Part shown: in pieces, positions 1 to 64,000 of the stretch
Position numbering within the stretch: position 1 is the first letter of the stretch
Layout of the letters: each line of letters opens with the position of its first letter
Source: Octopus vulgaris
Lineage: Eukaryota
Reading direction: 5' to 3'
NCBI GenBank assembly: GCA_951406725.2
Contig: OX597814.1
Location: forward strand, 128,402,001-128,466,000
Length of the DNA stretch: 64,000 bases
Program-made: the position numbers and the translations under genes
The notes under the pieces: model-generated
The model's input: only the letters and a program-made list of their open reading frames with translations
What the model was told of the DNA's origin: nothing
The model's database searches: none

Positions 1-147
1 ATGGTGGTGACCCCTGTTGTACTCTTTCGCCACAACTTTCTCTCACTCTCTCTTCCTGTTTCTTGAGTAACGCTGCAATGAACTGGCGTCCCGTCCAGCT
101 GGTGGGAAACACATACGCCACAGAAACCGGGAAACCGGGCCCATGAG
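1..147 (+). mobile_element. 3' part of a SINE with a V/Nin-domain-like segment
   Basis: ctgcaatgaactggcgtcccgtccag...acagaaaccggga resembles conserved SINE central domains (from memory). Confidence 0.4.
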
Positions 148-716
148 GTGCCGCACTACCTTAATCCGGGGCCTTGCAATTTAACCCTTACCTAGCGAAT
201 CAATAACCAAGAGCAAAATAATCCCAACGATAACCATGCCCACATTGGAGAGGAGAGGACGGAGTGCAGGTGGGGTGCATTTAAGTGGCCTATTATCCAA
301 TGTATCATTACCTTATTCAAGATTGAGAGAAACTTAGCTGTTACTTCAGGAGTGATCGTACAGCAGCAGCAGTAGTAGTGGTGGTGGTGGTAGTGGTGGT
401 GATGGGAGAAGAAGAAACAGAGGAACTAGTAGTAGTAGTTTGTGAAGAAGTTACTGTTTATCTATTTGTTTATTATATCAGTGCGTGCGTGCGTGCGTCC
501 GTGCGCGCGTGTGTATGTACGTGTGTCTGTCCGTTTTTGACCTACAAATGTTTATTTCTCAAGATCCATTATTACATTGATAGCTTTTTTCCTGTCAACA
601 ATAGCGGGATTGGAGGATGGGAAGTGGATTGTAAGAGAAGCTTAAGTTGACAAACGCTTCATTTATTGCGGTAGGTGACATCAAACTAACCGGACTTATT
701 GCATCGTTGTCACAGG

Positions 717-737
717 ATGGAGAGCAACACAACAGAG
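717..737 (+). CDS. Putative first coding exon of the GPCR (MESNTTE), phase-0 donor
   Basis: Good Kozak context cacAggATGG. ATG GAG AGC AAC ACA ACA GAG is followed by the donor G|GTAAGA at 738. It encodes an N-glycosylation sequon (NTT), and its phase matches the acceptor at 11010. Confidence 0.65.
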
Positions 738-873
738 GTAAGAGAATTTTTTTCTTTATATACTTTTACAGTTTTACATGAAACACTAACACTGAATTTG
801 GTTTTAGTCTTTAAAAACCAGTATAGCTAGTCTATCTCTTTATATTTACAACGTACATACATACATTTATGAG

Positions 874-880
<7 letters not shown>

Positions 881-940
<60 letters not shown>

Positions 941-1456
941 GTATATATAATATATAATATATATATATGCATACATATATATACATATACACACACAGAT
1001 ATATATGTGTGTATATACACACATATATATATATATGCATGTATTTATGATATATATGTATGCATGCTTGTATGCATGTACATGTATGTGTGCATGCATA
1101 TATGTATACATACATATATATATAAATATATATGTGCGTGTATATGTATAAATATATATACATACACACACACGCTCATACGTATGTATGTACGTTACAT
1201 GCATATAGTATGTATACATGCATGTATGTATGTATGTATGTATGTATGTATGTATGCATGCATGCATGCATACATGCATGTATGTATGTATGTATGTATG
1301 TATGTATGTATGTATGTATGTATGCATGTATGAATGTATGTATGTATGTATGTATGTATGTATGTATGTATGTATGTATGTATGTATGTATGTATGTATG
1401 TATGTATGTATGTATGTATGTGTGTGTGTATGTATGTATGTATGAATGTATGTATG
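881..1456. repeat. (TA)n / (TATG)n microsatellite block
   Basis: Direct inspection. Confidence 0.95.
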
Positions 1457-1573
1457 TTTACTTTTTTCCAATAGCTTCATGCATGCCATTTATGTTATAT
1501 TTGCTGTTTAGTCCCAGATCAGTCCTGATGACTGAGTGGACCCAAGATGAAAAGCACAACCATCCAGATTTTT

Positions 1574-1664
<91 letters not shown>

Positions 1665-1825
1665 TAGGAGCAGGCACGTCCGTGTGGTAAGAAACTTCCT
1701 TCCCACCCACATGTTTCCGAGGTGTCTTCTACTATAGCGAGCCGACGAAAGCCTTGTTGGTAGATTTGGTAGGCTGAAACTGAAACTGAAAGAAGCCCGT
1801 CGTGTGTATATATATATATATATAT

Positions 1826-2332
1826 TATATAAAATCTGTTCTGTCTGTCTGTGTGTGTGTCTTCTAGGATCTTGGACATCCTCCATCTGATTGCGCTCAT
1901 TGATAGCTTTTTGATATGTAGATACTGGCGGTATCAGGGCGTGTATAAGCCTTGAAAAAATTACAAAAATCGATTCCAGGTGAGAATGCGATCGATAAAG
2001 CCGTGGGAACGTGCATTTGTACGCGCAAGTACATCAGCTGTTGCGATCGATACTACGCGAACTTAATAAAAATGCACGTGCAGTTTGCGCAAAAAGAAAG
2101 CCGGCTGGTTTGAAATAATGCCACAAAATGCAGTATATTTAAGAAACCAAAAATGTAAGATGCAAAAGAGATATTTTCTTCAAAGTTGGCATGAAGAAAG
2201 GAAAGACTATTTGGTTTCTCAAGAAGTTTTTTTTTGCCTTAACTTTGTTTAACAAAACCAAAAATTTTATTGAAATAAAGGCAAGCTTAATTATTTTTTA
2301 ATGAAAAGAAAACACTGATTGCTTTTTATTCA
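1826..2332 (+). mobile_element. Helitron-like family D, 5' fragment
   Basis: tatataaaatctgttctgtctgtc start; ~500 bp homologous to 51363-51860. Confidence 0.6.
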
Positions 2333-3933
2333 GCAGATATGATTCGTGTGTGTGTGTGTGTGTGTGTGTGTGGTGTCGTTGTGTGTGTTTGTCCCACCAC
2401 TATGACTTGACAACAGGTGTTGATGTCTTTACGTGCCCATAACATAGTGGTTCGGTAAAAGTCATCGATATAATAATTACCAGATTAAAAATAAACGTAC
2501 GTGGCGGTGGGGGCCTATTTCTTAGACTAGAATTCTTCAAGGTGTTGCCCCAGTATGGCCGCAGTCTTTTGACCGAAACAAATAAACGATAAGAGAATAA
2601 AAGATTGCACGATGTATTTTTTAATGCATTCTATGCATTTTTTAAGGCGACAGGGATGTGATTTGAGGGTGATTTGGCTCCCATTTCTAAGTAGCTTGAG
2701 CAGCGTGCAACTCAATGTCCCTGAGGAATGTGCAACATTGTCGTCATTGGATGCAGAACTGCGTTTGTATGCTACATCTGTTTTGCTTTGTGTTGTTATT
2801 GATGGTGGTGGTGGGATTGCTTTGGCGTTTCTGGTGTCCCTTTAGTGTTTTGTTTGTTGGCCTTGTAGACTATATGTTGTGTCGTTTTGTCGAATGATGA
2901 TTTGAATTTTGTATGTGTTGTGCGTTGTGCTATGTGTTTTAGTGTCAGGTGTTGACTATGGTGAATATTTTACTGTACGAATTGTGTTTATATTATTAAG
3001 TGGAAATAAGGCGAGCAGTCGACAGAATCGTTTGCACGCCGAACAAAATGCTTAGTGGCATATTGTCCTTGCGTTCTGAGTTCAAATTCCGCCGAGGTCG
3101 ACTTTGCCTTTCATCCTTTCGGTGCTGATAAAATAAGTACCAGTTGAGTTCTGGGTTCGATATAATCAACCAGCCCTCCCACCAAAATTCAAGGCTTTGT
3201 GCCTGTAGTTGAAAGAATAAAGTAACAGTTGCATAGCGCGCAATAAGACCGGAGGAGAAATAATAATTGAGTACAAAAATGCATAAGAATATAGCAAATA
3301 TGATATATAACCTTGATAACCTTAAACATATATTAAAAAAAATAAAATAAAATAATATATCTATCCAGACTAACAAGGAGATCCCAACGTACCGTCCGGG
3401 AACTATTTTCAAAAAAAAAGAATGACAATCTATGTACTCGGGTTGGTAATCCGATATCTTTTGACCAAATCACATCCTAAGCAAGACCCGTTTAATTTAA
3501 TAGTACAGCTCACACAGTACATATTCTAAACAATTACCACCCGATAATAATACAACCCTCACAGTACATACATAAACACATTTAGTATCCAATAAAATCA
3601 TTCTACAGATATTTTTACATAATCGACAATAACACATCCTACACGCAAACAACTCTTTTCTGAGGGTTATATTCTGAGCTATTTTAAGGGTTGTATGTAA
3701 TGTTGTAAACCTTAGTATATTTTGTTTAATATACTTATCTTTATACATATATGTGTGTATGTGTGTGTGCGTGTGTGTGTGCGTGTGCTGTGTGTGCGTG
3801 CGTGTGAGAAATAATTAAGATTCAGTTGAATAAGGTATTCAAGTTGAGGCACCAAGTCAGTCTGGTATTATCCGCACAGCTCGAAGTAAGATGAATAAAA
3901 AGCAAATAATTAATAAGAATGTCAAGATATTAG

Positions 3934-4020
3934 TGCATTACGGCCGTCTCAGGCGGCTCCATTTAATCAAACAATGCAAGCTTTACTTCAATTTGAAATA
4001 CACCGCCATCTTCGGATGCA
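3934..4020 (-). ncRNA. Variant or degenerate type I hammerhead ribozyme
   Basis: Minus strand: UGCAU-CCGAAGA-U-GGCGG-(46 nt)-CCGCC-U-GAGAC-GGCC-GUA^-AUGCA. Stems are perfect, stem III is palindromic (ACGGCCGU), and the core has two substitutions. Confidence 0.65.
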
Positions 4021-4546
4021 AAAATATAGGTTTTCAACATACAGGATACTGTATAATTTTCATTCTCTAGTTCTGATGAAATATTTGCTGAAATGTGGTT
4101 GGTAAGCAAACTACTTACAACACAGCCACGCATGCGCCTATGGTCACGCCTGCGCCAATGGCCACGCCTGCGCCTATGGCCACGCCTGCGCCTATAGTCA
4201 CGCCTATGTGTATATATATAATATAATATGATATATAATATAATATAATATAATATAATATAATATAATATAAATGATATATAAATATATGCATACATAT
4301 ATGTACATACCTACATATATATGTATATATACATGCATATATGGTTACAGGACATGAATAAAACGTGGACAGAATGAGAAACGAGAACATAAAAAACAAA
4401 AACATAGGAAACGAATTTTTTTTTCGAACAACGAAAACAATAAATAAATAGAGATCGAGACATGCAACATAAAGAACATTCCCTTCTTCAGTTGTCCCCT
4501 GTTTTATCTACTCCGCGTTTCGAAGGTAAAGAATACTGTATATACA

Positions 4547-5034
4547 CAGTAATGCCTCGATACACGGGTTAATTCGTTCCAGAACTCGCTCGTGGAGCGA
4601 AAACTCGTAAAGCAAAGCACTAACTTTCCATAATAGCAATATTAAGAATCGTAATTCGTACAGCAGCAGAATGTAAAGAATATTTTATGTAAAGTAAGAA
4701 GGATGTCAAGATCATTTATAATAAAAGACATTATTGTTATAATCGTTATTATTATTATAATAATCTAAATCACTTTCATTCGCATTAGACTCGCGCACAC
4801 CATCCCGATCGCCGATTTATAAGCACTCGTAGACGGACTTGTAGATGCTTAAAAAAACAAGTCTAACTTTGTTTGCTGAGAAGAATCTTTTTTTCGCTTT
4901 CTATAAATTTCTCAGTAACACGCAGAAGCATTTCTTATGGTAGTAGAAACTTTTGTACTTCGTTCAAAATTTGGATCTTGTGCTTGAAAAATAAAACTCG
5001 TAAAGCCGGTCCTCGTAAAGTGAGGTGTTACTCT
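4547..5034. mobile_element. Tigger/pogo-like MITE
   Basis: Ends cagtaatgcctcga / tgaggtgttactc with subterminal aaaactcgtaaagc repeats at both ends. Confidence 0.55.
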
Positions 5035-5261
5035 ACTCATTTTAGTCATTAGACTGCAGCCATGTTAGAACAACGCCTTGAAGAATTTTTAGTCGAATGA
5101 ATCGACCCCAGTAGTTATTAATTTTTTTTTAAGCCTGGGATTTATTCTATCGGTCTCTTTTGCTGAAGCGCTAATTTACGGGGACGTAAACACACCAACA
5201 CCGGTTGTCAAGCGGCGATGGGAGACAAGCACAGACATACACACACGTGTATATATATATC

Positions 5262-5404
5262 CATCCTGCACCTATATTAGAAAACGGCAGCGGCGGCAGT
5301 GGCAACGGTGGTGGCAGCAGCGGCAGTGGTGGCTGCAGCGGCGGCGGTGGTAGTTGTGGCGGCGGCAGCAGTAGCAGCGGCAACCGCGCGGTAGCTCTTG
5401 ATAC
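5262..5404 (+). repeat. GC-rich (GGC/AGC) module duplicated at 7177-7314
   Basis: Shared unique flanks ccatcctgcacctat.ttagaaa...cgcggtagctcttgatac. Confidence 0.85.
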
Positions 5405-5607
5405 TAATTGATAATTGATACTAATTGTTATATATATATATATACTTGATACTAATTGTTATATATATATATATATATAACAAAGTGAAGTTGTAAGGTA
5501 CCGCACGAGTGGAAATATAATATGAAAGAAGGTTTGAAAATGCAAAACATCTTTAAAATTGCATTTTCAAACCTTCTTTCATATATATATATATTTCATA
5601 CATATGT

Positions 5608-5639
<32 letters not shown>

Positions 5640-6118
5640 ATGGGCTCCTTTCAGTTTCCATCTACCAAATCCACTCACAAGGCTTTGGTCAGCCCAAGGC
5701 TAAAATAGAAGATACTGGTCCAATGTGCCACGCAGTGGAAATGAACCCGGAACCATGTTGATGGAGAGCAAGCTTCTTACCACACAGCCATGCCTGCGCT
5801 AGCGTTCTATATTTCGTAAAGATATTTGTTCACATTCATTATCATACCTTACGTCCAATCACTATTGTCACTGTTTTAAATCTCACGCCTCACATCCTGT
5901 TTATTTTCATATCAAAAGCTTTGTGTTTTTTTATAGTTTCTCGACTTCCTCAACGATCATGTTTTTTTTTTTTTTATATTTTATCAGAATATAAAGATCA
6001 TCTTTTCTGATTTCAATAATTATATCTGGTTAAGCATGTCTCAAGTTATCGCAACCAGATTATTGTTATATACCGTATTTTATATACTTATCCATTTCCT
6101 TTGAGTTTATTTATTTCA

Positions 6119-6511
6119 CTAGCAGTATCGCCCGGCGTTGCTCGGGTTTGTTTCGACCCTTTAGAATTGGAATTTTTGAAAAGTAAACATTTTACATTAT
6201 GTAACTTGTTATTCTCTTTAAGTGAACATTTTTCTGATTGAAATACACCGAAAGATGGCGACACAGCAGTCAAAAAATCGTTAAAAAATAGGGATTTTCA
6301 TAGAAAAAAAGCACCTCTTTGGTGTAAATAATTTTTGGTGTTAACATGGTCCGATTTGAATTTTATCTTCTACGGAATGAAGGCCAAGCCTTCTTCTATC
6401 ATACTCTCAATTTTGGTCAACTTGCACCGCAGGGTCTCGGAGGAGATAGTGTTAGTTGAAGGCTACCAAACCTGCCATACACAGACAACTTCAGCTTTAT
6501 ATAGAGAGAGA
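6119..6511 (-). mobile_element. Non-autonomous Helitron, family A
   Basis: 5' TC, 3' hairpin cccgagcaacgccggg plus CTAG; homologous to the copies at 16109, 56194 and 59730. Confidence 0.8.
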
Positions 6512-7828
6512 TTTGTCTTATTTTCATCGCGTGCTCTCACGATGCATTTAGTAACTTAGTTTTTAGTTACGGTTTTATCTGCAAGTCTCGAATCATTCTC
6601 AAGCATCTTTCTAATAGGGATTCCTTCAGTTTTCAGTCACCACATTCAAATTATTTCTATTTCCAGTACTAGGTATATGGATTATTGATCCATTTCTTTT
6701 AGAAATAAATTATCACCTGCTTAGGATCAATACTCCAATTAAGAGCCTAGGCCTTTCTTGATGGTCATTGACAATATTAACCGGCTGATTAGCTATGATT
6801 TCTACGTCTGTGGGAATTGGCGTATCCTAAAGTACGGAGTCTTTGTCATTCTCTGAGATGTATGTACAAACCACCTCGTTTATGTTGGCATATATAATGC
6901 TGGCATAATTTCTAGTGTACGAAAGCCTTAATTATATAATCTCTCTTGATGTGTTTCTATCTTGGCTAAGAGTAGCTAATTGTTTCTTATCAACTTCATT
7001 TAGCAGACTTCTTAGAGCTTTGGACAAAATGCCTCGTGGAATTCAGTAACAGATCAGCGTTCCGAGTTCAAATCTCACCGAGATCATCTTTGCTTGTCAG
7101 TCATCTGGTGTCGATAAAATAAAGTACCAGTCAAGAACTAGGGACGATCCAACTGACTAATACCTTTCCTAGCCTTCCATCCTGCACCTATGTTAGAAAT
7201 CGGCAGCGGCGGCAATAGCAGCGGTGGTGGCAGCAGCGGCAGTGGTGGCGGCAGCGGCGGCGATGGTAGTTGTGGCGGCGACAGTAGTAGCAAACTCGCG
7301 GTAGCTCTTGATACAGATTTTTGTATATGTAATTTTTGCTGTTTGGGATGTAATTGTTGTTTAGGACTAAGTCAGTCCTGAATAGGAAGATCTTTGGTGA
7401 AAAGTGGTTCCGTCGTGACCCTCTCATCTTTTGGCATATTTAACATTTCCTTTTTTTTTAATCTTTTTTTTAAGTCGGTAAGTTTTAATTTGAGGGATTT
7501 TGGCCGCTGTTTCTAACGGGTCATGTTACCACACAGCGGTCTCCTCGTTCGGTGGTGAGGTTTTATTTATACATTTTCCTGTATCGTTTCCAATGAAGAG
7601 TACACAAATACCCCGTATCATTTTCGACCTCAACAATGCAATGAAGCAGTGATTTGTCGGTTGAACCCCAACCTCTTAAAGTTCAAAGGTTCAATACGGC
7701 TATCTATTGTTCACGAGTGCATTCAATACAAAAATAGGCATACATGCGTGCGTGCATACACATATGATACAAGCACATTGTAGTAGTCCCATGTTGAAGC
7801 GGAGTGTAACTGTAAAATATTTATGTAA

Positions 7829-7999
7829 GACGTAGGAGTGGTTGCGTGGTAAGTAGCTTGCTTACTAACCACATGGTTCCGGGTTCAGTCCCACTGCGTG
7901 GCACCTTGGGCAAGTGTCTTCTACTATAGCCTCAGGCCGATCAAAGCCTTGTGAGTAGATTTGGTAGACGGAAACTGAAAGAAGCCCGTCGTATATATG

Positions 8000-8043
<44 letters not shown>

Positions 8044-8222
8044 TCCCCCTAAAATCGCTTGACAACCGATGCTGGTATGTTTACGTCCCCGTAACTTAGC
8101 GGTTCGGCAAAAGAGATTAATAGAATAAGTACTAGGCTTACAAAGAATAAGTCCTGGGGTCGATTTGTTCGACTAAAGGCATGGCCACAGTCAAATGATT
8201 GAAACAAGTAAAAGAGTAAAAG
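7829..8222 (+). mobile_element. tRNA-derived SINE family 1 (full length). Other copies at ~20800-21126(-), 23712-24096(-), 40272-40673(-), 42087-42487(+), 48893-49272(-), 56756-57175(-), plus many fragments
   Basis: A-box-like tgg(c/t)tg(t/c)gtgg, B-box ggttcagtccc, internal (TA)n(TG)n, tail aagtaaaagagtaaaag; many near-identical copies. Confidence 0.88.
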
Positions 8223-9721
8223 CGTATGGAAACACAATCTTTTCGATCCCATTTAATCTGTTTCTCTTTGATTCGTGTCGCATAGGGTATAAAATGTGGC
8301 CTTTTATTTAGATTTTCATAATTTTTAACGAGCACCGATATATTTATTCCAAGAAACGCGAACGCTTCATCCTATCAGGGTTGATGAAATTGCCAGCGTC
8401 GAACCTTAATTTGAAACCATTGTATCAGATACCAGAATATTAGATACCGATCATTCTAGCCAACGACCCTTTTACGATGTACAAGACACTCCATATCCGG
8501 TATTCAGATAACCAGAACTTTCAATTAACTGGCATTCAGAAATGTGCGCGCGTTGCTTTCGTAATGTATATTTTGTTGGAAAGAAAATCTATGAATTGTT
8601 AATTAAGGTAAAGAGAGATTTTGCGTTGTGTCAGTTTGGTATCAGTAAAAGAAAGCAAGTTTCTGCTGCATCTAAAATGGATTACTGCTTCTCAAAGAAT
8701 AGCATTTTGATTTATGTTACTGCATTTACAGTACCTCCATTTATTAGGTTAATAAAATTTGTTCTTTATTTAAATACTCTTTTATTTCTTCATATTACTA
8801 TAATATTCACTATATTTGGTTTCAAATTTTGACACAAGACCAGTAACTTCAGGGTTGGGGGGTAAGTCGATTGCATCGACCCCAGTGTACAACTGGTACT
8901 TATTTTACCGACCCCGAAAGGGTGAAAAGCAAAGCCGACCTCGGTGGAATTTGAACTCAGGACATCAAAACGGACGAAATGACGCTAAGCATTTTGCCCG
9001 GAGCAGTAACGATTCTACCAGCTCCACTGCCTTATCATTAAGAATACTAACAATAATACTGGTGCATATAGAGAGTCTTAATGAGCTTTGTAAGATAATA
9101 TGGTAATTTAAAGAGCGATGGATAGATATCCTGAAAATCCACTCTCTCTCTCTCTCTCCTATCACTTTTCATGGGAGACAACTCTCCATCTCCTGGCTTC
9201 GTCATTCCGTTCGATATCCCTTCATTTCTCTAGGTACAAGATGCTACTTAGAAAGACGCAGATCTTCTCAAGCCTATTATAACATCAAGGGTTAGCAAAT
9301 AAACATTAGTCCTGCTTCAATGTTAATGCTTCCAGACATGCAAAGAGCAGAGCAGACAATAACACGTCTTAGCCCCTATTTGTTCCCAGGTGTACTCTGA
9401 TCCGGAGTAGTACCACCTGTCAGGATTCCAGCTATGGCTTAACTAGTAACGTATTGACAAACTGGGAATGAAGTTGTCAATACATCTCCTCAGAATTTCC
9501 TGCTAGGAGCAGGTAAACTCATATATAAAAAAAACCCTGATGTAATTGCTGATTGTACCGAAAAGTGTGTCCAGTGGGGTGCAACACTTTATACACTGAA
9601 AACAAATTCTTGCACATGAACTTCTTGGACACTTGATTGTAAGAAGTGATCTTATTCGGTTGCGAGTTAACATTCACGTTACATACATACATACATGCAT
9701 ACATACACGCACAGACGTACG

Positions 9722-9755
<34 letters not shown>

Positions 9756-9927
9756 TACATACATACATAACTACATACGTATGTACGTACGCCCGTATAT
9801 ATGTACGATGTATGTATGCATGTATGTATGTATGTGATTGTATATACGTGTGTGCCAATATCATCATCATCACCACCACCACCACCACCACCACCACCAT
9901 CACCATCACCATCATCATTATTATTTA

Positions 9928-10121
9928 GGCAGCAAGCTGGCAGAGTCGTTAGCATGCCGGGCGAAATGCTTAGCAGTATTTCATCTGCCGCTACGTTCTG
10001 AGTTCAAATTCCGCCGAGGTCGACTTTGCCTTTCATCTTTTCGGTATCGACGTAATCAACTAGTTCCCTCCTCCAAAATTTCAAGGCCTTGTGTCTTAAG
10101 CAGAAAGAATTATTATCATCA

Positions 10122-10159
<38 letters not shown>

Positions 10160-10622
10160 GAGGCACAGAACTGGCAGAATCGTTAGTACGCCGGGTGAAA
10201 TGTTTAGCGGCATTTCGTCCGTCGCTACGTTCTATGTTCAAATGCCGCCAAGGTCGACTTTGCTTTTCATCCTTTCGGGGTCGAAAATTAAGTACCAGTT
10301 GAACAATAGGGTCGATATAATCGACCAACCCCTTCCTCTAAAATTGCTGCCCTTGTGACAAAATTTGAAACTATTATTATTATTGTTGATGTTATTAAGG
10401 TGGCGAGCTGTCAAAATCGTTATCGCACCAGCAAAAAATGTTTAGCGTTATTCCTTCCAACCTTACGTTCTGAGTTCAATTACTGAGGTCGACTTTCCCT
10501 ATCATTCCTTTCTGGGTTTATAAAATAAGCACCAGGTGATCACTGGGATCGATATAATCGACTATTCCCCTCCCCCAAATTACCACGCCTTCTGCCTATA
10601 GTAGAAAGGATTATTATTATTA
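9928..10622 (+). mobile_element. Three head-to-tail copies of tRNA-derived SINE family 2 (Meta-domain-like core). Other copies at ~3010-3215, 8815-9033(-), 19095-19300(-), 29258-29440(-), 31590-31786(-)
   Basis: Head ggcagcaagctggcagagtcgttag, B-box gagttcaaattc, core gaggtcgactttgcctttcatcctttcggggtcga, (TTA)n tails. Confidence 0.82.
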
Positions 10623-11010
10623 TTACGTTGACAAGAGGTGTTATCCTGAGGTTTGGTGATAAAAAGTCTCTCCAAATCTTAAAAATCTTTTTTTTTTAGA
10701 ATTCTTGCAAAATAAAGGTTCTGCTCATTGATTAAACATGTCTCAATTCCAAAATATCTAACAGTTTGATATTTCAAATCTTCAAGATCTAATCTTCCTA
10801 AACTTTTTTCATAAACATAGAATAATTTAGGAATCTATGAAATAAAGTTAAATTTCGTAAAACCATAAAAAATATATTGACCAATATACAGTTCTGTTTA
10901 TCTTTTTTTAAGGCCAACTTTTTATGTAACTGTTCCGTGTTGTGCTTTACGTATATTCTCGAATATGCTTCTGTACTATTTCGTTTACACATTTCCTTTT
11001 CTCATTTCAG

Positions 11011-12159
11011 TCGTTTCCGAATGTGTCAGACGTCGGTGAATATCTGGAAGGCCTTAGTGCTCAGTCGGCCAAACGAAATCTTCCTGTTATCTTATATTTG
11101 GCATTCTTGATGATCATTGGTATTTTTGGAAATTCCCTCGTTTTGTACGTCTACAGCTACCGCTTTAAGCGATCGTCTTCTGTATATTTTATCATATCTT
11201 TGGGAATATTTGACTTATTAGCTTGTGTTATTGCAATACCAGTAGAGATCTACGATATCCAGCATAAGTATACGTTTTACAGTCCAATTGCTTGCACTTT
11301 GGTACGGTACTGTGGTTCTTTTGTCCAGTATTCTTCTGTGTATCTTTTGGTTGGAGTAGCCATAGATCGCTACATCAAGATATGCTATCCTCTCAAAATG
11401 ATATCACCCAAAAAAATAAAATGGATGTGTGTCGGAGCAGCAATTGCTGGAGTGATTTCGTCGTCACCAACTTTTTTACTTTATGGCATAAAAAAAGAGA
11501 AAACTCCTCACCCAGACATTCACGGTGGTAATTGTTCTATTGCTCAAAAGTACTCCAGAACTCTCTTCGAAATGATATATTTTTTGCTGATGTCCGCAAC
11601 ATTTGTTGCTTGCGTGCTCTTGATGATAATTCTGTACAGTCTCATATGGTGTACTGTAAAACGTCGTCGTGGTTCGGTTATTGGCGATTCAGTGAGGAAA
11701 ACTAGTGAGACAGACAGCACCAAACGTATGTATTACAAAAAACAAACGAGTGTCAACAGTGACGATGACAACAATTCTGTCTTTCTACCAAACAACCACA
11801 GTAAATCGTCCAGCAAGCGACTTCGGAGAAGAATGAGTAGCGTTTCTGCTGTTTTGAAAAAAATCAAAGTTACCCGTACAACAGTTCTGCTCTTTGCTGT
11901 TACCCTTGCTTTTATTTTGAGTTACTTCCCATCAGTCGTTGCTATGGTTTATTTGAAGAAAATCCCTAAATACGAATTACTTTACACGTTTTTCGTTAAA
12001 TTTTCCTTCATGAATAACGCCATAAATCCTATAATTTATAGTTTTTTAAACGTAAACTTCCGAACCGAATGCAAGGAATTATTGAAAAGGTGTTACTGTG
12101 GCAAGATCAAACCTCCTTCAAGACAGACATCAATGGAAACAGAAGAAGACGTGAAATAA
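11011..12159 (+). CDS. Class A (rhodopsin-like) GPCR, peptide-receptor-like (CCK/orexin-receptor-like orphan), main coding exon
   Basis: Polypyrimidine tract plus CAG acceptor (tttccttttctcatttcag) ends at 11010, in frame with the ORF. Seven hydrophobic segments; TM1 GN, TM2 LGIFDLL, TM3 C...AIDRY, ECL2 Cys, TM6 SYFP, TM7 NPIIY, helix 8 NFR; stop TAA at 12157-12159. Confidence 0.93.
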   Translation, partial: SFPNVSDVGEYLEGLSAQSAKRNLPVILYLAFLMIIGIFGNSLVLYVYSYRFKRSSSVYFIISLGIFDLLACVIAIPVEIYDIQHKYTFYSPIACTLVRYCGSFVQYSSVYLLVGVAIDRYIKICYPLKMISPKKIKWMCVGAAIAGVISSSPTFLLYGIKKEKTPHPDIHGGNCSIAQKYSRTLFEMIYFLLMSATFVACVLLMIILYSLIWCTVKRRRGSVIGDSVRKTSETDSTKRMYYKKQTSVNSDDDNNSVFLPNNHSKSSSKRLRRRMSSVSAVLKKIKVTRTTVLLFAVTLAFILSYFPSVVAMVYLKKIPKYELLYTFFVKFSFMNNAINPIIYSFLNVNFRTECKELLKRCYCGKIKPPSRQTSMETEEDVK

Positions 12160-14498
12160 ATATAAAGATCTGGGGAAAATTAGTGGACAAGTGTCTTCGT
12201 ATGTACAGCCCCATGCTAATAATGTAACGGTGCAGAAAATGTGTAACAATTCTATTATATGAAAGCACTACATTAATCTTTCGATTGTTTTATTCCTATG
12301 AAAAACAGATCATATCGACGTTGAAAAAGTAAAATAAGTTCATTTCTAAGCCACGTGACCCAGTATAGCCAAAACCGATTGGCAGAAACAGTAAAAGAAT
12401 AAGAGTTTGTATGGAGCGTCATGTCATTAAGAGAGGAGATAAAAACAGCCTTTCCTAAGAATATTAACAACGTAAGCGAAAGGAAAATAATCTAAATTGG
12501 TATCGAAACAGAACTGCAGACATACTTCTACATCGCGACATCCAGCATAAAAAGTACAATTACAGATATGTAACACGCATCTAATTCTAACCAAATCAAA
12601 GTAAAATAACCAACAAGAAAATCTAGCTTTCCGTTTAAGAAATACATCAACCAACTGCAATTTTAGTATGACGACGTGCTTCCGTTATCAACATTCAATA
12701 TTTTACTGAGAATCTTCAATTTCTGGCCCTTTGTTATGTCATGACCTAGCGCTTCTCTCTTCTACAGATATTAAAGTGGATTTTAATATCCACTCTAATG
12801 GTAATTAAAAGAAAATTGCAGCAGCACATCATGTCTTGGAATAGAAGGTAGAACCCGTTTTCTGCTTCTGATTTCCTATTGTGTGTCTCTCTTTTAAGTG
12901 TGACACCAGATAGTCTATGTATTTCTACATTTCAAGGGCAGAAGACATCTTGTGGGTATTATCTTACGTCATACGTAACCACTTCAAGGTTTAATATTAA
13001 GTTCATTCCTTCATTATTACCTGAGATATCACCACGTGCAATGACCAATGCCTCTCACTGAACATTCACAAATATCAATGCACTCACAAAATTTCTCATA
13101 TCAACATCAAGCAGGGAGAGAAAAGTAAAAGACTCATCCATTAATCTTATTCGAAAGTTGATCATTGCAATTAAGATGTAATGAGCTCACACCTACATAA
13201 TAATAACTATTAACTAGTCACCATACTCTTTTTTTAAATACTTTTTTCCTGTCAAAAGTCAATTAAATGTTTACTATGGAAATTTTCTTGGAAGCCGAAT
13301 TCATTTTGAACCAGAAACAAACTCTCAGCACGCATCCTAGTCTTTTCCAGGAATAGAATAAAGATGAGTGCAACTCGCACCGAGTGCTTATGTGTCAATT
13401 TAAAATATACGTTTGCCTGAGCTATCTCAGATAATTATTTGTTATCCCTGCTTTAAGGGGATAATCCTTCACTGCCAGTTCTTGCCAGCTTTCAGCTTTT
13501 AAAATCAATTACAAAATTGATTCACATTCACCGATCACTCTTAAAAATATTCACGAACAGAAAGAGAAATCTTGATAAATTTCTTGTTATACCTCAAAAT
13601 TTTTATCATTCAAGATTTCTTAACTTCATTAAATCAATCCAATGCAACAAGAACAAGAAGAAAACATTGCATGAAATGCAGTGTATGACGATTACTAACT
13701 GTATATAACCCCCACCTCCAGTCATCGTAGCTTCAATTTGTTGCTCTACTTCAATTGAAAAGTGACTTTATTCCCCAAAATTTTATCTATCCAGTGAGAG
13801 ATTGTCTCACTAATTTCATATTTCATGTTACATTTTAAATTTCACAGGGCAAAATGCAATTTCAATCATCTTACTCAAAGAGATTACATGTAAACTTCAT
13901 TCAAAGTTAATTTCATATCATGTTATTATGTTTGTAAATCATACAATTCCATTAAATACTTAATAAAATTTTGCGGCTATTTTTACCTAAAAAAAAAGTG
14001 AAATAAAAAATAAAAACGTTTGTGTGAATATGTTCTTTTTTAATTTTGTTAATGTGAAAAGTACATGTTGTCATCAATAACTTGTATAAATCGATCGATA
14101 CCCCAAAACCACTCGGTAGTTTGAGTGCTAAGCCTGTTTCATCCATTCATTAGCATAAACAGCCACTCTCCCACAAAGATCGTTATTCCCAGATTATATG
14201 TCCCGTGTAATGTGGGAATCGATTAAAATAAAGAGATGTATGTTCTGTAATTCTCACCATCATAGATATTCTGATTGTGCAGGGTGCGACAAAAAAAGAA
14301 AGTAAAAGAAAAGAGCCTCCCAGATTCAACATTCTTGATAAACGTTTCATAAGTAAACACAGTGTGCACCAGTCCAAGCTATGATGGTAACCGAAAGAAA
14401 ACTACTCGTTAACTCAATGAAGATATCCTTACTATCCGCTTAAATTCACTGGCGTCACACTAATGCGAAGTTCTTTTGTCGCAACCAGTATAAATTCC

Positions 14499-15110
14499 AG
14501 ATCTTTTCCTTTCGAACGGCAGATTCGTATACTGGTAGTATGTGTCAAAATAAACATTTTTTTCTCTTGGCTTTCTTGAGAAAATTGTAATTTGTTTGTT
14601 TAACGTAGTTTAATTTTTCGAATTTTAACCAATCCTATGCTCTCTTTTGAGCTAAAATCACTTGCTGCTTCTAAAATTGAGATAACATCCAGTAACTAAC
14701 CCTAAACCTCCCCCTAACCCTAACCCTAACCCAACATTTTTTTTTTTCGTAATTGTTAAATTAATTTAATTGTTACGCGTGTAAAAAAAACTAAAGCAAT
14801 GGAATTAAATTAATTTAACAATTAAGAAAAAAAATTAAGGTTAGGGTTAGGGGGGAGGTTTAGGGTTAGTTACAGGATGTCTCAGTTTTAGACGCAGCAA
14901 ATGATTTTAGTTGAATGGAGGTAATCGATTGGTTAAAATTGCCGAAATACTCGGATTTTCAGACGAAATATCTTACAAACTATAGAATTTTCTCAATAAA
15001 ACCAAGAGAAAATGATGTTTTATAAACACATTCTACCAGTATACGAAGTTTAAAAGTGTTTAGTTAACTAGAAATTGTGTTGACATCTGCCGTTCAAAAG
15101 GAAAAGATCC
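14499..15110. mobile_element. 612-bp MITE with 8-bp TSD (TAAATTCC), possibly Merlin- or hAT-like, with internal inverted telomere-like repeats
   Basis: TIRs (a/g)gatcttttcctttcgaacggcagat / atctgccgttcaaaaggaaaagatcc. TAAATTCC at 14491-14498 and 15111-15118. The two halves are largely inverted copies. Confidence 0.85.
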
Positions 15111-16108
15111 TAAATTCCTTTCAAAGTTAAATTTCTGCAACCTTCAGAACAATTTTTTCCAATGTACAAATTTCTCTCTTTCTCTCTCTCTGCCTCTCTC
15201 CATCTATCTATCTATCTATTTATCTATCTATCTATCAATTCATTTCTCCCTCTTCTAGCTCCCTCCTCATTCTCATCTACCTTCCTCGTCCCCTCTCCCT
15301 CTCTCTCTTTCTCTTTCTCAAATTTATACAATGATTTTATCTTCTACATGAAGCATTCTTTCTGAGATAAAGCATATCCTTTCAATACCATACTGGAGCA
15401 TGGGATAGCTTGTACGTACTTGCTTGACCGTCTACAAATAGCAACCAAATCTCCCTCATATCACACCATGCCGTCTTGTAAAATAGCTTGGATAATGTAT
15501 CGCATGATAACACTGAAATGTCAGAACGGTTTTTGCTGGAAAGTCTTTAATACCAGAGATCGATCAATGCGAGTCTGAGCGGAAGCGAAACAGCTACCAC
15601 CATCACCATTACATTGATGATACCAGGAGTTGATGGCGAGGTAAAGTACAGTCATCATGGCTTTGAAATGTGGAATATTTAGAGGTTAGTGAAATTGAGA
15701 CAGGAGAAGATAGAAGATATAGAAAACAAAACCTCCTTCTACTAAACGTAATTTCAAAGGACTACGCGACGCCTATGATGAACAAAGGGATGGAGATAGA
15801 GAGCCAATGATAGGAGGGACAACTAGACCGTCCAGAAGTCCAACTTCTGTGAGTTACTGACCATATTTGTGGAAGGAGCAAGGCCCGTGTTCCAGTCGGA
15901 TTGAGGATGACATGATGATGTAATAGTACACAAAAGCCAAGCCTCGAAAGAGTGAAGACGACGAATGTTCGAGCTGAGCGATCAACGGAACAGCCTGTTC
16001 GTGAAATTAACGTGCACATGACTGAGCACTTCACAGACACGCGTACCCTTAACGTAGTTGTCAGGAAGATTCAGTGTGATACAGAAAATGACAACCTGGC
16101 CCTTTAAA

Positions 16109-16498
16109 TCTCTCTATATATAAAGCTGAAGTTGACTGTGTGACAGGTTTGGTAGCCTTCAACTAACACTATCTCCTCCGACACCCTGCGGCGCAAGTTG
16201 ACCAAAATTGAGAGTATGATAGAAGAAGGCTTGCTCTTCATTCTGTTGAAGATAAAATTCAAATCGGACCATGTTAAGACCAAAAATTATTTACATCAAA
16301 AAGGTACTTTTTTTCTATGAAAATACCGATTTTTTACGATTTTTTTACTGCTGTGTCGCCATTTTTCGGTGTATTTCAAACAGAAAAATATTTACTTAAA
16401 GAGAATAACAAGCTACATAATGCAAAATTTTTACTTTTCAAAAATTCCAATTCTAAAGGATCGAAACAAACCCGAGCAACGCCGGGCGATACTGCTAG
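16109..16498 (+). mobile_element. Non-autonomous Helitron, family A
   Basis: A|TC...hairpin...CTAG|T, no TSD. Confidence 0.82.
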
Positions 16499-16619
16499 TT
16501 ACAGATACAACTCATTTTTGGCAGCTTAGTAGACTGAAGCAACGTGAAATAAAGTGTCTTGCTCAAAGACACAACGAAGCACCGGGAATCAGCCTTCATT
16601 CGGGAAGCAAGTATCATTA

Positions 16620-18400
16620 TCAAGAAGCTGGAAGAGATGCTACGTGTGAGGTGTGTCAAAAAAGGAAGAAACCAAAAGTGAGATGTTTACTGATGCTTCA
16701 CATGTTCTACTCAGTAAGAAATAGAAGTATGAAATGTTCCGGATTCGGAGGAAATGTGCTAAGGTAAATTAGGATGCCGTTGACGAAAAAGTGCTTACGA
16801 ACTGATAAAAGTGCACTTGCACTGTTTGATGTTTTGAAAGAAGAGGCATAAAGACAATACAACGAACGGCTGCTGAATGCGAAGAAAATGTAGGGAAAAA
16901 AGGGATCTCATAGAAGGAGAAGCTATTGTCATTGACTGTTGCATTAAGGATATGAAGAGAGGGAAAGCAGTTGAACTGTTAGTGATAGTCTCCGAGAAGT
17001 GGAAAATATCTGGCGAAGCAGAACATACGTTGAGAACTCGTGAAAAGCAAGGGAGATAATTCTTTTATTAAAGTAACAATAGAAGCATTAAACTGATGGA
17101 CTGGGTCATAAAAGTATCAAAGAGAGTTATCAAGGAGAGAACTAACTTAAATGAAATGCAGTTTAGGCTTCTATCTGAACGTAAAACTACCAATCCCATC
17201 TTCCTAGTGATGCAACTACAAAAGAAGTTTTTAGTCAAGAACAAGTCATCATACCCAGTATTTGTTTACTTAGAGAAGACGTTTCACATAGTTCCACTCG
17301 ACTAGTCAGAACTGTGTAAGCTGTGATCAGTGATTCAGGGGTACAGTTAGCGAAATAAAAGTTAACAATGGGATCGATGATAAATTTAGTTTGCATGTAA
17401 GTGTCTAACGTCCATTAGAGTTTGGTTATTATACCTTTCCGGTTTCTAATACTTCTGTAAGTCATATATAAGAGTTGAAGACTGGTTGTCTGCCAAAAAT
17501 CCTGGACGCTGACGATTTGTTCTCATAGCCGAACGCGTTGAAGAAATATAGGAAAAGCTGCTTCATGAAATCAGAGCCTAGAATTCAGAAGCTCAAAGAT
17601 CAATTCAAAATGCCTTCATTAGCAGAAAAGAAAACAGAATACTACTACCAAATGGGAGGTGACAGTGCCCGACATGCAATGAAGGCAATAATTCTATGCA
17701 GGGTAACTAATATCAAAAACGGGTATACAACGGGTGAAGTGGGACCTCAAGCAGGATGACAGAGAAGAATCTCATATAAAGTAGATGTAGAGTAGTAGCG
17801 AGCAATAAGAGAGGCCAAGAAATGAAGTTTCTCAATTGACCAGAAATCTCGTTAAAAAAAACAGATAAGTTCTTTTATATGGGTGATTTAATCAACAATA
17901 GAGAAGGCACAGTAATGAGAGTAAAGACAGTGGGAAAAGTTCAAGGAGCTATTATCTCTTTGGAGGTTTCACTCTGTAAGTGACGTGTAGACATTAATGC
18001 TTTTGTACGAAGTGAGATGCTGCATGTGAGAGAGGCATAGGTGCTGAATGTAAAAGATTTACGAAGGCTGAAAAGAAATAAATGGGAGCATTCTACCTTA
18101 GGTGTAGAATATCCGTGTGTAAAAATGATAGAACACAAGCGTGCTGAAACAAAAAAAAACAAAAAAACTGGGCATCAGAATTATAATTATTCATGATTGA
18201 CAGTGTACAAAACACAAGACAGCGATAGGTATAAGAAGAAAGATAATTGGGTGAACAAGCGTCAAACGGTCGATGTAGAAAACTAAAAACGACGTACGTA
18301 GAAATTGTATGAACTGATCTCAAAGATGACAAGGTGGCGTGCATGCGGTGGGAACGTAAAAATGTGGACGATGATGGCGACAACGATGACGATGACAATG
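16620..18400 (+). mobile_element. Heavily decayed RTE-clade LINE
   Basis: NEMQFRLLSERKTTNPIFLVMQLQKKF...VFVYLEKTFHIVP resembles RTE RT (QFGF..STTDAIF..LQEK..FVDLEKAFD). A DADD-like catalytic motif lies at ~17504-17516; many stops and frameshifts; (GAY)n-like tail. Confidence 0.8.
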
Positions 18401-18475
18401 ATCTTAGTAAGCCCAGACAATTATAATCTTATTAACTTATTTCAGATATATTGACATAATTTAAAAAATAAAGTT

Positions 18476-18986
18476 TATATATATAAAACTGTAGTTGTGT
18501 GAGTGTCTGTCCCCTTCGATTTAGATTCCTAACTACTCCCACATTTTGCGGTGCAGTTTAACCAAATTCGGGTATCTTATAGTCGTGATTCATATCGAGC
18601 CCCTCTGAGTATTAGCGCGCGTCTACGATGAGTCTACGATTTAAAAAATAATTTAATATCATTTTTTATTCCATTTTAATGCATAATTTTTCGTGTGTCG
18701 ATGGCGGCGGAGTTGGCGTCCATGGTCACACCTGCACCTGTTTGCTTCTCCCCCTTCTTCCCTCCCTCGTGAAGCTGTGGGGAAGGGAGTGTAAGGAAAT
18801 CAACGTCGTAAAGCGTTGTCAAGGAGACCAGCGTTCTTTTAGAACAACGACTTCATGGCTTGAAGACACCAAAACAGAAATGGCTAAGAAAGCCCGAATT
18901 GGCATCTATAAGGGAAGTAACTCTCTAAAAATGCTTATATAGTTATTTCCCTTACAAACCCGAGCAACGCCGGGCGATACTGCTAG
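18476..18986 (+). mobile_element. Non-autonomous Helitron, family B
   Basis: Different body from family A but the same 3' end, acaaacccgagcaacgccgggcgatactgCTAG; near-identical to 22532-23051. Confidence 0.8.
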
Positions 18987-20029
18987 TATATTATATAAAT
19001 TAATATGTAATATTACATCGATTTATAATATATAGTGCATTTAATATTATACATTATAATCTTACAACTCGACTTCGATGTGTTTACTAAATATTGGTCT
19101 CAAATTTTGGCACAAGGCCGGTAAGTTGTGAGGGAGGTGGTAAAGTTATTACATCGACCCCAGTGTTCTACTGGTACTTCTTTTATCAACCCCGAAAAGA
19201 TGAAAGGCAAAATCGACCTCGGCGTAATTTGAACTCAAAGACGGACATAACGCCACTGGGCAATTTGCCCAGCGCACTAACAATTGTCAGCTCGCCAACG
19301 AGTGTTTACTAAATATTATTTAACGGAGATCGCCGCGCGAATGCTTCTTCCCATAAGTTCATCGGATAAAGCCAGAAACTGGTCTCGAAGCCGCTATCAA
19401 GAACCCAACATCATCCCATCGGCGTTACAGTCAATGCTGCAATCATCCCTGCCACAGTTCCATTCCCAAAAGACCCAACTTTTGAGAAAACGAACTGGTC
19501 TGACGGCCAAGAAATTTTAGAAAGGAAGATCGTTCGTCTCCTAGCAGATTCTAAGAGTCATGTCAAATTCACCATGCTTTCTGTCCGCTTTCTGTCCTCT
19601 GCCAAACCCCTGGAGCTCAAAACACGATGTAGAGTTCAACAGAAGTACAAAAAAAAAAAAAAAAACTACGTAAAGAAATTGGAAATTATCGTATGACCAT
19701 TTCGCTTCGAAAAATCGAAAGAAGAGAAAAAACAAAAGTTTTCGAGAAATAGTAAAAATTAGGTATTTTATGCATATTTGTCTCATGAAGGTGCTGTAGA
19801 ATAACAATAATTAGTATTAGGAAATAATGATTTCTTTTTCTTCCATCGAATTACAGAATGAAGCAAGAAGGGTGTATGCAATATCATGAACATCGATATA
19901 TTACTGGCACTTATTTATCAGTACTTTCAGATGAGTGAACAAACAAAATAAAATGTTGAACATGGAAGAACCAGCTATGTAGTCGCACGATCTACAGGAA
20001 AAACGGACAAATCTTCGACTACCGTCCTG

Positions 20030-20067
<38 letters not shown>

Positions 20068-22102
20068 CTTCTCTCTCTCTCTCTCTCTCATTCACCCACT
20101 CACTCAATCACTTACTCTCTCACTCACACGTATTGATCATGTATAACTGAATACACGGGGCTAGAAGGCATCTAATAATAGGCCTGTTAGATCTGGGCTG
20201 ACTTGGGACTAAACGATACTCATAAATGCAAAGTTTACTTCGTCCTCAAATCACCTTTTTCGGGATAGCTCAGTCGACAGGACAGAATCTCTTATAAATA
20301 TTAAAGGCAAAGATCTGGTAGTGGACAATCCTCTCCAAGAATCTTATCGAGCATTAGGATAGTTACTTCCCCTTCTCTCATCAATTGACGTACCTTATAT
20401 ATATTCAGGAAAAACTTGTAACAGAAAAATCATTGTAACTGTTATGTTATTTCACAATTTATAACGTAAATTAAGGTGGTTCGTGATGTCAATGACTTAA
20501 TTTTCTATTCAACATTCTCTTCTGATGTATTTATTAATCTTTCAAACTTTGGCATCGGGTCAGAAATTTCAAAGCGAATGGAAGATTGATCACATCGAAC
20601 TTAGTGATCTGCTTGTATTTATTCTATCAATTCCGAAAGGATGAAAGACAAAGTCATCGTTGGCGGAATATGAAGGGGGCAAAAAACTAAAGAGTCGGAA
20701 GAAATGGCGCTAAGCTTTTTGTTTGACGTGCTGAGGACTCTGTAAGCTCGGAGCTTTTAATACATTTATTAATAATCCAAAATTAGCTACCTGGCATTCG
20801 AGCAAAACGACCCCAGGACTTATTCTTTGTAAGTCTAGTACTTATTCTATCGGTCTCTTTACTGAACCGCTAAGTTACAGGGACGTAAACACACCAGCAT
20901 CGGTTGACAAGCGATGTTGGGGGGACAAACACAGACACACACATATATATATATACATATATACGATGGACTTCTTTCAGTTTCCGTCTACCAAATCAAC
21001 TCACAAGGCTTTGGTCGGCCCGAGGCTATAGTAGAAGACACTTGCCCAAGGTGCCACGCAGTGGGACTGAACCCGGAACCATGTGGTTGGTAAGCAAGCT
21101 ACTTACCACACAGCCACTCCTGTGCCTATTTCTTTTAGTCGGCCCGAATCTTGCCCAAGGTCCCACCAGTGGGACTGAACCCAGAAACATGTGGTTGAGA
21201 AGCAAGCTTCTTATCACAGAGCCACGCCTGTGCCTTATGATAATTTCTTTAAAATGGAATCTTAAATTATTTTTATTTCATTTATTCTGCTACAGGAAAA
21301 CTTTTATTACCTTCACAGTGTTTACCATTTTACAAAATTAAACTAGAAAATTGGACAAAAAAGAGAACACAATCGAAAAAAAAAAACTTAAAAAGAAAAA
21401 AAGAGAAAGAAAAAAGTAAAAAAACAAAACAAATCACCACCTTGGGTTGAAAAGTTGGGGGCACTGGGAAACCTCTCTAATGGCTATTGAGGCACGCCAG
21501 CACTCTTGCAGTGTTGCCGCGGGTGATGGCGAGGCTGATGTGCTGAAACAGCCATGTCAGTTAAAAAAATCAAACGGTGATTTGCCGTGAGTTAGAATGA
21601 ATTGCCGTATTTTTTCCTGCTTTCGGTGTTTTGAGTTGAAATTCTGTCGAGGCCAGCTTTACTTTCATCCTTTCGAGACCGGTAAAAAAAAGTTATAGTC
21701 CGGAACAGTAGGTTGACTCAAACTATTCGAGAGCCGGGCAACATGCTTGTAGTATTAGGTGAGGCTCTTGGCTTTCTCAGATCTAGGGTGGCCGCCCGAA
21801 CAGCAGTACCCAATCCTTCGATTGCAAACATTCAAACCAGAACTTTGGTTTGAGGATAACACTCTCTCACTGACCTTGAAGAAAATGAGACTCGTGGTCG
21901 CTGACCGTGCTTCTCTGATTAAACAATCAAAAGTAAAATAGAAAAAAAATGAAGCAATTTGTGGTTTTGTAAAACTAAAGTTACGACAGTTATCTCCCTT
22001 CAAACAGCTTGCTACAATAAGATCCACACACACACTCACTCACTCACACACACATATACAAATACGCATGCTTGCATACATACATACATACATACATACA
22101 TA

Positions 22103-22174
<72 letters not shown>

Positions 22175-22370
22175 TACACACACACACATACATACATACA
22201 TACATACGTGTGTGTGTGTGTATATATACATACATACATACATACATACATATACTCGATTAGAGGGGATGATTAATTAATTTGCTATTAATAATTAATA
22301 ATTAACTTCCCAATCTCCATTTTCTTTTTCTTATATATATATATATATGTATAAACAGTAACTGCACGAC

Positions 22371-22504
22371 AATGTGAGGTATACTTGCCATCTCAATATG
22401 GCCAACCACTAAGGGTGGGTGTTACTGTAGCTTGGGGCTACAAGCTACAGTAACACCCACCCTTAGTGGTTGGCCATATTGAGATGGCAAGTATACCTCA
22501 CATT
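22371..22504. repeat. Perfect inverted repeat, 64-bp arms with a 6-nt loop
   Basis: 22371-22434 is the exact reverse complement of 22441-22504. Confidence 0.95.
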
Positions 22505-22531
22505 ATATATATATATATATATATATATATA

Positions 22532-23051
22532 CTAGCAGTATCGCCCGGCGTTGCTCGGGTTTGTAAGGGAAATAACTATATAAGCATTTTTAGAGAGTTA
22601 CTTCCCTTATAGATGCCAATTCGGGCTTTCTGAGCCATTTCTGTTTTGGCGTCTTCAAGCCATGAAGTCGTTGTTCTAAAAGAACGCTGGTCTCCTTGAC
22701 AACGCATTACGACGTTGATTTCATTACACTCCCTTCCCCACAGCTTCACGAGGGAGGGAAGAAGGGGGAGAAGCAAACACAGGTGCAGGTGTTTGAGCGT
22801 GGACGCCAACTCCGCCGCCATCGACACACGAAAAATTATGCATTAAAATGGAATAAAAAATGATGTTAAATTATTTTTTAAATCGTAGACTCATCGTAGA
22901 CGCGCGCTAATAGCCAGACGGGCTCGATATTAATCACGACTATAAGATACCCGAATTTGGTTAAGCTGCACCGCAAAATGTGGGAGTAGTTAGGAATCTA
23001 AATCGAAGGGGACAGACACTCACACAACTACAGTTTTATATATATAGAAGA
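22532..23051 (-). mobile_element. Non-autonomous Helitron, family B
   Basis: Inverted near-identical copy of 18476-18986 with 5' TC and 3' CTAG. Confidence 0.8.
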
Positions 23052-23055
23052 TATA

Positions 23056-23598
23056 TATAGCGTTATTCAAAAGCAGATTTCAAATTTATTTTAAAAACAA
23101 ACGGTAAGAGACACAAACACATTCTACATGTTTCTTGATAGGGAAAGGTTTAAAGTTTATGGCTGAACATGATCAACTGAATTAAGCCTCAAATAAAATA
23201 ATATTTGAATTTTGTTTTAATGTCTCGTTTTGTTCATTTTATTTAAAGTTGTATAATTTTCATTTGTGCAATCCTTAAGAAAAAAGACCACGCCGCAAGA
23301 AAAGTCTTTTTGTGTGCTGCAGTTTGAGAAATATGAATCGATTGTGCAAGTGCAACGTGTATTTCGCCGCCAATTCAATAAAAATCCACTTCGTCACACG
23401 CAAATTTACGAATGGCATAAAAATTTCAATGAAAAAGGTTGCATTTGTAAAGGGAAAAGCACCGGTGCTCATGTTGACTGCATATTACCTTAAAATAAAC
23501 TTTAAACCTTCCTCTATCAAGAAATATGTAGAATGTGTCTGTGTCCCTTACCGTTTGTTTTAAAAATAAATTTAAAATCTCTTTCATTTTGAATAACC

Positions 23599-23603
<5 letters not shown>
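23056..23603 (+). mobile_element. Internally deleted Tc1/mariner element with ~105-bp TIRs, retaining the N-terminal HTH (DUF4817-like)
   Basis: TIRs 23059-23160 / 23495-23600. Peptide TPQEKSFCVLQF..ESIVQVQRVFRRQF..IYEWHKNFNEKGCICKGKSTG. Confidence 0.8.
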
Positions 23604-23657
<54 letters not shown>

Positions 23658-24449
23658 TGCGTGTGTGTGTCTGTATGTCTGTATGTGTGTGTGTATATAT
23701 ATATATATCTTACTCTTTACTCTTTTACTTGTTTCAGTCATTTGACTGCGGCCATGCTGGAGCACCGCCTTTAGTCGAGCAACTCGACCCCGGGACTTAT
23801 TCTTTGTAAGCCCAGTACTTATTCTATCGGTCTCTTTTGCCGAACCGCTAAGTGACGGGGACGTAAACACACCAGCATCGGTTGTCAAGCAATGTTGGGG
23901 GGACAAACACAGACACACACACATATATATATACGATAGGCTTCTTTCAGTTTCCGTCTACCAAATCCACTAACAAGGCATTGGTCGGCCCGGGGCTATA
24001 GCAGAAGACACTTGCCCAAGATGCCACGCAGTGGGACTGAACCCGGAACCATGTGGTTGGTAAGCAAGCTACTTACCACACAGCCACTCCTGCGCCTATA
24101 TATATATTTCGTTTTGGGATTTGGTTTGCCAGATACTTTATGAGTTCGTGTGCTGAAGCATATTCTGTTGTGTCTGAGGAGAATCATTTTCTTTTTGTGC
24201 CTTATAATGTAACACACTCACCGGTAGAATTTCCACTTATTTCTTATTTTTATTTTCCTAAAATTTTCGTTGCGTCTTGCAACCTTTTTAATAGTCTTGA
24301 CATTTGTCCTCATCTTGTTTGTTCTTAACACAATGATTCGGATGATATACCCTCCAGCCTTCATCAAGTGTCTTGGGGAAACTTGAACTCGAAAACATAT
24401 GGTTAGGAAGTACAGCCACAATGAGAACCCAGGTTCAAAATTTCCCCAA

Positions 24450-24495
24450 GACACCTGATGAAGGCTGGAGGGTATATCAGCCGAAACGCTGTGTT
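24450..24495 (+). ncRNA. Minimal Penelope-type hammerhead motif (cleavage triplet mutated); inverted decayed copy at ~24326-24372
   Basis: GACAC-CUGAUGA-A-GGCUG-(10 nt)-CAGCC-GAAAC-GCU-GUGUU. Confidence 0.65.
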
Positions 24496-24631
24496 AACAA
24501 CAAACAAGATGAGGACAAATATCTGTCAATAGTAAATAATGTAAATAACGTACATCTCTATGTAGTTTGACATCAGGAAGATATCACTGACCCACAACAC
24601 CACTCTCTTTTGAAAACACAAGGATTGTATG

Positions 24632-25285
24632 TAGGGTTCGAACTCGCTCACTTTTCGTGAACATGATATTGCTCGCGAACGCATCTTTATGAAAAGCATG
24701 GTGCAAGGTCAAAACGTTAGTTAACTCATAGGGTGTAAAAAGCATCCAAATTTACCGGCCTATCATTCGTTTCCCGAACGCAGTAAGCATGCCAAGACTG
24801 ACACAAAATCAGAGGGAGCAAGCCATGCTGGTCAATGTCCATTGCTAATGGCTTAAACTGCAGTATTCACACAAGTGAGCGGCTGAAGGAACGATACAAT
24901 GGCACAAACAGCACAGATGATCGTCCTCGCAGCTGCCGACCGAGGGTTACAACGGCACGTCAAGATCGCTACCTGCACCGACAGCACTTGCAGGACCGAT
25001 TCCCGGGGGAAGGGGACAACTGAATCCGTTAAACAGACTATAGAGAGTCCCTACAGACCTATTTGTGCAGAAACAGTTCGCCGCCGGATGAGATCTTTCA
25101 ATCTGTCTTGTCGACGTCAGAACTGGCAATATCATCAGAGGTGGAATGTAGCATTCTCTGACGAAAGTCGATATTCCATTTCTGTAGCGGGTGGCAGAGC
25201 TAGGATTTGGAGAAGGGGTAAACGTCATGCCGATAGCTGTGTGACGGAGAGAGACTCATGGGGAGGACAGAGCATCATGGGGAGG
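24632..25285 (+). mobile_element. Tc1 transposase remnant (5' half)
   Basis: MPRLTQNQREQA, DRPRSCRPRVTTARQDRY, ETVRRRMR, VAFSDESRY, GGQSIM, spread across frameshifts. Confidence 0.85.
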
Positions 25286-25379
25286 ACAGAGCATCATGGT
25301 ACCAGTTGCGTATCGGGGTCGATCTAATCGACTGGGCCCCCTCCCCCAAAATTTCGGGCCTTGTGACTAGAGTAGAAAA

Positions 25380-26272
25380 GAACATGATTCTTTTACGATT
25401 TGCCAATTCAGGCCGGTTTTCTTTGATTGCTTCCTCTAGTTTCATTAGTTGTTGACAGTAAACATCTGAATTGGTCGGTTGGTTCCTCGGAAGCAGCTCA
25501 AAATACACAACTTCGTAATTCCACCAAATTTGCAGCATGACTTTTTGATGCAATTCAGCTTTCGATGTGGTTTATGCTGGTTCATTACGCTTGGACCATG
25601 ATCATTTTCGATTGATGCTATTGTAGACAATACATTTTTCATCACCAGTGATGATTCGCTTCAAAAAATGGTAGATTTCATTGCGTTTGAGAAGCATATT
25701 GCAAATATTGATTCGTTGTGTTAAGTGAATCTCTTTCAATCTATGTGGAACCCAAATATCGAGCTTCTTAACGAATTCAAGACATTTTAAGTGATTTTCA
25801 ATTGTTGTGCGTGATACATTTAACCTATCTGCAATCTCTTGCACAGTTATATGACAGTCAAATTCAATTATGGCTTTGATTCAGTCATCATCAACTTCTG
25901 TAGGTCGACCAGAATGTTGGTCATTTGAGTGAAAAATCTCCAGAACAGAATTTTAAAAACCATTTCTGACATGTGTATTCTGTTAAGCAATCAACACCAT
26001 AAACTTCACATATCTCTTTGTGAGCTTTAGAAGCTTTCTTTCCTTTACGGAAATAACAAAGCAAAGTATTACGAAATTGTTCGTTTTTTCACTACTTATT
26101 ACAATTGACATTGAAATAACAGCTGTAAACAAAATTACGCGCAATTTGCTTCTAAAATAAGCTAAAAGTAACGGCTATCAAATGTCAAAAGGAAAAAAAT
26201 CATAACATTGTCACTCAAAAGAATTGTAAGTGCATTTGCGAAAAACGAAATTACTTTCTTGCCAACCCAATA
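25380..26272 (-). mobile_element. mariner (DD34D) remnant, 3'-truncated
   Basis: TIR tattgggttggcaagaaagtaa; WVPHRL, IITGDEKC, KVMLQIWW, YCQQL..LEEAIKENRP motifs. Confidence 0.9.
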
Positions 26273-26291
26273 TATATATATATATATATAT

Positions 26292-26458
<167 letters not shown>

Positions 26459-27704
26459 GTGTGTCCCAAAATTAAGGCAACCAACTTTTTTTCACTTTTG
26501 GAAAAGCAAAATATTGTTTTATTTCGAGTCTGAGCGTTTCAATGCAATGGTAAAAGAAACACAATTATGACACTATCATATATATTTGATATGACCACCT
26601 CTGTTTCGAATCACAGTCTAGGTGCGAATGCTTCACATACGGCACGTAGCTGTTCTTGCGGAATCGAAGCCTATTCCTTTGCAGTTTTGCCTTCAAAGTG
26701 TCGAGCGAAGCATGACGAGTATTCAAGACCCTCGGCTCCAAAATGGACCAAACAGAAAAATCCTGCGGGTTGAGATCGGGGCTTCTTGAGGGTCATACAT
26801 CCTTGCCTATGAACGACGGAATGATTTTCTGAATCCAGTATTCTATCTGTTTGGAGCAGTGAGATGGTTCCGAGTCCTGTTGGAGGCTCCAATGTGCGCA
26901 TGGAAAGTGCTCATTCGCCCATGGAAGCAGTTCAGCTTCAAAATGTCGCTTTTAACACCCGAGGGCACAAAAACAAAGGGAAACCTTCCAGTGGCTGTCA
27001 CAGCCATCCAAACCATAACTGACTGTGGATTTTGACGTCAATTTACGAGTCTACCCTCGACGGAGGCAGATACACCCCAAAGCTGGTCATTCTGGTGGCT
27101 TACTGTCTGTTCGATGTCAAATTTCTTTTCATCAGTGAACACTAAGTTGGGCAACGTGCCTTCAGAAATCTGATGCAGGATAAGGTGACTTCTCTCCAGT
27201 CTCATAGCCTTATAAACTTGCATGAGGTCATGATAGCAGATCGTTTTGTGGGGGTGGGTCCTGAGATCCTCCTTCAGCACCCGCTACATTGATGGTTGGC
27301 TTATTTTTGCTGTGACAACCAGTTTTCTGACGGTACAACGAAGAGTTCGCCGTATCTTTTCTGTGGTACTTTTGGTAAGCTGAGGGGTCTGCACACTTCT
27401 TTTTCGGTCATGTCCAGATCTATCAGCGGTGGAACCAATCTCTTGAAATTTCTTGACCATTTTCCAAACTGTTGTTTGGTTAATTTTAAGCTTTTTTGCT
27501 GTAGCTGTATTACTTTCACTTCCTTTGTGGAGGGTTATGATTGTATTTCGGTCTATAGCCATTATCTAATTTATAAATCTAAATTTATTTAGTCTGAAAC
27601 AAAAAGAAGACACACTAATGATATATAATTTTCATATCTCATCAGATTAATTGATTGTTATTAAAGTTCGAAACTTCGCTTGCCTTAATTTCGGGACATC
27701 CTAT
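26459..27704 (-). mobile_element. maT (DD37D-like) Tc1/mariner remnant with both TIRs
   Basis: TIRs gtgtcccaaaattaaggcaa / ttgccttaatttcgggacat. HTH ORF 27284-27562; LVFTDEKKFDIEQ..QNDQLW; QSVMVW. Confidence 0.88.
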
Positions 27705-28440
27705 ATGTGTGCGTGTGTGAGCACACGCATGTGTGTGCATTTATTTATTTAGTGTTTCATGATAATTTATTTTGTTTGTGTTAAGCAGAAAAAATGAAAA
27801 TACCAAAAAAAAAAAAAATAAGCATGACTGAAAATTTGCACAAATAAATAAAATAGTTTTAACAAAACAACCAAGTTTGATAGATTGTGAGAAAATATTT
27901 CTTCACTGAGATATGTTTATTTCAAAAGAAACAAGTCAATTGAGGAACTATTTTTGTTTTTTTTTCCATCTTTCCTTCCACATGCAAATCCATGCACACA
28001 TACTCACTCACACACACACTCACAATAATGGACGTCATTTGGAATTTAACAAAGACTGCTTTACATAGTCCTTTGCAACATCAGGCGTTTGCAGCAATGC
28101 CAGGCAATGATCTGAGAAATTTCTCCAGTCTGAGTGTTTCAGTGAGATCTCTTTACAGTAGCTCTTGTAGAGCACTCCAGACTAAAATGTGCATTTAAGA
28201 TATTAATAATATGTTTGACTTATATTCTTGTCACAGATATTCTATAAAGTTTTATATATACATCAGAAATACAAACAGGAAATATGACAATCTTAAAACA
28301 AAAAACAAACAAAAAATTACCTTCGAAACCATATCAGCATTTTACATATATTTAACCCATTTTATTCATGTGGGCATAATGAAAGTAAATTTTCTAAACA
28401 AACAATTGCTCACACAGATGATCATGTGTGGGCAACAGAC

Positions 28441-28491
<51 letters not shown>

Positions 28492-31400
28492 ACACATGCA
28501 CATTCATTCATAATGTACCAAAAGAAGAGTTCAATACTGGAAAGGTGTACCAATTCTTTAATGGAATTTAAATTAGTAATCCATTACCTATGCTTTCATA
28601 TTGATGAATTAATTATTTTTCATCTAACATGATTGATACCCCGTCATAGTGCTTCTTTGTGGCATGTCACACATTTCTAATTGAAAAATTAACTACAGCA
28701 TCTACATGAAACCATTGGCACTTGATCATTAATTCAAATTCATTCCATTAACACACACATACATTTGTACATAACTATGAACCAGACCCAGTTCTTAAAA
28801 TAAGAACTAGTAATTAACTTTTAGCTATGTGCCGAAGAGAGGTGTGATTTGGGGGGTGTTTTGAAGTATGAGTGACACCAAGTTAAAATGTTATGATGTT
28901 AATTACACCTCAAAACTGGTACTTTGTTTAGCAGCGGAAATTAACAAAGGTTTGTTTGTAGCATAAAATTTTCTTCTTTTAATGTGAAGTTCATAAGATT
29001 TATATAATTTATTTACAGTGATGGGAGTAACGGAACATATGCGTGTGTGCATATGTAATAACATTCCAGTATAAATGTGTGTTTGTATATATGTTCCTAC
29101 CTACATCATCTTCTACTTTATCTCTGCCTCTATCATGCCAAATTTCCAAACACCAAAATATTCTAACAGGTCAACATAACTGAAATTGCATTTGTGGTTG
29201 TTTTATGTATTGTGCCTATCCATTTTCTTCTCCCCCACCTTGTTGCCACAATAATCTTTCTATTATAGGTACAAGGCCTGAAGTTTTGTAGGAGGGGACT
29301 AGTCAATTACATCGACTTCAGAATTTCACTGGTACTTAATTTATTAACCCAAAAAGGATGAACAGCAAAATCGACCTCAGCGGAATTCGAACTCAGCATT
29401 TTGTCAAGCATGCTAATGATTCTGCTAGCTCGCTGCCTTCTTGTTGCCACAATAACAATATTTGTTTTTGTGGTAGCTTAACGGATCTAACAAGGCACCA
29501 TCCTGTTCAACTTTCTGACACTTTTCCTTTGTCAACTCACTCCTTGAGTTTTTCACCCTCTCATACCACTCTACTTGCTTCTATTTGAGGTTTAGTCTTA
29601 ATTTCCTCATATTCAGGTAATGAATTGATGAGACTAAATACTATAATCTTCACAGCAAATAAACTTGTATAACAATATATATATATATATAAGCTGTAGA
29701 GGCGCCATTGTAATGTATGAATAAAAAATATATGCATATATGTATGAATGTATATAAGGACATGTGTGTGTGTGTGTGTGTGTAAGAATATTGTTTCCAT
29801 GCATCTTCCTTATAACTGGTTGAGCATAAATAATGTAAAAATTTTCCAAGGAACAAAAGTCCTGTAGTTTCAGCAGCTTTGTCAGTTTTGATGTGTGAAG
29901 AAGAGTGGAATGAAAATGCCTTACTTAAAGAAAGAGCTAATGAGCTGGTGTCAGAAAAGATGATCAGGCTAAGGAAAATCTGTCATAACATCTTTTGTCT
30001 AAACCATGCCAGCATGGAAATAATGACATAATAAAAATTATATATATACATATATAAAGATAGATAGATAGATAAGCAGGCAGTACACTCCGTAAAGTGA
30101 TTGGCATTAGGACGGGCATCATGCTATAGAAACTATGCCAATGCAGACAGCAGAGCTTGGTGCAGTCTTCTGACTTGTCAGTTCCTGTTAAACCATCTAA
30201 CCCATGCTAGCATGGAAGAAGATTAAATGATGATGATGAGTGTTAACAGGTAATACACCTCTCTTAGAACTGTGACTATTACTTCACATTATAATTCAAA
30301 GGTTAAGTTTTTGCCATCCAAGAGAAAAAGATTGCTGTTAATATCTGAACAAAAGAGACAGTGAAGACCTTAGAAGCTCTAGATGCACTTAAAATGTTAA
30401 TTATATTACACATCTGTTAAAAACATTACACATGATCAGCAGCTGCCCCAAAATGTCAAGATTATTCCCTTCTTATGTGGCATGATAATGTTGCTTAAAC
30501 AGCACATAATGCCAACTGCAGGAAGGATTGCACCAGGACAAATATAAAAAAAAATATTTCTGATTTTGAATTCACATATACATTCCAATATATGAAGAAT
30601 AAATAGTGATGGCTTCCACTAAATTCAAATAAAATAGATTTGATATAGTTAATTAGGACAGAAAACAAAAATTAATGATCTGATGTTGAAATCAGATGTT
30701 CAGCAGATTATTCGAAATTAGTGAGATGAAGATCAAATATAGTCAGTTCCCCCAAAACCTACCTCTACTCTGCCCAGATTTTGAATCTACATTTACATCC
30801 ATAATCATTGGGATTGTTTAAATAATAATCTGGAAATGATGAAGTTTTCATACAAAGAAACTAACTCAAAATCTAAAAACTGAATCTATAAGCAGTAGAG
30901 TGAAAAATATTCAAGACTTTTCTGAAATTCAAAATGATGGAGACTTGTTGTAAGAAATCAATTCCTTCTTTACAGGAAGAATTGAAAGAATTAAAAATGG
31001 AAGACACAAGTCTAACCTCTATTTTAAATAATTCTGAATTGGGCTGGCAAAAGGGGTTGTGTCCATGGACTTCACAAGGCCTCCAAACAGACATAAATAC
31101 ATAATACATATACACATACATGCATATACAAACACACACACATGTTCAAGGAGGCCAAGAAAGACATGAGGTGAAATGGTGAAGAATCTTAAGAGACTGC
31201 ATCTCACAAAAGACCATGACTTGGAGCAAAGCACTAGAGAGAACTCATCCGACCCATGCAGGCATGGAAAAACAGAAATAAAATTGATGGCAGTGATGGA
31301 AATTGAGACTCTCCTGACCATAATACTGCTCTATCCTTTTCTTTGATACTTTCCAATCTATCCCCTTCCTCCTCCATTAATGTGTACCCCTGTTATTTTT

Positions 31401-33217
31401 CTATCTCCCATTACACAGCTACTGTGTAGAGAGGTGGCACCTGGTTCAATAAACACATCTGCATTCAATCTCTTTACCCTTTTATGACTGGCTTTCAGTC
31501 TCCCTTTCCTATCTATCAATCACTCTCAGTTATATTATTCTCTCCCCTCTTACTCAAAGTTGACATTCTTCACACTCTTACCTATTTCTTTACTACCCAC
31601 AAGGGGCTAAACAAGGACAGACACACGGATTAAGTAGATTACATCGACCCCAGTGCGTAACTGGTGCTTATTTAATCGACCCCGAAAGGATGAAAGGCAA
31701 AGTCGACCTCGGCGGAATTTGAACTCAGAACATAGTGGCTAAGCGTTTCGCCCGGCGTGCTAACGTTTCTGCCAGATCACCGCCTTCACATTCTTACCAC
31801 CACCCATCTTCATTGTTATCCATCTCCCTCTCTCTCACATCACTTCCTCCTCTATCTCACATTGTTAACATCCATCACATTCTCTCCCTACCAATTCCAG
31901 TACCTGCTTTTCTATCACCATGTCTTCTTCCTACCACGCTTTATGCCACACATGTTGCTTCTTTCCATTCAAGCATCATGTGGTTGTGTATCACTACTTT
32001 CTTTTACTTTCTCTTCTATAATTCTCTCATCTCATCTCCCATCACTCTGGTTCTTTTCCATTCCTTTGCTACTCTCTCCTCTGCCACTCTATCACTCTCA
32101 TTCTCTTTTATCACTCTCTTCTGTCTGCCAAGAATGAGACAAACCCCGTGGTTGAGGAGAATGAACAAACAGAGACAATGTAGAGTGGAAAGAACTTTTT
32201 AGTGTGACAAGGAACAAGACAACCTTTAGAGTTGGTGCCACAATAAAATACACCCAGTAAATTCTGTAAAGAAGTTGGTGAACAGAAGATGATAAAATAG
32301 GAGAGACAAACGCTTTAATCAAGGACATGATTACCTCTCCAGTGTTGGTGGCATGATAAAATGCTCCCAGTATACTCTGTAAAGTGGTTAGTGAAGAGAA
32401 AGACAACTGACCATATAAAATATGTCAAAATGGAACATACCAGTCAGAAACGGTTCATGACCAATCTAGGGTGGTCACAAACCATTTGTCTGAATAAAGA
32501 CCCAGTCCTGGATGATCCACCCAACCTATACTAGTATGGAAAAACAGATGTAAAAAGGTAATATCATGTGGACTATGGGTGCCTTCAATAGAGTCAATTT
32601 TGCTACACATACTCCTGTCAAGCCCCACGTCAGAGGAAAAACTTCCTCCCTTCCACACACTAGTCTTGAAGACCCAGAAAAAAGACCATGAACACTGTCC
32701 TTTGTTTTAACCAGATTATAACAGAAAATACACATGTACACACACACACACACACATTAACATATCTGCATACATACACATCCAGACATACACATATATT
32801 AGAGTCATTTTTCTCAACACTACAGATGTGTTTCTATCTTCAAATATTATCAAGCAAATACTGAAATCAAACATTTTTTAAAAATATGAAATGGGTGGAT
32901 GAGAACTAAGTAAAATTTAGTGGAGCTAGTTACACCAAGACATTTTGTATAGAAATCTAGTAAGACAAAATTTTGTATAGAAGTCTAATAAGATGAATAA
33001 AAACTAGCATCTCCGCCTTGAATTTCTGAGAGTTACCACTCACCCATCTTGTAAAACAAATTATTTAAATTTTAGTATTTGCTTCATCACAATCCTTAAA
33101 CTGAAACATGTCTGCAGTTTGCAAAATACCATAAATAATATTTCTCAGTGCCTAAATACTTTGGTAGTTACTTTGATAGTGCCTCTAGATTATGAACTAG
33201 AACACCCATTTATATAA

Positions 33218-33322
<105 letters not shown>

Positions 33323-34062
33323 TATATGTATGCATAGACAGCTGGATACATATATACATGCTGCATGCACACATAAAAAAGCAATTTTCGTGGGTCAGAA
33401 AACAACAGGCACTCATATATTAGGTAATATAGTAAATACATTATTCATCTGAAATTATAAATTTAATCTTATAACCAATCCATGTTACCAAAAGGTTTCA
33501 TGTTGAGTGTGGAAAGATAAATCAACAATCATCAGACATGCTTAAATAGAAGCGTATAGGGTAGGTTCTTTGTTATGGAAGGCCTGAAATCACATTTGGT
33601 TTATAGGTCTCAAAGATGTTAAATCAGTCACATGACATGGGGCGGTTTCGTCCAATGAATGTCGATTTGCCTTTCCACACTTGGAAGATTCTTCAACATG
33701 AAAACATTTGGTATTTTTAATTGACTGTTAAGAGGATAAATTTATATTGTATAACACACACACATACATAAATACACACGTGCAAACATTCATACCTTCA
33801 AAGAGACATACATACACACGTGGTCACAGGGTTTACATTAAATCATAATTTCCTTTGTTGTTTTGTAATTTGTACTTGGGAAAAATAAATTTGAACTGGA
33901 AATGTTGCAAAGGACTAGAAAAAAGAACTCTACACAAATCACTTTTGTTTTCACTAAAGAGATTTCCTTGGAAAAATGTAAAAAAAGAGAGAGAGAAACC
34001 TCATTTTTTTCTTTCTTTTTTTTTGTCTGCTGCAAAATTTAGGATACAGGTATAGTTAGATG

Positions 34063-34305
34063 CTAGGCTGTAAACACCATAGAATTGACTTTTGTAGAAT
34101 TTAGACAAACTGAACATGGTATTGACACATAAGTACTATCAGATAGTGAAGTATTGCCAAAACTGGCTTCCTTAGATTGAGATAATGAGTGTCTTTTTTC
34201 ACAGAAACAACTTGAGTTGTCAGCAGATTGTGATAAAACAGTTTTACGTAGTTCTCTCCTTGCTTTTCTAATCACAAACATCATTAGGCATGTCATAAGG
34301 AGCAG
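34063..34305 (-). CDS. TMEM64: TMEM64-like terminal coding exon, 80 aa plus stop
   Basis: Acceptor tttccttttcag|CTG, phase 0. LLLMTCLMMFVIRKARREL resembles the TMEM64 last TM helix (LMFYVVHRAQVEL). Ser-rich tail, TAG at 34063-34065. Confidence 0.82.
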   Translation of the reverse strand: MLLMTCLMMFVIRKARRELRKTVLSQSADNSSCFCEKRHSLSQSKEASFGNTSLSDSTYVSIPCSVCLNSTKVNSMVFTA

Positions 34306-35799
34306 CTGAAAAGGAAACGAGACATTATGATTAAATATCAAACCATCGCAACTTTTTTCTTTATGTTTATACAAACAAAAAAAAAAACAACATTTTAATA
34401 AGAAAATTTAGAGTGCAAATTCAAGTAATGTTCATCCTTATCCCTTTAGCATTTAAACTGGTCATGTCCAGCCCAAATATTCCAACATATAAATATTAAG
34501 CAATTCTAGCCTCCACTCCTATATGATTCATCTTGCTGACTATCTCACACAATCTCACTCAGTTGATTTTCCACCCTTACTCCCTATATTACTCCTTCCT
34601 TTCAATTCCTTTGTCATTTACTTACCCTCAACCCAGGAGACAACATCTCTCTCTCTCTCTCTGTCACCTTTACTCTCAAACTGATCAGATCCAATCTATT
34701 ACACCTACCCTATGATTTCATACTAAAGGTAAACAATCACATCATTGAAATCTCGCAGCTTTATGGTAATGTGAGCTAAAACTATTTCTGTGTAAATTCA
34801 ACTGTAAATACTGTGAGATTTTCAACAATATCTAGTTTTTAGTTCTTTTTGGTATTTGAAATAGAAATTAATTATTTTGTAATTAGTGACATGGCTTCAG
34901 CAAGTAGTGGTTCTGCCTGGGAAGGATTTACACTTGAGGACTTGCAAAATGGAGAAGAATTACAAAGGAAATAACAGCGACTTGTCTTTAGATGGACCTG
35001 ATATAGATATTTCTGAATTTTTCATTTGATGAGGAAGAGTATTTTGATAGCAAAAGTGATGAAAATCTTCGGGTTGCCATTCAAACTATCACAATGACAT
35101 GGTCAAATAATACAACACCAATACATGTTTGTGGCTGTATTGAAAACATGTAATTGTAAATCACTGGCATTTAAACACTGACTATTAAAATTTCAGGTTG
35201 GTATGTAAAAAATTAACTAAGTTACAAACAAATATTTTTGATACAGTTCTATATTTAAGAGATGAGGAATTATGTACATTATTTACATTCGACAGATATT
35301 TGTCCTCATCTTGTTTGTTGTTAACACTTTGCTCACGGACGAGGGCATGTCCTGCCCTTTCCACTACTCTTTTAGCTTAATGTGAATCGACTGGTGTCAT
35401 TACATGACAAACAAGATGAGGACAAATATCCATCAAATGTAAATAATGTAAATATTTTTGATATTCCTCTTGAGCATGATTAATTCAAAACAATGTGAGT
35501 AAATAAACATTGCATTTTACAGAGCAGTCTAAATGCTAAATGGTTTAATTAATAAAATGGAGTTATCTTAGCTTTCAGGTAACCTGTATCATGGAGAATG
35601 GCAATCAAAAGTCTTGAAAGAAAACCCACACATCTTATGTCTATCAGTTCTAGGACCATGCAGTTCGTATTTCCATGACCATGCAATGTTTAGCCTTGTG
35701 GGTTATAAGGAGATATGCAAACAGCCTGTTACACTTATATACATGCATTTTAATGCAAGGAAACTAATTTAGCGTAGCAATGAAGATGATTAGGTTTAA

Positions 35800-36019
35800 C
35801 CCTTTAGTGTTCAGATTACTCTGTTAAATGTAATACTTTTTCACTCAAATTGTTTTGAATTAATCATGCATTATGTTATATCTTTGAGGTTTCAATGATG
35901 TGATTGTGTATTTTTAGAATGTCAATGTAGGTTAGATGTAAGAGGCTGGATATGGCCAGTTTGAATATAAAACATGTAGAATATCTGGGCCAGAAATGGC
36001 CGGTTTAAACACTAAAGGG
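35800..36019. mobile_element. piggyBac-like MITE (TTAA TSD)
   Basis: TTAA|ccctttagtgtt ... aacactaaaggg|TTAA. Confidence 0.75.
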
Positions 36020-36445
36020 TTAAACTTTAAGTTAATGAGAGTACATAATGTAGCATCTACACATTCACAATTTTGATACCTCTTTCTACGGTCTGGACGA
36101 GTCGTGTAACATCTCATTCAGATGTCTTGTAAACATTCTGTTATATAGGAGTGTGTGTGTGTGTGGGTGGGTTAAGGTAAGTGTATCTTTTTTTATTGTA
36201 TGAATAAAGGGAGAGGTTGTGTCCATAACTTTTGCAGACCCTCCAAGACTGATAAGATTAATGAAGTTGTTGTTAATTTGGAACATCACTAGGTTGCAGT
36301 TGTTATTTAGGCTGAAGTCAACTACAATCTAGTACACCTATGATCTAGGCCAGTGGTTCCCAGGCTGTAGTCTGTGGAGCCCTGGTGGTCTGCAAAGGTA
36401 GTACTGGGTGGGGTGGGGGGGGGGCTCCATGAACTAAATTCAAAT

Positions 36446-36493
<48 letters not shown>

Positions 36494-36668
36494 ATAATAA
36501 ATATTAGGGAATGAATCCAAAATTACAGGGAAAAATCAGATTTAGGGTTAAATCCAATTTTATAGTAAAATATTATATAATATAATTCGAGACAAAACCA
36601 CTATTTTAAGACCAAACAAGGAAAGACTTAATCAATACATAAAATTTTAATATAAATTAAATAAACCG

Positions 36669-36712
36669 CCACTACAAATGTTTCATGTCTGCTACCGACA
36701 ATCTTCAGGTGG
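36669..36712 (-). ncRNA. Minimal type I hammerhead ribozyme at the 3' end of the Penelope-like element
   Basis: Minus strand: CCAC-CUGAAGA-U-UGUC-GGUAGCA-GACA-U-GAAAC-AUUU-GUA^-GUGG. Confidence 0.75.
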
Positions 36713-38939
36713 ATTTTCGATCTAAAAATATCAATATTTTAAAATATAATTTAAAATAATTTAAAATAATAAAATTATCAATGAAAGAATATAAAAAAAT
36801 AAAATAATAAAATAAAAATATAATCTATATATAATCTATATATAATCAATATATAATCTAAAATAAACCCTATAAACAATTGAATATAAAAACCTATTAT
36901 AAAAGTTCTCATATTTAAAAATGTACAAAAACCAAAAAACAACAAGCAAAAAACAAAAAACAAAAACCAAAAAACCAAAAAAACAAAAAACAAAAAATAA
37001 ACTATATATACACACACATGCTCATACACTCAACACATTACTTATTCATACTTCCTCACACACACATACAACACTCAATTCATAAACAATATACATATAC
37101 CCGCTCACACATACATATACATACACATACATACAGAACACGATATATACCAATATATAAACACCCACACCCATACAGATAAATAAATTACGCAAACAAT
37201 CACACACACACACACATTCACACATACATAAACACTCAAAAGAAAACCAAAGAATTCTTAGCACGTGGATATCAAACATTTAAAAAAAATTATGAATGGA
37301 AATGAAATCCATACATACAAGTATAAATATAACTATACAAACCCTAACACAATACACACAAATACACACACATATATACACACACCCACAAACATAACCA
37401 TATACACACTCACACATACATATACATACGTACAAGTCTCGATACAAACAAACTTTAATAAAACGACCATGATAAACGAAAACTCATACATATTAATATA
37501 TATATAAAAGAGTGTGTACACGCAGACGGGTGCAATCACACGCACATTCAAAACTTACATATATACAAGTGCATAAATAATCACACCCAATTACATAGCA
37601 CTCATACACTCCCACATCTACACTTACACTTGTACACTCTCACACATACATAAACACCCATACCTACATACAAAAATTCTTATTAAAATAATCATGATAA
37701 ATAAAATCCATACATACAAGTATAAATATAAAGATACAACCCCTTACACAATACACACAAATACACACACATATATACACACACCCACAAACATAACCAT
37801 ATACACACTCACACATACAAATAATATGTACAAAACTCGATACAATCAAATACGCACACGCACACACATTCACACATACATAAACATACAAAAGAAAACA
37901 ACATTTCTACACATAATACGATATATAAAATACTCCATAAGAAATCAGATTATCATAAGTAACAAGATTAACAAAGGAGAAAAATAGACATACCTTCTAA
38001 TCAGTATCAAATTTTGAAGTGAATAACTTTATCCGTTATTACAATAAACAAAAATTGCGTTACCATGGAACCGAACATATAAAAATTATTAGCGCTACGT
38101 AAAACAGCGTCTTTAAAATTATGAATGGAATATAAAATTCTTAGCGCGTAGTAAACAAACGTAAATTAAAAAATTATGAATGGATATACAAAACTTTCTA
38201 CAAATTCTTTAAAAAAACCATAAAAAACGAAAACTCATATAGATATTAATATATATAAAAAAATGAGTGTGTACACGCAGACGGGTGCAATCACACAGAC
38301 ATTCAAAACTTGCATGTATACAAGTGCATAAATAATCACACTCAATTACATAGCACTCATACACTACCGCATCTATACTTACACTTGTACACACGCACAC
38401 ATACATACACACCCATACCTACATACAAAATACTTATTAAACTAATCATGATAATGAAGTCTATACATACAAATATAAAGATAAAGATAAAACCCCTTTC
38501 ATACACAATACACACAAATACACACACATATATACACACACCCACAAACATAACCATATACACACTCACACATACATATACATACGTACAAACTCGATAA
38601 ATACACTAATATTCATTCCCACACTCAATAAAATATTAAGTAAATACAAAAACAAAGAAATACCAATTAAATACTAACTATAATTAAAGTCTAAACTATA
38701 TAACTAAAAATATATATATGGTACTCTAAACTAAAAACAAATTAATCTACAGTAACCTTTAATAGGGGGCTATTAATTTTATTAAATTATATATCATTTA
38801 TGAATGAAATCCATACATACAAGTATAAATATAACTATACAAACCCTAACACAATACACACAAATACACACACATATATACACACACCCACAAACATAAC
38901 CATATACACACTCACAAATACATATACATACGTACAAAT

Positions 38940-39745
38940 CTCGATAAGATTTTCTAATTGGAGTTCAGATAAAAGATAAATACCTACTAAATCAGTAGCT
39001 TGTGCAGAATCTGGTGCTCCCATAGGTATATCAAAACAATCTCTAGTATCATTCCTAGCCCATAATTTATTTTAAAATTTAATGAGCGATTTCCTAGCCA
39101 TTTTAATTACATTAACTTCTTCACGTGACGTTCCCACTTTATTCATTGCGAAAATAAGTGCTTTATTAAACACAATTTCATTAATAGAAGAATAATAATT
39201 ATCTATATCTATTTGAATAAATTTAAAACGATTTTTATCTTTAATATTATTAAACCATCTCAATGTATTGTTATTACTAAACCATAATTTTAAATAATTA
39301 AGTTTATTTAATTTATTGATATATTTATCTAAAATAAATTTACTTAATTTACCTAAGTCAGATTTACATGGGCAAATTAATCTAACTTTAGGGTCTGAAT
39401 AAAAATTATCTTTATGGTCTTTAAGAGTAATTCTGGGGTTCAAAGGTACATATGGTTCAGTTTTATTATCCAATTCATATTTTAACATTACTAATTTAGA
39501 GGCCTTATTAATATTATAAAGTATATCATCTAGAACAATTTTATATTTTTTAATTATTTCTTTCCCTAAAAGTTTATCATATAAATTAACATCTAATTTA
39601 TATAAATTCCTAGTTTTATCAGATTGTACTATAATACCATCCATATTTCTCATATCTTTAATTTTAATTGCTAGGTTTCTTAAATATTCATTATTTCTAT
39701 TTGGGTATTTATAGAATTCAATATTTTTTACTACCTTCCATATAA
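38940..39745 (-). pseudogene. Penelope-like reverse transcriptase fragment
   Basis: Motifs SDKTRNLY, ITLKDHKDNF, VRLICPCKS, FIQIDIDNYYSSI (motif A), FDIPMGAPDSAQ (motif B). One in-frame TAA at 39072-39074; breaks before the YxDD motif. Confidence 0.85.
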
Positions 39746-41247
39746 TTATATTAAAATGGGTTTGTGGAAAAACTAATTTAAATAAAAAGAGTTCTTGGTA
39801 GTGAAAAGGTTGGGGACCACTTAACTAAGCATTCCAGCTATGACCATCCCAACTTCTAATGGGATATTTGACTACTATTTTCACCAGGTTGAATGAGTGT
39901 TGAAAGGCTTTCTCGTTGGTTGATATACCTATAGGTCAAAACCTTAGGGTAAGATGTAGCGAGGAAGAACCGAGAGAGTAACAATTTTGGGAAGAAAGAA
40001 TTTAGAAGTTGCTTAAAGCAGAGCCTAGGAAGTGATGCACAACAGGAGAGACGAAAGAAGAGACAGGTGGAAGAGGAGGATATGCAACTAACTAGTTCAG
40101 AGGACCAGTGCCTGTTGTAGCAAATATAAAACAATCAGAGAAAGGAAGATATGTATCTTTGATCTAGAGGCACATTGATGAGTTATACATCTTTTAGCAT
40201 AACTTTGGTGAAAAAGATAACCAAACTTAATATGCACACACACACTACCCAAGTGAATGTGTTTCTTTATGTCTCTTTTACTCTTTTACTTGTTTCAGTC
40301 ATTTGACTGTAACCATGCTGGAGCACTGCCTTTAGTCGAGCAAATCGACCCCAGGACTTATTCTTTGTAAGCCTAGTACTTATTCTATCAGTCTCTTTTG
40401 CCAAACCGCTAAGTTATGGGGACGTAAACACACCAGCATTGGTTGTCAAGCGATGTTGGAAGGACAAATATATACACACACATAAATATATATATATATA
40501 TACATATATACGACCGGCTTCTTTCAGTCTCTGTCTAACAAACTCACTCACAAGGCTTTGGTCGGCCCAAGACTATAGTAGAAGACACTTGCCCAAGGTG
40601 GCACGCAGTGGGACTGAACCTGGACCCATGCGGTTTGTAAGTAAGCTAATTACCACACAGCCACTCCTATGCCTGTCTATATGCGTTCTATAAATTGCTT
40701 CCACTTAACATTACAGTAGCAATATTCTGATTTCCGAACATACATCATAATATATTAAGAAATTCCAGCATCCTACCTCATGCTTCATCTTGCTAACCCT
40801 CTCACACTATCCCTCTCTGTTGACCTTCCACCCTCACTCTCTACATCATTCCTTCAATTTGCTTCCTTCATCATTTACTTACCATATTTGATGGCATAAA
40901 AGACACACACCAATTTCAACAGCACATATTCAGGAAGAAAAGATTTTAGTGCTTTAAAGCAAGTAATATGCCATAAAAAAAACAGTACCTTCAATCGGAA
41001 AGGTAACATCCTTCTCGTTCTACTCTCAGATGAAGGGAAAGGAGAAGAAATGTTACATTCTTCACTCCTCCCACTAATTAAACTTACCAAAACTCTTATG
41101 AACCAATGATATCAGTATAAACCATCACCAGTGCCATAAAATTCTAGACCTTGCCAAAAACACACATATCAAGCTCAGTGGAAAGAATTATAATAGAATG
41201 AATGTAATATACAACTGACTTTTTAAAGTGACTGAAAAGACACTTAC

Positions 41248-41409
41248 CTGTCCAATAAAAACTAAATACCCTGTTACATGTGAAGAACTGTTATTCCAAA
41301 CTTCCTCCATAGATCGGAATGTTGACCCAACATAGCAGTTCACAAGTGCTAAAGGCATCATTCCTATTACAGAAGCAATAGAGTAGACTGGCATTGAAAC
41401 ATGTGTAAG
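41248..41409 (-). CDS. TMEM64: TMEM64-like (DedA/VTT, SNARE-associated domain) internal exon, 54 aa
   Basis: Acceptor ctcttcaacag|CTT and donor CAG|GTAAGT, both phase 0. Peptide LTHVSMPVYSIASVIGMMPLALVNCYVGSTFRSMEEV...GYLVFIGQ resembles TMEM64 as I recall it (YLMASSVGLLP..LLNSYLGTTLRTMEDV..GYFVFCLQ). Confidence 0.85.
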
Positions 41410-41533
41410 CTGTTGAAGAGAAAGAAAGAGAGAAATAAAGAAATGCTTACTGAATAATAATATTTTAAATAAAAACTCAAAGAATTGCAATGTTTTCTAC
41501 CAAATATAACAATGTCCAGCTGATTCATCTTAA

Positions 41534-41744
41534 CCCTTTCGTTACTGTATTTATTTTGAGATGCTCTGTGTTTCTTCCAATTATCTTAAATATAACAAAG
41601 AATTAAGTAAAATAACTTGGTTATCATTAAGCTAGTGTTAGGGACATAAATTATGACTAAAGTTTGGTGGAGGATTTTAATTCAGAACTTTTGAAAACCA
41701 GACATTTGTACTAAAGAGCCATAGCCAGGTTGATAACGAAAGGG
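41534..41744. mobile_element. piggyBac-like MITE (TTAA TSD)
   Basis: TTAA|ccctttcgtta ... taacgaaaggg|TTAA. Confidence 0.75.
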
Positions 41745-42257
41745 TTAAAAGAGGGGGGGAGGGGGAGAGTGTGTGTGTGTGTATGAGAGAGAGAGAGAGA
41801 GAGAGGGGAGTGACTATTAGCTGGGAGTTTTACAATGGTAGTTTTTTTTCAGGAATGAATAAATAGAAATGACAGAAGAGAGAAAATAACAACAGTGAGG
41901 ACATGTTTAACATATGTCAAACATTGAAAGAATTATGTTGGTATGCTACAGGTACAGATATGGCTTAGTGGTTAAGAAACTTGATTCCCAACCATATGGT
42001 CTTGGGTTCAGTTACAGTGAGTGGCACCTTGGGCAAGTGTCTGCTATCATATCCTGAAAGAAACCTGTTGTATATGTATGCATATAGGCACAGGAGTGGC
42101 TGTGTAATAAGTAGCTTGCTTACGACCCATATGGTTCCGGGTTCAGTCCCACTGCGTGGCACCTTGGGCAAGTGTCTTCTACTATAGCCTCATGCCGACC
42201 AAAGCCTTGTGAGTGGATTTGGTAGATGAAAACTGAAAGAAGCCCATCATATATATG

Positions 42258-42294
<37 letters not shown>

Positions 42295-44698
42295 TTGTCC
42301 CCCACCCCCCAACATCACTTGACAACTGATGCTGGTGTGTTTACATCCCTGTAACTTAGCAGTTCGGCAAAAGAGACCGACAGAATAAGTACTAGGCTTA
42401 CAAAGAATAAGTCCTGGGGTCGATTTGTTCGACTAAAGGCGGTGCTCCAGCATGGCCGCAGTCAAATGACTGAAACAAGTAAAAGAAAAAAAAATATGTG
42501 TGTGTTTCTGTATAACCTTGTCAAGACATCACGTGATGGATGTAGATGAGCATCACTGCCATACAAGTAAAGCTGTTCATTAGCAGACTTCCATAAAAAC
42601 ACATCTGACTATGAGAAAATATTACCCTGCTGGGAAATAGGGAAGGCGTCCAGCCATAGAAAATCAGCTTCAAAAAATTCTGTCTGACCCATGCAAGCAT
42701 GGAAAAATGATGATGATGATGAATGAGGTATAAAAGAAAAATGCAGTAGTTGTTATTAAGTGGCAGTAGTGGTGGTAGTAATGATGACAACAGTGGTAGT
42801 GATGGTGGTGGTGGTGATCATATTGGCAAGCTATGGCAGGAATTTTAACTGACAAATTAATTCAGATCTGCTGCTATAAAGACTCTTGATGACATTTGAC
42901 ATTTCTTTTTAGGAATAGCTCTCCTATGACCTAACACGAGTTTAGCTCAATACAAAAACTAAGAGAAGAACTACAACTTTATAAATGACAAATAATTGCT
43001 GAACTATGACAAATTTCTTAGAGTACAAAAAGTAAACTTTAACAATTATAACATTGAGCAAATTAAATTATTTCATCATCATTTTTACATCCACTTTTCT
43101 ATGCTGGCATGGGTTAGACATCTCCATTTCACCTGTTTTACTTCTCCACTTGTTGTGGTCCTTCAATATCTCTTTTGTGAGGTCCAGTATTCTCGATCTT
43201 GGTTTCAAATCTCACTCATTTCCCACCCTCTAACACCCCCCCACACACACACACACTCTCATAACCTCCATCTCCTCACACTCCAGGTCCTGTTGTCCCC
43301 CTTTCACTTCTCCTCACCTCAAATACCCACTATTTCTATATCCTTCCACCTCCACCTCATCACTCTAATTCTTTCTTCTAAAATGTGAGTCATCATGTAG
43401 CTTCTCTACAGTAAAAAACCTGTTTTGCTCTGGGCCCCTTCTCACATATTTTAATACTTAATCTCCAAGCATAAAGCTGCCCACCAGGTTTTGTAGCACC
43501 CAGTACACTCTGTACAGTGGTTGGTATTAAAAGTGGCATCCAGTTGTAGAAACTACACCAAAGCATATACTAGAGTATGATGCAGTTTTTGAACCCAATG
43601 AATCGTCTCAAACCATTCAACCTATATCAGTAAGAAACCTGGATGTTAAACGATGAACTTTTTACAAATCTTATTTGCTAATGTAGGCTTCTAAGTTTCT
43701 CATTCATTATAATTTAGTTGGTAGACCACCACTACTGTTCTATAATCTCAACCAGTTGCAATTCTCTTCTACCATGTTGAATTTTATTGTGTTCCCATCA
43801 GAGAAGTTCCTAGCACATATCCTCCATTTAACATCAAAACTGTTACAAGTACTGATCTGTTACATGACACAACAACCAACAAGTAAATAACAGGTGTCTT
43901 TTTATTATTCTTTTTTACAACTAAACAATTTACATCTGTCATATATTTTAACAATGTGACATCAACTACCAGACATGGCTAAATTTATAACATCAGTCTA
44001 ACTAGCATTCACTCAAGAACTTTCACTTCAATATTTTAATGACACAAACATGTGTGAATGAAGCTACACTTTGTCGACTTTTCAAATATTTAAATCTTAT
44101 GTCAGTTTATCAAGAGTTATATTGAACAAACACACAATTTTTTTTATATATCAGAGAGACAGTCAGTTACTCAAAACTTGCTCAACATAAAAAATATCAA
44201 TCAGCCATGGCTGTATGGTTAAGAAGTTTGCTTCCCAACAGCAGGGTTTCAAGTTCAATCCCACTGAACTTTTACATATACATATCTGCATATGACCCGT
44301 GAATGATTTTCTATTTTCTGCCTTTTCGCCACTGAACACCTAGCGTGCTAGTCAACTTTTTCTCCTCTCTTAGTAATTCTGTTTTTATATCCATTTGAGG
44401 ATTTCTTCCAGGAGTTAATCCATCATGCTCGTGTTTGGCCAAAAAGCTTTATTTATTGTCTTCGCTTATTGTCTCAAATTACATTTGTTTAAATTCATAC
44501 CCTGTATTGTTTTGTTTGCTTGAGCCCTAATTCAACACAAATCTTGCCGATATACGAAGTTCCCAGTCTTATCCTTAAAGGAATGAAACTGGGTATTAGT
44601 ATTTTTGGTTGATAACTGAGGAAGGATTAGGGTCCTTGTGTCTGTAATATGCGTACATTTTGTAGTACTTAATGCATTTTTCTTTTATATTATATATA

Positions 44699-45871
44699 TA
44701 CAGGGTATTAGGGGTATTTGAGGACATTTCATTTTTAGTTCATTACACCTTCAAATTATTTAATGTATCATTTTTTTTTTTTTCAGATAACCATTTCAAG
44801 ATATCATGCTAACTCAAGAAATGAAAAGGCATGCAGTCATAGTTGCAAGATCATTTGTACACAGAGTTCAGTTGGAATTAGAGGCATGTGATGGTATCAC
44901 CTGTATCAAAGAGAACAAAACATTCACAATGCTCAGACACTAAAAGGGCACTGGAATTTATACATGTTCAAAACATTATTGATGAAAACCCCAGAAGATC
45001 AATGAGGTCCATTGCTAAAGAATTTTGGGTGTCAGAGTGGACTATCAGAACTGTGGTACATCATGACATTCGATCCAAGTCCTATGTAATGAGGAAAGGC
45101 CAATTAGTGTCTGCAAAGATATAGGAAAACTGTCTCATCCATTCAAAATGGTTACTTAACAAAGTGAAAAACCTTCATGAACAAGGCATGCTTTGTCTTT
45201 TCTCTGAAGAAAAACATTGACCAGGAACAAAAGCCTAACAGAAGAAATGACAGGTGGTTATGTGCAGATCCTTCTGAAGTATCCAGAGTAATGCACACAA
45301 AATTTCCAGCAGGTGTGATGGTTTTAAGAGTGGTGAAAATAGCAAAGGTCATGTGATACCTTCCTACTTTTTTCCAAAGGTCTTAGAATTAATGCTACTG
45401 GATACACTGAAGTACTGGAAACTGTTACCAAACCCTAGATTGATGAAGTATGCAATGGAAGGCCATATGTGTTTCAACAAGACTCAGCACATTCTCACAA
45501 AGCTCTAGTCACCCAAGAATGGTTGTCAGACAATCTTTACAATTAGGTAACACCCAATATGTGTGGACTCCAAACTTGCCAGATTTGAACCCCATGAACT
45601 ACTACATGAGCGCTGTTGAAAGGGAGACTAATTGTCATCCTCATAATACCATAGCTTCACTGAAGGCTGCCATTGTCCAGGTGATGTCTAAAATGAATAA
45701 GGACCATTTAGTGTCAGCAAGCCAGCAGGTGCCTTCATAGAATAATTTGCTTAAAAACTCATTATCAAGACTAATTGCACAAATGTTTATTCAAATATAT
45801 ATTTATTTATGCTGAAATATAATTGTTTTATTGTGTACCAAAACTGTCCTTAAATACCCCTCACACCCTGT
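44699..45871 (+). mobile_element. Second maT-like Tc1/mariner remnant with both TIRs
   Basis: TIRs cagggtattaggggtatttgaggaca / tgtccttaaatacccctcacaccctg. ENPRRSMRSIAKE, FSEEKNIDQEQKPNRRNDRWL, FQQDSA, WTPNLPDLNPMNY. Confidence 0.85.
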
Positions 45872-45900
45872 GTGTGTGTGTGTGTGTGTGTGTATGTATA

Positions 45901-47523
45901 TCTCTACATATATAAAACTGAGAATGTGTGTCTGTCTGTCTGTCTATCTGTGTGTTTCCCTAAAACTTGAGAACTACACAATTTTTAACTTTTTGCCTAG
46001 GGCGAGCCCACAGCAATATCATATCTTCTCCACTACGATTCCCTAAAACTTGAGAACTACACAACCAATTCCATTCAAATTTTACACATGCCTTACTTAG
46101 GGTCCATGTAGTTTCATGGGCAAAAAAAATGTTCAACTTCTTGCCAAGAGCGAGCCCATAGCAATATCATATCTTCTCCACTATTTCAGTATTACGTGTT
46201 AAAAGTGAAACAAAAACATTTCTCTATTTTATGTCAGATGCTTTCACTTTAACAATAAAAATAATAATAACAATTGAATTATATGTAGTAAGTAATAATT
46301 AAAATCAAACTAAAGTATAATATAATCGTAACATAACAAAAGTAAAAATAGCAATTGGTATAAAATTGCATCAATGATTTGAACTTGAATAAGTGGTTTC
46401 ACATGAATGGGAATAAATTAAAAATAAAATTAGCATGTAGAAATGGAATAGTCCAGATGGAGCTGTGCTTTTACATTAGATTATCTGCTAATTAGCTAGC
46501 ATTAAGTATCTATATGAAGTTTGGCTGTATGTAATATCTGTTTTCTTGAACAGCCGCTCCTACAGAGCTGTTGGTTTATTTCTTATACATAAAGGACTAA
46601 AGCTTCAACTGCTTACTGCTTTCTGGCTCATCGTAAGGTTTGTTGTTATTATTATTACTGTTTAACTATTGTTATCACGTTTGTTGGTTCCTTGTAAAGG
46701 AAACATTGTTGTGTTGCATTTGTTAAATAATTGTAAACTGTAACCCTCCCCTTTTGGGAGAAAGAGCTTTGGTTATTGTTTAAAAATTGAATTGTGTCCC
46801 TGTTTGGGGAAATTGACAATATTTTCACTGTTTACATGGAAGCATTTTTGTTAGAATGCCTTCAATAGAAGAAAGTCCAAAAATGAATTTTGCTGCAGCC
46901 GTCGGTGGGCGCGAACTCATTGAAATTAAAGTGGAAGAAATACGGATTGATCACCGACAAAGACGGTGAATCTAGGATAACACCACCAAACGAAATAAAA
47001 CATTAAATTAAAGAAAAGACTATTGTCTATAAAGTATACAATGTAGAGAAAAAAAAAAAAGATTTGAACACCTGGAGGAAAGCACCATCGCAAAGTGTCT
47101 TGGTGCAACTATGAAAGATATCTAACTAGAGGCAGTAAATTCGCCACAATAGAAGCAAGGTTCGAGTCAACGGAGCGTGCAAGGAAGTACTCGACTTGAA
47201 CCTTGCAAAGTGGAAATATTTTATTTTTACCTTTATATCTGGGACGTAGGACATCCCGGATAAAAATTTAAAATGCCCCCCTCCCCCCACCCCAGAAGTA
47301 GAGGTAGGCTGGATTGTAGCCACACTTCTATACAAGATGGAGGAAAAGATACAATTGATCGAAATTGCAAGAGAGTATTGTTATCACTAGCGATATCAAG
47401 ATATAACTTTGTATTTTATGTGTAGATGGATATATATATATGTGCATGTAATATGTATACATATATGTACACATATATACATGCACTAGCACTATGACCC
47501 GGCAACGACGGGTCATAATGCTA

Positions 47524-47524
<1 letters not shown>
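45901..47524 (+). mobile_element. Non-autonomous Helitron, family C (~1.6 kb)
   Basis: 5' TCTCTACATATATAAAA plus (CTGT)n; 3' hairpin atgacccg-gcaacga-cgggtcat plus CTAG; internal partial tandem duplication at ~45956-46180. Confidence 0.75.
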
Positions 47525-47615
<91 letters not shown>

Positions 47616-49859
47616 TGTAGCACTCAAGCATTCCCAAATGTATTATTAGTAGCATTATCATAAACTGAAACTAACCAGGATCTCTACTTTATCAATTATT
47701 TGAACTTTATAACTAGTAACATCTATAACTTTACATGCATCATAGATTTTTGGTAGGCTCCTTGCAAGCTAAGTTTACAATATAGGTTCAATTCCTAGGC
47801 AAGCCATTTTAATACCACTTACTCATGGGATCATTTGGCATGTCTGTCAATGAGGAGCATGGCTGTCCAAGTGAACTGATTCACTTCTTGCAATGCACAT
47901 TGTGGCCTTAGGGATTTCATTGTCCCAGGGGTTCATCCAGTTGCTTATGTGCAGGCGTAGCTATGTGATTGAGAAGTCTGTTGCCCACCACATAGTTTCA
48001 GGTTCAGTTCCACTGCATGGCACTTTAGCCCTTTAGTATTCAGATTACTCAGTCAAATCTAAGGCTTATTTAGTCACATTGGGCCTCATGGAGGCAAAGT
48101 GGCTGGGTTCCCTTTTGAGCGTTGGGCCATATTGAGGCATAGTGGCTAAGTTCCATTCAAGTGTTGGGCCTACTAGTTATTATGGAATCTCCAATATCTA
48201 CAATTAAATCCTTTGTACTTTTTATTTCCTTAACATCTTGAAGTAACCATACACAATTATGATGCTGCTCATATTATATTGGCAAAGAAAACGAAAAATT
48301 TTTTTTAAGTCATCATAATCCTCATAATCAGTCAGACATTCACAAGTCTGACCCAGCCACTTTTTCAGTCTATCTTGGCATACCTCTACTTCACTATTCA
48401 CAATAAACCCAAATTGTATTTTCTTTGCCAATTGTTGTTTAACCTCATCTGCCCTGATCTAGCAGACCTATGATCAAAAGCATTCTAGCTCTAGCTATCC
48501 CATTCTTTTCTATATCAGGGTCTGTATTGTTCAATGAGTCCTTTACTTTTTCAAGGTGATATAGTGTGTGATTTGATGGAGATTTGGTTGTTATATCTAG
48601 CAGATCAAGCAAACACAGGGCTTTCTCATTACCTTGTTTTCAGCAGTTTTATCTTCAGCTTCTATTAACTCCTTACATTTCATTATCATTACTTACTATG
48701 GAGCACCAGATTATTGAAGAAGACCTCACTCTTTTATTTGTTTAATCATTGGATCATGACCATGTTGGGGCACCAGCTTGAAGGGTTTAGTTAGGCAAAT
48801 CACCAGTACTTACAGTTATAGGAATGTAAATGAAGCAACACAAGATGTCAAGTGGTGAAGAGATAAATGAAAAGACGAAGATGCACGCATATCTTGTTTC
48901 AGTCATTTGACTGCGGCCATGCTGGAGCACCGCCTTTAATCAAGCAAATCTTTGGAAGCCTAGCACTTATTCTATGGGTCTCTTTTGTCGAACCACTAAG
49001 TTACAGGGACATAAACACACCAGCATCGGTTGTCAAGCAATGTTGGGGGGACAAACACAGACGCACAAACATATACACACGCATACATATATATATATAC
49101 ATACATATATACGACAGGATTCTTTCAGTTTCCGTCTACCAAATCCACTCACGAGGCTTTGGTCGACCCAAGGCTATAGTAGAAAACACTTGGCCAAGGT
49201 GCCACGCAGTGGGAATAAACCCAGAACCATGTGGTTGTTAAGCAAGCTACTTACCACACAGCCACTCCTGCATCTATATATATATATACATATGATGCAA
49301 TTCCATACAGTTTCCTTTACCAATCCCACTCACAAAACATGGATCAGCCTGGGGCTATAGTAGACCTGCCCAATATGCTGTGCAGAGAGACTCAACCCAA
49401 AGCCACATGGTTGCAAAGCAATCTTAACCATACAACCATGCATGCACCTATGTTTATTTTTTTCTTATATTTTGATTTTTGTATGTCTTCATCAGCGGAA
49501 GAAAGGCAGCATCCATAACCAGTTTTTAGAGCATCAGAGATGGGTTAATTAGTGTGTGTGCACGTGTTTATTGTTATTGCTTTTACATTGCAGAATATCT
49601 TTTAATTATGCCTTGCCTGGTAGCTTATATGTGTAAGTATCATCAAATAGTTTTTTTTTTATATATATATATATTAAAGCTTCTGAAAACTTGCTTATTA
49701 ACATTAACCTCATTACTTAATGTTGGAAGTTTCCAAGGATTTCGAACTTCTGTCATAAATACACCTTTGAAACAACTCACATTATGCAATGATATATATA
49801 TATATGTGAGTGTGTGTGTGTATATATATATATATGTTTATAGATATATGTATATATAT

Positions 49860-50717
49860 ATGTGTAACACATATGTGGAAATCTGTGGGTGTGTCTGTTT
49901 GTGGCGTTGTTATCTAACTCCTACATCGTTTTATCGATTTTGATGAAACTTGACAGGTGAGTAGAACTCATGTCTGGAAAAACTAGTGACATACTTAGAT
50001 AGTTGAAAAAAAAATCGATAATAGGGTCCCTGGAAGGGATTCTTATATCTACTACATATTATTTTTAAACATCCAAGGGAAATAACCTATTCACTCCTAA
50101 AAAGGATCCGTATATATATAGCCAAGGGAAATAACCCATTCATGTTCGTAAATACATAAATCAAATTGAGTATGCTTATTTCTTAGTAATTGAACTGAGT
50201 CATTTTCACAATTTATCCACTTATTTTGGTTAGTGATTTATTCACGAATATACCAACACTAGTGCCACTGAGGCTAATATTCTCTGCGAACGCACAGAAG
50301 CCCTTTTCAGAGTTATTTACTTTGAATTGTTATTATCTCATATCTGATTAGCCTGCTATTATGTAACATGCTTCATGATTTTAGTATACATACCTTATTA
50401 GTATTCCCGCCTAAGTTCTATATTCTCTGGAACGTATTAAAGCCCTTTTCAGGGTTCCTTCATTTGAATTCTTACTATCAGGTAGCTAATTTCAAGCTAT
50501 TACATAACTGGCTTCACAATTTGGGTATTCATAACTTATTGGGAATTCCTGAAAACAAGATCCTGTGTAAGACAGTTCGGTATTCTCAATAAATGCACAA
50601 AAACTGTTTTACAGGTTACATACTTTGCATTATTGTTACTGGATTAGCAAAACAATTATGAGAATTGAACCAAGGGATAAGCTCCGCTTTCCCGGGAATT
50701 ACCGGGTACATCAGCTA

Positions 50718-50718
<1 letters not shown>
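49860..50718 (+). mobile_element. Probable non-autonomous Helitron, family E (5' boundary approximate)
   Basis: 3' hairpin cccgggaattaccggg followed by CTAG|T. Confidence 0.5.
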
Positions 50719-50758
<40 letters not shown>

Positions 50759-50922
50759 CAGATTGGAGCAATCTCAAGATTAATCCGCCAAAATTGCGAG
50801 GATGATCCGGTTCTTGATTGAAGATTAAAGGCTTCAAATGACCCGTCCGTGTTTTTTGTATCGTCTATCTGGATGTTTTGCGTTCTTGTCCCATTTTGTA
50901 TTTTATATATATATATACACAC

Positions 50923-51177
50923 ACGGCAAATAAGAAAGTAGAGAGGATATAAAATAGACATCAGCCGGAAAATATTCCATTATGTCTATTTATTCCAATA
51001 TATTGGATTGATACACACACATGTATTAGTGGTAGAGATTATTGAATAAAAAGAGTTAGTAATTGGTAATCACATGTGTGTATATCAATCCAATAGATTG
51101 GAATAAATAGACATAATGGAATGTTTTCTGGCTGATGTCTGTCAATTTTATATCCTCTCCACTTTCTTATTTGCCGT
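50923..51177. repeat. Imperfect inverted repeat, ~100-bp arms, 47-bp spacer
   Basis: 50923-51024 versus 51072-51177. Confidence 0.9.
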
Positions 51178-51362
51178 ATAAATCAAGAGTAAACCACTTT
51201 TTACTCCACCCATATATAATACTCAATTGCGAGATTGCCACGCAATAACTAGCACTTGGGCATAACTGGGTACACTACAGGAGTATATTGGATAGGTACT
51301 ATCCCTTAGGTGGTTTCCCAACCTCTAACTCACATGAAAATATATATATATATATATATATA

Positions 51363-52090
51363 TTATATAAAATCTGTTCTGTCTGTCTGTGTGTGTGTCT
51401 TCTAGGATCTCGAGCATCCTCCATCCGATTGCACTCAAATTTGATATGTAGATGCTGACGGTATCAGGGTGTGTATAAGTCTTGAAAAAATTACAAAAAT
51501 CGATTCCAGGTGAGAATGCGATCAATAAAGCCGTGGAAACATACATTTGCACACGCAAGTACATCAGCTGTTGCAATCAATACTACCCGTACACGAGAAA
51601 AATGCACGTGCAGTTTGTGCAAAAAAAGCCCACTGGCTTGAAATAATGCCACAAAATGCAGTATATTTAAGAGACCGAAAAAGTAAGATGCAAAAGAGAT
51701 ATTTTCTTCAAACTTGGCATGAAGGAAGGAAAGACTATTTGGTTTCTCAAGAAGTTTTTTTTTTTGCCTTAACTTCGTTTAACAAAACCAAAAATTTTAT
51801 TGAAATAAATATGCTTAATTATTTTTTAATGAAAAGAAAACACTGATTGCTTTTTATTCAAGGAAGAAAATACTATTTTCTTGCTAATAAATGATTTTTG
51901 TTGCCTTACAGCTTTAAACCCCCAAAAAGTGTGTTTTTTAGTGAAAGAAAACCATTATTGTATTCAATCAAGATTGTTTGAGCTTTATTTCAAGGTGAAT
52001 GTAGTCAAAATACTTCAATTGAGAAAATTTGGTTTAAATGTTTGACAACTATGCACCATCCATTGGACAGTGGGGTGGGGGCGTTTTTCT
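51363..52090 (+). mobile_element. Helitron-like family D, 5' fragment
   Basis: Homologous to 1826-2332 and extends further. Confidence 0.6.
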
Positions 52091-52092
52091 CA

Positions 52093-52150
<58 letters not shown>

Positions 52151-53154
52151 TCAGAGCTATAGTAGAAAAGTAGAAGACACTTACCCAAAGTAATATATGT
52201 ACATATATATATATATATATATTACTTTGGGTAAGTGTCTTCTACTCTTCTACTATAGCTCTGACCTAACCAAAGCCTTGTGAGTGGATTTGGTAGACAG
52301 AAATTGAGAGCAGTGCACTGTTTGAGTGTGTGTTTTAATGTCCATTTTCCATGCTGGGGCATGTGTTAGACAGTTTGATAGGAGCTGGCAAGGCCAGGAG
52401 TTACACTAGGTTCCACTGTTTTGGCATGGTTTCTACAGCTTGATGCCCTTCCAAGTGCCAACCACTTTACAGAGTGTAGTGGATGCTTTTTTTATGTGGC
52501 AGCAGTACACACACACACACTTACGTATATATATCTATGAATATATATATATGTGTGTGTGTGTGTGAGTGTGTCTGTTTGTGTGTCTTTGTCTTGATGT
52601 CACATGATAGTAGTAAATGAGTGTCAATGTCATATAGGCAGTGCAATTCGTACCCACAATTCTACAAAAACAGGGGAAATATTACCTTGCTTGGAAATAA
52701 GTAAGGGATGGCAACAAAGAGATTACATTAGTAAATTTGTCCAACCCATGCCAGTAAAGGAAAGTGTACATTAAAATCATGACAGTGATGCTGCTGAAGA
52801 TGATGATGGTTAATTACTCATGGACACCATCAACATAAAAATCAACAGTTAAGTTATAAAAATACTTGATGAAATGAGCACCAAAATATAATTAAACACA
52901 CTTATGTGATGAGGGAAAGATATCATTACCTAAGTGTAAATGACCAATATTATTTTAACAAGCCTATGCTTCACTGAGGGCAAATATATGCAAGGAGTTA
53001 TCTCGCATTTCGGCCAATATTTTTTTTCCTGTTCACTTCATTAGTATGCTAACACTAACTTAATTATTACTTCTTAATGTTAAGTTATTATCAACATAAT
53101 TTATGCAGCAAACATCATAAAGCCAACTAGTTCTAGTTTAGAGAAATCTTTTAA

Positions 53155-53191
<37 letters not shown>

Positions 53192-53242
53192 AAATCTTTT
53201 AAATTTCATATATATATATATAGAGAGAGAGAAATCTTTTAA

Positions 53243-53273
<31 letters not shown>

Positions 53274-53394
53274 TATGTCATTATAAAGGAAAAAAAATTT
53301 GTTTAAAAAATTTTCTAATATTCTTCAGACATATTGACGCAAATATATATATTTTTTAACATTTAAGCCTTCTGTCGTTTTTTCACTCTTTACT

Positions 53395-53437
<43 letters not shown>

Positions 53438-53441
<4 letters not shown>

Positions 53442-54054
53442 ACAATCAAGGAACGGCCATAATAGGCCATTCACCCACTAGAAATAACAGCCAAAGCTTC
53501 AACCGCAAATAAAAGTTAATTCAGTAAACCAGGAGAAAATTTAAAAAACATTTACCCTGTAATTTCTTATACGATATACCGTTTCATCTGCTGATTAATG
53601 GTAAACTAACCTGATTAAATTAAATCAAGCCAATCTTCCACAGGCCCTCAGATTCTTCAGTAAGAAATAGCCCAAGACGGAACAGATATTTTCACGAGGC
53701 ATTTCCGACCTTGCCAAGTTTATATCTGACCTAAAATTTTCAAATCGTCGCACTCGCGCCAAATTTATCGGCAGCAAATAAATATAAGCCGTCGATTCCA
53801 TTACGGAATTAACCAGAAAATTCATAATTAATCAATATAGGGTGGCAAAAAAAATTTTGTAGAATTCTTTTGCCACCAGCGGCCTAGTAGGAAAAAATTA
53901 AATAGTCATAGACCATTTTTAAGTTCAACATCAACAATCAAGGAACGGCCATAATAGGCCATTCACCCACTAGAAATAACAGCCAAAGCTTCAACCGCAA
54001 ATAAAAGTTAATTCAGTAAACCAGGAGAAAATTTAAAAAACATTTACCCTGTAA
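53438..54054 (-). mobile_element. Non-coding hammerhead-bearing retroelement (retrozyme-like or Penelope pLTR-like); 492-bp unit plus 125-bp terminal redundancy
   Basis: 53438-53562 is identical to 53930-54054. The hammerhead lies inside, the 3' end abuts (TA)n, and CpGs are retained. Confidence 0.7.
53562..53668 (-). ncRNA. Type I hammerhead ribozyme, intact core
   Basis: Minus strand: AUUUCUUA-CUGAAGA-AUCUG-(58 nt)-CAGAU-GAAAC-GGUAUAUC-GUA^-UAAGAAAU. Stem I 8 bp, stem II 5 bp, near-palindromic stem III. Confidence 0.85.
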
Positions 54055-54398
54055 ATTAATCATGCCCTGGCATGGAAAGGAAATAAACTGACATTTACTA
54101 CAGCTAATGCAGTGAAGCTTTAAATCTTTGTATGTTCACTTTGCAACCATGAGATCGAGGATTCAGTCCCACTGTGTGGAACTTTGGGCAAGTGACTTCT
54201 ACCAGAGCCCTGAACCAACCAATAACATGTGAGTGACTTTGATAGATGGAAATTGTATGGCAACTCATTGTGGGTGTATCATCATCATCATCATCATTTA
54301 ATGGTCCACTTTCCATGCTGGCATGGGTTAGATGGTTTGACTGAGGACTGGCAAGCCAGATGGCTGCATCAGCCTCCAATCTGATCTGGCAGAGTTTC

Positions 54399-54437
<39 letters not shown>

Positions 54438-54454
54438 ATATTTATACATGTTGC

Positions 54455-54655
54455 TGGTGGTGCCACATAAAAAGCATTGGTGCCAGTGCCATGTAAAAAG
54501 TACTTGTGCTGGGGTCACGTAAAAATCACTTGTGCTAGTGTCACATAAAAAGCACTGGTGCTGGTGTCACATGAAAAGTACTGGTGCTGGTGTCACAAAA
54601 AACACTGGTGCCACATAAAAAGCACTGGTGTTGTGCCAAGTAAAAAGTACCCGGT
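54455..54655 (+). repeat. Degenerate minisatellite (ggtgccacataaaaagcact-like units) inside an interspersed repeat
   Basis: About 7 degenerate 20-27 bp units. Confidence 0.75.
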
Positions 54656-56193
54656 ATACTCTGTAAAAACAGACAATGGAGCCTGGTGCAACTCCTAGTC
54701 TTACCAGCACTTACCAAACCATCCAACCCATGCCAGCATGGAAAGTGGACATTAACCGCTAATGATGATGGTGTGAGTGTGTGTGTGTATGTGCTACTTA
54801 CAACTTGACAACCAGTGTTGGTTTGTAACTTAGCAGTTCAGCAAAAGATACTAACAGAATAAGTACTTGGGTTGCTCAGTTTGACTAAAACCTTTTAAGA
54901 TGTTGCCCTAACAGTGCTGCAGTCCCATGACTGAAACAAATAAAAGATATATGCAGAATATGAGGCAATAATTTACCAAGAGCTATCACTGCAGAACACC
55001 ACCAGCAAAAAAAAAAAAAAGCATTAGTGATGTCGGTGTTGTTATAATACTCACTGTATTAAGTATGGTAACTTAGCTAGTGATTTTCATGCAGATGGCA
55101 TACCTAAATACTCTTTCTCAAACATAAACTAATGTTCATAGCTACACATGTACAGTATTGTACATCTATTTAGGGTTCTCTCATCATTGCTTCAGAATGT
55201 ATGGTAACATTTCTTTCACTGAAGAGGACTAATAAAATTGAAACATAACCAGAGTTGTCTCCCATATCTATTGTAATAATTATAACTAGCGGGACCCGTG
55301 AATATTTCACAGAATTAATGGTAAACCTATTGGGTTATTTCTGAAAACTTTATCCAAACCCTGAAAACATAGCCTGTGTTGTCTGTATAGAAAGATAGTA
55401 ACTCATCTGCTACTCATTAAAAAGTGAAAGGAATTGGAATACGGTGATTACTTAATACACTTTATATACTTTATGCACAATTTTATAGACTTAATACATA
55501 GCACTCAAAATATTTGCTCTAATTTTTCAATTTTCCCCATTAACAAAAAAAAAAAATATTCCATAGATATGATACAACCTTTAGTTAAATTGCATACATC
55601 TGCCATATAAATAAACGTGAATATTTCACAGAACTGCACTTATGCATATGTGCTGATAGGTGAGATAAAAAAAACTCGGTTCAATTAAAAAAAAATATAC
55701 TTTCCACTATCCAATCACCACCACCACAATCGTCATCTCTTTCTTCCTCCCTTTTTCTCACTCCCCTCTCTCTCCGCCTTTCTTTAACCTCACCATCAGA
55801 ACATCAAACCTCAGCTAAAATTATATTTTCAACTCTCCTTCTCTACCTTCAACTAACTTTTATAACCACGTAATAAATATTATGTTCCCCCTACCTCATG
55901 TCATGGAAACTTCTCTCTCCCTCTTCACCTTATCCTCTTTTTGTCTCTCTTTCCCTTCAACTAATCACATGAAAGTGTTACAATTACATTCCCTCTACCT
56001 TTCATCATGGATGCTTCTCTTTTCCTCTTTTTTTCTAATCATGTGAAAGCCTTACCAATGGGTTAAGTAACACAATGACAAGCAGAATTGTTATAAGATA
56101 ATATTAATCATTGACTAATACTGTCACTTCCTTCTTGCATTAAAGCTGATAACAAAAACTTCACATACATAATACAAGGTTACTAATCTATAA

Positions 56194-56597
56194 TCTATAT
56201 ATATAAAGCTGAAGTCGTTTGTGTGACAGGTTTGGTAGCCTTCAACTAACACTATCTCCTCCGAGACCCTGTGGCGCAAGTTGACCAAAATTGAGAGTAT
56301 GATAGAAAAAGGCTTGCTCTTCATTCCGTAGCAGATAAAATTCAAATCGGACCATGTTAAGACCAAAAATTATTTACATCAAAAACGTGCTTTTTTTCTA
56401 TGAAAATCCCTATTTTTTATGATTTTTTGACAGCTGTGTCGCCATTTTTCGGTGTATTTCACCCAGAAAAATGTTCACTTAAAGAGAATTTTCAATTCAA
56501 TTCAATTCAAGCTACATAATGCAAAATTTTTACTTTTCAAAAATTCCAATTCTAAAGGGTCGAAACAAACCCGAGCAATGCCGGGCGATACTGCTAG
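56194..56597 (+). mobile_element. Non-autonomous Helitron, family A
   Basis: Same sequence and termini as 16109-16498. Confidence 0.82.
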
Positions 56598-59500
56598 TTA
56601 TTGACAAAACACATTTTAACAGCAGTGAAACCACAACTTTGCTGGTTGAAAAGTGCAGTTAGTTGATGATGGGCACTATAGACAATGGATATAAAATACA
56701 GAAAACTCGGGAAGAAGCCGTTAAACTAGATCTAAGATTGCTGGGCTTCGGGGATCTCTTTTACTCTTTTACTTGTTTCAGTCATTTGACTGTGGCCATT
56801 CTGGAGCGCCGCCTTTAGTCGAGCAAATCGGCCCCAGGACTTATTCTTTGTAAGCCTAGTGCTTATTCTATCGGTCTCTTTTTGCCGAACCACTAAGTTA
56901 CGGGGACGTAAACACACCAGCATCAGTTGTCAAGCGATGTTGGGGGGGGGACAAACACAGACACACAAACATCTACACACACACACACACACGTACATAT
57001 ATATATATATACGACGGGCTTCTTTCAGTTTCCGTCTACCAAAACCACTCACAAGGCTTTGGTCGGCCCGAGGGTATAGTAGAAGACACTTGCCCAAGGT
57101 GTCACACAGTGGGACTGAACCCAGAACCATGTGGTTCATAAGCAAGCTACTTACCACACAGCCACTCCTACGCCTACAGAAATGCAGAAGTGAAATGCTC
57201 CAAGCAGACATTAAAACAGATGATGATGATAACAAAGACAATGACAGTGATGAAAACAGAGCTGATAGCAAATTAGATACTGATAGCAGTGTTATGGAAA
57301 AATACAACAAAAATGTGTGATTTATGTAGAAAACAATTTCTGGGTTGTACATCTTTTTGTCTTATGTTAGATTTAATTCTAAATATCAATTTTCACTTAA
57401 TGGTTTCTAAAACTCTTGATACATTAGGAAAATTGGCTTCCTAATATTAAGCTTAAATTTTCAAGAGGACACATACAAGCAAATTTCTTATCATTTTTTT
57501 TTATGTATGTAAATTAACAAATAATCATTAAATTAACAAATAACCATCAATATTCCGGCATTTCTATTCATCATGTAATAGAAAATTATAGCAAAGCTGT
57601 TACCAAAAAGGAAATAGAAATGTTATGATAGCATCAGCATATTAATTAGTTCTCAGATGTCTATTGTCATAACAAGAAAACCATAGGATGTGTAAGTAGA
57701 TTAACTTATAAAATCTCTTAAGAGAACTGTTTTCAAATATGTATGTATGTGTGGATGGATATAAATATATATATAATTACTTTTCACAAATGAATCCTGA
57801 TGAGGCAATTATAGATAACGATCCAGTTTCAAGGTCACAGACAGATAAAGAATATTTTGTTAACACAATTTATTTCCTTCAACAGTGATACTGAAATGAA
57901 ACAATTTGCGATAAACATGACTGAACTAAGAGCTTTACTTCTTATTCTCTACGTAACATGTAATAAATCATAATCTGACTGTCTTTTTTGCTTTTTCTTA
58001 CTGAATGGATAGCTAAAACTGCCAACTATTTCCTTTACAGTCTTGGTAACAATATGGTTATAGCAAAACAAAATCTGTAATAATATTTTGTTTATTACAA
58101 CACTACAGGCACTCAATTGATTATGACGATGAGGGTTCGATTTTAATCAATCAGTGGAAGTGCCAGCTTGTGAAAGTAATGTTCATGAAGCTGAGCACTT
58201 CAAAGACATGTATACTTAACATAGTTCCCAGGGAGATTTGACCTGACACAAAATGTGACAAAACTGGCTCTTTGAAATACAGGTAAGACACATTTTTACC
58301 AGCTGAGTGAACTCATGACCTTCTAATCATGAGATGATTACCTTGACCACTAAACCACATGTCTTCACTCGTCGTCGTCGTCATCATTATTATTATTTAA
58401 CATCCGTTGTCCATGCTGGCAAGCTGGAAAGCTGCACCAAACTCCATTGGCATTGTTTCCAGCAGTAGAAACTGTGCCAGATCAGACTAGAGTCTGGTGC
58501 AGTCTTCCAGCTTGCCAGCCCATGTTCAATGTTACACTATGCTTCCAAAGAGAAATAACCCCATTTGAGCTATTATTTTTGAGTGAAGAAGTTCACTTGG
58601 AAATTACACAGTTTCAAGTTCAATCCCATTGTGTGGAACCTTGGGCAAGTGTCTTCTACTATAGCCTCAGGCTGACCAATACCTTGTGAGTGGATTTGGT
58701 GGACAGAAACTGTGCTGAAGACCAATGTATACATATGTAATGAGCATGTGTTTCTTTGTGCTTATATCTGTTTTCTACCTTACCAATACTTGACAACTTT
58801 GAGTCTTGTGCCTATAATAGAAAGGATTATTGTTACTAACACTATAATTGACCTTCATCCACTTTTTCCAGTTACCTCAATCTGTCATCTATCTCATTAT
58901 CATTAAAATATTTAGCATAATGAAATAATGTCTTGTATATACACACATACACACTTATATATATGACTCTGAACCTTATGGAAGAGATGACAAAGGACTG
59001 AGATATCTGGTGCCTTGCAGTATTCAAGACATTAGATATTTCCTTAACTTTAGTATAATGATAAAAAAATTCCAGAGGTTTAGTAAAAATGAAGAGAATT
59101 GTTTCCCTATACAATAAAGTTTTCAGACCTATGAGGGAGGCTGAAATAGTTGTCAACCCACAAGTAATAACAGCCAAATCTCCCTCAAATATGCTTTGAA
59201 GGAGACTGCCTTAAAAAAGAAAAATACACTGGCCAATGTATTCAGAAGTATATTTTGCCAGTAAAGACAGGGTGGTCATGACTGGAAAATTTTAAAACAA
59301 AACACTACCATTGCACCTATAAAAATAGCAATTCTCAACGGGTTAGAAATTGCAGCCAAATATCTCCCTCAAATCACACCCAACTGTTATGAAAAATTAA
59401 TAACAATGGACAATGTAGTCCTCCATACATTATGGCTGAAGAAAGACAGATTGTCATAGCAAGAATACCTTTTATTATACATCTGCTTAATGACAGCTGA

Positions 59501-59729
59501 TCAGGAATTAACAATAGCTTAAGGTTTCTATAATAAAAAAATAAGTTATGTATTATAGGTTGTTGCATGTGCGATGTTAATGTATTTGAAATACTGAGAA
59601 CAATAGATTTTGAGAAAGTGGCTGGTGTCAAAAGCATTGATTGCTGTACATAGCAGAGTTGTGAAAGTGAATTAGTATGAAAGGCATTGCTTGATATGGA
59701 CAAGAAAGTTATGGATGAAGCTTAAGTAA

Positions 59730-60118
59730 TCTCTCTATATATAAAATGAAGTTGTCTGTGTGTGGCAAGTTTGGTAGCCTTCAACTAACGCTATCTCCTC
59801 AGAGACCCTGCGGCGCAAGTTGACCAAAATTTAGAGAATGATAGAAGGCTTGCTCTTCCTTCCGTAGAAGGAAAAATTCAAATTGGGCCATATTAACACC
59901 AGAAATTATTTACATCAAAAAGGTGCTTTTTTTCTATGAAAATCTCGATTTTTTACGATTTTTTTTATTGCTGTGTCGCCATTTTTCAGTGTATTTCAAC
60001 CAGAAAAATGTTCACTTAAAGAGAATAACAAGCTCCATAATGCAAAATTTTTACTTTTCAAAAATTCCAATTCTAAAGGGTTGAAACAAATCCGAGGAAC
60101 GCCAGGCGATACTGCTAG
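59730..60118 (+). mobile_element. Non-autonomous Helitron, family A
   Basis: Same sequence and termini; more diverged. Confidence 0.8.
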
Positions 60119-61755
60119 TGTATATTTAAAAGTTGAAAACATGGTTGGACACTAAAAGTACCAAGTAGTGTAGAAATAGGACAATCAAGAAAGCAGTTGA
60201 GTGTCAAAAACATTGAGTATATAAGAAAGTTTTGAAAGTGTTTTGGCATGAAAGGCATTGACTGATGTAGATAAATAAGATGACTACATTGGGATGAATG
60301 TCTTACATAAATGGATGATGTATGTTAAGAGAAGTTTTCTTATCAATAGTTTATAGCAGAAGGTATTCATGGGAAAACTGAGAGTAGGCTAGAGGGGTTC
60401 TAAGAAAAATAGCCATTAGGGATGACATGCTGCCAGACTGACATGTATAAAAAAACTTGTGTAATACAAACCCATTCAACTCTTACCAGCATGGGATAGT
60501 AGATGGTAAACACATCAACAAGGTCATTCAACTAGCTAGATATAACAGCAAAGTTTACCTGAAGTCATACTAACATTTTAAAAATAAAATGAAGATAATA
60601 TTAAATAAGGTAATCCTAGGTACAACTATGGCTGAAAAATGACAATATAGTTATGCTTAGAAAGTTGTTTTTTTAATATAGATCTGTCTGACAAAGGCTG
60701 CCCTGGGGCTAAACTACAACAGCCAAGACAAGAAATGTTAAAATTAAATACAATAAAGATAATCCAAAATTTTAAGGAAAAGCCACATATTCCACATCAT
60801 TCTAGATTATTTGTCTATGGCACCATTTAATCTAGTTTTAGATATATAAGGATTTTTTTTTAATGGAAAAAGGTTTCAGTTTCACTAAAGTTAAGGACAG
60901 CTGTTTAATAAAAAGGAGTTAAGGTAAAAAATGTACTTTTATTCAATTCTTCTTTCAGATAAATCTCAGTGAAAGACAAAATAAAAGAATTTATCAGGAC
61001 TTTATATGGTGTCTCATTGTTCACTATGTAAATTTCAGCCCAAATTCAGCAACAGGAATAAATAAATAAATGGGTAAAAAAAATTTTTTTTTTAAATGAT
61101 AAACAGTTATTTAATCTTCCTGGAACTGTCAAGTTGACATCATGTACAACTTTGGCTACAAGCAAATAGTTTTGGCTCTGTGACCTTTTCACTGTAGTTA
61201 AAATGGAAGTCAGCAGCCTGGGAAGTGCAAAACAAGAGGGCAAATGAAATACTAATTGATAGCAAAATGTGAAAACACCTGAAAGTTACAATTAGACAGG
61301 AGACATCAGATGTCAAAATCTAAAGAGAATTTGAAATCCCAAACAATAATCTACGTTACTTGATACTTTATAAACACAAAGTATACAATTGCAGTTTGTT
61401 TGTTGAAGCCATTAAACAGTAAAAACTATTTAAATACCTTCAAGCTAATAATCCTTTTCAGCCTGGTTATGTATTCAAATAAAAAAAAAAAGATTTAGAA
61501 TAATTACTTTGCATTGCAACAATAATGATGAAGCCTGGTAGAGGCATTGTAATGTAATTCTATGTAATGCCACAAATTGTTAAGCATTTAAACCAAACTC
61601 AAAACTGAAGTGTGTTTACAAACAGTAGAGAAGTTCCCTCATAGATACCTGGTGACCTAAACACTTCAAGGAGAAAGATACAGAAAACACCTCAACAAAT
61701 TCTGTCTAATCTGATCTATGCAAGCATGGAATGGAAATCAAATGACGATGATGAT

Positions 61756-61756
<1 letters not shown>

Positions 61757-61820
<64 letters not shown>

Positions 61821-61976
61821 AAGAAGAAGAAGAAGAAGAAGAAGAAGAAGAAGAAGAAGAAGAAGAAGAAGAAGAAGAAGAAGAAGAAGAAGAAGAAGAA
61901 GAAGAAGAAGAACAACAACAACAATAACAACAATAACAACAACAACTGCTGCTGCTGCTGCTATCACCATCACCAC
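61757..61976. repeat. Compound (AAT)n(AAG)n(AAC)n(CTG)n microsatellite
   Basis: Direct inspection. Confidence 0.95.
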
Positions 61977-62989
61977 ATTTAAATCTGTCTTATTTGATTC
62001 AAACTCACAATCACAAAATTGGCTGAAAAATAAACTCAGAGCTGCATGAATAACTACCTATAATAAATCATAGATTTTATGCACTGACTGAGTCCACAGT
62101 AGAAGTGACATGTCTCAGTGATAAAAAGCTAGACTGCCTGCTCGTGCAAGAGGTCAAATCCACTGTAAGAAGTTTTGTTTTTCTTTTTGTCTTTCTTTCT
62201 ATAAAACATTTTTACACAGCTGGTAGAGATAGGTACCAGACCATCTGGGAATAGCTAACTGAAATAAATTGGTAGCTTATCCAGACGGAAATATATTTCT
62301 CATCTACATAATATCATGAAACTGGAACAAAGCACTGGTCCTTAAAATCACCTACCCTATGGCTGAGAAGACATTTAAATTTTACAATTGAGTCTAGCTC
62401 TCCTCCCTCTACTACAACAGAGAGAGTACCAGTTCTGTCAAAATTATTTCACACAAGATACTGGATGAAGCATTTTTACACTGTCATTTGATCCTACCCC
62501 AGTGAACACAGTATAATAGAAGCATGCATTGAAATATCAGTAGAGCTGGTGGATGGATGGAGGGAGAAATCAGCAATAACAATGATGTGAAATTTGATAT
62601 TCACACAGGGACAGGCATGGCAATGTGGTTATGAAGCTCACTTTGCAACTACATGATCTTGGGTTCAGCTGCCCTGTGTGCCAGTTTGAGCAAATGTCTT
62701 CTGCTGTAGCTCTTAAATGCCTTGAGAGTAAATCTGGTAGATGGAAACTGTGAGGAAGCTCATCGTATATATCTAAATATGTGTGCAATGGGTTTTATAT
62801 TTATATACATATATATATATATATATACATACACACACACACACCTTTGCTTTGGGATCACCAGTACTTTATTATATCCCCTTTCTTCCTAGCTTTCCTG
62901 GCTAACTACCTTTGTCCAACCAGTCGCCATGACTGACCGCTAACTCCAAAAGTTTTTTTTATTCTCTCTCTGTTTATTTCCTCGTGTTT

Positions 62990-63025
62990 CTTTCTGTTGA
63001 AGAGCATAGGCTCGAAACATAAAAG
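62990..63025 (+). ncRNA. Decayed minimal hammerhead motif in a Penelope-like 3' fragment (~62845-63113)
   Basis: CUUU-CUGUUGA-A-GAGC-AUAG-GCUC-GAAAC-AUA-AAAG; the fragment ends in (TA)n. Confidence 0.5.
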
Positions 63026-63112
63026 ACTTTTTCAATCCCCGAGCGTTATACTAATACATGTTTGTTTTCTACACCACCTGTTTCGTCTTTTGTTTTTTTC
63101 ATGAATTCTCCC

Positions 63113-63154
<42 letters not shown>

Positions 63155-64000
63155 TGTACACATACACATAACAGGCTTCCACACAGTTTCTGTTTACAAA
63201 ATTCACTCCCAAAGCACACACATAGACATGTGTGCATATATGTCTTTGTATCTGTGCTTGTACTCCACAACCACATGAAAACCAGTGTTGGTTTGTTTAC
63301 ATACTTGTAACTTAGTGGTTCAGCAAGAAATGCTGACAGAATAAGTAGTAGACTGAACCTCCAGCATGGCTGCAGTCCAATGACTGGAACAAGTAGCTGT
63401 AAGAAATGTAGACACTCTGAATACAATGAATAGGTTAATAGTTAAGTCTAAAACTGTTTGCTAAAAGAGAATAGCAGCTTTGTTCAACACAAGTTACATA
63501 ATTGCTTTCTAAATAATGGTAAACTTAAACCTAAAATCTACAACTTAAGAGTAGGTGATGAAGTCAGTTCTGAGAATGCTTGGCCTAACAGACAAGGAGT
63601 TAACAGAATTGAAATTAATGATAAGTTTTACAATAATCTGTCTAACTTGTGTTAGTCACAAAATGTAGTCATGAAGATGATGATGCTGATGATGACAGTG
63701 ATGACCTAACAGAATTGCCGCAATTTTTCATAGGAACAGAATATATAAAAACTATAAATTCATTTTTCATAAAATGGGCCATTTAACAAACTGAATGAAT
63801 TTTCTAAGTTCCACTGAATGTAACCTTAGAAACTAATATTATATATCAGTTGAACTGAAATTCTGAATTTAAAATCTAACCTATTTATGAATTTCAGACA
63901 ATCGTTAAATTCTAGAACATGATCTTTTTTTATTAAAATGTAACACTGAAAATCATTTTGTATATCATTGGAGTCTATATGTGTGTATAAATTGCTTCAT

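Follow-up and report, generated by a model that had tools for sequence, protein, structure and literature searches.

A noncoding insertion at a (TA)n tract

An insertion on the minus strand of an Octopus vulgaris intron, built on a 492-nt unit that is repeated in part, raises the question of what kind of element it is and how it was copied into that place. The window is the whole 64,000-nucleotide stretch that was analysed, and the unit is numbered in the RNA sense, with 1 at window position 53931, 492 at window position 53440 and the predicted self-cleavage site at 362/363. The insertion (53440..54054, minus strand) is a single arm of 1.25 units, that is, one 492-nt unit plus 123 nt. Its 3' end, at a position that we call site A, abuts a (TA)n target tract (53401..53439), whose final two bases also match the unit, giving an AT microhomology.

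A first-pass annotation of this DNA had reported a 125-bp identity at an offset of 492. We recovered it as an exact match of exactly that length between a 3' copy (53438..53562, minus strand) and a 5' copy (53930..54054, minus strand); BLAST lengthens it by 3 nt with one mismatch. The 5' copy starts 7 nt past the hammerhead cut position, in agreement with the annotated 5' end of the element at 54054. The repeat had also been called a terminal redundancy, and this stands only in part: the repeat is real, while as a terminal feature it dissolves into the last quarter-unit of a concatemer, the fixed feature being the 3' end at (TA)n. The longest stop-to-stop frame within the element is 68 codons, so the element has no protein-coding capacity, as had been supposed. 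The observed/expected CpG ratio is 0.97 in the element versus 0.49 and 0.38 in the two flanks, which bears out the remark that it keeps its CpGs inside a CpG-poor intron. The 492-nt unit folds better than all shuffles (z −4.3). In a search for the empty site, the unique flank 54074-54107 had no coverage in 4 of 4 runs.

The unit contains a predicted type I hammerhead

The annotation had placed a complete hammerhead on the minus strand, and all helices and the core could be located (53562..53668, minus strand), the assignment resting on sequence, folding and covariation. Helix I pairs 53668-53661 with 53569-53562 over 8 bp and is followed by the core CUGAAGA (53660-53654), with GAAA at 53585-53582. 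Helix II (53653-53649 with 53590-53586) closes a 68-nt arm. A short helix III with a palindromic loop then leads to the GUA triplet, after which the hammerhead consensus predicts self-cleavage between 53570 and 53569 (53569..53570, minus strand; unit 362/363). The 121-nt hammerhead region outfolds 200 of 200 shuffles (z −3.8). A covariance-model search with the Rfam hammerhead models, which had been proposed as a check, returned no match at E ≤ 1, probably because of the long helix II; the element thus points to hammerheads that Rfam misses.

For covariation we used 22 of the 51 distinct variants, most of them recurrent. Across them, 99.5% of 748 cells are paired, in a set whose collecting motif pattern itself selected intact cores. 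Helices I and II show double changes, two pairs in all and both within closely related variants; since 65 of 500 shuffles reach this number, we count it against the explanation proposed below. Core position 7 takes all four bases and the triplet is GUA or GUC. The helix III loop is TATA in 207 and TGCA in 26 of 239 cases, palindromic in both. Taken from sequence, the pairing, the double changes and the palindromic loop argue in favour of a hammerhead kept by selection.

The computed self-duplex of helix III with a second copy reaches −15 kcal/mol, and the hammerhead is predicted to act as a pair through this palindromic helix; a dimer form of metazoan hammerheads has been described (PMC4209133). 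In the computed circle, the hammerhead fold is in the minority, with a helix I pair probability of 0.01-0.03, again a point against our explanation. The best fold of the circle blocks the ribozyme and the active fold lies 1.9 kcal/mol higher, a difference that would let circles persist.

The unit belongs to a young, dispersed family

A genome search with the 492-mer, the check suggested earlier, found a multi-copy family rather than the single-copy sequence that would have spoken against a retroelement. There are at least 224 DNA matches in the genome itself, spread over many contigs (39 of 691 candidates scored), and the 126 longest matches listed have 94-100% identity. The exact hammerhead pattern occurs 847 times (control, 0), many of the matches at 492-bp spacing, and exact junctions between site A and (AT)n occur 422 times. 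Junctions between (TA)n and a second fixed end, site B (see below), gave 616 forward-strand matches, partly from sister subfamilies at 85-99% identity; the reverse-strand count of 1764 is inflated by overlapping matches. With hundreds of near-identical copies, the family is young, dispersed and multi-copy, as the annotation had proposed.

Relatives extend further. Nineteen runs under five organism codes hold at least half of the unit's words, and a relative of about 478 nt at 71% identity, found by chance (L224:1-732; also L266), keeps both hairpins described below, both start sites and the palindromic helix III. In a DNA run under another organism code (X7), 14005 contigs carry a related unit that shows about 20 common differences, and their summed depth is very high; that organism perhaps carries a much larger expansion, depth being no measure of copy number.

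Most copies have two arms with two different 3' ends

We compared 83 loci: 38 best hits, 24 further hammerhead loci (contigs 1 and 2, in position order), 20 site-B loci and the window copy. The site-B loci were taken in order along contig 1, skipping known ones or those near listed hammerhead or site-A matches, and are sister subfamilies or short arms at 85-99% identity. Most of the 83 loci consist of two arms joined head to head at variable 5' ends, their 3' ends pointing outward into (TA)n. An inverted, 5'-truncated copy joined head to head is thus a feature of the family that the window copy lacks.

The arm 3' ends fall at one of two positions 108 nt apart, unit 492 (site A) or unit 103-108 (site B). 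Site A (53440..53451, minus strand) lies 11 nt after hairpin A (unit 460-481; 53451..53472, minus strand), which is conserved in relatives down to 71% identity; the window copy also contains an internal site A at 53932 and a second hairpin A at 53943-53964. Site B (53824..53835, minus strand), the fixed 3' end of the other arm, lies 108 nt downstream of A and is internal in the window copy. The hairpin 17 nt upstream of it, hairpin B (unit 55-91; 53841..53877, minus strand), had already been noted in the annotation and is present. In a consensus fold of nine units, both sites are predicted to be unpaired, each just 3' of its conserved hairpin, and the 12-mers at the two sites agree by eye at 9 positions.

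If each arm chose its site freely, half of the loci would be mixed. By strict automatic typing, both ends could be assigned in 51 of 83 loci, of which 50 are A+B, one is B+B and none is A+A. Leaving aside the loci that were selected for their end type, 63 remain, with 44 A+B versus 1. The flanks of the sole B+B locus are inverted copies of each other. One end is untyped in the other 32 loci, some through small junction changes and some for want of a second arm, and we count these against our explanation; several apparent single arms carry a second arm of 14-20 nt ending at B. In the 71% relative, too, one end is at A and the other at B. Both junction types recur as loose ends in contigs from DNA runs, a second sample included, and are therefore not assembly artefacts. 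Arms that form arrays reach 14 units, and either arm may be the longer (2727 versus 450 nt; 506 versus 3468 nt). We think it quite likely that an insertion arises from two separate target-primed starts.

This two-armed architecture with two start sites is invisible from the window copy alone, which is a minority form with only the A arm left. Like L179 and L190, it is a lone A arm without (TA)n on its 5' side; both this and the lack of a clear second arm weigh against our explanation. At its 5' junction (54055..54063, plus strand), 9 nt are like the end of site B at all but one position and have no (TA)n after them; they are either a vestigial second arm or plain flank.

Both arms appear to be copied from one monomer

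Arms were compared after leaving out pairs sharing fewer than 150 sites and homopolymer sites. The A and B arms of one locus differ by 0.26%, and arms of different loci by 2.66%. Identical arm pairs make up 22 of 40 within loci versus 104 of 1549 between loci, and in the youngest set 16 of 26 versus 82 of 646. The remaining 18 of 40 loci, with 1-10 differences between their arms, count against our explanation.

Counted over loci with at least three units, variants were carried by every unit in 65 cases, by several but not all units in 12 and by a single unit in 100. Since a mutation arises in one unit, it can come to be in every unit of an insertion only through a one-monomer bottleneck. Among 28 locus-private variants seen in at least two units, fixation extends to both arms for 8 (one locus accounts for 6) and to the only arm that covers the variant for 11, while 9, a further point against our explanation, are partly fixed. 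Passage through the cut site is seamless, 262 of 269 anchored passages carrying no extra bases. We therefore dismissed jumps of the template from one linear monomer to the next in which bases are added. We also dismissed a record of RNA editing in the copies, as A>G accounts for just 3 of 19 fixed private variants, no excess.

Together, the shared locus-specific variants and the seamless passage point to one monomer as template, probably a circle. A circle provides the one-monomer bottleneck, and for a single generation the same pattern can result from a multimeric transcript of a parent array whose units are all alike; on balance, we think it rather likely that the template was one circular monomer.

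Assembled contigs of three runs that we guessed to be RNA cover the whole unit. One run (X4) yields a single self-closing contig of 523 nt (492 + 31), which a tandem transcript would give as well, since contigs cannot distinguish a circle from a tandem. Runs X2 and X5 show (TA)n junctions too, and X6, under the same guessed label, covers unrelated repeats as DNA would.

Arm 5' ends cluster just past the predicted cut

The 30 nt after the predicted cut contain 25 of 135 arm 5' ends, where 9.3 are expected from the fitted arm lengths; the 30 nt before the cut contain 9 and the next 30 nt contain 3. The densest 30-nt interval starts at unit 361 (P = 0.0003). All three samples contribute (13, 3 and 8 arms, plus the window copy), and a 5' end near the predicted cut is therefore a family trait, not a peculiarity of the window copy, in which the reverse transcriptase (RT) would have gone round once and halted 7 nt short of the cut on its second pass.

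Weaker clusters lie at hairpin A (15 versus 8.1 expected) and hairpin B (13 versus 6.9; P about 0.02 each, uncorrected). These imply that structure also stops the enzyme, and a stall at helix I would look the same as a cut end. The main cluster may thus reflect either the cut end of the template with some trimming or RT stalling at helix I. The idea that the copied RNA starts at the self-cleavage site gains statistical support from these counts, and stalling at helix I would explain the cluster too.

Penelope-like elements of the genome as candidate partners

The window itself contains a 5'-truncated, rearranged Penelope element of the Hydra clade (36491-39824, minus strand), which retains an RT fragment (39824-39075), has a small hammerhead of its own (about 36712-36669) and ends 3' at (TA)n 182 nt after the cut. 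Its family has intact ORFs of about 840 aa elsewhere in the genome. The label Naiad does not fit this remnant, as the RT is N-terminal and the motifs are those of Hydra.

Intact ORFs, about 780-1090 aa long, occur in several young Hydra-like families and contain RWK-like, DKT and CxCX5C motifs, which are features of the Hydra clade (PMC8557442). These families carry hammerheads, several with a long helix II, and insert in (TA)n. Their two ends lie about 77, 115-120, 150 or 155-160 nt apart, and two-armed loci combine one short and one long end in 11 of 12 cases, the pairing rule that also holds for the unit. The exception, L110, is an inverted duplication running into the flank.

Some further observations on these elements are as follows. 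At least five young Hydra-like families carry hammerheads (L099, L108, L110-L117, L226, L246-L263), most with a long helix II; some of the ORFs have asparagine-rich inserts, and by eye the proteins resemble Hydra-1_Obim. The only same-end loci that we met, L056 and L110, are inverted duplications that reach into the flanking DNA, being either secondary fold-back events or assembly errors. A young family that we take to be Neptune-like from its domain order (L152:944-6160) has a 479-codon ORF upstream of a 781-codon RT-nuclease ORF and a tail of 33-40 nt; a scan of L152 found no canonical hammerhead. A short head-to-head insert at L121:198-322, which has unequal arms, is flanked by (TA)n and bears no relation to the unit; it resembles a minimal pair of Penelope-type ends from some other family.

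We found no sequence in common between the unit and 150 Penelope loci (80 + 20 + 50; 150 scored of 5204, of 6136 and of 9837 candidates in the protein searches), apart from separate retrozyme copies in two of them. The annotation had reasoned that homologues always attached to a Penelope ORF would reduce the element to a fragment of a Penelope terminal repeat. None of the 83 loci is joined to such an ORF as judged by their ends, with ORFs scanned in 20, and no Penelope ORF lies upstream of the site-B loci (20 of 20). Two apparent chimeras proved to be separate inserts: in L121, a lone 57-bp arm lies about 1.1 kb from an old nuclease fragment, and in L224, about 750 bp of (AT)n separate the 71% relative from a Hydra fragment. 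With no RT/GIY-YIG ORF joined at these loci, we rejected an autonomous Penelope element or an attached terminal repeat. The 108-nt tail fits the Hydra range, yet the unit has no sequence in common with the 150 Penelope loci; we lean, somewhat cautiously, towards a Hydra-clade element as the partner.

A copying scheme and its alternatives

By its sequence features, the family is a non-LTR retrozyme with a Penelope insertion footprint. The head-to-head inverted copy and the one-end tail that mark Penelope mobilisation are both present, the tail, at 108 nt, being longer than published. That a retrozyme was moved here by a Penelope-type enzyme is, in our judgement, very probable, and the family, the (TA)n ends and the head-to-head arms fit the earlier suggestion of a non-autonomous ribozyme retroelement mobilised by a Penelope-like RT. 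We consider it likely, with less confidence in the whole than in that core, that this young, protein-free hammerhead family reached its (TA)n sites through a Penelope-like RT/nuclease, whose clade is probably Hydra, with a likely circular 492-nt RNA as template.

In this scheme, transcripts of multi-unit copies would be cleaved by their hammerheads, and the resulting monomers would be closed into circles by ligation. A Penelope enzyme, probably a dimer, would cut both strands of (TA)n, the target in which the copies lie. Each DNA end would then prime at A or B, in keeping with the fixed ends and the pairing of one A with one B. Each copy would circle the same monomer for up to 14 units and stop at a variable point, often just past the cut, as the shared variants and the clustered stops suggest, and the two 5' ends would be joined head to head, the arrangement seen in the insertions. 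A more specific version is possible rather than probable, and we put it forward tentatively: a Hydra-type enzyme dimer would hold one 492-nt circle at the two hairpin-flanked sites, one subunit at each, prime from both (TA)n ends and roll round the circle, and the hammerhead, mostly folded off, could cut the template during copying and so end the run. If this were true, the one-sided tail of Penelope elements would be the distance between the sites of the two subunits, and the family would be a genomic record of missing steps of Penelope transposition.

The closest alternative keeps the enzyme and the two primings and replaces the circle by a linear, multimeric RNA that was transcribed from an array already in the genome and kept its hammerheads uncut. 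Genomic arrays as long as 14 units could supply such a transcript, three private variants are partly fixed in both arms, 5' ends cluster past the cut as a cleaved linear end would make them, and the anole element uses unprocessed RNA in vitro (PMC11167929). Against this stand the excess of fixed over partial variants (65 to 12), which needs a one-monomer bottleneck, the 8 private variants (6 in one locus) fixed in both arms, and the self-closing 523-nt contig of one guessed-RNA run, for all that a tandem transcript is equivalent. We regard the linear multimer as unlikely.

Two other accounts fare worse. A single cDNA could have given rise to the inverted arm by fold-back self-priming or by twin priming, a route suggested for Penelope with an antisense template. 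Self-priming is how head-to-head Penelope inserts have been interpreted in print (PMC3846280), identical arms would follow from it, and 9 of 51 loci have no more than 25 nt between their inner ends (5.3 expected). In the other 42, however, the inner ends are far apart, either arm can be the longer, as in the arm lengths given above, and both outer ends are fixed and abut (TA)n, which makes this account very improbable. Least probable of all, in our view, is that the unit is the detached terminal repeat of an unseen autonomous Penelope, its arrays grown locally by recombination. Xenopus retrozymes are related to Penelope terminal repeats (10.64898/2026.07.22.740005), and our Penelope search scored part of the candidates; against it, the insertions number in the hundreds, are dispersed and have their own fixed ends, the 20 site-B loci have no Penelope ORF upstream, and the arms are seamless multimers of a closed unit. 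A terminal-repeat origin as such is compatible with the circle-based scheme; what we reject is a lack of independent mobility.

Relation to known retrozymes and Penelope elements

Metazoan non-LTR retrozymes are noncoding, AT-rich tandem units, each with a type I hammerhead (PMC7229834; 10.64898/2026.07.22.740005). Linear and circular monomer RNA characterises the class, circles have been demonstrated in metazoan cases (same sources), and 1 of 9 Xenopus retrozyme dimers was cleaved in vitro (10.64898/2026.07.22.740005). Penelope elements have been proposed to copy retrozyme circles (PMC7229834), and retrozymes have been linked to Penelope terminal repeats (10.64898/2026.07.22.740005). The octopus family shares the noncoding, AT-rich tandem units with a type I hammerhead and the proximity to Penelope-like elements as proposed mobilisers. 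It differs in its unit of 492 nt, compared with about 170-400 nt in tested cases (51-972 in the 2026 survey), in a helix II that is a 68-nt arm, and in dispersed, inverted, two-armed copies in (TA)n with two fixed ends. Such arms or target sites are not described in the accessible text of these sources, and the terms "inverted", "microsatellite" and "target site" occur 0 times in PMC7229834. The plant LTR retrozyme, with a type III hammerhead in its LTRs and a 4-bp target duplication (10.64898/2026.07.22.740005), was set aside, the hammerhead here being type I and the repeat part of a concatemer. A literature search that covered few subscription journals found no cephalopod retrozyme, although the supplement of the 2026 survey may list relatives, and no report of a rule of one arm per site.

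Next to a Penelope element there can be a second copy, inverted and truncated at its 5' end, and a tail at just one of the two ends (PMC8557442; PMC3846280), and the inversion has been read as self-priming (PMC3846280). With Hydra-clade Penelope elements, including Hydra-1_Obim (PMC8557442), the octopus family shares the (TA)n target, a hammerhead near the 3' end, partial tandems, a neighbouring inverted copy with a truncated 5' end and a one-end tail. Unlike them, it has no ORF and a tail of 108 nt, compared with the published 30-40 bp, and the unit shows no nucleotide similarity to the sampled families. The Hydra-like families of this genome, with tails of about 77-160 nt, are themselves far above the published 30-40 bp (PMC8557442).

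Work on a purified Penelope-type protein, for which a dimer is predicted, has shown that it cleaves both strands, extends them and uses two internal starts (PMC11167929); the hammerhead of its anole element was dispensable for insertion in vitro. This anole Poseidon shares with the octopus family the two internal starts that define the tail, an AT-rich target and, in the scheme above, cutting and extension of both strands by a probable dimer. It differs in showing no strand difference in start site and, in the accessible text, no pairing rule, whereas the octopus family has one arm per site in 50 of 51 loci, and in being autonomous with a linear template, whereas the octopus unit is noncoding.

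In the literature compared, the copying of retrozyme circles by Penelope enzymes and the origin of head-to-head arms with a one-end tail have been proposed in print and not shown in genomes. The octopus family, a retrozyme with a Penelope footprint at the level of sequence, gives countable footprints for both: it puts figures on the pairing of each start site with one arm, on the common template of the two arms and on the stops at the cut site. It also offers a 492-nt substrate with two mapped start sites, and the same genome holds intact candidate enzymes.

Host gene and other features of the window

The element lies in an intron upstream of a minus-strand exon with a VTT-domain hit (41251..41445, approximate bounds), in sense to the host gene. 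A second minus-strand VTT-domain exon lies about 19-20 kb past the end of the window; the two exons bracket the element, and both hits are below the Pfam curated cut-off. We call the gene TMEM64-like, a name given by likeness, and the earlier placement of the element in sense within the TMEM64 pre-mRNA agrees with the two flanking exons. The insertion therefore puts a predicted self-cutting RNA in sense within an intron of a TMEM64-like gene.

Elsewhere in the window, a single open frame of 409 codons (10930-12159, plus strand) encodes a rhodopsin-family receptor (PF00001, E 7e-33). At 53140-53273, 170-300 bp from the element, a motif of 17-20 nt occurs three times, each followed by (AT)n; these are possibly short 3' stubs of another (TA)n-targeting element. 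Finally, unit 433-468 resembles a motif at 59156-59181, 59344-59360 and 60521-60556 (best E 0.002), which is part of an abundant octopus repeat; the likeness reflects either chance or old kinship.
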